Source: a virus. From it: DNA of 64,000 nucleotides. The notes under the pieces were generated by a model. That model made no database searches. It was not told the origin of the DNA and saw only the letters and a list, made by a program, of their open reading frames with translations. The stretch is from the IMG/VR virus record IMGVR_UViG_3300045988_105030. One strand, 5' to 3'. The position numbers were made by a program, and so were the translations under genes. Below are positions 1 to 64,000 of this stretch, piece by piece (positions within the stretch are counted from its first letter, which is position 1; each line of letters opens with the position of its first letter).

Positions 1-2
1 TC

Positions 3-1742
3 AGATGGTATCCAGATAAGGCGCTGGACATATTCCGCAGCGAAACGGCGGACTTCGCCAATGAGGAACTGTTGCAGCGAGTGATGGCGCGGGTGTATGC
101 GCGAAAAGCGTCTGTTTCCTTTACGGGAACGCGAGGCGTGACAAAAACCAATACAAAGTTCAAGTATGCGGAGGTAAACGGCCTCGTGTGGCCCGGCGTA
201 CAGAGCGCGTATTACGGGCCGAGCTACAAGCAAATGGCTACCATCGGCAGCAAGACATACCACCAGACAGAGCATGACTACCCGGCACTGGCAAAGCAGT
301 GGCGCGTGACGGCGGAGAGTAAGGACGACTTCAAAATCGAAACGGACTGCGGAAGTGCTTTCTATATCTCCGCCATGCGCGGTGACAATATCCACGATGT
401 TACTGCCGAGGAGTACGCACAGGAAGAAAACCCGCCATTTGACTTTGCCGAGTATACCACGGTTGTTCTGCCGGCGGTGCGACTGACCCACAACGTAGAT
501 GGAAAACCAGACGGGAACTACGTGGCGTATAAAGACCATGCCATCACCAGTGCGGGGCGAAAGCAAAACCACGCATACGAAACGCGCTGCGAAAACATGA
601 AGGCCATGTTGGCGGGAGAAAGCGCCTTTGCCTACGACATATCGTGGGAGTGTGTGGTGCTGCAGCAGATGCGGCCTTATTCATGGGCGCAAAAGCTGAA
701 AACAAAACTGACCCCGGAGCGGTGGATGCGGGAGATGGAGAGCCGCTACACCGGCGCGGACAGCAACCCCATTGTGCGGGACGAGGTGCTGACAGAGAGC
801 CGCAAGCTGATGATTGCGGAAAACCGGCACTGTGCCTTTGACCTGCAAAACAAGCTTGCGCCGCAGGATGTGATCTACATCGTGGGCTACGACGTATCCT
901 ACGCCGATGACAAGAAAAACGCAAAATGCGCCTGCGTGGTGCTGAAATGCACGCGGCAGACGGATTGGCTGAAGCGGGACAGATACCTCAAGCAGCTGGT
1001 GAATGTGGACGTTTGGAATCCGCCGGTCAAGAGCATGATGCAGGCGCAGAAGATCAAGGACGTGTGGAGCCGGTTTTGCTGCGAGGGCGGCGCGCCCACC
1101 TACCTTGCCATAGATGCATGGCAGTACGGCACCAGCGTGGTGGAAAACCTGATGATGGACTTGGGTGACGGACTTGCCCCCCTGTGCGTAAGGAACCACG
1201 CCTCCTTTACGGAGCTGGAGCAGGACAACGCCATTCCGTGCCTTTACCCCATCAAGGCGGGCGGCGCGGGCGTGACAGACCCGGACGCAGAGATGGTGCG
1301 CTACGCCGAGCTGCAATTTGAAAACCGGAATGTAGAACTGCTGTGCGGCAACGTGAACGAGGGCGTGGAGGCCTACAAGAAGCACCACAGGATTAAGGAT
1401 GACTACATGGACGCGCAGATCGCCGAGCCGTACCTGAAAACGAGGGAACTGGCAGGGCAGATACAAAACCTGAAAAAAGTACCCAGCGGCACCACCATGC
1501 GGGAGGAACGGATTTCCAAGCACATCCAGCGAGACATCTGGTCAGCATTGAAATACGCACTGCGGGTGGCGCAGATTCTGGAGCGCGAGGAGCTGGCAAA
1601 ATCCGTCCGGCACACCAGCGATTGGGATGCAGAGCTGGAGCGCTTCAAGGACGCTGAACAGAGCACCGCCTTGACGGCACATACGGCAGGTGCAGGGCGC
1701 GGACGCACGGTGACGGCGCGGCGGGGAGGAAGGATGTTTTAA
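3..1742 (+). CDS. terL: terminase large subunit, C-terminal part (5' end off window)
   Basis: Frame is open from the window edge (nt 3) to the stop at 1740-1742. Lies directly upstream of the portal gene. Acidic nuclease-type strand motif VIYIVGYDVSYADD. Call rests on gene order plus motif. Confidence 0.65.
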   Translation, partial: RWYPDKALDIFRSETADFANEELLQRVMARVYARKASVSFTGTRGVTKTNTKFKYAEVNGLVWPGVQSAYYGPSYKQMATIGSKTYHQTEHDYPALAKQWRVTAESKDDFKIETDCGSAFYISAMRGDNIHDVTAEEYAQEENPPFDFAEYTTVVLPAVRLTHNVDGKPDGNYVAYKDHAITSAGRKQNHAYETRCENMKAMLAGESAFAYDISWECVVLQQMRPYSWAQKLKTKLTPERWMREMESRYTGADSNPIVRDEVLTESRKLMIAENRHCAFDLQNKLAPQDVIYIVGYDVSYADDKKNAKCACVVLKCTRQTDWLKRDRYLKQLVNVDVWNPPVKSMMQAQKIKDVWSRFCCEGGAPTYLAIDAWQYGTSVVENLMMDLGDGLAPLCVRNHASFTELEQDNAIPCLYPIKAGGAGVTDPDAEMVRYAELQFENRNVELLCGNVNEGVEAYKKHHRIKDDYMDAQIAEPYLKTRELAGQIQNLKKVPSGTTMREERISKHIQRDIWSALKYALRVAQILEREELAKSVRHTSDWDAELERFKDAEQSTALTAHTAGAGRGRTVTARRGGRMF

Positions 1743-1744
1743 GC

Positions 1745-2107
1745 ATGGCTGTGACATATAAGCTCTACGCCGCCGAGGTGAGCCGCCTGAATGTGGAAAA
1801 GGCGGAGCGGGAGCGGTTTTCCCGTGTGACGGCAAATTATATGCTGCTCTACCGCCGGGCAAAGCCACGGCACATTCCCGCCGTGGAGGTCAAGGGCGAA
1901 GACCTGCGGCGCCTGACGGAGAGCGACCGCCTGTGGCTGGCGGACTGCATCGCCACACTGCTGGGAGAAGCCGCCGGACGGCGGCAGGAGACGGCGGCGC
2001 AGCGGGTGAACGAAATGCTGACGGCGTGGGAAAAGGAACTGCAAAGGACTCGCAAGGGTCTGGAGAAGGAGGCGCAGGATGGACGAAACGAAAAATCTGA
2101 CAACTGA
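1745..2107 (+). CDS. hypothetical protein (between terminase and portal)
   Basis: 120-aa ORF with an SD-like GGGAGGAAGG upstream. Its 3' end overlaps the portal start. No recognisable motif. Confidence 0.5.
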   Translation: MAVTYKLYAAEVSRLNVEKAERERFSRVTANYMLLYRRAKPRHIPAVEVKGEDLRRLTESDRLWLADCIATLLGEAAGRRQETAAQRVNEMLTAWEKELQRTRKGLEKEAQDGRNEKSDN

Positions 2108-3857
2108 ACTGCGCGGACTTTCCAACGCCACCTACCCGGAGATTTTTAAGCGGTTTCAAGCACTTTCCGAAAAGTACGGCGATATGCCCGCCGGTGCGCT
2201 GGCCAGCGCCTTCAGCCGGGTGAGCGCGTCTGCCGCCAACCGGAACAATCCCTACATTCAGAATCGGCGGGTACAGGCCGTTTCCTCGCTGCCCAAGGAT
2301 TACAGCAAAAACCGCGTGGCGGAGATGCTGACAAACCCCATGGGCAACGAGCAGAGCTTGCGGCAGGTGGAGCATGGGCTGGAATTTACCGCCTATCCTC
2401 TTTTCCACACCCGGAAGATGTACCAAGACCTGCTGACCTATCACAGCTATATTGCGCCGGAGTTTACCGACAAGGACACGGCGAAAAACGACGAGTTCTG
2501 GCGGGAATGGAAATTGCTGGAAAAACTGCGGCGTAAGCTGGACCCCAAGACCACAGCCCACCAGTTGGCGGGACAGGCGGTGCAGGAAGGCAAGGTTTTC
2601 TACTATCCACGCGTCAGCGTGGATAAGCCCCACAACAAGGTGAACTACGCCTTTATGCAGCAGCTGCCCAGCGACTGGGTGAAGATCGTGGGCTTCAACA
2701 GCGTGTCGAAGTACACCGTGGCCTTTAACATGATGTATTTCATGCAGCCGGGGACAGACCCCTTGCAGTTCGGCGACCTCTTTAAGCCCTATTGGGATGT
2801 ATTTTCCCGCGTGACGGAGCGCGGCGCACCCAAGGGGACGGGTACGCGGTTTGTGTACGCCGCCAAAAACCGGGTGGATATGGGACTGCTGGCGGAGATA
2901 CAGCGGGGGGGCGGATTTGGCGAGGATGAAACGCCGGATGTGTACTACCAGAACGGGCAGTACTTCTACTGGGTGACGCTGCCGGTGGACAGCGTGTACA
3001 CCTTTGAGATCGACGACGCGCAGACGTCAGTGGTGTCGCCGCTGACGGGACTGTTTCTGTCGCTGATCCAGATTGCACAGTATGAGCAGATTCAGCTGGA
3101 GCTGGTACAAAACCCCCTCATTTCCCTGCTGACAGGCGAGATCGAGTACAGGGACGATGACACGCGGCAGAGCGCTGACGCCTATAAGCTGAGCAACGCC
3201 GGGTGGGAACTCTTTAGGACGCGATTCTATGACGAGCTGGCGGCAAACAACACAAACGGCATCGGCTGGTATGCCGCACCGCTGAAAAACATGGAGCTGC
3301 ACCAGCTATCCGAAGCGCCGGGAGCCACCAAGATCAGCACAGCCGGGTACGGCTACACCATGGCGAAGGCGGGACTTTCCGCCCTGATCCCCACCAGCGA
3401 CGAGCCGAGGGCGGGCGTGGCCAACATCAGCTTGCAGATCGAGAGCCGCTTTGCCGAGCAGATTTACCGCTGCTACGAGCGGATGATGCGGGGCATCATG
3501 GACGGTATGAACCTGAAACATTCGTGGCGATTTTCCATGTTCGGGAATCTGGCGGAGGATGAAAAGACCTTTGAGAACGCACGGCAGGGCATGACGCTGG
3601 GCATTCTGCCCCAGACGATGATTTACATGGCCATGCTGGACATGAGCGTGATAGACGACCTTGCCATGAGCTTTGCCATCAAGGAGAGCGGCATCATGGA
3701 TATGCGCCTGCCGCTGGTGACCAGCTACAACGCCAAGCAGAGCGAAAGCGAACTGCCCCCGCAGGCGGCACACGACATGAACCCCGGCGGAAGACCCGCC
3801 GCCGACAAGAAACCCGGCACGGAGGGGCAGGAAGCCTCGCAGGACGCCGGGGATTAA
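2079..3857 (+). CDS. portal protein
   Basis: 592-aa ORF immediately after terL, preceded by SD GAAGGAGG. Size, position and acidic C-terminal tail are typical of portals. Confidence 0.65.
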   Translation: MDETKNLTTELRGLSNATYPEIFKRFQALSEKYGDMPAGALASAFSRVSASAANRNNPYIQNRRVQAVSSLPKDYSKNRVAEMLTNPMGNEQSLRQVEHGLEFTAYPLFHTRKMYQDLLTYHSYIAPEFTDKDTAKNDEFWREWKLLEKLRRKLDPKTTAHQLAGQAVQEGKVFYYPRVSVDKPHNKVNYAFMQQLPSDWVKIVGFNSVSKYTVAFNMMYFMQPGTDPLQFGDLFKPYWDVFSRVTERGAPKGTGTRFVYAAKNRVDMGLLAEIQRGGGFGEDETPDVYYQNGQYFYWVTLPVDSVYTFEIDDAQTSVVSPLTGLFLSLIQIAQYEQIQLELVQNPLISLLTGEIEYRDDDTRQSADAYKLSNAGWELFRTRFYDELAANNTNGIGWYAAPLKNMELHQLSEAPGATKISTAGYGYTMAKAGLSALIPTSDEPRAGVANISLQIESRFAEQIYRCYERMMRGIMDGMNLKHSWRFSMFGNLAEDEKTFENARQGMTLGILPQTMIYMAMLDMSVIDDLAMSFAIKESGIMDMRLPLVTSYNAKQSESELPPQAAHDMNPGGRPAADKKPGTEGQEASQDAGD

Positions 3858-3878
3858 GACGAGAGAGGGAGTGAGGAC

Positions 3879-4418
3879 ATGAGAGCCAGAGAATATGCCA
3901 ACTGGGAGAATCCCAAGTTTGCGCCCCTCATGGGGCCGGTACGCCGGGTGATGGAGGCCTACGGCAACGCGGAGAAGTGGTTTGCAGACATCAAGGATCG
4001 GGTGCTGTGCGACATGGGGATGGTATTCCTGTCGGACGCCATCCATCGGTTGGAGCATAAGCAGCCGGAGCGGGTGGACGCCTTTGCGGATATCCCCCAC
4101 GACTACCACCTGCGCTTGCCCTACCCCGGTACGCCGGAGCTGGACGAGGACTTCAATGACGACCTCGACCGGGTGTTTGAGGTGTGCGTGACCATCGTGG
4201 ACACGGTGGACGGTGCGCTGGGTGATTTTATCCGGGTGACAGCGGACGGGGAGTTCAACGCCCTGTCGTTGAAGGCGGAAGAATTGCAGCTGCAAAACAC
4301 CGGCGACCGGCAAAAGCTGCTTTCTGCATGGTCGATGTGGAACCAAGGGGCGATGAGCCGCGCCAGCTTCGACAACTGGTGCCGAAATCTCTTTGCAGAG
4401 GACGGTGAGGACGCATGA
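3879..4418 (+). CDS. hypothetical head-module protein
   Basis: 179-aa ORF with SD GGGAG. ATGA-coupled to the next gene. Confidence 0.55.
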   Translation: MRAREYANWENPKFAPLMGPVRRVMEAYGNAEKWFADIKDRVLCDMGMVFLSDAIHRLEHKQPERVDAFADIPHDYHLRLPYPGTPELDEDFNDDLDRVFEVCVTIVDTVDGALGDFIRVTADGEFNALSLKAEELQLQNTGDRQKLLSAWSMWNQGAMSRASFDNWCRNLFAEDGEDA

Positions 4419-5782
4419 GCGGGCTGAAAACCAAGGCCATGCCCAAGAAGGTGTGCGCCAGCGGCACACTGAAGGTGATGCAGCGGCTCAACGAGTACGA
4501 GTTCGGCGTGGAACTGTGGGTCATGCGAGAGGGAGAGAACCGCAACAAGTGGTCGTACCAAAACATCGCGGAATACTACAAAACCTTTGTGGGACAGCCC
4601 ATTTTGGTGGCCTATGTCGGACGGCAAGTCGGAGACGGGCACAACATGGCTAAGTACCGAGACCCGGAGACGGGGGAGGAATACTACTCCTTCATGGACG
4701 GGACGGCAGAGCGCATCGTGGGCACGCTGTCCGAGGACGAACGGGACTTTACCCTTGTGGAGAGGGATGGTCATACATGGCTCAAGGCGAAGGGGCGGCT
4801 GTTTGAGTTTTACGCCCCGGAATTGGTGGAAAAGATCCGTCGGCAGGGAAAGATGGAGGTTTCCGCAGAAACCAATGTGACCGAGAGCCACAAAGAGGGC
4901 GATGTGGATGTATTTACCAAGTGGACGGGGCTGGGCGTGACCATCCTCGGCGACCGGGTAAGCCCCGCTATTCCGGGGGCAAGCATCGCAAAGCTGGCGG
5001 CTATGCAGGAGGAATTTAAGAGTTTGAAGCTGCGGGCCGCATCGCTGCACACAGCCGCAGAGGGCAGCGGAAAAATCAACAAGAAAGGACTGAAAAGAAG
5101 CATGAACAAGCAAATGATGGAAAGCGTACAGGCAAAGTTCCCCAATCACAAGCTGATCGCCTTGAGCGAGGACGGCATGAGCGTGGGACTGCTGGATGCT
5201 TCCGGCAACCTTTTCAGCTACACCTTCAACGCAGAGGATAACGGCGAGGTCATGGAAAGCCGTATCGCGCCCTGCGCGGCACGCATCGTTTTGTCTGCCG
5301 GGGAAGTGGAGCTGAACGCCGATGTGGCGGATGTGGTGGCGTACACCGTTTCCGCCGCCAAGACGGAGAACGGCGAAATCAAGCAGCTTTCCGAGGAGCT
5401 GAACGCCGCCCGTGAGCAGATCCGCGCCATGCAGGAGGCGGAGAGCAAGCGCCGGCTGAGCGTGTGCAAGGCGACCGCCAAGGCCACACTGGAGGCATTC
5501 AACGCCAACCGCAAGGAGAAGCTGTCCGAGGACGCGCTGAAGGACATCAACGAGAACATTGAGTCCGGTGTGTATGCCAATTCCTGCGACAAGGACGGCG
5601 CATGGCTGGGCGAGAAGATGGTACGAAGTGCGGTGCTGGCCGTTTGCGGCGAGGCCGTGATGGAGGCAGACCGCAAGGCTGCCGAGAACCGCAAGAGCGC
5701 CTTTGCGTGGAACAATGCCAAGGGTGACGGCGCTGGTGACAGCGGCATCGAAGGTATGCTGAGCCGCATCGGCAAGGCGTAA
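4415..5782 (+). CDS. putative capsid scaffolding protein (possibly protease-scaffold fusion)
   Basis: 455 aa. C-terminal half is Ala/Glu/Lys-rich and coiled-coil-like. Lies between portal and capsid genes. Confidence 0.45.
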   Translation: MSGLKTKAMPKKVCASGTLKVMQRLNEYEFGVELWVMREGENRNKWSYQNIAEYYKTFVGQPILVAYVGRQVGDGHNMAKYRDPETGEEYYSFMDGTAERIVGTLSEDERDFTLVERDGHTWLKAKGRLFEFYAPELVEKIRRQGKMEVSAETNVTESHKEGDVDVFTKWTGLGVTILGDRVSPAIPGASIAKLAAMQEEFKSLKLRAASLHTAAEGSGKINKKGLKRSMNKQMMESVQAKFPNHKLIALSEDGMSVGLLDASGNLFSYTFNAEDNGEVMESRIAPCAARIVLSAGEVELNADVADVVAYTVSAAKTENGEIKQLSEELNAAREQIRAMQEAESKRRLSVCKATAKATLEAFNANRKEKLSEDALKDINENIESGVYANSCDKDGAWLGEKMVRSAVLAVCGEAVMEADRKAAENRKSAFAWNNAKGDGAGDSGIEGMLSRIGKA

Positions 5783-5814
5783 CAACAAGAACTGAAAAAG
5801 GAGTGTGAATACAC

Positions 5815-6447
5815 ATGGCTTACATTGCTAAGACCGCATTTTGGCCCCGCGTGAGCGACCGCGTTTTCGGCGAAACGCTGAATATCACCGGCAAGTTCGT
5901 CAACGCGAGCGGCGATAAGGAGACCTGCTCCGCCGGTTTCCTGTGTACCAAGAAGGAACTGATGCCCTGCGAGGGCTATGAAAACCTCGGCCCCGCCAGC
6001 GCGCAGGTGACCATCAAGAACGGCAACAGCTGGCTGATGCAGAGCGCCGCCGGTGCCGTGACCAGCGAGGGCGACGGCATTTATGCCTGCAACACCTACG
6101 AGGTGAACATTCTGGAGGATCCTGTGACCGGCAACCTCTACAAGGTGGCCGCCAATACGCTGGGGCTGCCCGCACCCAAGGACTATCCCGTGACCTATAC
6201 CCGCATCGTCTTTGACGGCGGCAAGATTTACCGCTTCGGCGAGGGCAACGTGAACGGCACCATCGGCAGCAAGGCCTTCTTCACCATCAAGGACGGTCTG
6301 CTGATCCCCGCCGACAAGCCCACCGCCGCTGGTACGCCCTACTTCAAGCTGCTGGGCAACGGCAACTTCACCGAGGGCGCGGAGAGTGCTTTCGGCTTCT
6401 ATGACCTGGAGGCTTGCAAGGTCGATACCGTCCCCGTTGGCGGCTAA
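5815..6447 (+). CDS. hypothetical head protein (decoration-like position)
   Basis: 210-aa ORF with SD AAGGAG, directly upstream of the capsid gene. Confidence 0.5.
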   Translation: MAYIAKTAFWPRVSDRVFGETLNITGKFVNASGDKETCSAGFLCTKKELMPCEGYENLGPASAQVTIKNGNSWLMQSAAGAVTSEGDGIYACNTYEVNILEDPVTGNLYKVAANTLGLPAPKDYPVTYTRIVFDGGKIYRFGEGNVNGTIGSKAFFTIKDGLLIPADKPTAAGTPYFKLLGNGNFTEGAESAFGFYDLEACKVDTVPVGG

Positions 6448-6468
6448 GAGAAAGGAGAGTGAACAAGA

Positions 6469-7722
6469 ATGGCTATCATGCTGAACAGCATCAACCCCGA
6501 AGTTTTTAACGGCAACAGCGCCGAGTTCAACGGTGTGGAGCGCAAGAGAGCCGACATCGTGACCTGCGGCCGCCTGCTGATGCGGGAGCGTCTGGGCCGC
6601 GACGAGCGGGTGCTGATGACCGCCGCACAGCGCAGCCCCATGGAGTTTACCGCCATGCTGTCCGACGGTGAGGAGGAGAAGCGCCGCAGCTACGCCTCCG
6701 TCAACCGCGGCTTGCAGCACGACCTGCTGCTCTTCTGCGCTGAGCGGTGCTGCTCTATCAGCGGCGAGACCGCACCCGCCGACATGAACGAGTTCCGCCG
6801 CAACCAGCGGAAGTTCCTGTCTGACAGCACCTTCCTGAAGCTGCTGGCGGGTATCACCACCGAGATCGTGACCCCCATGCTGCCCACCGTTATGTCCTCC
6901 GGCCTTGGCTGGCTGGCGGAGATGCACACCGTTCCTCTGGGACAGACCAAGGAGCTGGATATCATGTCCAACGACATCTTCCTCTTTGAGGACGATAGCT
7001 GGGGCGCATCCCGCTCCAAGCCGGTAAACACCCTGTACAACAAGACCGTGACCCTGAACCCCCGTCTGCGTACCGCCCGCGCCAGTGCAAAGTGGTATCA
7101 GCTGGTGGGCAACGACGCCGACCTTGGCCGTTTCTTCAACGCTATTGCCGCCGGTTGGTACTCCAAGTTCACGGCTATGTGGGTGCAGCAGATGGTGAAG
7201 CTTTCCGGCAACACCGCCGCCATCCCCACCAACATGACCTTTACCAATACCTCCGCCAACTGGGTTACTGCCGCCAAGCGCGTGGCGATGGTCAACGGCA
7301 CCCTCTACCGCAACGTCATTGCGCTGGGCGATGCCTCTGCGCTGACCAAGGCGCTGCCCTCCGGCGTGGTGAACGCCAGCACCGTCAATCTGGACGCTGC
7401 TCTTTCCACCATGCTGGGCGTGGAGTGGGCGCGGTACGGCTATCTGGGCGAGTACATGGGCATTAACCTGATGCCCATCGACAACGCCATTGTCCCCGGC
7501 ACCCAGAACACCACTGTGGTGGAGATGGTGCCCACCGACAAGATCTGGCTGGCTCCCATTGGCGGCTACAAGCCCGTGGCGATCGGCGTGGAGGAGGGGA
7601 CTCCCATCACGATTCAGCTTTCTCCCAGCGAGACCGCAGACGGTTCCATCGATATGGTGGTGTCCATGAGCATCGACGCGGTGCCCTGCATTGCAAACAA
7701 GCTGGCGCTCATCAACGCATAA
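6469..7722 (+). CDS. major capsid protein
   Basis: 417-aa ORF with strong SD AAAGGAGAG. Follows the scaffold-like gene and is followed by a GC-rich stem-loop. Confidence 0.6.
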   Translation: MAIMLNSINPEVFNGNSAEFNGVERKRADIVTCGRLLMRERLGRDERVLMTAAQRSPMEFTAMLSDGEEEKRRSYASVNRGLQHDLLLFCAERCCSISGETAPADMNEFRRNQRKFLSDSTFLKLLAGITTEIVTPMLPTVMSSGLGWLAEMHTVPLGQTKELDIMSNDIFLFEDDSWGASRSKPVNTLYNKTVTLNPRLRTARASAKWYQLVGNDADLGRFFNAIAAGWYSKFTAMWVQQMVKLSGNTAAIPTNMTFTNTSANWVTAAKRVAMVNGTLYRNVIALGDASALTKALPSGVVNASTVNLDAALSTMLGVEWARYGYLGEYMGINLMPIDNAIVPGTQNTTVVEMVPTDKIWLAPIGGYKPVAIGVEEGTPITIQLSPSETADGSIDMVVSMSIDAVPCIANKLALINA

Positions 7723-7737
7723 CAAAAACGCACAACA

Positions 7738-7762
7738 GGGGACGGGGCGAGAGCCCCTCCCC
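7738..7762 (+). terminator. GC-rich stem-loop after capsid gene (no clear U tract)
   Basis: GGGGACGGGGC gaga GCCCCTCCCC hairpin 15 nt after the capsid stop codon. Confidence 0.35.
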
Positions 7763-7768
7763 CTATAC

Positions 7769-7855
7769 GCAGGATGAAGCCGCAAGGCGCGGCGGCGGTT
7801 TGCTAAACCGTTTCGCTCTGGCAAGGGTGGGGTTCGAGTCCTCCGTTCTGCGCCA
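7769..7855 (+). tRNA. tRNA-Ser(GCU)-like, divergent
   Basis: Acceptor GCAGGAT pairs with GTTCTGC (2 G-U pairs). Anticodon stem GCGGT/ACCGT with loop TTGCTAA. Long variable arm CTCT-GGCA-AGGG. T loop TTCGAGT, discriminator G, encoded CCA. Weak points: G at position 8 and one mismatch at the base of the T stem. Confidence 0.5.
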
Positions 7856-8056
7856 TAGGACTCCTCGCACCTCCTGAAAAGTGTGTCCCAGAGGAGACGT
7901 TATCTCAGCAAAGCTTTGCAAAGCAAGTAAAAGGCAGTGCCGGGAAACCGGAGGGTGTGCAATACGTCAACGTGCAAACGGGACAGAGGTGGGAGCCTTG
8001 ATGTATTGCGGCAAATATTGACAAGCGACCATGGTGGATCTGAAAGGAGTAGAAAC

Positions 8057-8875
8057 ATGGGAACGGAAAAGAATAGCAAAAACAAACTGGCGGCGCAGAT
8101 TGCCGCAGAGGACGCGGAGGAGGATCAGTTCATGGTTCCGATCCCGGCCAACGTGAAGGAACACGAGGACACTGCGGCGGCAAAACGCGAGAAGAAAACG
8201 GACGCCGCCAAGAAAAAAGAGGAAACCGCGCCGCTGTACACCGCCGAGCAGGTGCAGCAGATGATGAAGGAAGCCGCTGCCGCCGCCGTGGCCGAGGCTA
8301 TGAAAAACCTCCCCCAGCAGCCGCAGGTGGTGCAGGTGATGGCGGACACGGAAAAGGTGGTACTGCGGTGGATGGCGCCGGTGGCGGACGACAACGTGGC
8401 GGTTTTCGGCGCCAACGGCATGTATGGACAAGTCACCGGCAAGAACGGCACGGTGATCGTGCCCAAGGGAGAGTGGAGCCGGTTTTATGACGAGACCATG
8501 CGGCGGTTTATCGACCGGCGGTGGCTGGTGGTAATCAGCGGCATGACGGACGAGGAACGGATGCTATACCACTGCGATTACCGCAAGGGCGAGATCATGG
8601 ACGAGAAGGGCTTTGCCAATATCTTCCGCATGGGCGAGGAGCTGCTGCCTTACTTTGATGCGCTTTGCACCGAGCACCAGGAGATGGTGGCGCGGAGCTT
8701 TTGCGAGGCGGCGGAAAAGGGCGAGCTGGACAGCGATTGGCGCCCGTTGGTGAAAAAGCTGAACGCCATGAACAAAAAGCGGTATAAGGACGCACCGGAG
8801 AGCGACATTCGCCGCAAGGGGATGTTCCGCCCGGTGCTGGATGCACTGAACAGCGCGGAGGATGAGGACGAATAA
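8057..8875 (+). CDS. hypothetical protein
   Basis: ATG at 8057 preceded by AAAGGAG. 272 aa with an acidic/lysine-rich N-terminus. The upstream part of the tracked ORF overlaps the tRNA-like region and lacks an RBS. Confidence 0.55.
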   Translation: MGTEKNSKNKLAAQIAAEDAEEDQFMVPIPANVKEHEDTAAAKREKKTDAAKKKEETAPLYTAEQVQQMMKEAAAAAVAEAMKNLPQQPQVVQVMADTEKVVLRWMAPVADDNVAVFGANGMYGQVTGKNGTVIVPKGEWSRFYDETMRRFIDRRWLVVISGMTDEERMLYHCDYRKGEIMDEKGFANIFRMGEELLPYFDALCTEHQEMVARSFCEAAEKGELDSDWRPLVKKLNAMNKKRYKDAPESDIRRKGMFRPVLDALNSAEDEDE

Positions 8876-8921
8876 AGTGGTCGAAACCGACCACTTTAGA
8901 AACACGAAAAGGAGGGAGCGT

Positions 8922-9647
8922 ATGGGAACCAGTTGGAGCGAGATCGTCACGGATCACGCCATGGTGGAGATAGACGATGTGCGCTTGCAGGAGGCGGCGC
9001 AGGAAAACGCGGCGGCGTTCCTGCGAAAAATGTCGCTTTATATGGTAAACGCCATCCCTCTTTTTAATATGCCGCCGGAAATGAGTGACTGGCTGCAAGA
9101 GGGAATTACATTCCCACAGTACGGAGACTTCTATTGGGAGAGCACGGTGCAGAGCACCGGCGAGGAGACCAATGTGGACACTGGCATGAAAGGCTATGCG
9201 CTTTTCTCCTGCGCCATTGTGCGGCAGGACGCGGCGGGGGTGACATACTACGTTCCCTACCGCGAGGCCGTGTACGACCCGGAAAGCGGCACGGTGACTT
9301 TTCCTGTGCAGGAGGAAAGCGGGACACACTATACGCTGGACTTTTACACGGACGGCGCGTTTGGACATGACCTGACCATGCGGCAAAAGCGCATCTTGGG
9401 GATGTGCGTGGCGGCAGTGTGGGACGAGCGGTTCTATGGTCACAACTGGCTGAACGACCAGATGAAGGTGAAGGACGCCAGCTTTGAGACGGTAAACGAG
9501 GGCACCTATATGGAAAAAGGCTCACAAAAGCACCGAAAAAACAGAGCGCGGCTGATGGACGAGCTGCACAAGTACGAGCAGGACTGCACCCATCTGAACG
9601 TGGTGCGGCGCGGCAGAAAAAGCACCGGAAGAATGCAGTTTGTCTAA
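8922..9647 (+). CDS. hypothetical head-tail joining region protein
   Basis: ATG at 8922 after GGAGGGAG. 241 aa. Placed between head and tail genes. Confidence 0.5.
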   Translation: MGTSWSEIVTDHAMVEIDDVRLQEAAQENAAAFLRKMSLYMVNAIPLFNMPPEMSDWLQEGITFPQYGDFYWESTVQSTGEETNVDTGMKGYALFSCAIVRQDAAGVTYYVPYREAVYDPESGTVTFPVQEESGTHYTLDFYTDGAFGHDLTMRQKRILGMCVAAVWDERFYGHNWLNDQMKVKDASFETVNEGTYMEKGSQKHRKNRARLMDELHKYEQDCTHLNVVRRGRKSTGRMQFV

Positions 9648-9680
9648 AAGCGCGCAGAGATACAAGGGGGTGAAAGGCCG

Positions 9681-10994
9681 ATGTATGACATAAAAACGGG
9701 ATTGGGCAACGTGGGCACTGGAGGCGGCGCGCTGACGGGCGATTCCAACCGACCTAAGGCATACGATGACCGGAAAACCCCCTATTTTGCTGACGCGACA
9801 GGACGGTTTATTGCCCAATATGCCAGATATGCCACCAACCACACGGCGGCGCGGATGCAAGGCATGGACAGCGAGGACTTTTACGCATGGTCGGATCAGT
9901 TTCTCAGGCTGGCAGACGTGAACAAGCGAGGCGGCGCTATCGACCGGCCAACAGACGGCTATAAATCCTTTGTGGTGGAGGCACAGGCCGTGGAATATGT
10001 CCCGGAGGGTGCCAAGGTGGAGACTATGGGCAGCACCTGGCTGGTGACGAATCCGGCCAACATTTCAAGCTCTGTTGGAAACGGCATTATGCGGCGGTGC
10101 AACGCCACATGGAACCACATGGACTGGTACGGCAACATCAAAAAAGAACCCATTGTGGTGGAAAAGCCGTCCATGAACGCCACGGCCAATGATTTCCAGG
10201 AGACGGTGCTGCTGATGCAGGGGTATTTCAACCTCATTTTGCAGTTTAACGATGAGACGGCGGAGCTGGATGTAAACAGCCGATTGATGCTGGGGAGATC
10301 CGTCTACCAGATCACAGGCTACTCGGAGGTATCGGAGGAGTTCACAGGAAGAGAGGACAGCGTTCATCTGCTGCGTTTCGCGGCGCGGATCAAGGAACCG
10401 GATAAGGAAAAGGACGATCTGGTAAACCGGGTGGCAAACGCCTATCCCTTCCACTGGCAGGTGGATGTAGCAGGAACGCCCGCCATGAGCGGCGGAACGG
10501 AAGCACAGTTCACCGCAAAAAGCACCAGAAACGGCGCTGCGGCGGACGGCGACACAGCCCATCCGGTGCATTACCTGTGGCAGAGCAGCAACGAGGGCGT
10601 ATGCACCGTGGACGCAGCAGGCAAGGTGACGGCGGTGGGCGCAGGAACATGCCGCATTACGGCAACAGTGGCCGAGAACAGGACGCTGCAAGGCGAGATG
10701 ACTGTAACGGTGGAGGAGGGCTTCACCGGCGTGCGCTTTACCGGAACGCTGCCGGAGCGTATGCGCCCCTTTGAGACGGCGGAGATCGGCGCGGTATATG
10801 TGGAAAACGGCGCACAGACGGATAAAACGGTCACATGGCGGTTTTCCAGCGCAGACGAGACGGCCTATGGCGCAGAGGTAAAGGGAAACCGCGTGACCCT
10901 CACCTGCTGGAGCGGCAGCGCACAGCCGCTGACGGTGACGGCGGCATACGGGGAGGAACAGAGAAACGGTACTGTGGTATTGGAGGGATATTGA
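9681..10994 (+). CDS. structural protein with bacterial Ig-like (Big_2-type) domains
   Basis: 437 aa. C-terminal repeats such as VCTVDAAGKVTAVGAGTCRITATV are typical of Big_2 folds. Confidence 0.55.
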   Translation: MYDIKTGLGNVGTGGGALTGDSNRPKAYDDRKTPYFADATGRFIAQYARYATNHTAARMQGMDSEDFYAWSDQFLRLADVNKRGGAIDRPTDGYKSFVVEAQAVEYVPEGAKVETMGSTWLVTNPANISSSVGNGIMRRCNATWNHMDWYGNIKKEPIVVEKPSMNATANDFQETVLLMQGYFNLILQFNDETAELDVNSRLMLGRSVYQITGYSEVSEEFTGREDSVHLLRFAARIKEPDKEKDDLVNRVANAYPFHWQVDVAGTPAMSGGTEAQFTAKSTRNGAAADGDTAHPVHYLWQSSNEGVCTVDAAGKVTAVGAGTCRITATVAENRTLQGEMTVTVEEGFTGVRFTGTLPERMRPFETAEIGAVYVENGAQTDKTVTWRFSSADETAYGAEVKGNRVTLTCWSGSAQPLTVTAAYGEEQRNGTVVLEGY

Positions 10995-10995
10995 G

Positions 10996-11343
10996 ATGGG
11001 CAGACCTATGTGTGCATTCGCATACCGAAAGCGGCGGGAGATCACGCTGCGATGCCGGAACCAAAATGGAGAGACCAACTACTGCTGCTATCAATACTAC
11101 TGCCCGCAGACGGGACAGTATGAAAACGCAGATGAGCGGCGGACATGCCGCCTGCTGAACAAGGAAGAAACCGCCATTGTCACGCTGAAAGGAGAGGAAA
11201 ACAATGGAGAAAATGAGCGCCAAATGGCTGACGGAGTGCAGAACGTACATGCCGCTGATGAAAAAAACGGAGCTGGCAAGCCGGTGCGCAGAAAAATGTC
11301 TGGAAGAGGTAAGGATCACGACAGAGGGAAGGGCGGCAGGTGA
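10996..11343 (+). CDS. small Cys-rich protein; 3' 140 nt overlaps the next gene
   Basis: SD GGAGGGA 7 nt upstream. The first ~70 codons have coding-like third-position GC. There is no stop before 11341, so the tail overlaps the 11204 gene in another frame. Confidence 0.4.
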   Translation: MGRPMCAFAYRKRREITLRCRNQNGETNYCCYQYYCPQTGQYENADERRTCRLLNKEETAIVTLKGEENNGENERQMADGVQNVHAADEKNGAGKPVRRKMSGRGKDHDRGKGGR

Positions 11344-11758
11344 TACGCCGCCGATGTACCGGGAAAACGCGCAGAAAAAGTCCAGATACCTGATGGGCAT
11401 TTTGCTGCGGTGGTATCTCAAACGGGATTTTGAAGGCGCAGAGGGCGAGGAATGGCTGGTAAGCGCAGACGACTATGACCGGTGGGCAGGCGAACACCTG
11501 ATGCACCAGATCGAGCGGATGAAAGCAGAGGGCGGCGAGACCAGAAACCGCGCCTTTGACCTGATAGGCGATTACCGGGACATGGAAAAGCGGCTGAGCA
11601 GCGAGATTTACGCCGACCTGCAGATCATGAATGACCCGGTGGCAAGGCTTTCTATGGCAATGACCAGCGCCGTAACGCCGGAGTCGGTTCAGCAGATGGC
11701 AGAGGACGCGGAAAAACTGAAAAACATGCTGAAAAATATCAAAACTGAAACGGCGTAA
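11204..11758 (+). CDS. hypothetical protein
   Basis: 184-aa ORF with strong SD GAAAGGAGAGG. Confidence 0.55.
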   Translation: MEKMSAKWLTECRTYMPLMKKTELASRCAEKCLEEVRITTEGRAAGDTPPMYRENAQKKSRYLMGILLRWYLKRDFEGAEGEEWLVSADDYDRWAGEHLMHQIERMKAEGGETRNRAFDLIGDYRDMEKRLSSEIYADLQIMNDPVARLSMAMTSAVTPESVQQMAEDAEKLKNMLKNIKTETA

Positions 11759-11835
11759 AAGTTATAAAAATATCGAAAATGAAACATAATTGTCGATGTT
11801 TCATGTGAAACAATTACAAAAACGGAGGTGACGGC

Positions 11836-12531
11836 ATGGCGGCAAGCTTTGATAGCCCGTGGTATCCCTTTGAAAAAGTGCAAGAGGGGAGCTGCACCTA
11901 TAAGGGGGCAGAGATCGTGCCCAAAAAGCTGGTGAACTATCTGCTGGATCTTCCTGACAAGGCGGGATACCGGCCAAGCGACGACAACGCGAGGCCGAGA
12001 GTGCGGCTGATGAAATATCTGTGGCACGATGGGGCGCGGCCTCTGGCCGGAAAGCTTCCCACGCCGCAGGAGAAAATGAGCCTTCTGTTTGATGGAGAAT
12101 CCCCGGTTGTGGACACGGAGGAGCAGAAAAAGCGGCATCCGAAGGGATACCGGCTGTTTCCGCAGCAGTATTGGGGGCAGGCGCAGAGCATGGCACAGAG
12201 CACCATTAAGGTGTACATAGGGCGCGTGATCCCGCTGACGGCGTTCACAGCCAGCGTGGGCGTATATTTTGAGATTTTGTGCAACTACGGGCATGAGGGT
12301 ACCACGAAAACAGATGCCTATTCCCGCAGCTTTGACATGGAGCAATGCCTGATCGAAGCGCTGAACGGCGTGAACATCGGCGGCGCCGGCGTGATGAGCT
12401 TTGATAGAGGCGCACATCCGGACAACGGCTCGCGCCCTGTCTATGACGAGGGAACCAACGTGGGCAGACGACTGCACATGAGCCTTGCGTGGGCGGAGAG
12501 CGACGGTGAAAGCGTCGTGACCACATTTTGA
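11836..12531 (+). CDS. hypothetical protein
   Basis: 231-aa ORF with SD ACGGAGGTGA. Confidence 0.55.
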   Translation: MAASFDSPWYPFEKVQEGSCTYKGAEIVPKKLVNYLLDLPDKAGYRPSDDNARPRVRLMKYLWHDGARPLAGKLPTPQEKMSLLFDGESPVVDTEEQKKRHPKGYRLFPQQYWGQAQSMAQSTIKVYIGRVIPLTAFTASVGVYFEILCNYGHEGTTKTDAYSRSFDMEQCLIEALNGVNIGGAGVMSFDRGAHPDNGSRPVYDEGTNVGRRLHMSLAWAESDGESVVTTF

Positions 12532-12551
12532 AAGAACGGAGGACGGCGCGG

Positions 12552-12854
12552 ATGGATGAGATTCAGATGGAGCACCGCTTGGCCGAGGTGGAGCAGCGGA
12601 GCAAAAGCAACACACACCGCATTGACGAGTTGGCGAAAGAGCAGAAGGCGCTGAATGAACTGGCCACCTCGGTGGCGATGATGACGCAGGAGCAGAAGGA
12701 CATCCGGGAGGACATTTCCGAGGTCAAGAAGGATGTGAAGACGCTGACGAACCTGCCGGCGAAGCGATGGAACGACGTGGTGGAAAAGCTGGCGTGGCTT
12801 ATCCTGGGCGGCGCTGTGGCAGCGCTGCTGGCGCAGGCGGGGATACACATTTAA
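12552..12854 (+). CDS. XhlA-like coiled-coil protein with C-terminal membrane anchor
   Basis: ATG 12552 after GGAGGA. 100 aa with a heptad-like coiled coil, then the hydrophobic segment LAWLILGGAVAALLAQAG. This is the same architecture as the PBSX XhlA family. Confidence 0.5.
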   Translation: MDEIQMEHRLAEVEQRSKSNTHRIDELAKEQKALNELATSVAMMTQEQKDIREDISEVKKDVKTLTNLPAKRWNDVVEKLAWLILGGAVAALLAQAGIHI

Positions 12855-12889
12855 AAAGACGGTGTTTCGTGTGGGAAAGGAGAACATGA

Positions 12890-13693
12890 ATGGAACTCGC
12901 ACCCAACATAAAAAAAGCAATCCAACGGTATGCACCGGTGGAGGCGGAGGGCCTGACGCTGTATCCGGTGGTGATGGCAGAGCGGGAGGAGTTTGAATAC
13001 GCAAGGTCCGCCATCGACATGATGCAGCAGAGTATGCCGCCTGCCTATGCAGCCATGCCCCTTTTGAGCGCCTATTACAAAATGGATTATGAGGCGGCGA
13101 TGAAGGGAGAAGAGCCGGTAGGACTTTTTGCCGGGGCGCTGCTGATGCTGGCGCTGTCCCTGCGGCTGGGGACGGGCCTGACAGCGGAGGAACGGCTGGG
13201 TCTTTTCCGGCTGAAGGCAGACGGCGAGGACATGAGCCGCTTGCTGGCGGTGACATTCTGGGCAGACGGCGAGGAATTGCACAGCGTAACGCCAGTGCAG
13301 TTTCAGCGTTTGCGGGAAATCATTGCGGCGCAAAACGGAATTGAGTTGACGCCGGAGGATGCCAACGCGGAGCTGGTTGAAGCGGAGAGAGCCTTGCACG
13401 AGATGGAGGGCGCGGCGCTAAGCGGTGACGCGGGAGAAAAAATTGCTGCGGTGTGCGCCCTGTGCCGTGTGGACGAGGACGAGGTGGAGCAATGGCCGAT
13501 TCTGAAATTTCAGACGAGAGCCAAGACGTGGCAGCGGATCATAGGTTTCGCCGTGTGCGGCGTGGCGCAGGCACAGGGAGGACGCTGGAAGGGCGGGAAT
13601 CCGTATCCCAGTATGTTCTATGAGAGAACCGACCGGGAAAGCGGCGCACTGCGGCCTATCAACGAGGTAACGCGGGGAATGACGGCGCAGTGA
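12890..13693 (+). CDS. hypothetical protein
   Basis: 267-aa ORF with SD GGAAAGGAG. Confidence 0.55.
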   Translation: MELAPNIKKAIQRYAPVEAEGLTLYPVVMAEREEFEYARSAIDMMQQSMPPAYAAMPLLSAYYKMDYEAAMKGEEPVGLFAGALLMLALSLRLGTGLTAEERLGLFRLKADGEDMSRLLAVTFWADGEELHSVTPVQFQRLREIIAAQNGIELTPEDANAELVEAERALHEMEGAALSGDAGEKIAAVCALCRVDEDEVEQWPILKFQTRAKTWQRIIGFAVCGVAQAQGGRWKGGNPYPSMFYERTDRESGALRPINEVTRGMTAQ

Positions 13694-13761
13694 CTGCGGA
13701 GCCACCCAGCGGCAAGAAGGATAAGACGCGACAACAAATTTGAAAAGGAGTGGACAGAGAC

Positions 13762-14874
13762 ATGATTAGATTTACCGATACCCCGCTGTTTGTGCGCGGT
13801 ATTTGCAGCGCACAGCTGGCGGACATCAGCACCGGTGACGTGCTGTTTTCCAGCAACAAGTATCAGAGCGGCAACATCACCTGCTCGGTGAACGCCGATC
13901 CCCTGCGTGCGGGACTGAACAACCCCATTGCAACGGTGATCGAGAGTGACCCGGACATTCAGGTGAACTTTACGCAGGCAGACTTCAACCTGAACACCAA
14001 GATGGCGGCTGTGGGCGCACACGTGACCTACAACGCTGTTGTACCTGTGTGCCAGGTGGTGACGGCCAAGGCTGAGACGCTGAGCGTGGACGTGACGGAT
14101 GGTGCTCCTGCCGCCAGCTACGGAATGGACAGAGCCGTTTGCTATGTGCAGGAGGTGGGCGCGGCCAGCAAGATCGCCACGGGCGGCACCGCCTATGACA
14201 TCAGCGAGGCAGGTGCGATTACCGGCTTTACCGCAGAGATCGGCAAGCAGTACAAGGTTTGGTACTATACCCGGAAAATGAACGCCGCTGTGGGTACGCT
14301 GACCAGTGCCATGAACGGCAAGATCGGCATTTTTACGGCACAGCTGGCGGTTTACAGCAACGTGAACGCCAAGACCAACGAAGGCACCCGCTGCGGCTGG
14401 CTGTACATCCATGTGCCGCTGAAGCTTCAGGCGGACGGCGCGACCGTGACCGGAGACCAGAGCACCTACGACACCACCGCCATTGTGGGGCGCGCCATTT
14501 CCAACGACAGCGGCGTGATCTCCGGCACCTGTGAGGACTGCGCGGAATCCACGCTGGCATGGTACGTGCTGGCGCTGGAGGACGGCGTGAGCGTGGTGAC
14601 GGGCCTTGTGGCGCAGATCGGCGGCGTGATCTCCGTGCCCAAGAGCGGCAATGCGCAGGTGCAGCCCAAGGCCGTGGTCGCCAACGGGCAGCTGGTGAAC
14701 ATTGCCCCTGCCAAATGCACCTATAACCTGACCGGCGGCCCCGATGGCACCACCGTGGACGCCAAGGGCGTTATCAAGGCGGGCGCTACCGCAGGCGAGG
14801 GACAGCTGACCGTGACGCTGGAGGATGGCGGCGAGACCTTCACCGACAAGTGTACCGTAAGCGTGACCGGCTAA
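13762..14874 (+). CDS. major tail protein with C-terminal Ig-like domain
   Basis: ATG 13762 after AAGGAG. 370 aa. C-terminus GVIKAGATAGEGQLTVTLEDGGETFTDKCTVSV is Big_2-like. Sits two genes upstream of the tape measure. Confidence 0.55.
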   Translation: MIRFTDTPLFVRGICSAQLADISTGDVLFSSNKYQSGNITCSVNADPLRAGLNNPIATVIESDPDIQVNFTQADFNLNTKMAAVGAHVTYNAVVPVCQVVTAKAETLSVDVTDGAPAASYGMDRAVCYVQEVGAASKIATGGTAYDISEAGAITGFTAEIGKQYKVWYYTRKMNAAVGTLTSAMNGKIGIFTAQLAVYSNVNAKTNEGTRCGWLYIHVPLKLQADGATVTGDQSTYDTTAIVGRAISNDSGVISGTCEDCAESTLAWYVLALEDGVSVVTGLVAQIGGVISVPKSGNAQVQPKAVVANGQLVNIAPAKCTYNLTGGPDGTTVDAKGVIKAGATAGEGQLTVTLEDGGETFTDKCTVSVTG

Positions 14875-14883
14875 AAAAATAAA

Positions 14884-14912
14884 CTCCCCTCCCGCTGTTT
14901 GGCGGGAGGGGA
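14884..14912. terminator. strong stem-loop after major tail gene
   Basis: CTCCCCTCCCGC tgttt G GCGGGAGGGGA. An A-run precedes it on the plus strand, so the U tract exists only for the minus strand. Confidence 0.4.
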
Positions 14913-14970
14913 CAGACGCGAGTGCGCGGCGGCAATGGCGGCGCATTGGCGTGTGTAAGAAAAGGGGGCG

Positions 14971-15522
14971 GTGAGCGTTGTGGCAATGAAGATCATGGGG
15001 CAATTCAGCGGATTTGAGGCGGATATCGCCGCGCTGGAGATGCAGGTGAAAAACGCCTTTCGCGCCTCCCGCAAGGCGCTGGCAGACGACATGCGGGAGT
15101 GCTTGCAGGATCACATTGAGGTGGAGGTCTACGACGCTTTTCAGCCCACAGAATATGTGCGCCGGGAGGGAAACGGCGGCTTATACGACATGAGCGCCAG
15201 CGCCACCGTGTTTTCTGACGAACGGGACGGCGGCATGAATCTGACGTTTTTATACCAGCCAAGCGGCGCAACGGACGGAGAGGGCAACGAGATAGAACCC
15301 CATGTAGACGGGGACGATCTTATCAACCGTATTGAGAAAAAAGAACCGCCTTATAACTGGCGAAGAAAGCCGGGAAAGCGTCCATTCTTCCGGCATTTTG
15401 TGGAAGAAATGATCGGCGGCAGAGCGGAGGAGACGCTGGTGCGGGCGATGAACACGGCAGACCCCGCACTTGAGGTGGCGGCAGACGGCGGGGTGGTAAG
15501 GGAAAGCGAGGATTGGAGGTAG
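14971..15522 (+). CDS. hypothetical protein in tail-chaperone position
   Basis: 183-aa ORF (GTG start) between the major tail and tape measure genes. I saw no obvious slippery site. Confidence 0.45.
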   Translation: MSVVAMKIMGQFSGFEADIAALEMQVKNAFRASRKALADDMRECLQDHIEVEVYDAFQPTEYVRREGNGGLYDMSASATVFSDERDGGMNLTFLYQPSGATDGEGNEIEPHVDGDDLINRIEKKEPPYNWRRKPGKRPFFRHFVEEMIGGRAEETLVRAMNTADPALEVAADGGVVRESEDWR

Positions 15523-15525
15523 CGT

Positions 15526-18500
15526 ATGGCGATTTTCAAGGTAACGGCTGTACCTGATTTTTCACAGCTCAGGGGTGAAATTGCAAGACTGCAAGGCAGC
15601 CCCGTGACTTTGGGCGTTGATACGCGGCAGGCCAATGTAAACATCAAAGCGACCACGCAGAATTTGAAAAAACTGACGGAAACCTTTTCCCCGGACGGAG
15701 AACTAGTGCATTCCGTCTCCAATTACAGCAAACGGGTCGGCGAGGTCGTAACGGTAACAAAGTCCCTCGACAGGGAAAGCGGCGAGATGACCGTGACCAG
15801 CAAAAAGGTCACGCAAAACTTCGAGGCACAGGCGAGGGCGGCGCAAAAGGCGGCAAGAGAGGTACAGAGCGCGGCAGACGCCTACCGCGCATACACGGCA
15901 CAGCAGAATAAGGGGTATACGCCCACCGCCATGCAGCGGCGCATTGAGAGTATTACCGGCATCAGCGGCGGCAGCACCAAGAGCGCTTCGGATAGCGCAA
16001 AGGTTTTTGAAAGAGCGTGGCTGAACGCCAGCGGCAAGGTGCAGGACGGAGCGCAAAAGGCGGCAAGGGAGGTCAAAAACGTCGGGAAAGCCGCCAAGGA
16101 AACCTCCGGCTTTGCCGATTTGATGGGAGACAGCTTCGGGCGCGTGGCGGCAAAGATGGCGATGTGGCAGGTAATGGGCAACACCATCGCCGGTGTAAAG
16201 CGCGAATTTACAGAAGCCCTTAAAACCATGAAGGCCGTGGATGACGAGATGGTGACGATCCGAAAGGTCACGGGTGCATCCAAGGACGAGCTGGAGAAGA
16301 TCGAGAAGCAGGCGTACAAGACCGCCAGCGCCTACGGTGTGGCGGCGGACGAGTACCTGAAATTCGTGTCGGGATTTAGCCGCGCCGGTTACGGCGAACA
16401 GGCATCCGCACTGGCGGAGCTGGCTGCCAAGACGCAGATTGTAGGCGACACCAACGCCGAAACGGCGCAGCAGTTCCTTTTGTCCGTGGACGCAGCGTAC
16501 AAGTATCAGGGCAACATTGAGCAGCTGACGAAGGTGCTGGATGGAGCCAATGAGATCGACAACCGTTACGCAACCAGCATATCGAAGATCGCCGAGGGCT
16601 TGGGCAAGGTGGCGCCTATTGCGGCGCAGGCCCATGTGGGCGTGGATGAGCTGACGGCGGCTATCGGCACCATCACCGCTGTGACGCAGCGCAGCGGCAC
16701 AGAGGCCGCCACCGCGCTGCGGGCGCTTTTCCTGAATATCATAGGCGATACCAAGACGGAAATCGACGAGGGCGTGACATGGACCACCGGCGAAATCGCC
16801 GGACTGCGGGATGTCATCAAGGTTTACGCCAAGGACGCCTATGACGCGGCGAAGGCATCCGGCGATGTCATTAACCCCATGAAGGCCATTGCCGGGTTGT
16901 CCCAGAGCATGAAGGATGGTTTCCTGACTGAGCAGCAGCTGATGGAGATGGTCAGCGACATCGGCGGCAAGCTGCGTACCTCCCAGCTTTTGGCGCTGAT
17001 CCAGAACTGGGATATGTACGAGTCCATGCTCACCGACTTTGCCGGAGCTGCCGGGAGCGCGGACAAGGAAGTGGAAAACGCGCTGGATAGCTGGACTCGC
17101 AAGACGGAGATCCTGAAAAACAAGTGGACGGAGTTCGTGAGCCACCTTGTGGAGACGGACACCATCAAGGGTGCGCTGGACGGCGTGATAAAACTGGTGG
17201 AGTTTTTGGACAGCGACACCGGGCGGCTCGTTGTGCAGATGAGCTTGCTGGTGGGTACGCTGGCACTTTTGAACAAGGGCTTTACCTCCCTTATGACCAA
17301 AACGGCTGTGGGGACGTTCTTTGGAACGCTGACCTCCGCCATCGGCGGAAACGCGATGGCTACCACCCAACTCATCGGACAACTGAAATCGCTGGTGGCT
17401 ATTCTGCCGCAAATCGGTATCGGAGCGGCGATTTTTGCGGCACTGGCGGCGGCAATTTATGTCGGGACGCAGAAGCAGCGGGAGTACAACAACGCCTTGA
17501 AGGAAACGGAGGAAATACAGTCCAAACTGGGCGAAACGCAAAGTGAATATGACGCGCTGATCAACAAGACCGGGGAACTGACCGCCGAGGAAAAGAAACG
17601 GCTGGATGTCCTGAAGGAACTGCGAAAAGAGCAGGAAAAGCAGCTGGAGGCAGCGAAAAAGGCGGAGTGGACGGCATGGAACAAGCTGCACGGCAGCGGG
17701 GCTAAAACGGTCGTTGGCGGCGGTGAGGGCGTTGGCGGCGGACTTGGTGCAGGTGCTCTGAAAACGGAGCGCATGGATATTGAGGCACTGCGGAACTACC
17801 GGGAAGAGCTGGCGGCTATTGAGGCGCAGTATCGCGCCGGGGAAATGTCCGCTGGTGCGTATTATGACGCGCTGGAGAAGCTGAACGCCGCCCGCGAGGA
17901 CAGCGTAGAAACCATCCGCGCCGCCATAGACGCCGGATATGATGTGACGGAGGAGCAGCGGGAGCTGGTGGCTGCCTACGACCGGGTGCAGCAGACGCTT
18001 GGCGTTACGCAGAACGCCACGAAGGACTATATTTCCGAGCTGATCGAGGAGGCGCGGCAGAGCGGGGCGACCGGCAAGGCACTGTACGACCTTGTGGCGG
18101 CGCAGATCACCGCCAGCAGCACGGGGCTGGACGTGAGCCAGCAGATCGCGGCGCTGCAGGCACTGGCGGTGCAGGCGGGGTATACGGCGCAGGCCATTGC
18201 CCAGGTGTTTTCCTACGCCAACGGCGCGGGCACCTATCAGGCAGACAGTGATGAGATCAAGCAGCGGGCGCAGGAACTGATGGAGAGCGGCGCGGCCAGC
18301 AGCGTGAGTCAGGCATTCAATCTGGCGAAAAAGCAGCTGACGGAAGAAGCGTGGGGCAACCTGACCGGCAACTACACGCCCAGTATCAGCGTTCCCTCCG
18401 TCTCCTATCCCAGCGGGGGCGGCTATTCCGGCGGCGGTTATTCCGGCGGCAGTTCGTCCTCCCGAGGAGACGGCGGGCGGCAAAACGCACAAGCGCAGAT

Positions 18501-19677
18501 CAAGAAGCTGCAAAAAGAGCGGGACGCGGAGCTGGCTGTAATCCAAAAGCAGATCGACGCGCTGAAGGAACAGACAGAGGAAGAGGATCGGCAGGCAAAG
18601 CTAGAGGAATATAAGCTTGAGATCCTGAAAAAACAGGACGCTGTGATGAACGCCCGCAACGAGCGGACGGTGCGCCAGTACAACGCCTCCACGGGGCAGT
18701 GGGAATGGGTGGCGGACGCGACCAAGGTGAAAAAAGCCGAGGAGGATCTGGAAAACGCCAAGAAGGAGCTGCGGGAATATGAGCGCAAGGTGGAGATAGA
18801 CCTTGCGGTGGACGAACTAAAGGCACGGCAGGATGCCATCAAGGCGGCGTATCAGATCAAGATCGACGCTTGGCAGGACTATCTTGATGGGCTTTCCAGC
18901 GCCATCAGTGCAGAAAAGTCGATGCTTGACCAGAGTGTGGCCAACAACCAGGCGGCGACAAACGCCATTATAAAAGCGTGGAACGAGGCCAACAAGGCGA
19001 AAGAGAACGGAAACGAAAGCGGTGATGTGCAAAGCCCCGGTGGCGGAGATGACACCGTTTATGCCCCCGATAACGCCAGTACCACCGACATCAAGATTAT
19101 GCAGGCGTATTTGGGCGTTACACCGGATGGCATCTGGGGAAAAAACTCGGAGGCCGCGTTGAAAAAGAGCCGGTTTTCCAGTTTTGACGAGATGCTGCGG
19201 CACTTCTATGCAGATGGCGGTGCGCTGGATCAGGCTGTGGCAAAAGTGAGAAGCGACAAGGTTGCCAAAAGTACATACGACGAGGCCATGAGAAACGGGT
19301 ATTCCTCCACGCAATCTTACGCAGTTGTGGCAAGGTCGTACAAGTACGACGAGGGCGGCATTTTGAAAGGCATGGGCGGCATAAAGGCTACGCCGAAAGA
19401 TGAGATCGTGCTGCCGCCGAAGCTGGCCGCCAAGATGCTGACGCCGCTGGCAGACAGAACCTTTAAGGCACGGCTGGGAGAGCTGGGCTTCCTTTACGGC
19501 GCGGAAACGGGACTTCCGAGGACGCTGACGGGCAGCACGGACAACAGGAGCTATACCGACAACAGCGGCACACGCTATCAGATCGGCTCGATTGTCATGA
19601 CAGAGCAGCAAGCCAAGCACACCACCATTTATGAGGCGGCGCAGCAGGCCCATAACCTGCAAGCCTTTAACGCATAG
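15526..19677 (+). CDS. tail tape measure protein
   Basis: 1383 aa with long helical/coiled regions, hydrophobic segments mid-protein and Gly-rich stretches. Near the C-terminus IKIMQAYLGVTPDGIWGKNSEAALKK looks like a peptidoglycan-binding repeat. Confidence 0.85.
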   Translation: MAIFKVTAVPDFSQLRGEIARLQGSPVTLGVDTRQANVNIKATTQNLKKLTETFSPDGELVHSVSNYSKRVGEVVTVTKSLDRESGEMTVTSKKVTQNFEAQARAAQKAAREVQSAADAYRAYTAQQNKGYTPTAMQRRIESITGISGGSTKSASDSAKVFERAWLNASGKVQDGAQKAAREVKNVGKAAKETSGFADLMGDSFGRVAAKMAMWQVMGNTIAGVKREFTEALKTMKAVDDEMVTIRKVTGASKDELEKIEKQAYKTASAYGVAADEYLKFVSGFSRAGYGEQASALAELAAKTQIVGDTNAETAQQFLLSVDAAYKYQGNIEQLTKVLDGANEIDNRYATSISKIAEGLGKVAPIAAQAHVGVDELTAAIGTITAVTQRSGTEAATALRALFLNIIGDTKTEIDEGVTWTTGEIAGLRDVIKVYAKDAYDAAKASGDVINPMKAIAGLSQSMKDGFLTEQQLMEMVSDIGGKLRTSQLLALIQNWDMYESMLTDFAGAAGSADKEVENALDSWTRKTEILKNKWTEFVSHLVETDTIKGALDGVIKLVEFLDSDTGRLVVQMSLLVGTLALLNKGFTSLMTKTAVGTFFGTLTSAIGGNAMATTQLIGQLKSLVAILPQIGIGAAIFAALAAAIYVGTQKQREYNNALKETEEIQSKLGETQSEYDALINKTGELTAEEKKRLDVLKELRKEQEKQLEAAKKAEWTAWNKLHGSGAKTVVGGGEGVGGGLGAGALKTERMDIEALRNYREELAAIEAQYRAGEMSAGAYYDALEKLNAAREDSVETIRAAIDAGYDVTEEQRELVAAYDRVQQTLGVTQNATKDYISELIEEARQSGATGKALYDLVAAQITASSTGLDVSQQIAALQALAVQAGYTAQAIAQVFSYANGAGTYQADSDEIKQRAQELMESGAASSVSQAFNLAKKQLTEEAWGNLTGNYTPSISVPSVSYPSGGGYSGGGYSGGSSSSRGDGGRQNAQAQIKKLQKERDAELAVIQKQIDALKEQTEEEDRQAKLEEYKLEILKKQDAVMNARNERTVRQYNASTGQWEWVADATKVKKAEEDLENAKKELREYERKVEIDLAVDELKARQDAIKAAYQIKIDAWQDYLDGLSSAISAEKSMLDQSVANNQAATNAIIKAWNEANKAKENGNESGDVQSPGGGDDTVYAPDNASTTDIKIMQAYLGVTPDGIWGKNSEAALKKSRFSSFDEMLRHFYADGGALDQAVAKVRSDKVAKSTYDEAMRNGYSSTQSYAVVARSYKYDEGGILKGMGGIKATPKDEIVLPPKLAAKMLTPLADRTFKARLGELGFLYGAETGLPRTLTGSTDNRSYTDNSGTRYQIGSIVMTEQQAKHTTIYEAAQQAHNLQAFNA

Positions 19678-19697
19678 GAGAGAGGAGCGAGACACCG

Positions 19698-20003
19698 ATG
19701 GGCAATGAGACGGGGGCTTTGGTAACGCTGGCGCAGCGGCTATGGAATAACTTTTTTCGACACAGGGTAAAGGAGACGCAGACGGACATGCTGCGCTTTT
19801 ACCGGGCGGAGGTGACGAAGGCGGCGGCAAACGGCAGGATCACAGTGCGACGGCCCTTTGACACAACGGAAGCATCGCTGGGCTATGTGGCGAGTATGGC
19901 GGGTGCGCCGGTGGGGTCACAGGTGGTGGTGCTGGTGTTTGGCGAGAAAAAGAACGCGGCCAACCAGAAGATCATCATGTATACCGACGGGTCGAATTTG
20001 TGA
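19698..20003 (+). CDS. hypothetical tail protein
   Basis: 101-aa ORF with SD GGAGAGAGGAG, directly after the tape measure. Confidence 0.5.
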   Translation: MGNETGALVTLAQRLWNNFFRHRVKETQTDMLRFYRAEVTKAAANGRITVRRPFDTTEASLGYVASMAGAPVGSQVVVLVFGEKKNAANQKIIMYTDGSNL

Positions 20004-20019
20004 GAAAGGCGGAGAAAAC

Positions 20020-20223
20020 GTGGGACGAAACACACGGCACATTCTGATTTTTCGGGACGGTAAGGAAATCCCTGTAACGGGGATCACGCGGCAGCACTAT
20101 GTAACCCGGGAGGGCAGCTACCGAAAAAAAGACCCCACCATCGGCAAGCTGCGGCCTGCCACGGCGGAAGAGTGCGAGGCGCTGGACGACGGCTATGAGC
20201 GGAGGGGACGGTGGCGCAGATGA
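20020..20223 (+). CDS. hypothetical small protein
   Basis: GTG 20020 after AAAGGCGGAG. 67 aa. Confidence 0.35.
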   Translation: MGRNTRHILIFRDGKEIPVTGITRQHYVTREGSYRKKDPTIGKLRPATAEECEALDDGYERRGRWRR

Positions 20224-21494
20224 CGGCGCAGGAGCAGTATGCCGCGTATCTGGCGGCGCTGAAAGGGCCGTTTCAAAAGCTGTGCCGGCTGCGGTTTTTG
20301 AACACAGATGGCAGCACTGCCTTTTTCGTGGACAACAACCGGCGCAACCCGTACAGCGGTGCTTTTGTATCCAGCGGGTCGATCACGGTGAATTTGCAAA
20401 ACGGCGTGCGGCGCACAGCCAGCGTGACGCTGAGCAATGTGGGAGAGACGTTTTCCTATGATGTGAACCACATATGGTTCGGACAGGAAATCGCACTGGA
20501 CGAGGGCTTGGTGCTGCCCAACGGCGAGGAATACTACATACAGCAGGGCGTTTTCCTGGTGGAGGATCCGGTGGAAACGGTGAATCCGGCGCAAAGAACA
20601 ATAACGCTTCAGCTGGTGGACAAGTGGGCCAATCTGGATGGGACGCTGTGGGGCAACCTTGACGGCACCTATCGCGGTACGCTGGGCGTGAACATCTTTG
20701 AACAGATCGATGCGCTTTTACGGACGGACAGAGGAAACGGAAGGCCGGTAGACTCAGTGGCGGCGGTATATACCGAGTACTACAACGGGAAAACGCAGAC
20801 ACTGCCGGACGGCGGCACGGCAAAGCTGACAGACGCGCCGTATACGCTGGAGGTATCGCCGGGAAGCGGCGGCACCTATTCCTCTGTCATTCTGGGCTTT
20901 TGCGAAATGCTGAACGCATGGGTGGGATATGACGCCACGGGCAGACTGCGGATCGACCCCAGCCAAGACGACCTGCTGGATACGGGCAAGCCCATTGCCC
21001 ACGCCTTTTCCATGGAGGATGTGACGCTGCTGGGGCTATCCTACACGGCGAAAAACACCGATGTATATAACGACTACATCGTGATGGGCGAGCAGCTGGA
21101 GGACAACAGCCAGCCGGGAGCAAGAGCTACCAACGAGGACCCGGAGAGCGACACCAACGTGAAGCTGATCGGGCGAAAGACCATATGGACCTCTACCAAC
21201 GGGTTTACCACGGTGCGGCAGTGCCGGGACAAGGCGGAGTGGATGCTGAAGCGCTCCACGGTGCTGCAAAAAAGCGTGGACATATCCTGCGGGCAAATTT
21301 TCCATATTAAAGAAAATGAACTTGTGTCCGTTGTGAGATCGGATAAGCCGGGAAGCCCAACGGAGCGGCACCTGATACAGGGATTTTCAAGGCCGCTGGC
21401 CTATGCCGGAGAGATGACCATTACGGCGGTGAGCGTGGCGGACTTCCCCACCGCCACGGTGACGGAGTGGGGGACGGCAGGAGGCAAGAGCTAG
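20211..21494 (+). CDS. distal tail / baseplate-type tail protein
   Basis: 427 aa (GTG start after GGAGGGGA). Call is by position downstream of the tape measure. Confidence 0.5.
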   Translation: MAQMTAQEQYAAYLAALKGPFQKLCRLRFLNTDGSTAFFVDNNRRNPYSGAFVSSGSITVNLQNGVRRTASVTLSNVGETFSYDVNHIWFGQEIALDEGLVLPNGEEYYIQQGVFLVEDPVETVNPAQRTITLQLVDKWANLDGTLWGNLDGTYRGTLGVNIFEQIDALLRTDRGNGRPVDSVAAVYTEYYNGKTQTLPDGGTAKLTDAPYTLEVSPGSGGTYSSVILGFCEMLNAWVGYDATGRLRIDPSQDDLLDTGKPIAHAFSMEDVTLLGLSYTAKNTDVYNDYIVMGEQLEDNSQPGARATNEDPESDTNVKLIGRKTIWTSTNGFTTVRQCRDKAEWMLKRSTVLQKSVDISCGQIFHIKENELVSVVRSDKPGSPTERHLIQGFSRPLAYAGEMTITAVSVADFPTATVTEWGTAGGKS

Positions 21495-21512
21495 GAAGGA
21501 GGCGCATCGTAC

Positions 21513-23600
21513 ATGGCACTTTTTATGCCCACGAACATTACACCCTCAACGCTGGGAGCGCTGGGCAACGGCACCGTGGACGCAGATAAGGATCTGACGG
21601 TCAGCTGGCAGGTGGACGGGCAGAACGCCATGACGGCGTTCCAAATAAAAATTCTGGCCAACACGGCGCAGAGTACCGCGCTGTATGACACGGGGAAACG
21701 GACAGACGGCTGCCCCTTTTACGGGAGAGACGCTGCGGGGAACGTGGTCTTTTTCCAGTACACCATACCCAAAAGTGCGCTGGCGGCATCGGGCATTCGG
21801 AACGGCAGCACCTATAAGCTGCTGATCACGCAATGGTGGAGCAGCACAGAAAGCGTTACACAGCAGTCAGCCTCGGTTTTTGTATGCAGGACAACCCCAA
21901 CGCTGACGATTCACGGATTTCAAACCCCGGTGACGCAAAAGACGGTGACGTGGACGGCGGACTACGCGCAGGCGCAGGGCGACGCCATTATCTGGGCAAG
22001 ATGGACGCTGGCACAGGCGGGGCGGCTGGATGAACCGCTGCGCGACACGGGCAACGTGGCCACGGCGCAGCTGGCCTTTACCTACGATGGACTTTTCTCG
22101 GGACAGGAATACGCCATACGGTGCCGGGTGGAGACGGTAAACGGCGTGACGGCGGACACGGGATGGCAGGAATTTTCGGTTTCCTACACGGTAGCGGAGT
22201 ATTCCGGCGATGTGACGACGCAAGTTTACCCCAACTTGAGCGGCGTACTGGTAACATGGCCGAGAGCTTATGACATTCCCGGAGAGGTGACAGGCGGCTA
22301 CACCACGGAGGGTGGAAAGCTGACGCTTTATGACGGCGCAACGCTGACGTGGCAGCAGGTAAAGGGCGTGGGAATGGCCTTTGCGCCGCCGTGGTCGGCT
22401 GTGTGGCGCGGCACATTGACGGCGCTGGGCGTGGCTCTGCTGACAATTCGCGGCAGCGACGGAAGAGAAACTGCACTGAGGCTGGAGGCGGATCATTTTG
22501 AAACGGTCACGACAGGGGAAGCACCCATCCAGACGGAGGCGGAGTTTGCCGTGGGAGACCAGATCACGGTGATCCTGACGGGAAATAAGCTTCAGGTGCA
22601 GCGGCGCTACTATGTGGAGGGATTGAACCCCAGCACCACGCTATACCCGTCTGAAACGCTTTATCCAAGAGACCGGCGGCGGCTGACGCAGCTCTACACC
22701 GCGCCGGCGGTGACGCAGTGGAAAACGGTGACGGCGGTGACGCTGGGCGGCGCACAGGAGTGCGACTACTTCTGGATGGCGGCAGGCGCCCTGACGGCGC
22801 AGGAGATGGCGGCGATTCTGAGCGAAAGCGGATATAAGCCGACATGGGAGGACAGAACGCTGCTGCTGACCAACTTTGCACAGGGGCTGAACGGCGGAAA
22901 CATGACAACTGATGTGTCGCTGGCGGGATGGAGCGTGTACCGGCTGCGGGCAGGCGATACGCTGCTGTTTCATGTGGCAGACACACCCTATGAGCAGAAT
23001 GCCATTGTGGATTGCAGCGTGAAATCGCAGGAGACATATACCTATTATATATTCGGCACAGGGCAGAACGCATTTGCCACCAACGGCATTGCCAGCCAGC
23101 CGGTGAAACCGGTTTTGTGGGACTGGACGATCTTGGCGGCGGAGACGGATCAGCAGGGCGCTTATCGGGTGGGAGAGCTGTTCCGATTCCGGCTGAACGT
23201 TACGTCGGGCACCATTGGCAACAACAATATCCCCAATGCACTGAACAACTTTACCCGGTATCCCACCATTCAGATGTCCCCTGCCAACTACCAGAGCGGC
23301 AAGCTGAGCGGCTATATCGGCAGCGTGGGGAGAGACGGAGAATACCGGGACGATATTGCAACGAGAGACGCCATTTACGCCCTGTCCACCACAGGGAGGA
23401 CGCTGTTTTTAAAAAACAGAAAGGGCGATTTCCTGCGGGTGTTTTTAAACGGCGCGGTGGCCATGGACACGCAGGACAACACGCGGCAGCAGGCACAGAT
23501 CGCCTCGGTTCCGTGGGTGGAAACGGGCGGCACCAAGGATACGCGGCTGATTATCACAAGAGAGGACGGCCTATGGCCGGAGACGGAAAGGAGACGCTGA
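21513..23600 (+). CDS. tail tip / host-specificity protein
   Basis: 695-aa ORF with SD GGAAGGAGG. Large beta-rich protein in the tail-tip position. Confidence 0.5.
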   Translation: MALFMPTNITPSTLGALGNGTVDADKDLTVSWQVDGQNAMTAFQIKILANTAQSTALYDTGKRTDGCPFYGRDAAGNVVFFQYTIPKSALAASGIRNGSTYKLLITQWWSSTESVTQQSASVFVCRTTPTLTIHGFQTPVTQKTVTWTADYAQAQGDAIIWARWTLAQAGRLDEPLRDTGNVATAQLAFTYDGLFSGQEYAIRCRVETVNGVTADTGWQEFSVSYTVAEYSGDVTTQVYPNLSGVLVTWPRAYDIPGEVTGGYTTEGGKLTLYDGATLTWQQVKGVGMAFAPPWSAVWRGTLTALGVALLTIRGSDGRETALRLEADHFETVTTGEAPIQTEAEFAVGDQITVILTGNKLQVQRRYYVEGLNPSTTLYPSETLYPRDRRRLTQLYTAPAVTQWKTVTAVTLGGAQECDYFWMAAGALTAQEMAAILSESGYKPTWEDRTLLLTNFAQGLNGGNMTTDVSLAGWSVYRLRAGDTLLFHVADTPYEQNAIVDCSVKSQETYTYYIFGTGQNAFATNGIASQPVKPVLWDWTILAAETDQQGAYRVGELFRFRLNVTSGTIGNNNIPNALNNFTRYPTIQMSPANYQSGKLSGYIGSVGRDGEYRDDIATRDAIYALSTTGRTLFLKNRKGDFLRVFLNGAVAMDTQDNTRQQAQIASVPWVETGGTKDTRLIITREDGLWPETERRR

Positions 23601-23604
23601 GAAT

Positions 23605-24561
23605 ATGAGTTATAAATCCCCAAAATGGAACAACGGAAGCGCCCCTCCGCTGAGCGCAGAAAACATGCAGGCTCTGACAGACGCTGTGCAGGAGCAGGGG
23701 GAAACGCTGGCAACGATGTGCAATCCAAACATGTTGGACAACTGGTACTTCGGCAATCCGATCAATCAGAGAGGACAAACGAGCTATACGGGCGGGGTGT
23801 ATGGAATTGATAGGTGGCTTAAATCTGCAGCAGAGACTACCGTTGCTGTTGTAACCGGCGGTATCTCCGCCTCGGGTAAACAGTTCCAAAGACTGGAACA
23901 GAGAGTGGAGGACGCTCAAAGCCTGAACGGGATCACTGTTACATTTTCTGCTCTGGTTAAAAATCCTAATGGAAATTTCCGACTTGCCCTGTATAATGCA
24001 ACAACCGGCGGTTTAATTACCCAGGACTTCCAGGCATCAGAAGATTTTCAGCTGGTGCAGATTACAGCGGCACCAGTTATTAACGCGGGTGATGTTTTCT
24101 CTGTGGCACTCTATCCTGGTGCGAACAATGCTACGACCGAGCGCACATGCCTAATCAAGGCCGTCAAGCTGGAGCTTGGCTCCCAGCAGACGCTGGCGCA
24201 TCAGGAGAACGGCGCGTGGGTGCTGAACGAGATACCGAAGTTCGGCGATCAACTGGCGGCGTGCCAGAGGTGTGCGGTAAGGCTCTCAAAATGGAGCCAG
24301 ATTAGGGCGGCATCCATCGAACAAAACACCATTGATTTCTCTGTCCCGATTCCTACATCAATGAGAGCTGTTCCGGTACTTGTTGATGTGTCCAAATTTA
24401 TCGTGAGAACCGTTTCCGGCAATGCTCAAGATGGCTTCTCACTGACAACGTTAGGAGGCAGCGAAAGTGTCGTGCTTGTTCGTGCGACAAAGACCTCTCA
24501 CGGCTTGGCTGACGCACAGTTATATATTGAAGACGGAGCGATGTTTTCTGCTGATCTGTAA
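23605..24561 (+). CDS. tail fibre / receptor-binding protein
   Basis: 318 aa. The N-terminus (NNGSAPPLSAENMQALTDAV) resembles the conserved N-termini of phage fibre proteins. Confidence 0.45.
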   Translation: MSYKSPKWNNGSAPPLSAENMQALTDAVQEQGETLATMCNPNMLDNWYFGNPINQRGQTSYTGGVYGIDRWLKSAAETTVAVVTGGISASGKQFQRLEQRVEDAQSLNGITVTFSALVKNPNGNFRLALYNATTGGLITQDFQASEDFQLVQITAAPVINAGDVFSVALYPGANNATTERTCLIKAVKLELGSQQTLAHQENGAWVLNEIPKFGDQLAACQRCAVRLSKWSQIRAASIEQNTIDFSVPIPTSMRAVPVLVDVSKFIVRTVSGNAQDGFSLTTLGGSESVVLVRATKTSHGLADAQLYIEDGAMFSADL

Positions 24562-24573
24562 GGAGGTAGCGCA

Positions 24574-24930
24574 ATGGAAAATCTGAAATCAAAGGTCTAC
24601 GTCCTGCTGGATGAGAGAAGCCGCGTCCTGCGCTGCGAGGGCGGCTACACCATTAGCAACATCGATGATGTGAACAAATGGACGTACATCGATGAGGGCA
24701 CGGGGGACAGATACAACCTGTGCCAGAGCCACTATTTTGATGCACTGTACACTGAGCAGGGCATTCCCCGGTACAAGTACGAGGATGGCGCTTGCGTGCT
24801 GCGGAGTGATGCGGAAATCGCAGAGGACGTGGCAAACCTGCCGCCTCCTGCCCCTGCGGAACCGACATCTGCTGAGGCGGTGCAGTACAAGGCCGCGCTG
24901 AAAATCCTTGGTATCGAAACGGAGGAATGA
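24574..24930 (+). CDS. hypothetical protein
   Basis: 118-aa ORF with SD AAGGAGG. Confidence 0.5.
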   Translation: MENLKSKVYVLLDERSRVLRCEGGYTISNIDDVNKWTYIDEGTGDRYNLCQSHYFDALYTEQGIPRYKYEDGACVLRSDAEIAEDVANLPPPAPAEPTSAEAVQYKAALKILGIETEE

Positions 24931-24931
24931 T

Positions 24932-25336
24932 ATGAGAACTGACATTCTGGAACAGGCCAAGGCACTGCGCGCCAGCATGGACGCGGCAGCGGCTGTCCTG
25001 ACCGATGAGCAGGCGGCAAAAGCGCCTATGATCTATCGCCCGTGGAGCAGCGACAGCGTGGCCTACGCTGCCGGTGACAGGTGCCTGTATGGCGGCGTGC
25101 TGTACAAGTGCTTGCAAGGGCACACCTCGCAGGGAGATTGGACGCCGACTGGTGCTGTCAGCCTGTGGGCAAAGGTGCTGATCCCCGACCCTACCGCGAT
25201 CCCTGAGTGGCAGCAGCCGGAGAGCACCAATCCCTACATGAAGGGGGATAAGGTGACATATCAAGGCCAAACATGGCAGTCTACTGTTGACAACAACGTG
25301 TGGGCACCGGGGGCGTATGGATGGGAGGTGGTTTGA
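24932..25336 (+). CDS. protein with two CBM5/12-like carbohydrate-binding repeats
   Basis: ATG 24932 after GGAGGAA. Repeats YAAGDRCLYGGVLYKCLQGHTSQGDWTP and YMKGDKVTYQGQTWQSTVDNNVWAPG fit the chitin-binding-type aromatic pattern. Confidence 0.5.
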   Translation: MRTDILEQAKALRASMDAAAAVLTDEQAAKAPMIYRPWSSDSVAYAAGDRCLYGGVLYKCLQGHTSQGDWTPTGAVSLWAKVLIPDPTAIPEWQQPESTNPYMKGDKVTYQGQTWQSTVDNNVWAPGAYGWEVV

Positions 25337-25337
25337 T

Positions 25338-25640
25338 ATGTGGCAGTATATTATCCCCGCCATCAGCGCCATTGTCGTGGCGGCTCTGACCAGCGGTGGC
25401 CTATGGGCGCTGGTGGGCAGACGGGCGGACAGAAACGATGCAGAGCGCAAAATGCTGGTGGGGCTGGCCCATGATCGCATCATCCATCTGGGCATGACCT
25501 ACATCCAGCGCGGCGAGGTCACACAGGACGAGTACGAGAATCTCAACGATTACCTGTATGCGCCGTATGAAAAAATGGGCGGCAACGGCAGCGCCAAGCG
25601 CGTGATGGAAGAGGTGCGCCGCCTGCCTATCCGAAAATAA
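25338..25640 (+). CDS. N-terminally membrane-anchored lysis-cassette protein
   Basis: ATG 25338. One N-terminal TM segment (IIPAISAIVVAALTSGGLWALV) followed by a soluble domain. Adjacent to the holin. Confidence 0.5.
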   Translation: MWQYIIPAISAIVVAALTSGGLWALVGRRADRNDAERKMLVGLAHDRIIHLGMTYIQRGEVTQDEYENLNDYLYAPYEKMGGNGSAKRVMEEVRRLPIRK

Positions 25641-25672
25641 CAGACAGGGCAAAAGCCCGGAAAGGACAAAAC

Positions 25673-25900
25673 ATGAAACTGAATGATAGAATTTATGATG
25701 TGCTGAAATGGGTGGTCATGATCGTGCTGCCCGCCGTGGCGGCGCTGTACGCCGCTCTGGCCCCCGTCTGGGGCTGGCCCCGGCCCGACGACGTGGTGCT
25801 GACGCTGAACGCCGTGACGGCCTTTGCAGGCGCGATTCTGGGCATTTCCACGGCGCAGTACAACAAGACCAAGGCAAATGGGGGCGACAGAAATGCCTAA
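25673..25900 (+). CDS. holin (Dp-1-like pattern)
   Basis: 75 aa with two hydrophobic segments. N-terminus RIYDVLKWVVMIVLPAVAALYAAL resembles Dp-1-type holins. Overlaps the endolysin start. Confidence 0.7.
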   Translation: MKLNDRIYDVLKWVVMIVLPAVAALYAALAPVWGWPRPDDVVLTLNAVTAFAGAILGISTAQYNKTKANGGDRNA

Positions 25901-26591
25901 AATCTTTCTCAGCCCAGAGGATCGAGCGAGCAATGCCTATGCCACCGAGGCGCTATGGAACGGGCATACCACCAACGAGAAGGAACAGATGGGACGCTGC
26001 GCCGATTATCTGGAAATCGCGCTCAAGCGCTGTGGCTTCGAGGTGATCAACGCGCAGTATGGCAACATGTACGACCGTGTCAGCGCGTCCAACAAATGGC
26101 CGGCCGATCTCCACATCGCCCTCCACACCAACGGCTTTAACGGCAAGGTAGCGGGGACGCGGGTGCACTGTTACCCCAGCGAAAAAAGCCGCGCCATCGG
26201 TAGGCTGATTCAGGATCGCATTGCCCCCATGTCCCCCGGCACATCCGAGCGGCTTATTGAAGACACGCGCCTCTACGAGCTGCGGGTGCCCACCATGCCT
26301 GCGGTGCTGCCGGAGTTCGGCTTCCACGACAACCCGGAGGAAGCCCAGTGGCTGATCGACAACATGGAGGCCATCGCGGAGGAAACCTGCAAGGCGGTGT
26401 GCGCGTTCTTCGATGCGCCCTACATCGCGCCGGACAAGCAGCTTGACGTAGAGCCGGAGCCGGTGCCCGATTCGGGCACGATCTACCGGGTGCAGGTGGG
26501 CGCATTCAGCGTAAAGGGAAATGCAGAGGCGTATCTCAAGGAGGTACGCAAGCACTTCCCGGCGGCGTTTATCACGCAGGTAAAGCGTTGA
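25893..26591 (+). CDS. endolysin: N-acetylmuramoyl-L-alanine amidase with C-terminal SPOR-like domain
   Basis: ATG 25893. Amidase_3-like motifs DLHIALHTNGFNG and PEFGFHDNPEEAQW. C-terminus YRVQVGAFSVKGNAEAYLKEV is SPOR-like. Confidence 0.75.
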   Translation: MPKIFLSPEDRASNAYATEALWNGHTTNEKEQMGRCADYLEIALKRCGFEVINAQYGNMYDRVSASNKWPADLHIALHTNGFNGKVAGTRVHCYPSEKSRAIGRLIQDRIAPMSPGTSERLIEDTRLYELRVPTMPAVLPEFGFHDNPEEAQWLIDNMEAIAEETCKAVCAFFDAPYIAPDKQLDVEPEPVPDSGTIYRVQVGAFSVKGNAEAYLKEVRKHFPAAFITQVKR

Positions 26592-26617
26592 CGCTCCCCG
26601 CGGCACAACAGAAAAAA

Positions 26618-26658
26618 GACCGTCATCCGAAACCGGCTGCTTGCCTCGGATGGCGGTC
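26618..26658. terminator. bidirectional stem-loop between endolysin and recombinase genes
   Basis: GACCGTCATCCGA ... TCGGATGGCGGTC, with an A-run before it and TTT after it. Confidence 0.6.
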
Positions 26659-26705
26659 TTTCCGTTTGTGGAACTTTTGTGGCGCTGTCTGGCTGGCGGA
26701 GGCGG

Positions 26706-27731
26706 TCAAGACTGCTCCTGCGCCAGCTGGGCGGTGATCTGGGCGCAGCGCTCCTGTTCCTCACGGACGAGGACGGCGCTCTTGCGGCCTGTGCGGCTGA
26801 GAAGCCGGCCGGAATAAATCTGGGTGGTGTTGGGGTTGGCGTGGCCCAGCTTGGCTTGCAGCTCCTCCATGGGCATACCGGAATTTAAGTCCAGCCGCGC
26901 CCCTACATGGCGCAGGTCGTGGGTACGGACGTTATCCACGCCGGTGACGGCCTTTACATGGCGCGCTACAAGGCTGCTGAGCCACTGGGGAGAGCCGCGC
27001 CGCCACACGCCGTCTTGCTGGAACACGCCAAATTCTTTGGCGCTGGTGGTGCCGAACAAGGGCGCTGTGTCGGGGACATCCCGGGGGCGAATACCGCTGG
27101 CCAGATAGATACGGACGGCGGACTGGGCAATCTCGGGGAACTCCACGCGGCGGAATTTGTTGCCCTTGCCCCGCTCTACTATCAGCTCGCCGGACTCCCA
27201 ATCCAGATCGGCGGGGGAAAGACTTAAAAGCTCGGCATTGCGAAGCTCGGTGGTGAGCAGCAGAATGATAATGGCATAGTTGCGGGGCCATCTATCACGG
27301 CGGCAGCCGCTGGGCCGGTCGCAGCGCCAGAGCCGCATGACCTGACGGTCTGTTAAGATGGCATCGTAGGGACGCCGGTCTGACTGACTGGTCTGGGGGA
27401 AAAAGCGGCGGGAGACAGGGTTTGTGGGATACCAGCCGCCGCAGGAGGGGTCACAGGCAAAGTCAAAGAACACACGGAGGCGGGTGAGATACTGCCGGAC
27501 GGTGTTGGGCGTCAGGCCGCGCTCTACCAGACTATCGCGCCACGCGGCCACGGTGGTATAGGTAGGGTCTTTATAATTCTCGGCGCCGGAGATGTAGAAA
27601 TTCATGAAGCTCTCAAGGGTGCTGGTGTAGGCATAGAGGGTGCGGGGGGACTGGCTGGTGGCGGCGAGGTTCTTCAAGTATGCATGTGAGGCCTCACATA
27701 ACTTTCGCTCGGGTGCACTGCTTCTCGGCAT
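26706..27731 (-). CDS. tyrosine recombinase / integrase (XerC/D-like)
   Basis: 341 aa. N-terminal SAM-like core-binding region. Catalytic-domain motifs ELRNAELLSL, HDLRHVGA and GHANPNTTQIYSG (R..HxxR..Y pattern). Confidence 0.8.
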   Translation of the reverse strand: MPRSSAPERKLCEASHAYLKNLAATSQSPRTLYAYTSTLESFMNFYISGAENYKDPTYTTVAAWRDSLVERGLTPNTVRQYLTRLRVFFDFACDPSCGGWYPTNPVSRRFFPQTSQSDRRPYDAILTDRQVMRLWRCDRPSGCRRDRWPRNYAIIILLLTTELRNAELLSLSPADLDWESGELIVERGKGNKFRRVEFPEIAQSAVRIYLASGIRPRDVPDTAPLFGTTSAKEFGVFQQDGVWRRGSPQWLSSLVARHVKAVTGVDNVRTHDLRHVGARLDLNSGMPMEELQAKLGHANPNTTQIYSGRLLSRTGRKSAVLVREEQERCAQITAQLAQEQS

Positions 27732-27773
27732 GGGGCATACCTCCTCTCCTGATGGGTGGTGCTTGCCGCTGCA

Positions 27774-27986
27774 TCAGGCAGTGGCGCGGACAAACTGCTG
27801 CATGAGGACAAGCTCCACGCCGCCCTCCCAGACGTGGCAGGAGTCGATGAGGAAATCACCGTAGGCCATCATCTCAAGGTCGTTGGCGGGGGTAAAGGGT
27901 ACGCCATTGGTGCCGAAGGTGAGTTCGATGTTGGGCTTCACGCCGTCGCCGATCTCCAAAATGGAGCAGATTTCACGAACTGTCAT
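27774..27986 (-). CDS. hypothetical protein
   Basis: 70-aa ORF with SD AGGAGGAAAA. Confidence 0.45.
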   Translation of the reverse strand: MTVREICSILEIGDGVKPNIELTFGTNGVPFTPANDLEMMAYGDFLIDSCHVWEGGVELVLMQQFVRATA

Positions 27987-28059
27987 TTTGATTTTCCTCC
28001 TATATCATAAGGGTGTTTGTTGATTTTGACGAATGGTTCAGGGTGATTACGAAATGTAA

Positions 28060-28866
28060 TCAGATGGCGATGGAGCGGCTGGTAGCCAGACGGACGATCT
28101 CATTACGCAGGATCGTCTCAAACATGGCGCGGAGTTTCTTGTCTGCGGCGATGACGGACAGCTTGAACACGGCCTTGCACTCCGTCTTGGTGGCTCCTGC
28201 GGCGTACAGCCGGTTTCTCATGCGGGTCTGACGGCACTTGAGGTCTACGCCTGCGGTGCGCTCCAGCTCTTCGTAGAGCTTGGCGTGGAACTGCTGGTAG
28301 TTCAGACCAAATTCCTCCACGGCGCGGCGGATGTGGCGGGTCATGCGCTCCTGCCATGTGTCGGCGTCGGTGAGGGGAGAGGTGACGAAGGTGGTAACGG
28401 CGTCGAATTTGCGGTTGGTTTCGTCCAGCCGCTTTTCGTTTTCGGCGGTGCGGCCCTTCAGCTCCTTAATCTCCCGCTCGTTGTCCAAATTGATCTGGGC
28501 TTGCAGGGAGAACATCTCATTGGCGGTCATGGGCTTTCGGGTCTGCTGGCGCATTTTCTCAAAGGCGGTGACATAGGCGGCGGTGAACAAAACGCCCTTT
28601 TCGCCGGTCATCTTGTTTGCCACCATGTCGCAGCCCTTCTTGGTGAGCAGGTAGCAGGGGAGCGTCCGCCCGGTGCTGTCGGTATAGGTGTGGGGGATGA
28701 AAAAGTCACTCAGCCCAAAGTTGGGCTCAGTAGAATTTTCGATAACCTCCGCATAGTTGCGGATGTCGCGGATAAGGTGGCGATGGTCTTTCCCGATGGC
28801 CTCCGCCACAGAGCGGCTGTCAATTACATCAACGCCGCCCTGCTGGAACACGGATAATTCGTACAT
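28060..28866 (-). CDS. Rha-family phage regulatory protein (antirepressor-like)
   Basis: ATG 28866 after GAAAGGAG. N-terminus VIDSRSVAEAIGKDHRHLIRDIRNY matches the Rha motif pattern. C-terminal half is helical. Confidence 0.7.
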   Translation of the reverse strand: MYELSVFQQGGVDVIDSRSVAEAIGKDHRHLIRDIRNYAEVIENSTEPNFGLSDFFIPHTYTDSTGRTLPCYLLTKKGCDMVANKMTGEKGVLFTAAYVTAFEKMRQQTRKPMTANEMFSLQAQINLDNEREIKELKGRTAENEKRLDETNRKFDAVTTFVTSPLTDADTWQERMTRHIRRAVEEFGLNYQQFHAKLYEELERTAGVDLKCRQTRMRNRLYAAGATKTECKAVFKLSVIAADKKLRAMFETILRNEIVRLATSRSIAI

Positions 28867-28895
28867 TCTGTTGCTCCTTTCATCTACATTTTTGT

Positions 28896-28925
28896 TTGAC
28901 AGGAGCATACCCCATGTGGTAGGAT
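28896..28925 (+). promoter_or_regulatory. sigma-70-type promoter with extended -10
   Basis: TTGACA (28896-28901), 18-nt spacer, TGgTAGGAT (-10 at 28920-28925). Confidence 0.45.
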
Positions 28926-28931
28926 AGATTT

Positions 28932-29010
28932 ATCACAAGGGCTACTCCTTGGGTGTGATAACGGTTTGCTGACGATCTTGGTGGGACTGGCAGCAGACCG
29001 TTATTTTTGC
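28932..29010 (+). ncRNA. candidate ~80-nt sRNA, antisense to the Rha leader and RHH 3' end
   Basis: Starts downstream of the promoter above. Hairpin TATCACAAGG...CCTTgggTGTGATA. Then a 12-bp stem AACGGTTTGCTG/CAGCAGACCGTT with a 19-nt loop, followed by ATTTTT. Confidence 0.35.
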
Positions 29011-29183
29011 TTCACCGGCAAAAGCATAATCCCATCCCGGATTCCCTCCGTGCGCTTTTTATTGTTTTCCTTGCAGTATTCGTCAAGAACGGCAAGGGTC
29101 TTATCATCAAGTCGCACATGAATAGGGTTCGATTTTGGATTTTCTGCTTTCGGTCGTCCAGTTTTTGGACTCAAATTTTTCAC
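29001..29183 (-). CDS. ribbon-helix-helix (CopG/Arc-like) DNA-binding protein
   Basis: 60 aa. IHVRLDDKTLAVLDEYCKENNKKRTEGIRDGI fits a beta-strand plus two-helix RHH layout. Confidence 0.55.
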   Translation of the reverse strand: MKNLSPKTGRPKAENPKSNPIHVRLDDKTLAVLDEYCKENNKKRTEGIRDGIMLLPVKQK

Positions 29184-29266
29184 CTCACTTTATGTAGCCC
29201 ATAAACACATTATAGTTTATGTAGCCCAATATGTCAATGGGGAATTTTAAGAAGGGAGAAAGTAAA

Positions 29267-29500
29267 ATGTACAGACCATACTCGTTCGGGTTCAGAAATC
29301 GTGCCAATCCTGCAAATCGGGGGCAGCAGACCTGCAAAATGTGCGCCAGGAATGAATATTGCACATATAACAGGCGCGGTAACCACAGCAATTGTTTTGT
29401 CCCAATCGGTAGCAGCCAGTCTGGGTGCCTTATTCCGATTGTACTGATAATGTCGCTGCCAACTGCCGCTGCCGTTGCTATTAAACTGATGTTTTTTTAA
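29267..29500 (+). CDS. possible small Cys-rich membrane protein (weak call)
   Basis: 77 aa in an AT-richer patch, with SD GGGAGAAAG. Hydrophobic C-terminus. Third-position GC only ~53%. Confidence 0.25.
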   Translation: MYRPYSFGFRNRANPANRGQQTCKMCARNEYCTYNRRGNHSNCFVPIGSSQSGCLIPIVLIMSLPTAAAVAIKLMFF

Positions 29501-29504
29501 GATT

Positions 29505-29660
29505 TTAGGGCTTTTCCACCAGTTCCACGGTGTCGGGAATGAGCAGACGGGCGGCGGCTTCGGATTCCGCCTCGATGAGCATGGTAAACTCCTCGCCGTC
29601 CCGCTTGCGGCGGACACGGAAGGAATATTCCTGCTTGGTGACATTGGTGACAAGGTTCAT
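29505..29660 (-). CDS. small protein translationally coupled to the cysteine desulfurase
   Basis: 51 aa (MNLVTNVTKQEYSFRVRRKRDGEEF...). Its ATG overlaps the desulfurase TGA (ATGA). Below the ORF-track size cut-off. Confidence 0.4.
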   Translation of the reverse strand: MNLVTNVTKQEYSFRVRRKRDGEEFTMLIEAESEAAARLLIPDTVELVEKP

Positions 29661-37702: not shown

Positions 37703-38407
37703 TCAGGCGGATTTTCGGGCAGTGGGCCTGCGTACCGGCAGCAGGATCCCGAAACCGTCCGCGCTCTCAAAGTAGATGCCGCCAATGTCCGGGCGGTAGT
37801 TGGATGCCCGGAAGGACGCACCGGGGAGAATTTCCAAAATATCCAGCAGGAAACGGGCGTCAACGGTGGGAAGGCCGTCGCCGAAGTCGTACAGGGGGAA
37901 TTTTTCTTTTTTCCCTGCGGCCTTCAGCTCCGCGCCGCGCTGCTTGATATAGGCGCGAAGCTCCGCCGCCGTGGGTGCGGGCAGATATGCACCGCTGTTC
38001 CGGCTGGCTGGCTCGATGCAGTTCAGCGCGTCGAAGGTCTGATTTTCCGCCGTGGGGAGGTCGTTAAGGGGCGTGTTCAGGGCGATGGCAAGATAACCGT
38101 TGCACAAAATTTGCTTTCCGTCCTGTTCCCACGCGCCGCGCAGATCGTCCCGTGAGGAGGTCTTGAAGATATGCAGCGCGGCTTTTCTGGCGCTGCCGCG
38201 TCCGGCGGTTTTCGCGGCCTGCTGGGCGATGCCCTCCCGGAGATCGGCGGCGAGGTCTGCCAGGGCAAAACCGGCGTTATATCCGGCGCACTTGTGCAGC
38301 TCCGCCGCGTGGGTGGTGTAGTAGTTGAAGGCGTCCCGCTGTTCATCCGGCAGACGCTCCACCGCTGCCAGCAGCTTTTCCAGAATTTTTTCGTAGTTGA
38401 TAGCCAT
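37703..38407 (-). CDS. hypothetical protein
   Basis: ATG 38407 after ATGGAGG. 234 aa. Confidence 0.5.
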   Translation of the reverse strand: MAINYEKILEKLLAAVERLPDEQRDAFNYYTTHAAELHKCAGYNAGFALADLAADLREGIAQQAAKTAGRGSARKAALHIFKTSSRDDLRGAWEQDGKQILCNGYLAIALNTPLNDLPTAENQTFDALNCIEPASRNSGAYLPAPTAAELRAYIKQRGAELKAAGKKEKFPLYDFGDGLPTVDARFLLDILEILPGASFRASNYRPDIGGIYFESADGFGILLPVRRPTARKSA

Positions 38408-38442
38408 TTTATAAACCTCCATTTTTCGCGCTGTTCGCGCTG

Positions 38443-38640
38443 TCAATAGTATTCTTTGCCGCTTTCAAATTTTTTGATGGCGTCAATAATTTTTTTCGCG
38501 TCATTATATACGGTCTCCACATGGATATTTTTGTTTACATCACGCCAGATAATAATTTTTCTGTCTGGATTTGCACCTTGCGCCCGATATAATGCGGGAA
38601 AACCTTTTTCAAAATTGACGGGGCATCCATTTGTAGACAT
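38443..38640 (-). CDS. hypothetical small protein
   Basis: ATG 38640 (MSTNGCPVNFEKGF...). 65 aa. The upstream part of the tracked ORF lacks coding character. Confidence 0.4.
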   Translation of the reverse strand: MSTNGCPVNFEKGFPALYRAQGANPDRKIIIWRDVNKNIHVETVYNDAKKIIDAIKKFESGKEYY

Positions 38641-38749
38641 TGCCCCCGCTTTTTCATTTATAAAATACACTTTGAACCTCCGTTTTCTTGCGCTGTTCGC
38701 GCTGTTCGTGTTTTTGTGGATGGGGCGGCATCCGCCGCCCCGGTGGGGA

Positions 38750-40030
38750 TTAGTCGGGCTGTTCGGAAGCCTCGCCGCGTTTCCAACGGCGGAACACGGA
38801 AAGCGCGTTGCTTTCGTTGCGGCGGTGCAGCTCCTGAAGGAAAAACCGGGCAACATTCAAATTTTCCGCGTCGGTGGGGCTGATGGAGAAAATAGCGCTC
38901 TCGATCTGTTCATCCGTCAGCATTTGCACCGATTCGAGAATGTCGGCGAAGTCCTGGCGGGCCTGTTCCTGCTCCTGCTGTGCCTGTTCAGCCTTGCGGC
39001 GCTTGTATTCTTCCAGCCAGGGCGCGGGCATGACGGAGACCACGCGCCCGCCCTCGGTGTACTGTTCCAGCAGGTCGGCCACGGCGACGATGGCCGCGCC
39101 GGTCTCCTTGTCCTCGTCGGTGGGCTTGCCGTTGCCAAAATTTCCCTTGTCGCGCAGGAACGCGCCAAAGCTGCGAATGTGGGCAATGAGTCCGCCCTCG
39201 TTGTCGCCCAGGTCATAGCGGCCTTTATATGTGTCCTGCTCGCCGTCGGCGTTGGTGTACTCTATGGAAAATTTGGTTTTGTCATAGCCGCGTTCCTGGT
39301 CGTTATGGTTTTGCTCGTCCAGCGTCTTGAAAATGATCTCGGCGGCGGCGACGGAGAATTTCATACCATCATCAAAAGCGCAGTTTTCGCTCCATTCCAC
39401 GGTGACGACCGGGGCGCCGTCCTTGATGGGGTGTGCGGCGGCGGTCTGTTCGATGAAAGCGCGGTTTTCGTTGCGGGTGCGGATGGCCTTTTCCCGGCGT
39501 TCCAGCTCGGCGGCGTGTTCACGCGCCAGCCGCGCCGACTCGGCGGCGTTGTTCATTTCGTGGACGGCTTCCACGTCGGCGGCGGTGGGGTGTCCCTTGG
39601 GCAGGGTGGCCAGCTCGGCGGCGTTGCGGTCAAACTGTGCCTGCCGCCGGTCGATCTCGGCGCGGATGTCCTCCGGCTTGCGCCAGTGGTAGCGGCCGGG
39701 GGTCTTGGTGTCCTGCTCTGACTGCTTCAGTTTGGCGATATATTCAGGCTCGCCGCGCATGGCAGACTTGAGCGCGGCGGCGCGGACGTACTTGTAAAGC
39801 GGGTGTTCCGGGGTAACGGTGGCGCTGTCGCTGTCGAAATAGTCGGTGTAAAGGTCGGTTTCGTTCTTGACCTTGAACATATCGCGGGGAAGGTCGGCAT
39901 AATCGCGGGCGCTGATTGTCACGCTGTCGCTTTTGCTGTCGGTAAAGTAGAAGCAGCGGATCAACTTCCCGCCGTTTACCTTGATGCCGTTGTAAAAAAA
40001 GCGGATGGATTCTGTTTTGTTGGTGTTCAT
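38750..40030 (-). CDS. hypothetical protein resembling polyvalent-protein-associated (LPD-type) domains
   Basis: 426 aa. The N-terminus IRFFYNGIKVNGGKLIRCFY recalls domains seen in conjugative-element and phage polyvalent proteins. This is from memory only. Confidence 0.45.
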   Translation of the reverse strand: MNTNKTESIRFFYNGIKVNGGKLIRCFYFTDSKSDSVTISARDYADLPRDMFKVKNETDLYTDYFDSDSATVTPEHPLYKYVRAAALKSAMRGEPEYIAKLKQSEQDTKTPGRYHWRKPEDIRAEIDRRQAQFDRNAAELATLPKGHPTAADVEAVHEMNNAAESARLAREHAAELERREKAIRTRNENRAFIEQTAAAHPIKDGAPVVTVEWSENCAFDDGMKFSVAAAEIIFKTLDEQNHNDQERGYDKTKFSIEYTNADGEQDTYKGRYDLGDNEGGLIAHIRSFGAFLRDKGNFGNGKPTDEDKETGAAIVAVADLLEQYTEGGRVVSVMPAPWLEEYKRRKAEQAQQEQEQARQDFADILESVQMLTDEQIESAIFSISPTDAENLNVARFFLQELHRRNESNALSVFRRWKRGEASEQPD

Positions 40031-40112
40031 TTTATGTTTCTTTCTGCCCTCGTGACCTCCGGGGCGGGCGTGGTGTGGTTAGTGGGTGGGGCACTGAAAC
40101 AGGACGCAAAGA

Positions 40113-40340
40113 TCAGCCTTGGGCGCGAAGATGGGTTGTGACGTTGGCGGCCTCCGTGACTTCGTGCAGCGCGTCCGCGTAGCACTCGCGGTAAAGGTCA
40201 ACGCCGTATTTGTCGCGGATGGCGTCGAGCTGGGCCACGTCGAAAAGCTCCGTAAATGGTTCGTATCTGTGCGGGGCGGCGAGGCGGGCGGCGATGATCT
40301 CATTTCTGCAAGCCCAATATCCGGCGGTGCGGTCGTTCAT
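40113..40340 (-). CDS. hypothetical small protein
   Basis: 75-aa ORF preceded by the repeated leader element. Confidence 0.45.
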   Translation of the reverse strand: MNDRTAGYWACRNEIIAARLAAPHRYEPFTELFDVAQLDAIRDKYGVDLYRECYADALHEVTEAANVTTHLRAQG

Positions 40341-40412
40341 TTTGTTTCCTTTCTGCCCTCGTTACCTCCGGGGCGGGCTGTTCGTGGTTTGGGGGGGCTG
40401 ACGGTCTGGCGG

Positions 40413-41174
40413 TCAAAGGTTGTCCCGCTCCCGATTGTAATACTCCCGCCGCGCTGCCAAATATGCGGCCTTCTGGATCTCGTTAAATCCTGCGGCAGAA
40501 AAGAGCTTTCCCGCGTCGGTGTAGTCCTCCACGCCGGAGCAGTTGCCAAAGCAGGAAATTACGTCATAGTCGCCCTGCCAGTTGATCCCGTATTCGTGAT
40601 TATACATTTCCGACAGAAACGCGCTTTTCCAATATTCCGCGTTTTCTTTGTTGCGCTGTTCGGCCTCGTCCAGCCCTCGCAGCAGCTCCGCGCCGCGCTT
40701 CACAAAATCGGCATTTTCCGGGGCATAGTACGCCATAAAAACCGGGGAAAAAATCATCTTTTCTGTTTTCTTCTCGATCTCCGCCCGCTCCGCATCGCTG
40801 CCGATGAAAAACGCGGAAATATACGGGCGGCGCATGGCGTAGTAGTTGCGGATGTAGTAGGATTTGGCGGTGTAATCGTCGTAGCTGTTCACGGTCTGCA
40901 ACTCCTCATCCGTGAAAAGCTTCCCGGAAAGCTTCCGGCGGTAAATCTCGCGCAGCTCGTCCCGGCTCTTGCCGCCGTGGTGCAACTCGTAGTCGTTGGC
41001 ATAATAGATATGTCGGCCGTCAGCGCAGACGCAGGCGGAAAAGCCGAACGCGCCGCCGAAGTCGATATAATAAACCGTGTGGCCCTTGATCGTCTCCACT
41101 TCCTCCGCGAAGCTGGCCAGATCTGCCGCGCTCATGCGCTCAATGTCCTTGATGGTGTATCTGTACTCGTTCAT
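40413..41174 (-). CDS. hypothetical protein
   Basis: ATG 41174 after CAGGAGGAG. 253 aa. Confidence 0.5.
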   Translation of the reverse strand: MNEYRYTIKDIERMSAADLASFAEEVETIKGHTVYYIDFGGAFGFSACVCADGRHIYYANDYELHHGGKSRDELREIYRRKLSGKLFTDEELQTVNSYDDYTAKSYYIRNYYAMRRPYISAFFIGSDAERAEIEKKTEKMIFSPVFMAYYAPENADFVKRGAELLRGLDEAEQRNKENAEYWKSAFLSEMYNHEYGINWQGDYDVISCFGNCSGVEDYTDAGKLFSAAGFNEIQKAAYLAARREYYNRERDNL

Positions 41175-41240
41175 TTTTTCGCTCCTCCTGTTCAAAATTT
41201 TAATGGGGTGGGGCTGATGCGCTCAACCCCCCCAGAAGCG

Positions 41241-41327
41241 TTACCGGTCGCCGCCCAGCCATTCCACCAGGCGAACCACGGCGGAAGCCAGCCACGCCGC
41301 GCCGATGACCGTTGTTATAATGCCCAT
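41241..41327 (-). CDS. 28-aa hydrophobic peptide (speculative)
   Basis: MGIITTVIGAAWLASAVVRLVEWLGGDR. Its ATG lies 3 nt after the upstream stop codon. Confidence 0.25.
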   Translation of the reverse strand: MGIITTVIGAAWLASAVVRLVEWLGGDR

Positions 41328-41330
41328 GTC

Positions 41331-41534
41331 TCAGGCCTCCCGGGTGTAGTACGCGATATAGTGATAGTTGGTGGTGTCCCAGCGGGGAGAGTGGACGGCG
41401 TAGCCGGTGCCGAACTTGCCGGAATACTCCCGGATCACGCCCTCGATCCGGCGGCTGATGTAGCCGCGGGCGGCGGCGATGTGGTGCAGCGTGTAGCCCG
41501 CTGCGGTCAACTGATCGATAGTCTGATATGCCAT
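41331..41534 (-). CDS. hypothetical small protein
   Basis: ATG 41534 after GGAGGG. 67 aa. Confidence 0.45.
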   Translation of the reverse strand: MAYQTIDQLTAAGYTLHHIAAARGYISRRIEGVIREYSGKFGTGYAVHSPRWDTTNYHYIAYYTREA

Positions 41535-41550
41535 TTTCAAACCCTCCATT

Positions 41551-41727
41551 TCAAAAACTCGGTTGCAGCCGGATTTCCCACCGTCCGCAGATGTCGCCCG
41601 CGGCGTTCTTCGCGGCCTTCTTCAGGGCCTTGTCGATCGCCGACGCCTTGTCAGGGGCGGCGACAATAAACGCCTGGCGCTTGCCGCCGTTGTCGATGCA
41701 GCTAAAAGCAAACTTGTGATTTGTCAT
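41551..41727 (-). CDS. hypothetical small protein
   Basis: ATG 41727 after GGGAGGA. 58 aa. Confidence 0.45.
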   Translation of the reverse strand: MTNHKFAFSCIDNGGKRQAFIVAAPDKASAIDKALKKAAKNAAGDICGRWEIRLQPSF

Positions 41728-41895
41728 TTTTGATCCTCCCGGCCTTGCGGCCTGTCCTGTTGTTGTTTTTGCGTGGGGTGCGGTTTGCTGGATGCCGCCC
41801 AAAACCCCCGGCCAACTGATGGCAGACCGGGCGCCATGCCGGGGGACTCTACGCAGCCCCGGCCCCGCGAAAGGTGCTTTGCTATGGTCTTATTG

Positions 41896-41981
41896 TACTA
41901 CTTATCAAGTAGTATTACAATTGGCGGAATCACTAATTGTTAAGTAGATTTTATGTGTGTTTTGTATACTTGACAAGTATA
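41896..41981. promoter_or_regulatory. two palindromic operators in the divergent region
   Basis: TACTACTT-atc-AAGTAGTA (41896-41914) and TATACTTG-a-CAAGTATA (41965-41981). The second overlaps the -35 box. Confidence 0.55.
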
Positions 41982-41999
41982 GACCCCGCCGCGTATAAT
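41970..41999 (+). promoter_or_regulatory. sigma-70 promoter of the RHH gene
   Basis: TTGACA (41970-41975), 18-nt spacer, TATAAT (41994-41999). Confidence 0.6.
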
Positions 42000-42026
42000 G
42001 GGAGACGGTGGAAAGGGGGGCGAATA

Positions 42027-42227
42027 ATGCCAGTATCAGAGGCGCAGAAAAAGAGCGCCGCCAAATGGGACGCCAAAAACCTGGATCGGCTATCGCTGGC
42101 ACTCCCAGCAGGGAGCCGGGACGCGATCAAAGCCCATGCAGCCCAGCGCGGCGAGTCCGTCAATGCCTTTATAGGCCGCGCCATCCGGGAGCAGATCCAG
42201 CGCGACAACGCCGCCGGGAAGGACTAA
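42027..42227 (+). CDS. ribbon-helix-helix (Arc/antitoxin-like) DNA-binding protein
   Basis: ATG 42027. 66 aa. DRLSLALPAGSRDAIKAHAAQRGESVNAFIGRAIREQI is an RHH pattern. Followed by a hairpin and T-run. Confidence 0.6.
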   Translation: MPVSEAQKKSAAKWDAKNLDRLSLALPAGSRDAIKAHAAQRGESVNAFIGRAIREQIQRDNAAGKD

Positions 42228-42520
42228 GCCCCTCCGGCAAACAAAAAAGCAGCTTCAACGGTATTTGTGCCGCTGGAGCTGTCTTTTTTCCGTCCCCGGT
42301 CTACTCCTTCAAATAATACCAAACTGTCATAATCGCATTTTAACGCCCCTCCACGCGATTTTATATCTTCACAGCTATAACCACCCTCAAACGTACCCAA
42401 AACGCCGCCAGCATAGAGCAGGGACGCGGGAAAGCGCTTTATATGCGTTTCACCCCCCTACGCGTGCGCGCGCGTTTATTCCGTGCGCGGTTGTACAAAG
42501 TATCATAGAGTATCACATAA

Positions 42521-42780
42521 GAGAGAGCCAAGACACGCCACACACCGCCAGCCACGCCCACCACAGGCCGCAGACCTCCACCGCCTGCCACACCATCCAG
42601 AGACGGCAGACAGAGGACGGAGGACAGCCCAGACCCGCCCAGAGGGAGAGAGGGGAGAGGAGTCGCCCGGCGCGGCCTGTTCCACCGGCCACGAGCGCCC
42701 GCAGACGGTCGGCAGCAGCGGCCGCCACCAGCACCGGCAGCACGTCAGACCACCGGGGGACGGTCCGGAGCAGCCCGGAG
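42521..42780. other. T-depleted tract (about 4% T on the plus strand)
   Basis: Hand count gives 10 T in 260 nt and a 66-nt T-free run (42597-42662) that includes a 22-nt all-purine block. All six frames are open purely because stop codons need T or A. Confidence 0.7.
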
Positions 42781-42800
42781 GCTTCAAAAACCGGCGGCAG

Positions 42801-42921
42801 ACTTGTAAAATGCAAGAAAACTTGCAAGAAAAATCCACTACGTTGCGATAACGTCTGTTATTGAAACGTAACGCCCCCAGAAGTGACGGGCAAACTTGCA
42901 AAATTCCGACAGTCTTGCAGG
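42801..42921. repeat. cluster of ACTTGCAAG-type half-palindromes
   Basis: ACTTGtaaaatGCAAG (42801-42816), CTTGCAAG (42821-42828), ACTTGCAA (42894-42901), TCTTGCAG (42913-42920), plus ACGTTgcgatAACGT. Confidence 0.5.
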
Positions 42922-43304
42922 ACGGCCGGCCGCAGGCCATCAGCGGCGGGGGGGTGGTTTACAATTCGGAGCGGGGAATCCTGGCGCGTCTCCCCCGGAA
43001 CTCTCCTCCCTCTCCAAATGTTCCGTTCCCGCATCCATACGTTTCCTTTCAAACACTCGTGCCCTGTAAAGCTATGGCTTTGCGGGGTTTTCTTATGTCC
43101 ATAGGGGGGTGGTTTAAAAACGGAAGTCAAAAAAGTGTTTGCATAAAAAGGGGAAGCCAAAAAATTTTAATAAAGGTGATGGATAGTTGGTGTGATGCTG
43201 GGTGCTTGGTGGTGCCGTTTTGGTGGGCTGGCAAGCGTTATGTGGTGCTGTTGTGAGTGGTAAGAGAGATGTAGGTTATTTTTGCAGATTAGAGAAAAAA
43301 GGTG

Positions 43305-43325
43305 TTGACACGGGTAGCACAATCA
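43305..43325 (+). promoter_or_regulatory. shared promoter motif copy 3 (plus-strand small-gene operon)
   Basis: TTGACACGGGTAGCACAATCA, about 45 nt upstream of the 43370 start. Confidence 0.5.
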
Positions 43326-43369
43326 TAGAAAGGGCATGTTTTTATAGTACATGTAGGAGGTGATATGCC

Positions 43370-43603
43370 GTGGGCTTTGTAAATCAGCCGCTAACAAATG
43401 AAGCGGCAAGGAAACTGATGGCGCTGGACGAGTTTTCCCCTGTGTGCAGGTATAAAAATGATGATAAATCGTGTCCATCGCGCAGGGTTGCTTGCTCATA
43501 TCAGAAATATGACTACAATCCTGACGGGAGTATCAATCTTGTTGAGTGTGGGAGGACGCTTGAACGCCCACCCCAGAGCTGGGGATATGTGGAGGAATTG
43601 TAA
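43370..43603 (+). CDS. hypothetical small protein
   Basis: GTG start 10 nt after AGGAGG. 77 aa. Confidence 0.45.
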   Translation: MGFVNQPLTNEAARKLMALDEFSPVCRYKNDDKSCPSRRVACSYQKYDYNPDGSINLVECGRTLERPPQSWGYVEEL

Positions 43604-44010
43604 TGAAGAAAATTGCTTTTGACGACTTGCGCCAGTTTTTGCTTTACCGGCGCATTGTGAAGTGGAACGACGACCGCATCGAACTGGACAACGGCGTAAA
43701 AATCCGCATTGAAATGACCGACAACGACTGCTGCGCTTATGCGTCCGGTGTATTTCAGAATGTTGTGCTGGATGCCGCCATTACCAGTGTTTCGGAGATA
43801 ACCCACGAAAAATGGGAGGATGACGACACTTACGGCTGCCGCGCAAGGGTGACGATCATGCACAACAGGAACCCCATTTGCGAGGCATACGCAAACGCAG
43901 ACGCCGGGAACGGTGGGTATTACTATTCTATCGCATCGTTTGTTGTGACGCTGCCCGATGTGGACGAGGAGGGCGCGTGCGAGTTCGCAAATAGCGAATT
44001 TGAGTTTTAG
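43603..44010 (+). CDS. hypothetical protein
   Basis: 135-aa ORF, ATG-coupled, with SD GGAGGAA. Confidence 0.5.
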   Translation: MKKIAFDDLRQFLLYRRIVKWNDDRIELDNGVKIRIEMTDNDCCAYASGVFQNVVLDAAITSVSEITHEKWEDDDTYGCRARVTIMHNRNPICEAYANADAGNGGYYYSIASFVVTLPDVDEEGACEFANSEFEF

Positions 44011-44048
44011 GAGTAGGACGGCGCTACTTTTGACAGGAGGATTTTGTG

Positions 44049-44261
44049 ATGACCGAATTGAAACGCTGCCCTGAGTGCGGTGGAGTTGCAACCGTTATCC
44101 ATATGTACGATACCTACGATAGAGCAGACTTTGGGTGGGATGCCGGTTGTGGGAGATATAGGGCTGGTGATGGCCTCCACACAAAGGAGATGAAAGTATC
44201 TGGGCTGCCCAGCAAAGAAAAAGCAATCGAAGCATGGAACAGGAGGGCTGAAAATGGCTAA
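44049..44261 (+). CDS. Lar-family restriction-alleviation-like Zn-ribbon protein
   Basis: ELKRCPECGG ... C-terminus KEKAIEAWNRRA matches the Lar-family pattern. SD AGGAGG. Confidence 0.6.
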   Translation: MTELKRCPECGGVATVIHMYDTYDRADFGWDAGCGRYRAGDGLHTKEMKVSGLPSKEKAIEAWNRRAENG

Positions 44262-44568
44262 ATACATTGACAAGGAAGCAGCAATATCACTAATCAAACG
44301 GTATGGACATGATGCAATAGACGGTGGGAGATACAGCCTTGACACTGTTGACGATTGCAGAGAACTGGCAAACCGCATTGAAGCACTTCCCACGGCAGAT
44401 GTGGCGCCGGTAGTCCGTGGTCGGTGGATTAACGCTCCGCTTTGCGGAAACGCAATTTGCCGGTGTTCCGTTTGTGGCTATGTGACAAGTATTCACGCAA
44501 ATCTTTCCGGGCAGATAATGCAGATGTTTTGCCAAAGCTGCGGGGCGAAAATGGACGGTGTGGAATGA
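44254..44568 (+). CDS. hypothetical Zn-ribbon protein
   Basis: 104 aa. C-terminal CxxC...CxxC cluster. Confidence 0.5.
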   Translation: MAKYIDKEAAISLIKRYGHDAIDGGRYSLDTVDDCRELANRIEALPTADVAPVVRGRWINAPLCGNAICRCSVCGYVTSIHANLSGQIMQMFCQSCGAKMDGVE

Positions 44569-44861
44569 AAATCTACAAAAATCCGTGGGTGACGCGAGAA
44601 AGCTACTTTGTGGGAACTGGCGCTGCAAAGTCAGCAAAGATGGAGGCGGCGAAATCCAGCGGCTATTCTATTGATTTTTGGGACGGTAAATGGGTCGTCA
44701 GAAAGACAGCCTATTATAACAAGTCCCTATCTGAAATGCCTGTTGTTTGCGAAAACAGATGCAGTTTGCAGGCGCGAATTGACAAGGCGATTGTGGACAC
44801 GGTTCTTGGGTTTGTGGAACTGGCGAAGATGGACGGAGGTGACAACGATGCCAGCGTGTAA
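44565..44861 (+). CDS. hypothetical protein
   Basis: ATG 44565 in an ATGA overlap. 98 aa. Ends ...ELAKMDGGDNDASV. Confidence 0.5.
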   Translation: MKIYKNPWVTRESYFVGTGAAKSAKMEAAKSSGYSIDFWDGKWVVRKTAYYNKSLSEMPVVCENRCSLQARIDKAIVDTVLGFVELAKMDGGDNDASV

Positions 44862-45093
44862 AGTTTGTGGCAGATGGTTTGCAAAAATCCGAGACGACGA
44901 GGAACTTTGCGATAAGTGTGAGGTAGCATTGAGCCGATTGTCGGGTTATGCCGTGCCGGTGGTACGCTGCAAGGACTGCAAGTACTACGACCGGGGCGAA
45001 TGCTATCATCCGAGGCACGAGCGTCATCTGCAATCTATTTGCCAAGAGGACGACGACTTCTGCTCCTACGGCGAGAGAAAGGAGGAAATGTAA
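44848..45093 (+). CDS. hypothetical Zn-ribbon protein
   Basis: ATG 44848 after GGAGGTGA. 81 aa with several CxxC pairs. Confidence 0.5.
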   Translation: MPACKVCGRWFAKIRDDEELCDKCEVALSRLSGYAVPVVRCKDCKYYDRGECYHPRHERHLQSICQEDDDFCSYGERKEEM

Positions 45094-45509
45094 TGTCTGG
45101 TGGGTCTATGAACTATTTTTACGCCCAGCTTGAGCAATACGCCTCTTGCCTGAAGGACAAGGAACTGGTGGAGCTGGCGGAGGACATGGCGCGGCTTTTC
45201 CATAACCGTGAGTGGTTTGACTCTGGGGACATTGGCGAGGGCGCTTGGAACCGTTCCGTTGTGGAGTTCAAGAAGAAGTGGTTTTCCGCTCCCCGCGAGG
45301 AACGGTTGGAGAGGTATATCGACGAGGCCGTGTCTGATCTGAAGGCTTCTCTTGGCATTGGCAATTTCTGCAAGGACTGCGCTCTTTTTACGCCGCAGGA
45401 TGACGGATACTACGGTAGATGCCCGCACCAGACAAATGTGCTGGTGCATGGCTACGAAAAGCCTTGTGGTCTGTTTGATGCGCGGAAGGTCGGTGGTGGG
45501 GACGGATAA
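45093..45509 (+). CDS. hypothetical protein
   Basis: ATG 45093 after AAGGAGGAA. 138 aa. Confidence 0.5.
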   Translation: MSGGSMNYFYAQLEQYASCLKDKELVELAEDMARLFHNREWFDSGDIGEGAWNRSVVEFKKKWFSAPREERLERYIDEAVSDLKASLGIGNFCKDCALFTPQDDGYYGRCPHQTNVLVHGYEKPCGLFDARKVGGGDG

Positions 45510-45753
45510 GGCTATTTTCAAGATATGCACCGCCAAGCTATGCCCCAAGTGCATAGATGAAATGGCTGATGAGTATATCGTGCGGCCTACCCATGACATT
45601 GCGCTGGATGCGTCAAAGGACATTTCGGAAAAGGGCTACTGTGACCGCTGCCACGAAAAGAGCGTTATGCTCCGGCGGCGCAGGTACACCATGAACGCGA
45701 GAACGCTGAAAGCAAAGGGCTACGCGGATAGGTGGCGGGAATACATGGACTGA
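45478..45753 (+). CDS. hypothetical Zn-ribbon protein (start ambiguous: ATG 45478 or GTG 45493/45496)
   Basis: CPKC...CDRC pairs. Overlaps the previous gene's end. Confidence 0.4.
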   Translation: MRGRSVVGTDKAIFKICTAKLCPKCIDEMADEYIVRPTHDIALDASKDISEKGYCDRCHEKSVMLRRRRYTMNARTLKAKGYADRWREYMD

Positions 45754-45773
45754 CCGTGAGTATTCCCAAGAAT

Positions 45774-45899
45774 ATGACGAAAGGAATGTTTGACGGTGAA
45801 TACATACAACAGGCAGCCCACGAGATGGGAGAATGGGAGAAGAAAGACCCCTATACCGGATGGAACAATGATCGTACATTTGTGAGGAGGAAAGCATAA
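45774..45899 (+). CDS. 41-aa hypothetical peptide
   Basis: Its stop overlaps the next ATG (TAATG). Below the ORF-track cut-off. Confidence 0.3.
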   Translation: MTKGMFDGEYIQQAAHEMGEWEKKDPYTGWNNDRTFVRRKA

Positions 45900-46279
45900 T
45901 GGGATCTGTTTTAGGAGTCCTCGTTTGTTTCGTTCTGATCGGCGGGTTCGTCGCATTTATCGGCCTCGTTTCCAAGGACAATGGGCAGGGACGGCAGGAG
46001 TATCGTGGCTATCAGCCCAACAAGCCCCTGAACGGTACTCCCCCCAACAAGGGGAACTGCATACAAAAACTACCTGATGACAAGACGCGGCATAAGGCGG
46101 CGCTGATGATACAGACTGGAGATTTCCGCAACCCGGAACGAGTTATCGGCCTCGTCTATGGGGAGGACGCAGCTATGTGGCACGCCAATATCTTCAAGAC
46201 CTGCTGTGGCGCGGAATATTTCACTGACACCGGGGAACTCGCTGGTGTTGTTATTCTGCCGAAGGAGGACGAGCGGTGA
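45899..46279 (+). CDS. membrane-anchored hypothetical protein
   Basis: 126 aa. N-terminal TM segment VLGVLVCFVLIGGFVAFIGLV. SD GAGGAGGAAA. Confidence 0.5.
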   Translation: MGSVLGVLVCFVLIGGFVAFIGLVSKDNGQGRQEYRGYQPNKPLNGTPPNKGNCIQKLPDDKTRHKAALMIQTGDFRNPERVIGLVYGEDAAMWHANIFKTCCGAEYFTDTGELAGVVILPKEDER

Positions 46280-46479
46280 ATACATACAACAGGCAACCCC
46301 GTGGGAAACTGGAGGTTTGCCCCCACTGCGGAAGAGACAGCGGGGAGCGCAAAATCGGTATTCATGTGCCGGAAAGGTACTATGTGCGCTGCGCGAGCTG
46401 CGGTTTCACTCTGTCAGGGTGGAGCCAGAGCGCCGCTACGGCAAGCTGGAACAGACTGAGTAAGAAGGTGAGAACATGA
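46276..46479 (+). CDS. Lar-like Zn-ribbon protein
   Basis: GTG start after GAAGGAGG. CPHCG...CASCG and C-terminus ATASWNRL resemble the Lar pattern. Confidence 0.45.
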   Translation: MNTYNRQPRGKLEVCPHCGRDSGERKIGIHVPERYYVRCASCGFTLSGWSQSAATASWNRLSKKVRT

Positions 46480-46634
46480 AAAGCAAATGCTGTGTTGGCT
46501 GCAAATGGCACGAGGAATGGACTTGGGCGTGCTGCAACGGGGACAGCCCGTATTGCGCCGATTTTGTAAACTGCGGGTGTCCGCTGTATGAGGAGAAGGA
46601 AAAGGACGATGAAAAGAGAAAAAATCATCTATAA
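46476..46634 (+). CDS. 52-aa Cys-rich peptide
   Basis: MKSKCCVGCKWHEEWTWACCNGDSPYCADFVNCGCPLYEE... in an ATGA-type overlap. Confidence 0.35.
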   Translation: MKSKCCVGCKWHEEWTWACCNGDSPYCADFVNCGCPLYEEKEKDDEKRKNHL

Positions 46635-47244
46635 CGCCATGAGCGACAACATCACACGCGCTGCCGAACTCGGCCTTTGCCCTGAGCCGTTTGTGGTTAT
46701 GCGGGCAGAATATCGACGCATTGCGAAACGAAATCTTCTTCACACAATTACAGAGATCGTTTTGGCGGCAGCTTTAACGGTTACGTTGTGTGTGCTCTTA
46801 TCAGATCCTGCGGAGGCGGTTTCGGATTCGCAGGACGCCTTAATAATTCAGTCTGTCAACACGTCTGAGACAGAGGCAGAGGCTTGGGAAGATCCTGACG
46901 AAGAAGAAAAAACGCGAGAGGCCATCAAGGCCAAGAGCAACGTGATCGAGGACTGTATCATCACTGGCTACTGTGCGGACTGCACGCCATATGCTCACAT
47001 GAACAGGGACGAGTTCGGCCGGGTTCTGACCGCCAGCGGCCAGTGGGTATGGATTGGAAGCTGCGTTGCAACGGACCCAAGCGTCATTCCCACCGGTTCC
47101 ACGGTGGTCATCGGTGACGAGACGTACATCGCCCTTGATGTAGGGGTGAAAGGGGACCACGTTGACATCCTGATGCACCACGACGATGCAGCCGTGGTGG
47201 GAGTACGGAGAGAGACTGTTTGGTGGTGTGAGGAACGTGAATAA
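46609..47244 (+). CDS. 3D-domain protein (cell-wall-binding/lytic type) with N-terminal membrane anchor
   Basis: The C-terminus CVATDPSVIPTGSTVVIGDETYIALDVGVKGDHVDILM carries the three conserved Asp pattern of 3D domains. Confidence 0.65.
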   Translation: MKREKIIYNAMSDNITRAAELGLCPEPFVVMRAEYRRIAKRNLLHTITEIVLAAALTVTLCVLLSDPAEAVSDSQDALIIQSVNTSETEAEAWEDPDEEEKTREAIKAKSNVIEDCIITGYCADCTPYAHMNRDEFGRVLTASGQWVWIGSCVATDPSVIPTGSTVVIGDETYIALDVGVKGDHVDILMHHDDAAVVGVRRETVWWCEERE

Positions 47245-47246
47245 AG

Positions 47247-47279
47247 AAAACCAGCCTCAATGATGGGGCTGGTTTTTTG
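47247..47279 (+). terminator. intrinsic terminator
   Basis: AACCAGCC tcaatgatgg GGCTGGTT followed by TTTTGC. Confidence 0.75.
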
Positions 47280-47353
47280 CTTTTATTTCGACACGAACTT
47301 CGACACGAGAAAAATAAACCTTGTATTCATGCGCTTTTTAAGACTTTTTTCAT

Positions 47354-47379
47354 GGGTTCGACTCCCCTCGCCTCCACCA
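47354..47379 (+). other. 3'-terminal fragment of a tRNA-Ala/tmRNA-type gene (att core)
   Basis: GGGTTCGACTCCCCTCGCCTCCACCA covers the T loop, the T-stem 3' strand, an acceptor 3' strand ending CUCC, then A and CCA. No matching 5' half lies upstream. Confidence 0.65.
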
Positions 47380-47389
47380 AAGAGAAAGA

Positions 47390-47422
47390 AAACCCGTAAC
47401 CATTGTGGTTGCGGGTTTTTCT
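47390..47422 (+). terminator. intrinsic terminator after the RNA-gene fragment
   Basis: AACCCGTAACC attgt GGTTGCGGGTT followed by TTTCTT. Confidence 0.65.
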
Positions 47423-47554
47423 TGCATTTGCAATGGTTTGCGGATTTTCGTTGAACATAAAATATGTTAGACTTGCAGCATATTTTTTGCTCTCGCAACG
47501 TAAATTGTTGATATTTTTCGACACGGATTTCGACACGGATTTCAATATGGGGTG

Positions 47555-48706
47555 TCAACGTTTGTCTTCTGTCTTTGCTTGTGGTGGCGGTAGCTTTTCG
47601 GCTGTCCGATAGAATTTTGCCATCTTGTTTTCTGCTTTCAGTCTGTCCCTTTGGGCGAGGTGCAGATAAATGTCGTGTACGGTGGAACTGTCAGACCAGC
47701 CGCCCATACTCATGACCTCGATCTCCGACAGGCGCAGGTGGTAACCAAGAGATGCGAACGAATGCCGCAGACAATGCTCCGTGATATTTGGAAGACCCTG
47801 CTGCACTGCAATAGTGCGTATGTGCCGATTGATGGTGCTGTTGGCTTGCGTTACGATGTAGCCGTCTTTTGACTGCGCCTCAAGCAGTTCTCTAAGCCGG
47901 GGTATCATGATGGGGACAGTGCGTGCGGACTGCCGCGTTTTATTGCGTTGCTTGAACACCTCTTTGTTGTGTTCGTCCCGAACAACGGCGCCGGATACAA
48001 AGATGCTGCCGTTTTTCATGTCAAAACTGTCTGGAAAACGCAATGCCCTGATTTCTGACATTCGCAAACTGTGTAGGCCGAGAAGCATTGCCATTTCGCA
48101 GGTGTCGCCCTTTGCAGCCTCGCAGAAAGCGATGATCTGCTGTGGATCAAGGAACTCCCGCTCATTTTTCTCCGGCACAGGGAACAGAACGCGGGGGACG
48201 GGAATCTCATTTACGCGCATGATGACAGTCATAAGTCCCCATGCGTTTTTTACGGACTTGTCGGAAAGACCGGAAAGTGCCGTGTTGATCTCCGCTTGCC
48301 AGTTGACTTGTGCGCTCATAGGCTTTTGCATGATATTATGAAAGCGGTTGCGCTGGATAACGCGGTAGCCCCGGACGGTTTCCGGCGACAGCGATTCAGA
48401 TCGGTCGGCGATATAGGCATCTATCGCCTTAGTCCACGTTAAGGATGGCAGTTTTTTCTGCTGCTCCACAAAACCTGCGCGGACGGCTTTTGCTTTTGCA
48501 ATACAGCGGTCTTTTGTCGTTTCGGTGACAGATCGCTTTTCGGCGGCAAGATAGATACGCCAGCTGCCGGAGGGAAGCTGCTTCGGCTCCGGAACCTTGA
48601 TAATACCGTCCTTTTTGCGCTCCCGCACCTGCTTCTGGCCGCACCAGGGGCAGAACGTGGCGTTGTCGGGGACTTCGCGCTTACAGGACTTGCACTTCGT
48701 TGACAT
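47555..48706 (-). CDS. int: phage integrase (tyrosine recombinase) with N-terminal Zn ribbon
   Basis: 383 aa. CKSCKREVPDNATFCPWCG. Catalytic region LHSLRMSEIRAL, HCLRHSFAS and STVHDIYLH. Its 3' end faces the att site. Confidence 0.85.
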   Translation of the reverse strand: MSTKCKSCKREVPDNATFCPWCGQKQVRERKKDGIIKVPEPKQLPSGSWRIYLAAEKRSVTETTKDRCIAKAKAVRAGFVEQQKKLPSLTWTKAIDAYIADRSESLSPETVRGYRVIQRNRFHNIMQKPMSAQVNWQAEINTALSGLSDKSVKNAWGLMTVIMRVNEIPVPRVLFPVPEKNEREFLDPQQIIAFCEAAKGDTCEMAMLLGLHSLRMSEIRALRFPDSFDMKNGSIFVSGAVVRDEHNKEVFKQRNKTRQSARTVPIMIPRLRELLEAQSKDGYIVTQANSTINRHIRTIAVQQGLPNITEHCLRHSFASLGYHLRLSEIEVMSMGGWSDSSTVHDIYLHLAQRDRLKAENKMAKFYRTAEKLPPPQAKTEDKR

Positions 48707-48883
48707 TTTGATATTTTCGTGTTACCCTACTGTTGTAGGCTCCTTTCTTTAAGACTCGTGATGGTGTTGGCGGGAATAGAGCTTATATGCAAAAGCCGTC
48801 CGATTGGGCGGCTTTTTTCTTTTTTAGCAAAAATTAACAAGAAACTTGTGGGATATAATGTAGAATGCGGTAGAACTGTCGTT

Positions 48884-49495
48884 CTATTTTCGGAGTGAGG
48901 TCTTTTTTGCAGTATCGCGCAGCACGCGGTATCCGACAATGCTGCACACGCCGATAGAAACAGGCACAAGAAGGATCACAAGCCACGCAAACGCTGAAGG
49001 TCCGTCTTTGAGGATGAAGCCGGCACGGGGATTGCGGAAGTCGAAAAGAAGATAAACAATTAAGAGCAGGGAGAGGATCGCACCGAAAATTGAAGAAAAC
49101 ACAGACCAGCGCTTGTAATGATCGCGCTGGCGGATAACGGCATCCAAGCGCTGGGTGCAAAGTCCATTGACCTGCTTCAGGCGCACCACGTCACCGGAGC
49201 TGACGGCGTTATCCAACTCCAGCTCGTGGATGCGTTCCTGCATGGCGGATGGAGCTGATGCGGGAGGCTGGATGTCAAACACTTGGTCGGCGGATATGCC
49301 GACGGCTTTCATCACCGCGACAGCATCGTACAGCTTCGGATCGCGCTCACCGGACTGCATTTTGCAGACGGTGGAATAGCTGATGCCGGACAGTTCGGCC
49401 AGTTCATCGTTGGTGATGCCCTTGTCCATTCTGGCTTTATGGACAAGGGCAGGGAAGTCCTGAATATGCTGCGCAAGTTCCTGAATTTCTGACAT
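48884..49495 (-). CDS. XRE-family HTH regulator with C-terminal membrane segments
   Basis: ATG 49495 after GAAAGGGGAAAA. HTH ITNDELAELSGISYSTVCKMQSGERDP. The C-terminal half has two hydrophobic helices. Confidence 0.65.
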   Translation of the reverse strand: MSEIQELAQHIQDFPALVHKARMDKGITNDELAELSGISYSTVCKMQSGERDPKLYDAVAVMKAVGISADQVFDIQPPASAPSAMQERIHELELDNAVSSGDVVRLKQVNGLCTQRLDAVIRQRDHYKRWSVFSSIFGAILSLLLIVYLLFDFRNPRAGFILKDGPSAFAWLVILLVPVSIGVCSIVGYRVLRDTAKKTSLRK

Positions 49496-49758
49496 GATTT
49501 TCCCCTTTCTATCTGTAACGGATACTATTTCATCCGTAAAAGTCCATATTTGGGGGACAATTACCCAGATATGAGGAAGCCTAAGAGCACCAACTACCCA
49601 AATTGGGGAGCGATTCCCCAAAATGAACGTAGACACCGCAGCTCACATAGAGTACGATTGAACCAAGCAAACGCCACAAAACGACATACGAGAGGGCAGA
49701 GAAATGAACGAACAGGAAGCAAGGAAATTGGTCTCCACCCTGACGATGGAGGAAAAGG

Positions 49759-50112
49759 TCAGGCTTTACGAGCTGCTATCAGCGCTGCGGCAAAGCCCTG
49801 CACCTGCGCCAATTCAGTCGGCGTAAGAGAACACAGCAACTTAACAAGAGCGGAATCGAGTTCGCTTTCCAGTTGGGAAGCGGGCTCTTTTTCTGTTTCA
49901 TCGCCGTAAAGTTCGGTCAGCAAATAGGAGACGTCAATCTCCAGAACGCGCGCAATAGCGCGAAGAGTGTCCATTGATGGTTTGGTCTTTCCTTTTTTGT
50001 AAAGAGCCATTGCCGACGGAGTGATGCTGGCAGCTTCATAGAACTCGGCTTTTGTCAAGCCCTTGGCTTTGCATAATTGCCAAATCTTGTAAACGAACAG
50101 TTCACCATTCAC
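49759..50112 (-). CDS. XRE-family repressor (cI-like position)
   Basis: 117 aa. HTH LTKAEFYEAASITPSAMALYKKGKTKP. Divergent from the Cro-like gene. Confidence 0.7.
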   Translation of the reverse strand: MNGELFVYKIWQLCKAKGLTKAEFYEAASITPSAMALYKKGKTKPSMDTLRAIARVLEIDVSYLLTELYGDETEKEPASQLESELDSALVKLLCSLTPTELAQVQGFAAALIAARKA

Positions 50113-50339
50113 AAAAGTATACCTCCAAAATTATGCATTGCTACAAACATTGAAAAATGAAGTAGATTGCTCTTGAAATTGAGAAAATATTGAGTTAGTA
50201 TAAAGACACGCAAAATAAATCGAGCAGATATAGAGAGATGCTTCACCAAAATCAAGCAGAATTTGCTAAGTTATTTGAACAGGCAACCACATAATAAGGC
50301 GAATTTCAGGAAAAGTCAAGTATTTCTCAATTATTTTTG

Positions 50340-50552
50340 ATGGGAGATGAGAGATTGAGTTATAAGGAGCAAAGAAAGAAAGCCGGATATTTGCAAAAAA
50401 CGGTGGCAGATTTGCTTGGGATAAGCGTTTCAGCGGTGAGCCTTTATGAGACAGGCAAGGCTGATCCTCCGGTGGCAGTTCTGCACAAGCTGTCTGCGCT
50501 GTACCGCTGCACGCTGGACGAGCTGATGAAGGGGGAGGGCAGAAAGAAATGA
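50340..50552 (+). CDS. XRE-family HTH protein (Cro-like position); start may be TTG 50355
   Basis: HTH YLQKTVADLLGISVSAVSLYETGKADP. An AT-rich operator/promoter region lies upstream. Confidence 0.65.
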   Translation: MGDERLSYKEQRKKAGYLQKTVADLLGISVSAVSLYETGKADPPVAVLHKLSALYRCTLDELMKGEGRKK

Positions 50553-50574
50553 ACGAGATTAGGAGGGTGCAGGT

Positions 50575-50820
50575 ATGCCGAGAGTGACGTATTTGAACAC
50601 AAAGAACCCCACGGAGGACAAGATCGTGGCGCTGCTGTACGGCGCACTGGAGCGTGAGGGCGTTCAGAAGCGGGAGTTTGCAGAGGCGTTGGATATGACT
50701 ACCATGACGCTTTCGCGCCGGAGAAAGTCCCCGTTGGACTTTACGCTGGGAGAGCTGCAAAAAGCCTGCCGCAAGCTGCACATCCCCATCGAAGACCTTC
50801 GCGCCGCTATAACGCTATGA
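50575..50820 (+). CDS. small HTH-like protein
   Basis: 81-aa ORF with SD GGAGGGTGCAGG. Confidence 0.5.
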   Translation: MPRVTYLNTKNPTEDKIVALLYGALEREGVQKREFAEALDMTTMTLSRRRKSPLDFTLGELQKACRKLHIPIEDLRAAITL

Positions 50821-50987
50821 GCTGGCGGTGCTTGATCTGCGGCGTGAAATTTGACACGCCGTTGGTCTTTGTGACCAAAGAGAATCTGGACGGGGAAAAC
50901 GGCTGGGAAACGCGAATCGAGCGTATTTGCCCCGTGTGTGGGGAGAGCTACATGGAGGAGGTAGAGGATGAGCAGGACGCGGAATGA
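50817..50987 (+). CDS. 56-aa Zn-ribbon protein
   Basis: MSWRCLICGVKF...CPVCGESY in an ATGA overlap. Below the ORF-track cut-off. Confidence 0.4.
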   Translation: MSWRCLICGVKFDTPLVFVTKENLDGENGWETRIERICPVCGESYMEEVEDEQDAE

Positions 50988-51156
50988 GCGCCGCCGGGAC
51001 AGGAAATGGAAGATCCTGTTGGCCGTAAGCAGCTTCGCGGCGCTGGGTTTTCTTGGCGGCATCGAAACAGGCGGCTCGTTGTGGCTGCTGGTAGGAGAGG
51101 GAATATCCCTTGGCGGTGTGTGGGTGAGCTGCACGGCGCTGGGGCTGTATAAGTGA
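50968..51156 (+). CDS. small membrane protein
   Basis: 62 aa with a basic N-terminus and two hydrophobic stretches. Confidence 0.35.
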   Translation: MSRTRNERRRDRKWKILLAVSSFAALGFLGGIETGGSLWLLVGEGISLGGVWVSCTALGLYK

Positions 51157-51176
51157 GATAGGGGAGGAAGATCGTT

Positions 51177-51317
51177 TTGGCAGGTGGCATCCTTACGCAA
51201 GGACAGGTGGCGGCGATCAACGCGGCGCTGGAGAAGAACTACCGCGTTGAGCTGATACCGCTGAAGGACGGTGTGAAGATCGTCAAGGTCAGCAGAGCAG
51301 AGATCAAAGCCAAATAA
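51177..51317 (+). CDS. 46-aa hypothetical peptide (TTG start)
   Basis: SD GGGGAGGAAG lies 6 nt upstream. Weak call. Confidence 0.25.
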   Translation: MAGGILTQGQVAAINAALEKNYRVELIPLKDGVKIVKVSRAEIKAK

Positions 51318-51417
51318 TGTACCCCTCCTAAGTCGCTTGGAGGGAAGGGCGGAGCGTCGTCGAGTGGTTCGGAATTTCCGAACTGCTTGGCGGCGTTTTT
51401 TTGTTTGTCAGAAAGAG

Positions 51418-52068
51418 GTGAGAAAAACGCAGAGATTACATTTTGAGGACAGAGAGACTTGGTTGGCAGGGCGAAATACGCAAGGGATCGGCGCCTCAGA
51501 AGCCGCAGCGGTAGTAGGCGTTTCCCCGTGGATGACCCCGATGGAGCTGTGGCGGCTGAAGGTGGGCGCGGCACAGGCGAAGGATTTGAGCGGCAGTGCC
51601 GCGGTGAGCCGGGGTGTGCGGATGGAACCGGTACTGCGCGACCTGTACGCCGCCATGCACCCCCATTACACCGTGGACTACCACGCCTACGACATTCTGT
51701 ACCAAGAGGACAGACCGTGGCTTTTCGCCACGCTGGACGGCGAGGTGACGGACGATCAGGGGCGGCGGGGCGTTTTGGAGATCAAAACCTCCACCCCCAA
51801 CGGGAAACTCGGCTGGGCAAAGTGGGACGGTCAGATTCCCCTCCACTACCTGACCCAGATCCTGCACCAAATGCTGGCCACCGGCTGGGACTTTGTAGAC
51901 CTGTTTGCGGCGCTGGAGAACATGGACGGCGACTTGAGCATACGCACCTACCGCTTCGAGCGGGCAGAGTTGACCGACAACTTGGCGTGGCTTTTGGAGC
52001 GGGAGGAAGATTTTCACAAAAATCATGTGCTGACCGGCACACCGCCGGCGGCGATTTTAAGAATGTGA
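51418..52068 (+). CDS. YqaJ-type viral recombinase exonuclease
   Basis: The motif IGASEAAAVVGVSPWMTPMELWRLKVG is typical of YqaJ. The start is set at GTG 51418 and is uncertain. Confidence 0.7.
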   Translation: MRKTQRLHFEDRETWLAGRNTQGIGASEAAAVVGVSPWMTPMELWRLKVGAAQAKDLSGSAAVSRGVRMEPVLRDLYAAMHPHYTVDYHAYDILYQEDRPWLFATLDGEVTDDQGRRGVLEIKTSTPNGKLGWAKWDGQIPLHYLTQILHQMLATGWDFVDLFAALENMDGDLSIRTYRFERAELTDNLAWLLEREEDFHKNHVLTGTPPAAILRM

Positions 52069-52084
52069 AGGAGGACAAAACCAA

Positions 52085-52321
52085 ATGATCGTAAAGGCAA
52101 TTTACTACAAGCCGTTGTGGAAGGGGTACAGCGGACGGGCATACACCTTCCGCACGAACCTGCCCCTGCAACTCGGAGACCATGTACTGGTGCCGGGCAG
52201 CGAGGCGGACGAAAAGCCCGCCATGATTACCGAGGTCAATCTGCCGGAGAGCGTCATTGACCCGTCGTGGGCTGACCGGGTGAAGTGGATCACCCGGATG
52301 GATACGGAGGTGCGGGCATGA
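52085..52321 (+). CDS. hypothetical small protein
   Basis: 78-aa ORF with SD GGAGGACAAAA. Confidence 0.5.
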   Translation: MIVKAIYYKPLWKGYSGRAYTFRTNLPLQLGDHVLVPGSEADEKPAMITEVNLPESVIDPSWADRVKWITRMDTEVRA

Positions 52322-53253
52322 GCGGCATGGTGGAATTTCGCATCACTTCCGACTTGCAGGAGATCCGCAAGCAGGCCATTACCACCAACTACGCCGATGT
52401 AAAGGCGTGGGTGGACGGCGTGGCGGAGCAGTACCGCAGCATTGTGGTGACGGAGGACGGCGTACAAGCCGCCAAGCAGGACAGGGCGAACCTCCGCAAA
52501 CTGCAAGCCAACATCGATCAGGTACGCAAGGAATGCCGTGCGGCGGCGCTGGCGGTATCCGCTGAAACGGAGACCAACTGCAAGGAGTTGGTGGCGACAC
52601 TGGAAACCGCCGTACAGAACCTCGATACGCAGGCCAAGGCATTTGAGGCGCGGCGCAAGGAGGAGAAGGCGGCAAGGCTCAAGACCTACTTCGACCGGGA
52701 AAACGAGTTGCACAACACCAACACCTACCTGACATGGGAGGGCGTGCTTGACCCCAAGTGGCTCAACGCCACCGCCAGTGAGGACGCGGCAAAAAAGGCT
52801 ATCGATGCCATCATCACCAACACCGTGAACGGGATCGCTGCCATCGTAACGCTGCAAAGCCCCTTCGAGGTGGAGCTGCTGGACTACTACCGTGGAACCC
52901 AGGATGTGACCGCCGTTCTGCAAAAGAACGCCCGCCTGCTGGAAATGAAAAAGGCACAGGAGGAGCGGGAAAAGGCGACGCGGGAGGCGGCAGAAGCCAA
53001 GCGTCTGGCAGAGGAGGCGGCACGGAAGGCCCTTGTGGTGGAAGAACCTGCGCCGCAGGAGGCACCCAGCGTGGCGGACGTGATCCGCTCCGTAGAACAG
53101 GAGGCGTTTGCATACGCGGCAGTCGAGGACGAACCGCAGGAGGAGGAAATTTACACCGTGGATTTCCGCGTACACGGTACGGCGGTACAGCTCAACGGCT
53201 TGAAGGCATACATGAAGGAACACGACATCCGCTTTGGGCGTGTGCCGGAATAA
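52318..53253 (+). CDS. DUF1351-like recombination-module protein
   Basis: ATG 52318 in an ATGA overlap. 311 aa, coiled-coil-rich. Its position between the exonuclease and recT matches DUF1351 genes of siphophages. Confidence 0.5.
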   Translation: MSGMVEFRITSDLQEIRKQAITTNYADVKAWVDGVAEQYRSIVVTEDGVQAAKQDRANLRKLQANIDQVRKECRAAALAVSAETETNCKELVATLETAVQNLDTQAKAFEARRKEEKAARLKTYFDRENELHNTNTYLTWEGVLDPKWLNATASEDAAKKAIDAIITNTVNGIAAIVTLQSPFEVELLDYYRGTQDVTAVLQKNARLLEMKKAQEEREKATREAAEAKRLAEEAARKALVVEEPAPQEAPSVADVIRSVEQEAFAYAAVEDEPQEEEIYTVDFRVHGTAVQLNGLKAYMKEHDIRFGRVPE

Positions 53254-53271
53254 CGGAAGGAGAGAAACACC

Positions 53272-53572
53272 ATGAAAGTCCAGAACCAGAGCAATTTTAC
53301 CCAGATGACACAGCAGAAGAAGCAGAAATTCAGCATGGCGATCACCGCCCCCAGCACACAGCAGATGATCTCCCGCGCCCTCAAAAACGAGCGCATGGCG
53401 GCACGGTTTACCTCCACCCTGATCTCCGCCGTAAGCGCCAGCGACCAGCTCAAGGAGTGTGACCCCGGCACCATCATTGCCGCCGGTCTCCGCGGCGAGG
53501 GCATGGGGCTTATTTACGGCCACGGCTACTACATCGTGCCCTACGGCAGCGTGGCCCAGTTCAATCTTGGCT
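53272..53572 (+). CDS. recT: RecT single-strand annealing protein, exon 1
   Basis: Ends ...GHGYYIVPYGSVAQFNLG followed by an in-frame TAA. The conserved RecT continuation (YKGYIQLA) resumes at 54506. Exon 1 is 301 nt. Confidence 0.75.
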
Positions 53573-54505
53573 AAACTTTTATGGTCAAGTAAAACCGCGT
53601 GAACCCTATTACTCAGGGGTGTGCCGCCACAAGGCGGTGCTAACGGTGAAACCCGTCGAAAAAGGGCAATACCGTGCTGCGGTATTTTTATTGGAGACAA
53701 GTATGACAGGTATTTATTTGATAACCAACAAGGTTTCTGGCGGTTCCTATGTTGGGAAAAGCGTAGATATTCACCGAAGATTTATTGAACACAGAACGGT
53801 GAATGCTGAACATAACGGAAGCTTGAAGGCAGCATTTTTGAAATACGGGGTTGAGTGCTTTTCTTTTGAAGTTTTGGAGGAGTGCCCTGTTGAGATGCTG
53901 AATGAGCGAGAAATGTACTACATCGATAAATTGAATCCTTCTTATAACCGCACAAAGGGTGGAGACGGGCGATCTCGAAGATTGACTCCGGCTGAAAAGG
54001 AACATTTGCGCCAGTGTGGAAAACGCCAATGGGCCAATATGTCCGAATCAGCAAGAGAGACGCAAATTCGCAACAACCTGAAAGGTCCTAAAGTTGGCCA
54101 TCCTGTATCACAGGAAACGCGAGAAAAGCTTAGAAAAGCTAATATTGGGAAAACTGCCAGCCCCGAAACAATTGCAAAAAGAAAAACAACTATGGCAAAA
54201 AAAGGCATTGAGTTGTTTAACGGAAAGCGTTATATGCGCCCCATCCGCTGCATTGAAACGGGCGAAACCTTTGAGAGTTTGAAAGAAGCCGAAAAAAAGT
54301 ACGGGCTAACAACTCTCTGCGCCCACTTAAAGGGGAAATACAAAACCTGTAAAGGTCTCCATTACGAATACTTGAGTGTAGAGACTACCCGTGATGAATG
54401 TAGCGGGGTAGGGCAGAAGATGAGTTACTGCCCGAAGTGCGCGGCACACAAAAAAGTGTGAAGAGATAGTCCACCCCGGCGCGATGATAAAGCGCCGGAA
54501 TAGTG
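53573..54505 (+). mobile_element. group I intron (933 nt) carrying a homing-endonuclease ORF
   Basis: The 5' splice site follows U53572. Exon CUUGGCU pairs with the internal guide GGUCAAG (53583-53589), giving the U-G wobble at the splice site. The last intron base is G54505. Splicing makes GGC T|AT AAA and restores the frame (G-Y-K-G-Y). Confidence 0.7.
53703..54461 (+). CDS. GIY-YIG homing endonuclease (intron-encoded)
   Basis: The N-terminus GIYLITNKVSGGSYVGKSVDIHRRFIEHR is the GIY-YIG signature. Repeated Gxxxsxetrxkls (NUMOD3-like) motifs follow. Confidence 0.8.
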   Translation: MTGIYLITNKVSGGSYVGKSVDIHRRFIEHRTVNAEHNGSLKAAFLKYGVECFSFEVLEECPVEMLNEREMYYIDKLNPSYNRTKGGDGRSRRLTPAEKEHLRQCGKRQWANMSESARETQIRNNLKGPKVGHPVSQETREKLRKANIGKTASPETIAKRKTTMAKKGIELFNGKRYMRPIRCIETGETFESLKEAEKKYGLTTLCAHLKGKYKTCKGLHYEYLSVETTRDECSGVGQKMSYCPKCAAHKKV

Positions 54506-55239
54506 ATAAAGGTTACATCCAGCTGGCCATGTCCACGGGCTTTTACGAGGACATTGACTGCATCGAGGTGCGCGAGGGCGAACGGGAGGGGCGAGACGCC
54601 CGTACCGGAAAGCCCATTATCAACCTTGCCAAGTACGAAACGGACGAGGAGCGGGACGCCCACAAGATCATCGGCTATTACGCCTATTACAAGCTCAGCA
54701 CCGGGGCGTTCCGCTCGGAATACTGGCCGATGGACAAGCTGCTGCGCCACGCAGACCGTTACTCCCCCGCCTTCAAGCTGGAGAAGTACAACGCCCTCAT
54801 CAACGGTGAGTTGGACGCCAAGGAGCAGAGCAAGCTCCTGAACGGTACGCCTTGGTACGACGTGAACGGCGGGCAGGACAGAATGTGTAAAAAAACTGTG
54901 CTCCGCAGTCTGCTGAACAGCGGCTATGCCCCTCTTTCCAACGAGGTACGCAGCTACTTCAACGAGGACAGAGAGGACGGCGTTGTGACGGACATCCCCG
55001 CCGCTCCTGCGGAGAGTGCCATTCCCGTGACGGATTTCTCTGTCAACGAAGAAAATCGCGCCGCCAGCGACAAAACCACCGTAGAACGCCACCGGAACGC
55101 GCCTGTTGGCGATGAAACCTCTGCCGAGGGTGAGGATACCGCCCCGACCAAAAAGCGCGTAGAACGCAAGGAAACGGCAAATGCGGCGGTCGAGAGCACG
55201 GAGGACTTTTCCAAGGGTTTCTTTGGGGAGGGCGAGTAA
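54506..55239 (+). CDS. recT: RecT, exon 2
   Basis: (Y)KGYIQLAMSTGFY ... MCKKTVLRSLLNSGYAPLS fits the RecT core. Joined length is 1035 nt (344 aa). Confidence 0.75.
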
Positions 55240-55788
55240 ATGCCTCTTTTTATCCGCAAGCGCGTAGACGCAGAGGGTAAGGCAGACGGCAGCCAGTACA
55301 TGATCTGTACTGGCTCCGTAAGCCGGGACGCCAAGGTGGGGGAGATTCCCAAGAACCACATTCCCAAGGTGGAGTTTGGCATGGGGTACGACAGCAAGCA
55401 GTTTATGAACGTGTGTGCCGTGGGTGATAACGCCGCCACGAAGCTTGCCGCGTGTTTGGAAAAGGGCGACGCGGTGGCGGTGGTGGGAACGTGGCGGCAA
55501 AGGCCATACACCACCCGCGACGGCGAGGAAAAGGTGTGGAGCGAGCTTCGCGCCGACCATGTAATCCCGCTGGGCGCGCTGGAAACACTGCTGCAAGTGC
55601 CGACGGAGTATTTCCTTCGACTGGCCGACCTGCTGCCCGCGCTGGAAAAGCTGTGCGCCGGGGAAAAGCCGGATGTAAGACCGGCGGACGCGCCCCAGAG
55701 CGCGGCGGGTTTTCAGGAGATCGAGGATAACGAGCCGCTTCCGTGGGACGCGGAGGACGGCGGCGACGACTACGAGCTGAGTATCTGA
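55240..55788 (+). CDS. ssb: single-stranded DNA-binding (OB-fold) protein, divergent
   Basis: OB-like segment NVCAVGDNAATKLAACLEKGDAVAVVGTWRQRPYTTRDGEEKVWSELRADHV and an acidic C-terminal tail DAEDGGDDYELSI. Confidence 0.5.
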   Translation: MPLFIRKRVDAEGKADGSQYMICTGSVSRDAKVGEIPKNHIPKVEFGMGYDSKQFMNVCAVGDNAATKLAACLEKGDAVAVVGTWRQRPYTTRDGEEKVWSELRADHVIPLGALETLLQVPTEYFLRLADLLPALEKLCAGEKPDVRPADAPQSAAGFQEIEDNEPLPWDAEDGGDDYELSI

Positions 55789-55805
55789 CGGGAGGTGTTG
55801 GCGAA

Positions 55806-56888
55806 ATGGCGACAGGTAAAACATACTACTGGATGCGATTGAAGGAATCTTTCCTGAACAGCGACACGGTGGACTTCTTTATGAGCCAGCCAAACGGCGC
55901 GAATTATGTCGTTCTCTATCAAGCACTGTGCCTGAAAACCATTAACACGGAAGGGAGGCTCTCTCGGCAAATCGGGGACATCATCATTCCGTTTGACATT
56001 GAGAAGATACGCCGGGACTGCAAGTGGTTCTCCGCTGATACCATCCGCGTGGCACTGGAATACTACAAGCGGTTTGGCCTGATCTACCAAGACGTAGACG
56101 GAACGTTGGTCATGGCAGACCACCACAGTCTTGTTGGAAAGACAACAGATTATGCAGACCAGAAAAAGGCTCAACGTATAAAAAACGCCGAAAAACCGAA
56201 ACTTTTGGCAGATGGTGGTGTGGACAATGTCCACAGCGATGTCCATACAGAGATTAGAGATATAGAGATTAGAGATATAGATACCCCCCTATATCCCCCC
56301 ACGGGGGGGCAGAAAGGTAAACGCCGCCCCGATGTGGAACCGAAACCGGAGGACAGGTTCAGGGGCGAACTGCTGGATGCGGTGAATAGTTGGCTGGACT
56401 ACAAGTGGGAGAGGAACAAGTCCAATTACTACAAGGAAACCGGGTACAAGAGCCTTATTACGCAGCTGGGCAACTGTGCCAGAGACTATGGAGAGGCCGC
56501 AATGGCGCAGGTCATACGGTACAGCATGGCGAACAATTACCAGGGTATTTGCTTCGGAGAACTGAAAAAGGGCGCGAGAATGCCGGAGACAGTATACGGC
56601 GAGGACAGCAAGGCATTACGGGCCGCAAGATACTTTGCAGAGCAGAAACTGGCTGACTATCCAGACAGGTCGCAGCCTACTGAAGATGATCTCCAACGGT
56701 GGGCAGACGCGATGGAGCGGCTGCATCAGGAGAACGGAGTGAGCTGGAAAGTCATGGCAGAGGTGATGGACTTTTCGCTGGACAGTGAGTGGTGGAGCAG
56801 AAAAGTGCAGTCTGCTTACGACTTCAAACGTGATTTTAACAAGATTTTCGCGGATATGACCAAAGAGCAAGGGGCGGTAAAGGAGTGA
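55806..56888 (+). CDS. phage replisome organizer / replication initiation protein
   Basis: The N-terminus YYWMRLKESFLNSDTVDFFMSQPNGANYVVLYQALCLKT is the replisome-organizer N-domain pattern. Upstream of dnaB. Confidence 0.65.
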   Translation: MATGKTYYWMRLKESFLNSDTVDFFMSQPNGANYVVLYQALCLKTINTEGRLSRQIGDIIIPFDIEKIRRDCKWFSADTIRVALEYYKRFGLIYQDVDGTLVMADHHSLVGKTTDYADQKKAQRIKNAEKPKLLADGGVDNVHSDVHTEIRDIEIRDIDTPLYPPTGGQKGKRRPDVEPKPEDRFRGELLDAVNSWLDYKWERNKSNYYKETGYKSLITQLGNCARDYGEAAMAQVIRYSMANNYQGICFGELKKGARMPETVYGEDSKALRAARYFAEQKLADYPDRSQPTEDDLQRWADAMERLHQENGVSWKVMAEVMDFSLDSEWWSRKVQSAYDFKRDFNKIFADMTKEQGAVKE

Positions 56889-56895
56889 GAAGCCG

Positions 56896-58278
56896 GTGGA
56901 GATTGGCGTGATTGAGAGAAACGGCGAGGCGAAGGGGCTGTCCCTCCCGTGGCAGGCAGCTTATTCCCCAGAGGCAGAGCAAGCGGTGCTTGGGGCTATG
57001 CTGGTTGACGCAGGATGCGTAAAAGATGTGTTGAAGAACCTGGAGGAGGACGACTTTTACATAGAGACGAACCGGGAGATATTCAGGGTGATTCGGCGGA
57101 TGCACACAGAGGCAAAGCCTATTGACGGCGTGACGGTGGCAGCGGAGATGGAGCGGACTGGCGTTTATCACGAGAATACGAGAAGCTATCTGGTGCAGCT
57201 GATGGAGGTGACGCCTACCAGCGCCAATGTGCTGGAATACGCCAAGATCGTCAAGAAAAAGGCGGAGAAAACACGCTTTTTGCAGGCAGTGATGGAAGCG
57301 CTGGGCGACGATGATGACCCGCAGGCGGCGGTGGCGGCAATTTGCCGGCAGAAGATGAAAGCGCGGCGCGGCGGACGACTGAAAACCATGTCGGAAGCCA
57401 TGCAGGACGCCATGGACAGCGCATCCGGCAGGAAGGACAACCGCATTGACACAGGATATCCGCTGCTGGACGCTACGCTCAAAGGCATGTGGCCGGGACA
57501 GCTGATCCTGATCGGCGCAAGACCGGGGTGCGGAAAGAGCGCCATGTGCATGTCGCTGGCAGAGGCGGCGGCAAAAGAAGGAAACACGGTGCTGTACGTT
57601 ACGGCGGAAATGCTGGCCGGGGAGGTAGGCGAGCGTTTGTTGGCAAAGAACGTGAGTGGTCTGACCATGGATCAGATGATCGACGGCGTTCCGGAAAGTG
57701 ATGAAACACTGTGGATGCACATTGCGTATGAGGCCAGCATGGAGGCGAAGCTGCCGATTTTCTTCTACGACGGGCCTGATGTAACGGTGAGCCGTATTCG
57801 AGAGCTGGCACTAGGCATAGAAAACCTGAAAATGATCGTGGTGGACTATCTGGGACTGATGATTGGCGAAAAGAGGACGGAAAACCGAAATCTTGAGCTG
57901 GGAGGTATCAGCCGGGAGCTGAAGCTGCTGGCCTCGGAAATGGAGATTCCCATTGTGGCGGCGGCACAGCTTTCCCGCACGGTGGACGAAACGGACCGGC
58001 CGCGGCTTTCCTCCCTGCGAGACAGCGGAGAGCTGGAGCAGAACGCGGTAAAGGTGATATTCCTTTGGAAAACAGATCCGGCCGACATACGGCAGGTGGG
58101 GTGCAGCGTGGCAAAGAACCGGCGGGGCCGCACGGGAGATGTGAACTTCTTTTTTGAGGGGAAGAAAATGGAGTTTATGGAGCTGAGCTACCGCAAGGAG
58201 GACGAAAACGGCAGAGGTGTGTATCAAAAAAAGAAATCAAGGAACGCAAGAGAAAAATTCGGCTCTGATGACGACTAA
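56896..58278 (+). CDS. dnaB: replicative DNA helicase DnaB
   Basis: N-terminus SPEAEQAVLGAMLVD. Walker A GARPGCGKSAM. Also VVDYLGLM and ISRELKLLASEMEIPIVAAAQLSR. Confidence 0.9.
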   Translation: MEIGVIERNGEAKGLSLPWQAAYSPEAEQAVLGAMLVDAGCVKDVLKNLEEDDFYIETNREIFRVIRRMHTEAKPIDGVTVAAEMERTGVYHENTRSYLVQLMEVTPTSANVLEYAKIVKKKAEKTRFLQAVMEALGDDDDPQAAVAAICRQKMKARRGGRLKTMSEAMQDAMDSASGRKDNRIDTGYPLLDATLKGMWPGQLILIGARPGCGKSAMCMSLAEAAAKEGNTVLYVTAEMLAGEVGERLLAKNVSGLTMDQMIDGVPESDETLWMHIAYEASMEAKLPIFFYDGPDVTVSRIRELALGIENLKMIVVDYLGLMIGEKRTENRNLELGGISRELKLLASEMEIPIVAAAQLSRTVDETDRPRLSSLRDSGELEQNAVKVIFLWKTDPADIRQVGCSVAKNRRGRTGDVNFFFEGKKMEFMELSYRKEDENGRGVYQKKKSRNAREKFGSDDD

Positions 58279-58298
58279 AAGTCTGGAAGGTGCGGTTT

Positions 58299-58793
58299 AT
58301 GGGACTTGGTATGGAGGATATCGGACGCTTTAGCAAAAAAGCACAGGCGCAAATCTTGCAGAAGGTGCAGGAGCAGCAGAGGGCGGAGAAAGCGGCGGCG
58401 GACGCCAAAGCCAAGGCGGAGAAGCCGAAGAAGGGAAACAAGCTCCACGCGGAGAAGGTGGACATGACCATGCCGGACGGTACGCTCATGCACTTTGACA
58501 GCAAGCGGGAGGCGCGGCGGTACATGGATCTGTGGCTGATGCAGCGATCGGGACAAATCACCAACCTGCGGACACAGGTAAAGTATCCGCTGCTGCCCAA
58601 GCAGGAACGCAAGGACGGAACGAAGGAACGCGCCATAGACTATGTGGCGGACTTTGTGTACGAAAAGGACGGCGAGACGGTGGCAGAGGACAGCAAGGGC
58701 TTTCGGAACACATCCAGCGCCACATACAAGGTGTTTGTGATGAAACGGAAGATGATGCTGTACTTCCACGGCATTACAGTGAAGGAGGTATAA
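58299..58793 (+). CDS. DUF1064-like protein (endonuclease fold)
   Basis: FDSKREARRYMDLWLMQRSGQITNLRTQVKYPL ... IDYVADFVY fits DUF1064. ATG 58299 chosen; an alternative GTG lies at 58290. Confidence 0.55.
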   Translation: MGLGMEDIGRFSKKAQAQILQKVQEQQRAEKAAADAKAKAEKPKKGNKLHAEKVDMTMPDGTLMHFDSKREARRYMDLWLMQRSGQITNLRTQVKYPLLPKQERKDGTKERAIDYVADFVYEKDGETVAEDSKGFRNTSSATYKVFVMKRKMMLYFHGITVKEV

Positions 58794-58820
58794 GAAATCG
58801 TGGCAGGAGGTGCGGAGTCC

Positions 58821-59096
58821 ATGTATTTGAGAATGGCGGCTGGAGCGGTGCTGCCATGGTTTTCTAAGGAAATGACGGCAAGGAAAGTTACGGAAAATGC
58901 AAAGGGAGACGGTAAATTCTCACCCAGCGATGGGTATCACATGGTAGTGGCTACGGTGGAGGAGGTGGAGCAGTGCATGAGCTGCCCCTACCCGGAGTGC
59001 CGCAACTGTCAGGCGCGTAAACCGTCGAAGCGACGAAAAACACCAACAAAGGAGCTGGCGGACAGCCTGCGTATTCACCGATGCGAGGAGGTGTAA
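58821..59096 (+). CDS. hypothetical protein
   Basis: ATG 58821 after GGCAGGAGGTG. 91 aa. Confidence 0.4.
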   Translation: MYLRMAAGAVLPWFSKEMTARKVTENAKGDGKFSPSDGYHMVVATVEEVEQCMSCPYPECRNCQARKPSKRRKTPTKELADSLRIHRCEEV

Positions 59097-59100
59097 GGCC

Positions 59101-59292
59101 ATGACGACGGTGTATATGATCGTGTCGCGGGATAAATACCGGTTTCCCTGCTGGTGGGGCACGAGTACGGCGGAGCTGGCGCGGCTGTCCGGCAGATCGT
59201 ATGCCAGCGTGCGGTCCGGCATAAGCAGGGCGCGCAGGAACGGCGGCAGATACGGATGCTACGAGGTGGTGCGCATACAGGAGGGCGAGTGA
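59101..59292 (+). CDS. small HTH-like protein
   Basis: 63-aa ORF with SD GAGGAGG. TSTAELARLSGRSYASVRSGISRA looks like an HTH. Confidence 0.45.
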   Translation: MTTVYMIVSRDKYRFPCWWGTSTAELARLSGRSYASVRSGISRARRNGGRYGCYEVVRIQEGE

Positions 59293-59567
59293 TGGGCAAG
59301 CAGCATTTAAGCCGGGATGAACGGCTGATAATGAAAGGCAAGCTGCAAGGTACGCAGGAGTGCATGGACATGGTGGCGATGGTGCTGATGGACAAGTGCG
59401 GTTGGCACGTCTTTGAGGAGACAGAGGACTGCCGGGACACGTTGAGTATCGCGTACCTGTACAAATGTTTGGAAAAGATCACGCAGGAGATCAACGAAGG
59501 CCGCATCAAGCGGAAGCACATCAAGGACGTGCTGAAGGACGAGTGCGGCGTTGTGTTTGGAGATTAG
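59292..59567 (+). CDS. hypothetical protein
   Basis: ATG 59292 in a TGATG overlap. 91 aa. Confidence 0.45.
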   Translation: MGKQHLSRDERLIMKGKLQGTQECMDMVAMVLMDKCGWHVFEETEDCRDTLSIAYLYKCLEKITQEINEGRIKRKHIKDVLKDECGVVFGD

Positions 59568-59589
59568 GAGGTGACGCGCCATAAAGCAC

Positions 59590-62208
59590 TTGGGAGATAT
59601 TACAAATATCAACGGCGCGGAGATCAAACCGGTGTGGGTGGTGACGGGCGGCAGTCCCTGTCAGGACCTTTCCATCGCCGGGAAACGCGCCGGTTTGGCG
59701 GGAGCGCGAAGCGGCCTGTTTATGGAGCAGGTTCGTATTGTAAAAGAAATGAGGGAGGCAGACAAAAGGAATGGACGGACAGGTGCGGAAGTACGCCCGC
59801 GCTACATGGTGTGGGAAAATGTTTGCTTTGCCGGGGAAACGCTGGTGGCTTGCAAGAGCGGCTATAAGCGCATAGACCAAATTGCCGTGGGTGATGAGGT
59901 AAAGACCCACACGGGGATGTACCGCCCGGTGGCGAAGGTCATGCGGACGAAAAATCAGGCAGTGGTACGGCTGAAGGTCAGCGGCGCGGAGGACATCATC
60001 TGTACGCCAAATCACCCGCTGTACATCATGGAAAAGGTGTACGCAAACGCAGGGAAAAAGCAGGGGCGCAGTTTCACGAAACCGAGATGGGAAGCCGCTG
60101 AGAACCTGAATGACAGGTGCATGGTGGCGTACAAGCTGGACGAACCGACACTGCCGGACAACTTTATCACGCCGGACGAGGCGTGGGCGCTGGGACGCTA
60201 TATGGCGGATGGGAGCGTGGACTTGAATCGAGGAACGCCGCGTATATTTATCAGCGTGGGCAACGCAAAACTGGAGGAGGCAAGGGAGCATTTGCACCGG
60301 TTGCCATATCAGATACACGAGAACGCACCCCACGCCACAGCGACCAATATGGTGTTTTCGTCACAGGAGTTTTACAACCTTGTTTCCGGCGTTGGAAAGG
60401 GAGCGGGGAACAAGCGCGTACCGCCCTTCGTGTTTGATTTGCCGTTCAGTTTGCAGAAGTGCGTACTGAACGGGTATATCAGCGGGGACGGGTACATCAG
60501 GGAGCGCGGAAAGTGCAGGGAGTTGTGCTGCGTAACCGCCAGCAGAGAATTGGCATACGGCATCGCCCGGATGATACGGAATGTGTACCGGGTCGGCGCC
60601 AACATCTCCGTAAGAAAACCAAAAGACGGGAGAATGGGCGGACGCATTATCAAGGCAAACTATCCCTGCTATTGCGTGACGGCGGCACTGACCAATAAAA
60701 ACAGCACGGGCGTGTGCAAAGACGGCTTTGTGTGGCAGATGGTAAAAAGCGTGGAGCCGTGCAGAGAAAAGGCGACCGTCTACAATTTGAGCGTTTGGGA
60801 GGATAACACCTATGGAGCAAATGACGTTGTGGCCCATAACTGCGGAGCATTCAGCAGCAACAGAGGAAAAGACTTCGCAGCCGTGCTGGAAGAAATTGCG
60901 CGTATCGCAGAACCAGGATTTTCTCTATCTGGACTGCCGGAAAAGTGGAAATGGACAAAAGCAGGAGCCATTGACGGTGATGGGTGGTCTATCGCTTGGC
61001 GAACTCACGACACTAAGGACTGGGGAAAAACCATCCGAGACAGCCGTACAGGAAATGTTATCCGTTTGGGGACCCCACAGCGTCGCCGAAGAATCTCGGT
61101 TGTCGCAGATTTTGGAGGTGAATCCGCCGCCCAAATACAATTTGACCGCGAAAGCGTGTCTGGGCATCCTGCGGAGAGCGGAGCGGCGGGGGAAGGCCTT
61201 GCCGGAGCGGCTGAAAGCGGTTTTAATCCGGCAGTCGCAAGGAACCTCACCGCAAGAGCGGACGGAAGCCCCTGCGCCGACAGAGGCCCCAACATCGTAT
61301 GCAGTCCGCATCAGGGGGGCTGTGACGGAGGAGGAAAAGGCGCGTTAGTGCAGACGGAGAAAAGCGGGACGCTGGGAACGGGGAACGATCAGACGATATT
61401 CTGCATGGCCACACAGCAAGGCGGCGCGGAACTGCGGACAGACGACCGAGCGCCCACATTGACCGCAGCGGCTGGCATGAGCGGGAACAATCAGCCGGTG
61501 GTGGCTATCCCCATCAACGACAAAGCTACAAGATGGCAGGGCGGCGGAGAGAGCCGCAACCACGATGGCAGCGGCAACGGTCTTGGCATCGGCAAAGAGG
61601 GCGACCCGTCACCCACGCTGACCGCTGGCGACCGCCACGGGGTAATGTGCATGACACCGTGGGAGTCACAAAGCCAGCGCGTGTACGATGGTAACGGCGT
61701 TTCGCCTACGCTCAGTTCCCGTGAAAACAGTGGTCTGAACCGCGAAGCTGTGCTATGTGCTGGGTTTAAGGCCGGACAGGGCGCACAGACATACCCAGTG
61801 CAGAACATGGTGGTGCGCCGATTGACGCCGTTGGAATGTACGCGCTTGCAGGGATACCCGGACGGATGGGTGGACATTGGTGACTGGACGGATGAGAAGG
61901 GAAAGAAACACAAGGACGCGGACAGCCCGAAGTACAAGGCGCTGGGAAACTCCATCGCCCTGCCCTTCTGGGACTGGATGCTACGGCGCATGGCGCGGTA
62001 TCTGCCGGAGGGCGCGACGCTGGGGAGTTTGTTCGACGGCATTTCGGGGTTTAATGTCTGCTGGGCGAGAATACACGGAGCAGAGTGCTGCCGGTGGAGT
62101 TCCGAGATTGAACAATTCCCTATTGCCGTGACCAAAAAGCATTTCGGCGATGAGAAGTCAGGTGAGAAAGGCGACTGGGATATTTTTTCAGGAGGAATGA
62201 CATGGTAA
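59590..62208 (+). CDS. DNA (cytosine-5) methyltransferase, intein-containing, circularly permuted motif order
   Basis: Motif order along the ORF is as follows. III/IV: LGDIT...GGSPCQDLS. VI: WENV, interrupted by the intein. VIII: PQRRRRISVVADFGG. IX: VRRLTPLECTRLQGYPDGW. X: ALGNSIALP. Then I: SLFDGISGF. Then II: WSSEIEQFPIAVTKKHF. The start codon is uncertain: TTG 59590 lies 18 nt from the SD. Confidence 0.7.
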   Translation: MGDITNINGAEIKPVWVVTGGSPCQDLSIAGKRAGLAGARSGLFMEQVRIVKEMREADKRNGRTGAEVRPRYMVWENVCFAGETLVACKSGYKRIDQIAVGDEVKTHTGMYRPVAKVMRTKNQAVVRLKVSGAEDIICTPNHPLYIMEKVYANAGKKQGRSFTKPRWEAAENLNDRCMVAYKLDEPTLPDNFITPDEAWALGRYMADGSVDLNRGTPRIFISVGNAKLEEAREHLHRLPYQIHENAPHATATNMVFSSQEFYNLVSGVGKGAGNKRVPPFVFDLPFSLQKCVLNGYISGDGYIRERGKCRELCCVTASRELAYGIARMIRNVYRVGANISVRKPKDGRMGGRIIKANYPCYCVTAALTNKNSTGVCKDGFVWQMVKSVEPCREKATVYNLSVWEDNTYGANDVVAHNCGAFSSNRGKDFAAVLEEIARIAEPGFSLSGLPEKWKWTKAGAIDGDGWSIAWRTHDTKDWGKTIRDSRTGNVIRLGTPQRRRRISVVADFGGESAAQIQFDRESVSGHPAESGAAGEGLAGAAESGFNPAVARNLTARADGSPCADRGPNIVCSPHQGGCDGGGKGALVQTEKSGTLGTGNDQTIFCMATQQGGAELRTDDRAPTLTAAAGMSGNNQPVVAIPINDKATRWQGGGESRNHDGSGNGLGIGKEGDPSPTLTAGDRHGVMCMTPWESQSQRVYDGNGVSPTLSSRENSGLNREAVLCAGFKAGQGAQTYPVQNMVVRRLTPLECTRLQGYPDGWVDIGDWTDEKGKKHKDADSPKYKALGNSIALPFWDWMLRRMARYLPEGATLGSLFDGISGFNVCWARIHGAECCRWSSEIEQFPIAVTKKHFGDEKSGEKGDWDIFSGGMTW
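59824..60840 (+). mobile_element. intein (339 aa) with LAGLIDADG homing-endonuclease domain
   Basis: Starts CFAGETLV immediately after ENV. Block B ICTPNHPLY. Dodecapeptides WALGRYMADGSV and LNGYISGDGYI. Ends VVAHN, followed by +1 Cys (CGAFSSN). Confidence 0.8.
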
Positions 62209-62648
62209 ACGACGCTTTGTTTTCCAGCGATAAGAATTTCTGGGAAACGCCGCAAAATCTGTTTGACGAGCTGGACGCGGAGTTCCACTTCACGCTGGAC
62301 GCTGCCGCCAGTGATGGCAACCACAAGTGTGCGCGGTATTTCACGCAAAGCGATGATGGTTTGCGGCAAAATTGGGGGGGCGAAACGGTGTTTTGTAACC
62401 CGCCCTACGGGAGCAAGGAAACCGGGCTGTGGACGGAGAAGTGTTACCGCGAAGGACAGAAACCAGGGACAACGGTGGTGCTTCTGATCCCCGCCCGGAC
62501 TGACCGTGCCAGTTTTCACGACTACATTCTGGGTAAAGCAGAGATACGTTTTCTGCGCGGGCGGCTGAAATTCGAGCTGGACGGAAAGCCGATGGGAACG
62601 GCACCGTTTCCCAGCATGATTGCCATTTGGCGAGGAGGAATGACATGA
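62202..62648 (+). CDS. phage Dam-type DNA N6-adenine methyltransferase
   Basis: 148 aa. FWETPQNLFDELDAEFHFTLDAAAS and the catalytic motif FCNPPYG. Its ATG overlaps the end of the C5 methyltransferase. Confidence 0.8.
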   Translation: MVNDALFSSDKNFWETPQNLFDELDAEFHFTLDAAASDGNHKCARYFTQSDDGLRQNWGGETVFCNPPYGSKETGLWTEKCYREGQKPGTTVVLLIPARTDRASFHDYILGKAEIRFLRGRLKFELDGKPMGTAPFPSMIAIWRGGMT

Positions 62649-62941
62649 CAAGGGACGAGATCGTGACCGCGCTGCGGTGCTGTTCAGACATTGATGGCGA
62701 ATTTGAGTGCAGTACAACCTGCGCGTTTTTCAAAACGAGCGACGAACTGGGCGACTGCTGCACAAAGAAAAATGTTGCCGCCGCTGACCTGATCGAGAAC
62801 CAGCAGCGGCACATCGAGGCACTGTTGAAAGCAAACGACAGCCTGAAGGACGCCATTGCACGGCGGGATAAGCAGATAGAGGACATGAAGCAGGGCATGG
62901 CACAGCTGGCAAAGGCTGTTGCGGTGAAGGAGGAAAAGTAA
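62645..62941 (+). CDS. hypothetical Cys-rich/coiled-coil protein
   Basis: ATG 62645 in an ATGA overlap. 98 aa. Confidence 0.45.
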   Translation: MTRDEIVTALRCCSDIDGEFECSTTCAFFKTSDELGDCCTKKNVAAADLIENQQRHIEALLKANDSLKDAIARRDKQIEDMKQGMAQLAKAVAVKEEK

Positions 62942-63262
62942 ATGGACGCTGTGAAGTTTATAGAGGAACGCAGAAGAATGTACAGGGTGACAGGAAAGCA
63001 CGCGCCTACTTTGGCCGAGTGGATTCCAGCCGAGGACGTTGTGAAAGAAGTCGAAGCGTGGTCTGCTGCACATCCTCACAAGACGCGGCAGGGCGTGTTT
63101 CTGGAGCAGTGGCCACAGGCGAGTATTGGAGATGATGGTGTGCTGAAAGTACGCCCCTGCCTAATTTCTGAACCGCACAGGAATGCACAGGGCGGCTGCG
63201 TCAATATCCATCGCCAATGCCATGACTGTCGTAAAGAATTTTGGGGTCAGGAGGTGGAGTGA
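62942..63262 (+). CDS. hypothetical protein
   Basis: 106-aa ORF with SD AAGGAGGAAAAG. Confidence 0.5.
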   Translation: MDAVKFIEERRRMYRVTGKHAPTLAEWIPAEDVVKEVEAWSAAHPHKTRQGVFLEQWPQASIGDDGVLKVRPCLISEPHRNAQGGCVNIHRQCHDCRKEFWGQEVE

Positions 63263-63393
63263 TGGAAAATCTGTTGCAAAACATCGCCAGCGGTTTGTGG
63301 ATCGCGTTGAGCGTGTACTGTTTCTTCGAATTTAGGAAGTGGAACAAGCGATTCAGTGAGCTGTATGACGAACTGAAATGGGAGGTGGAGTGA
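63262..63393 (+). CDS. 43-aa membrane peptide
   Basis: MENLLQNIASGLWIALSVYCFFEF... Coupled at both ends (TGATG). Confidence 0.3.
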   Translation: MENLLQNIASGLWIALSVYCFFEFRKWNKRFSELYDELKWEVE

Positions 63394-63602
63394 TGGTTAA
63401 AGTGTTCTGTGATATGTGCGGGCGCGAGATTGACTATGAGGTTGACGGCGTGAATCTGGATTTCAACCACTACGGCGTTGTAAATTTTAAGACACCATTT
63501 TCTGCGGATAAACAACTGTGCCTCTCCTGCGCGGCCAGAGTCTGCAACTTTGTGGAGAATTCCGCGAAGATGGACGGAGGTGACAACAATGCGGCTGATT
63601 GA
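63393..63602 (+). CDS. small Zn-ribbon protein
   Basis: MVKVFCDMCGREI...CLSCAARV. Ends SAKMDGGDNNAAD. Confidence 0.45.
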   Translation: MVKVFCDMCGREIDYEVDGVNLDFNHYGVVNFKTPFSADKQLCLSCAARVCNFVENSAKMDGGDNNAAD

Positions 63603-63846
63603 TGGTGACAAACTGAAAGAGTTTCCCATTCGGGCAAACCATTGTGACAAAGAACACGCCAACACGCATTTCATCAACGGTATCGAGTCGGTGATGGAGT
63701 ATGCAGAGCAGCTCCCCACCGTAGACGCAGAGGTCGTGGTGCGCTGCAAGGACTGCTATCAATCAGTGGTGATCGGAAATGTCCTGCACTGCACCTATTG
63801 GAGAAAGGACACGGACGAAAACGGATATTGCCACGAGGGAGGATAA
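63589..63846 (+). CDS. hypothetical Cys-rich protein
   Basis: ATG 63589 after GGAGGTGA. 85 aa. Confidence 0.45.
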   Translation: MRLIDGDKLKEFPIRANHCDKEHANTHFINGIESVMEYAEQLPTVDAEVVVRCKDCYQSVVIGNVLHCTYWRKDTDENGYCHEGG

Positions 63847-63850
63847 GCCA

Positions 63851-64000
63851 ATGGCTGAATACTTGGACCGGGAAGCGTTTAAGAAAAGCGTTGAGGAGCG
63901 TTATTGTAAGCCGTGTAAGGCGGAGGGAAAAGACCACAACGGATGCTGGTGTCGTGCCTGTTGGGTTGACGATATGCTCGATGAGGTAGATTGTTTCCAG
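63851..64000 (+). CDS. hypothetical Cys-rich protein, 3' end off window
   Basis: ATG 63851. The frame is open to the window end (MAEYLDREAFKKSVEERYCKPCKAEG...). Confidence 0.4.
   Translation, partial: MAEYLDREAFKKSVEERYCKPCKAEGKDHNGCWCRACWVDDMLDEVDCFQ

Follow-up and report, generated by a model that had tools for sequence, protein, structure and literature searches.

A predicted circularly permuted C5-cytosine DNA methyltransferase with its chain break between motifs II and III, encoded by a virus of the IMG/VR collection

Results and discussion

Gene organization of the locus

The window, meaning the whole analysed stretch of 64,000 nucleotides (IMG/VR virus record IMGVR_UViG_3300045988_105030), contains an ORF of 872 codons that was listed on the plus strand at 59590..62208; its reading frame is open from 59575, directly behind a TGA codon at 59572-74. 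The translated product carries the motifs of a C5-cytosine DNA methyltransferase in the order III to X followed by I and II, with an intein within motif VI and a modular target-recognition region that separates motif VIII from motif IX (Table 1). All of the methyltransferase peptides quoted in an earlier note, which had been made from the sequence alone, were recovered from the ORF translation at the places claimed for them. Neighboring genes encode DnaB, a DUF1064 protein, and a Dam-like orphan methyltransferase, the ATG of which overlaps the end of the C5 gene (ATGGTAA). A second ORF is embedded in the +1 frame.

Table 1. Features of the permuted methyltransferase locus in window coordinates.
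Feature	Coordinates	Strand	Basis or remark
Shine-Dalgarno, AGGAGG	59566..59571	+	Read from sequence
Probable non-canonical start, ATA	59581..59583	+	Alternative TTG 59590-59592
Permuted C5-cytosine methyltransferase CDS, intein included	59581..62208	+	Order III-IV-V-VI-[intein]-VII-VIII-TRD-IX-X-linker-I-II
N-extein (motifs III-VI)	59584..59823	+	PF00145 positions 46-111; M.HhaI alignment, residues 15-112
Motif III, KHLGDITNI	59584-59610	+	Read from sequence
Motif IV with catalytic Cys, GGSPCQ in VVTGGSPCQDLS	59638-59694	+	Read from sequence
Motif V	59707-59751	+	In N-extein
Motif VI, PRYMVWENV	59797-59823	+	WENV ends at 59823
LAGLIDADG intein, 339 residues	59824..60840	+	Directly past ENV, splits motif VI
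C-extein start, CGAFSS...	60841..61119	+	Intein-free relatives; M.HhaI alignment
Embedded ORF, +1 frame	60980..61348	+	122 codons from ATG 60980; frame open from 60791
Motif VII region, GWSIAWR	60982-61026	+	
Motif VIII, PQRRRRISVVADFGG including PQRRRRI	61075-61119	+	Read from sequence
Linker and variable target-recognition region	61120..61815	+	Modular
Motifs IX and X	61816..61992	+	PF00145 positions 274-315; pN/pS 0.25
Motif IX, RRLTPLECTRLQGYPDGW	61816-61869	+	
Motif X, GNSIALPFW	within 61924-61992	+	
Fusion linker ARYLPEGA, native C-terminus (past X) to native N-terminus (before I)	61993..62016	+	pN/pS 0.64
Motifs I-II and 20-residue tail, new C-terminus	62017..62205	+	BLASTP; PF00145 positions 4-50; pN/pS 0.23
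Motif I, TLGSLFDGISGF	62017-62052	+	Read from sequence
Motif II, WSSEIEQFPIAVTKKHF	62089-62145	+	Read from sequence
Dam-like N6-adenine orphan methyltransferase gene	62202..62648	+	PF05869 E=9e-27; PADLOC orphan MTase E=1e-49
Stop codon, TAA	62206-62208	+	Read from sequence

The codon at the start position was compared in 79 sequences (the window and 78 related loci) and was GTG in 41, ATG in 26, and ATA in 12, with constant Shine-Dalgarno spacing; AGGAGG lies 8-9 nt upstream of this position, and the ATA start occurred in two different upstream contexts. Because ATA 59581 sits exactly where the relatives have ATG or GTG, at the same distance from the Shine-Dalgarno sequence, it is probably the start codon in place of TTG 59590, which had earlier been given as the nearest start, and translation would probably proceed from this weak codon. 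Gene callers picked three different starts for these genes.

Within the target-recognition region, three modules with a PTL[TS] core were located at 61444-61476, 61603-61632, and 61696-61725. Recognition modules are present or absent from relative to relative, and one is common to Vibrio phage 24. Multispecific phage C5-methyltransferases of the SPR and phi3T type have several tandem modules between motifs VIII and IX, each conferring one specificity; the window enzyme, in which other modules accompany the three centred on PTL[TS], may be of this type. The presence of several modules suggests that more than one target sequence may be recognized.

Family membership and position of the chain break

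The product matched PF00145 with a score of 82.5 bits, above the curated Pfam threshold (cut-off 22). ORF residues 5-83 corresponded to profile positions 46-111, the IX-X region to positions 274-315, and the last 63 residues to positions 4-50, a match that was weak when taken alone (E=0.042). The family's linear order I to X was replaced in the ORF by III-X then I-II. The catalytic Pro-Cys (GGSPCQ), ENV (WENV, with the intein between it and GAFSS), and QRRRR were present and were invariant in 38 relatives. The AdoMet motifs LFDGISGF (I), SSEIE (II), LGDIT (III), and GNSIALP (X) were also present. In the window copy (FDGISGF), Ser replaces the second Gly of FxGxG, at a position that varies between G, S, and A among relatives. 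Motif I/II residues that were invariant in 38 sequences are G, S, L, F, D, G, I, G, F, W, S, E, I, and E.

BLASTP comparison with phage relatives of canonical motif order gave two HSPs (residues 3-476 to subject residues 49-495, and 476-520 to 6-54), and the de-permuted sequence gave a single HSP (11-531 to 6-477). The de-permuted sequence also aligned to M.HhaI residues 15-112 as one stretch, gapless across the rejoined ends, with the break mapping to M.HhaI residue ~57, between NFGE and KPEGDIT. The junctions, for which a BLAST comparison had been proposed in the earlier note, were thus confirmed. By these alignments, the chain break is between motifs II and III, which is the Type B topology, and the linker from motif X to motif I is ~8-15 residues long. 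An AlphaFold2 model of the intein-free protein, made with 38 relatives, had a mean pLDDT of 39 and was uninformative. From homology, we infer that the C-terminal I-II segment docks into the fold, and the permutation would alter the topology of the chain and not its expected fold.

Conservation of the permuted order and selection

Relatives were encoded by 194 viral stretches, from which 80 IMG/VR loci were kept. Among the best 120 database relatives, motif I was at the N-terminus in none and near the C-terminus in all (for two of them, this holds at least for motif II); these proteins begin at or just past HLGD, or their called start lies upstream or is frame-shifted. A query spanning the junction (IX-X-I-II) returned 676 clusters at 50% identity (E<=1e-30), and the best 150 of the 676 all matched as one collinear stretch, with motif I no more than 90 residues from the C-terminus in 133 of these 150. 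A scan of genome contigs yielded four loci only, all in metagenome-assembled genomes (two assigned to uncultured Clostridia, one to Oscillospiraceae, and one under the label Staphylococcaceae), which outlines the host range only roughly.

A 4-nt insertion past the catalytic Cys codon is present in about half of the related viral loci, and other lineages carry G-run frameshifts. Because frameshifts in the methyltransferase gene are found in many relatives, the family is often inactivated or recoded. These changes, together with the non-ATG start and the motif VI intein of the window copy, would fit two tandem methyltransferase genes in decay, of which the 3' part of one is left fused to the 5' stub of the next and encodes no active enzyme, but this explanation is considered unlikely. 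The window copy is a single uninterrupted frame in which each motif occurs exactly once, the same architecture recurs in hundreds of diverged clusters, and by pN/pS the C-terminal I-II segment (pS 0.65) is under purifying selection and is constrained like IX-X, in a chain whose linker is less constrained (Table 1). Engineered enzymes of the same topology are also active (PMC5944983).

Across related loci, 64 unique C-terminal segments aligned unbroken from motif IX through I-II. This continuity makes it very improbable that the I-II segment is the product of a separate downstream gene, a possibility raised in the earlier note, and no part of the methyltransferase chain. Two-polypeptide C5-methyltransferases do exist, M.AquI and M.EcoHK31I being examples, but in the window the frame runs from motif X into motif I without a stop codon, the next gene (62202) belongs to the Dam family and has no C5 motifs, and motif III does not come after I-II in the permuted loci. 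Engineered fragments that result from a cut between motifs II and III are able to complement one another (PMC5944983), which would be in keeping with a separate product.

An assembly or chimera artefact of the window contig, which had nothing in its favor except that such artefacts are generally possible in metagenome assemblies, has a negligible probability, since the identical 858-aa product with the same neighbors was found on two contigs of ~66.7 kb that come from different samples and were assembled independently, with different break points, the order was collinear in 80/80 kept loci, and relatives were drawn from ENA, Logan, JGI, and NCBI sources. The misassembly considered in the earlier note was therefore not borne out, and its description of a complete C5-methyltransferase in one chain, with III-X before I-II, agrees with the BLASTP results, the M.HhaI alignment, the relatives, and the selection analysis.

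Intein

The inserted element has Cys1 (CFAGET), TPNH (block B), the C-terminal junction VVAHN followed by C, and two LAGLIDADG motifs (LGRYMADGS and LNGYISGDG); the +1 extein residue is the Cys at 60841-60843, and an Asn occupies the place at which many inteins have the block F Asp. Pfam reported Intein_splicing at 41.1 bits, with Hint_2 and LAGLIDADG_3 above threshold. These features are those of a class 1 intein with a LAGLIDADG homing endonuclease, for which splicing and homing are predicted. Intein-free relatives read WENV[VP]GAFSS across the site, and a few other relatives also contain inteins, namely P0003, P0017, and P0099 (Pfam) and probably L063 (928-codon ORF). Gosselin et al. 2023 (PMC9957025) described a LAGLIDADG intein at a conserved site of orphan methylases from actinophages, which belong to another methylase family and other hosts, whereas the insertion in the window lies past ENV in a C5 enzyme of gut Clostridia phages.

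Embedded +1-frame ORF

The embedded ORF covers motifs VII-VIII and the following linker and encodes ...LSQILEVNPPPKYNLTAKACLGILRRAERRGKALPERLKAVL..., with peptides that include ACLGILR and LSQILEVNPPPK. It is conserved in phage C5-methyltransferase genes from Firmicutes and Proteobacteria, including P1/P7 dmt, and in the stretch past motif VIII it is the +1 frame and not the methyltransferase frame that is under purifying selection. The predicted product is small, helical, and basic (...LSQILE...KYxLSxKACxGILRRAExRGKxLP...), and searches brought up no relative whose function is known. The peptide gave no match in Pfam, NCBIfam, or PADLOC, no C5 motif, and no sequence match in the PDB; the window's own version had no match in PHROGs, and the only PHROG match (phrog_16143, 'DNA methyltransferase') was obtained only with the Rctr41k version. 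AlphaFold2 modeled only residues 50-90 confidently, as two helices, and a Foldseek search of this model against the PDB gave nothing below E=3.8. The peptide was also considered as a domain of larger proteins, a database search for which gave only ORFs of 63-170 aa without domains, and the chimeric fusions in Toutatis gp14, P0135, P0210, and P0270 were rejected as real domain fusions, being explained by G-run indels.

On balance, we lean slightly toward a three-layer locus, in which the Type B permutant contains a second real gene in the +1 frame whose product may act as a partner or regulator of the methyltransferase, expressed by internal initiation or frameshifting. The frequent frame changes of relatives, at G-runs and TAGA, may serve as programmed switching from one product to another. 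M.EcoHK31I is similar in having a second coding frame within a C5-methyltransferase gene; its beta polypeptide is encoded in another frame inside the alpha gene, carries motif IX, which is needed for activity, and is part of the enzyme. The window's +1 ORF overlaps motif VIII and carries no methyltransferase motif, unlike the second frame of this two-subunit type.

Origin of the permutation

A 16-nt homology shared by both ends of the permutation had been proposed in the earlier note as the scar of a tandem duplication. The quoted 16-mers do lie at 59583-59598 and 62136-62151 and differ at 3 positions. Shuffling the window gives an expectation of 0.47 such matches (16-mer, <=3 mismatches) per shuffled window, and the homology is thus not above chance and is not a duplication scar. 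The K-H-L/F-G-D peptides encoded there were likewise rejected as a remnant, the two corresponding to adjacent, non-homologous positions in M.HhaI (NFGE, then KPEGDIT) and phage Javan105 (KRMPEV, then KHLGD). Most relatives end in ...KKHFPEEE or ...KKWFGEE.

A sibling gene, P0134, which is complete (540 aa) and present on three contigs, has the order TRD'-IX-X-I-II-III...VIII-TRD'' and an X-to-I linker, RMAEYLPENAALGSLFDG, that is homologous to the window's ARYLPEGA. With the same linker and another break, P0134 supports an origin by duplication better than the 16-nt match does, and the permutation would most likely have arisen by in-frame tandem duplication followed by trimming at both ends.

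Comparison with known enzymes

C5-cytosine methyltransferases are a textbook case of fixed motif order, and to our knowledge the natural permutants on record so far break in the variable region, apart from the plant DRM methyltransferases, in which motifs VI-X precede I-V in a natural permutation within the catalytic domain. The DRM permutation, mentioned in PMC3934875, differs from that of the window in being eukaryotic, of an unrelated lineage, and broken between motifs V and VI. The Type H natural permutants (M.BssHII, M.Alw26I, M2.Eco31I, M.Esp3I, and M2.BsaI), which are thought to derive from duplication and trimming (PMC5944983), resemble the window enzyme as natural single chains with motif I coming after motif X. 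Their break, however, is in the variable region, so that IX-X precede I-VIII, whereas the window product has its N-terminus at motif III, VIII before IX, and its II/III break inside the catalytic domain; the distinction from the M.BssHII type that had been drawn from the sequence alone is therefore upheld. The N-terminus in the variable region that marks Type H is found in the sibling P0134, of the same lineage.

Type B permutants were engineered by Slaska-Kiss et al. 2018 (PMC5944983) as cp62M.MpeI and cp58M.SssI, which were the most active of the tested topologies, with the activity of cp62M.MpeI similar to the wild-type level. The same study reported the topology as absent from natural enzymes, an absence that puzzled its authors, who proposed a possible penalty in AdoMet binding. 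As in the window, both constructs have their new termini between motifs II and III, their native ends are joined directly or by a short linker, and the order is III-X, I-II. They differ in being laboratory constructs of CG-specific enzymes with a single specificity, whereas the gene in the window is of natural origin, from an abundant phage family whose recognition region is long and modular, and this copy contains an intein. A search of an incomplete literature library for a natural II/III permutant or an ORF overlapping a C5-methyltransferase gave nothing beyond PMC5944983.

The phage proteins of Javan105 (Streptococcus phage, QBX13763) and TPDSL_ph1 (Terrisporobacter phage, XAO13881) are 31-35% identical to the window product over the de-permuted length and share similar motifs, recognition-region modules, and the same +1-frame ORF over motif VIII, but their motifs are in the normal order I-X, with a separate N-terminus (MSKELTLGSLFDG...) and C-terminus.

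Predicted enzyme and implications

Most probably, the product of the ORF is a C5-cytosine DNA methyltransferase of one chain, naturally circularly permuted and with predicted activity. Weighing against this reading are the ATA start and the Ser within FxGxG of the window copy, the Asn at block F of its intein, and the frameshifts of many relatives. In this protein, a short linker (...RRMARYLPEGA...) joins the native C-terminus (motif X helix) to the native N-terminus at motif I, and the chain is open in the loop that leads from motif II to motif III. Following the known fold, the protein would start at the motif III strand (HLGDIT), continue through the Pro-Cys loop, ENV, QRRRR, the recognition modules, IX, and X, and end with FDGISGF and SSEIE, the two elements by which the AdoMet pocket is closed. 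In known C5-methyltransferase structures the native termini lie next to each other, so that the three-dimensional fold should stay the same. The LAGLIDADG intein would first have to be spliced out of motif VI to give an active enzyme. The protein is probably an orphan phage methyltransferase, since no nuclease gene is adjacent, the gene is located in a replication module, and a Dam-like orphan methyltransferase gene is next to it; its most likely role would be the pre-methylation of phage DNA against host restriction.

Annotation based on motif order and REBASE-style screens can mis-call or truncate such genes. The +1 ORF, if expressed, would be a widespread, so far unannotated phage gene inside methyltransferase genes. 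P0134 and the window family provide a concrete sequence set for the duplication-and-trimming model, and the window indicates that the Type B topology is used naturally, by a large phage family of gut Clostridia.

Motif order and circular permutation

The methyltransferase frame is open on the + strand from 59575, with a preceding TGA at 59572-59574, to the TAA at 62206-62208. Translation and matching to Pfam PF00145 (82.5 bits, cut-off 22) bore out the order, claimed in the earlier note, of motifs III-X followed by I-II in one ORF. ORF residues 5-83 corresponded to profile positions 46-111, the IX-X region to 274-315, and the C-terminal 63 residues to 4-50, so that the chain starts near profile position 46 and ends near position 50. 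No stop codon was found between motifs X and I in the window ORF.

Features of the methyltransferase locus (window positions)
Feature	Sequence or detail	Position	Strand
Motif III	KHLGDITNI	59584-59610	+
Motif IV	VVTGGSPCQDLS	59638-59694	+
Motif V	RSGLFMEQVRIVKEM	59707-59751	+
Motif VI	PRYMVWENV	59797-59823	+
Intein	339 residues	59824-60840	+
+1 ORF	ATG 60980; frame 2 open 60791-61348; overlaps motifs VII-VIII and following linker	60980-61348	+
Motif VII	GWSIAWR	60982-61026	+
Motif VIII	PQRRRRISVVADFGG	61075-61119	+
Variable region		61120-61815	+
Motif IX	RRLTPLECTRLQGYPDGW	61816-61869	+
Motif X	GNSIALPFW	within 61924-61992	+
X-to-I linker	ARYLPEGA	61993-62016	+
Motif I	TLGSLFDGISGF	62017-62052	+
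Motif II	WSSEIEQFPIAVTKKHF	within 62089-62145	+
C-terminal tail	20 residues	62146-62205	+
Dam-family orphan N6-adenine methyltransferase gene	ATG overlaps C5 gene end (ATGGTAA)	62202-62648	

The intein-removed protein was compared with canonical-order enzymes from Streptococcus phage Javan105, Terrisporobacter phage TPDSL_ph1, a Monoglobales phage, and a Ruminococcus phage. In native order, BLASTP gave two segments, aligning residues 3-476 with subject 49-495 and 476-520 with subject 6-54, whereas a single segment (11-531 to subject 6-477) was obtained once the last 73 residues had been moved to the front. The rearranged sequence also aligned with M.HhaI in a single stretch (HhaI residues 15-112) spanning the rejoined ends, where HFGDE pairs with NFGE of HhaI and KHLGDIT with KPEGDIT. 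Because rearrangement yields one-segment alignments, the break lies in the II/III loop and nothing was lost or duplicated; the proposed circular permutation with termini between motifs II and III is thus genuine. Misassembly was dismissed as its source, since the identical protein (858 aa, GTG start called) and the same neighbours are present on two contigs of about 66.7 kb from different samples (L101 and L102; 66,734 and 66,726 bases). Gene offsets and contig break points differ between the two, the latter as expected of a circular phage genome, which suggests that the window derives from a circular gut phage genome of about 66.7 kb.

Distribution and constraint

In a search of 5.8 billion proteins, none of the 120 best relatives had motif I at the N-terminus. 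Their N-termini lie at or just past M-x-HLGDI, or an upstream or frame-shifted start is called, and motif I lies 40-60 residues before a C-terminus ending in ...AVTKKHFPEEE or similar; the database name is plain 'DNA cytosine methyltransferase'. Within IMG/VR, 194 stretches encode relatives, and all 80 loci kept were collinear with the permuted query. A junction query of 136 residues, covering only IX-X-linker-I-II, matched 676 clusters (50% identity) with E<=1e-30; each of the best 150 matched as one collinear stretch, with motif I at most 90 residues from the C-terminus in 133. Four metagenome-assembled genomes gave matches and indicate the hosts only roughly: two are uncultured Clostridia, one is from Oscillospiraceae, and the fourth carries the label Staphylococcaceae.

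Among 64 unique loci, pN/pS was 0.23 (at pS 0.65) for the I-II segment, 0.25 for IX-X, and 0.64 for the X-to-I linker, and the motif I and II residues were invariant in a 38-sequence alignment. Judged by this constraint, the C-terminal I-II segment is functional sequence.

Start codon and intein

The start position was scored as the Met of M-[KVIRL]-HLGD in 79 sequences (the window and 78 related loci). It is ATG in 26, GTG in 41, and ATA in 12, the last in two distinct upstream contexts, and AGGAGG always precedes it by 8-9 nt. The window has ATA at 59581-59583, where relatives have ATG or GTG. TTG 59590, given in the earlier note as the nearest in-frame start after the Shine-Dalgarno sequence (SD), is 18 nt from it; ATA 59581, weak and non-canonical, is preferred as the likeliest start because of the relatives' start position and the constant AGGAGG spacing.

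The intein begins with Cys (CFAGETLV), carries TPNH and two LAGLIDADG motifs, ends in VVAHN followed by Cys, and matches Pfam Intein_splicing, Hint_2, and LAGLIDADG_3. It sits immediately behind the ENV in motif VI: relatives that lack the intein have WENV[VP]GAFSS, as against WENV followed by C-GAFSS in the window, the +1 residue Cys replacing Val/Pro. By Pfam matches, the related proteins P0003, P0017, and P0099 also contain inteins, and the 928-codon ORF of related locus L063 probably does. Phage orphan methylases with inteins were already known in actinophages (PMC9957025).

Frame changes in relatives

TAGA is inserted straight after the catalytic Cys codon (GGT GGT TCA CCT TGT TAGA CAG GAT) in roughly half of the 80 viral loci. 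The core pattern was matched in 39 of them (L011, L016, L019, and some 36 others within L010-L089), near locus position 3060-3090. The insertion places an in-frame TAG past GGSPC and shifts what remains of the methyltransferase gene to +1. Two diverged 5' lineages have exactly the same 28-nt core AGGTGGTTCACCTTGTTAGACAGGATCT, whereas intact alleles differ there at synonymous sites. TAGA could be a programmed +1 frameshift site, having an SD-like element upstream and a stop where the shift would occur, or else a null allele that is spreading.

Frame shifts at G-runs near WGG were found in L090-L092 (2624-4367; at least 24 contigs), L001 (Toutatis gp14/gp15, 2135-3546), and P0135. These split the methyltransferase, or join either its N-part or its TRD-C-part to the domain encoded in the +1 frame. 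The +1 ORF of L090 starts in an ATGA that overlaps the upstream fragment's stop. Frame changes recur at G-runs (TGGGGAGGG or GGGGGGG) from motif VI to VIII, also in P0210 and P0270. The window copy is intact at the TAGA site (59671-59679) and at the G-run near WGG.

Embedded +1-frame ORF

The most surprising feature of the locus is a second ORF within the methyltransferase gene. Its product from ATG 60980 (MGGLSLGELTTLRTGEKPSETAV...SRLSQILEVNPPPKYNLTAKACLGILRRAERRGKALPERLKAVL, including ...LSQILE..KYNLTAKACLGILRRAERRGKALP...) gave tblastn matches in 85 phage records. In eight canonical-order genes (Javan105, Vibrio phage 24, Pseudomonas phage zjk6, virus Rctr41k, P7 dmt, and the Terrisporobacter, Monoglobales, and Ruminococcus phages), the match covers QRRRR and lies at +1 relative to the annotated methyltransferase frame. 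Across these eight and the window, nine distant genes, the +1 frame had a mean pairwise identity of 0.49, versus 0.40 for the main frame over the same 77 codons. From -80 to +40 codons around QRRRR, no stop interrupts the +1 frame in any of 70 unique related ORFs; outside this stretch there are 1.6-9 per 100 codons. Over the 29 codons past motif VIII, the main frame had a pN/pS of 1.48 and the +1 frame one of 0.25, as against 0.3-0.5 and about 1, respectively, in flanking regions, and codon-position diversity is inverted at the same place. Very probably, the +1 ORF is genuinely coding and overlaps the methyltransferase frame.

A +1-frame ATG lies 16-44 codons ahead of LSQ in every locus, with a G-rich or GGAGG-like stretch 8-12 nt upstream in most, a possible initiation site. 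Family-model and structure searches with the peptide gave no match to a known family or structure, and in its structure model residues 50-90 alone were confident, as two helices. Intein-free relatives have a longer version (about 160 codons) of the +1 ORF; in the window, the intein interrupts it.

Genomic setting and variable region

The gene neighbours are DnaB, DUF1064, and a Dam-like enzyme, a phage replication module. An N6_N4 methyltransferase gene follows some 2.5 kb past the Dam-like gene (L101, 7563 onward); with the C5, Dam-like, and N6_N4 genes, the phage has at least three methyltransferases. The window enzyme is likely an orphan anti-restriction methyltransferase.

The variable region consists of modules in series, which vary from relative to relative; a PTL[TS] core is present in three, and one module also occurs in Vibrio phage 24. 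The layout resembles multispecific phage enzymes, and the enzyme may recognize more than one target. At 61297-61320, six codons (VCSPHQ) are the conserved SYAVRIR module read out of frame, and a G6 run (61314-61319) restores the frame; relatives without the preceding module have G7 there. The arrangement, which recurs in L010, L011, L014, L021, L024, L036, and L051, suggests that modules were shuffled and the frame changes compensated for one another.

Origin of the permutation

The earlier note read a 16-nt repeat (59583-59598 versus 62136-62151) as a duplication scar. This argument was dropped: a shuffled window is expected to yield 0.47 such 16-mers with at most three mismatches, the K-H-x-G-D peptides taken as homologous ends occupy neighbouring non-homologous positions in canonical enzymes, and the ending in most relatives is FPEEE or FGEE.

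Duplication followed by trimming is better supported by P0134 (L098:1637-3259), a complete 540-aa sibling gene present on three contigs, which carries a homologous X-to-I fusion linker (RMAEYLPENAALGSLFDG). Its order is TRD'-IX-X-I-II-III...VIII-TRD'': it starts inside the variable region, and I-II runs directly into III-VIII (PF00145 positions 5-129 contiguous). P0134 seems to be the same tandem fusion trimmed differently. Trimming an in-frame tandem dimer in two ways would be expected to give one shared X-to-I fusion with two break points around it, as seen here. P0135 was noted alongside as a sibling with a homologous linker and a different break point.

Relation to known permutants

Permutants of M.MpeI and of M.SssI were built by Slaska-Kiss et al. 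2018, of which 'Class B' (new N-terminus between II and III) was far the most active, cp62M.MpeI being close to wild type (PMC5944983). Their scan of 20,677 REBASE entries gave 27 natural permutants, all of the M.BssHII type with a break in the variable region (PMC5944983), whereas the window family breaks between II and III. It shares this break with Class B, but is natural where theirs are engineered. No later description of a natural II/III permutant was found in the published papers searched. The earlier note's main interpretation, a natural permuted C5-methyltransferase, was right: by its motif order, the window family is the missing natural Type B, widespread though apparently undescribed, and provides a natural member of a topology known so far only from engineering.
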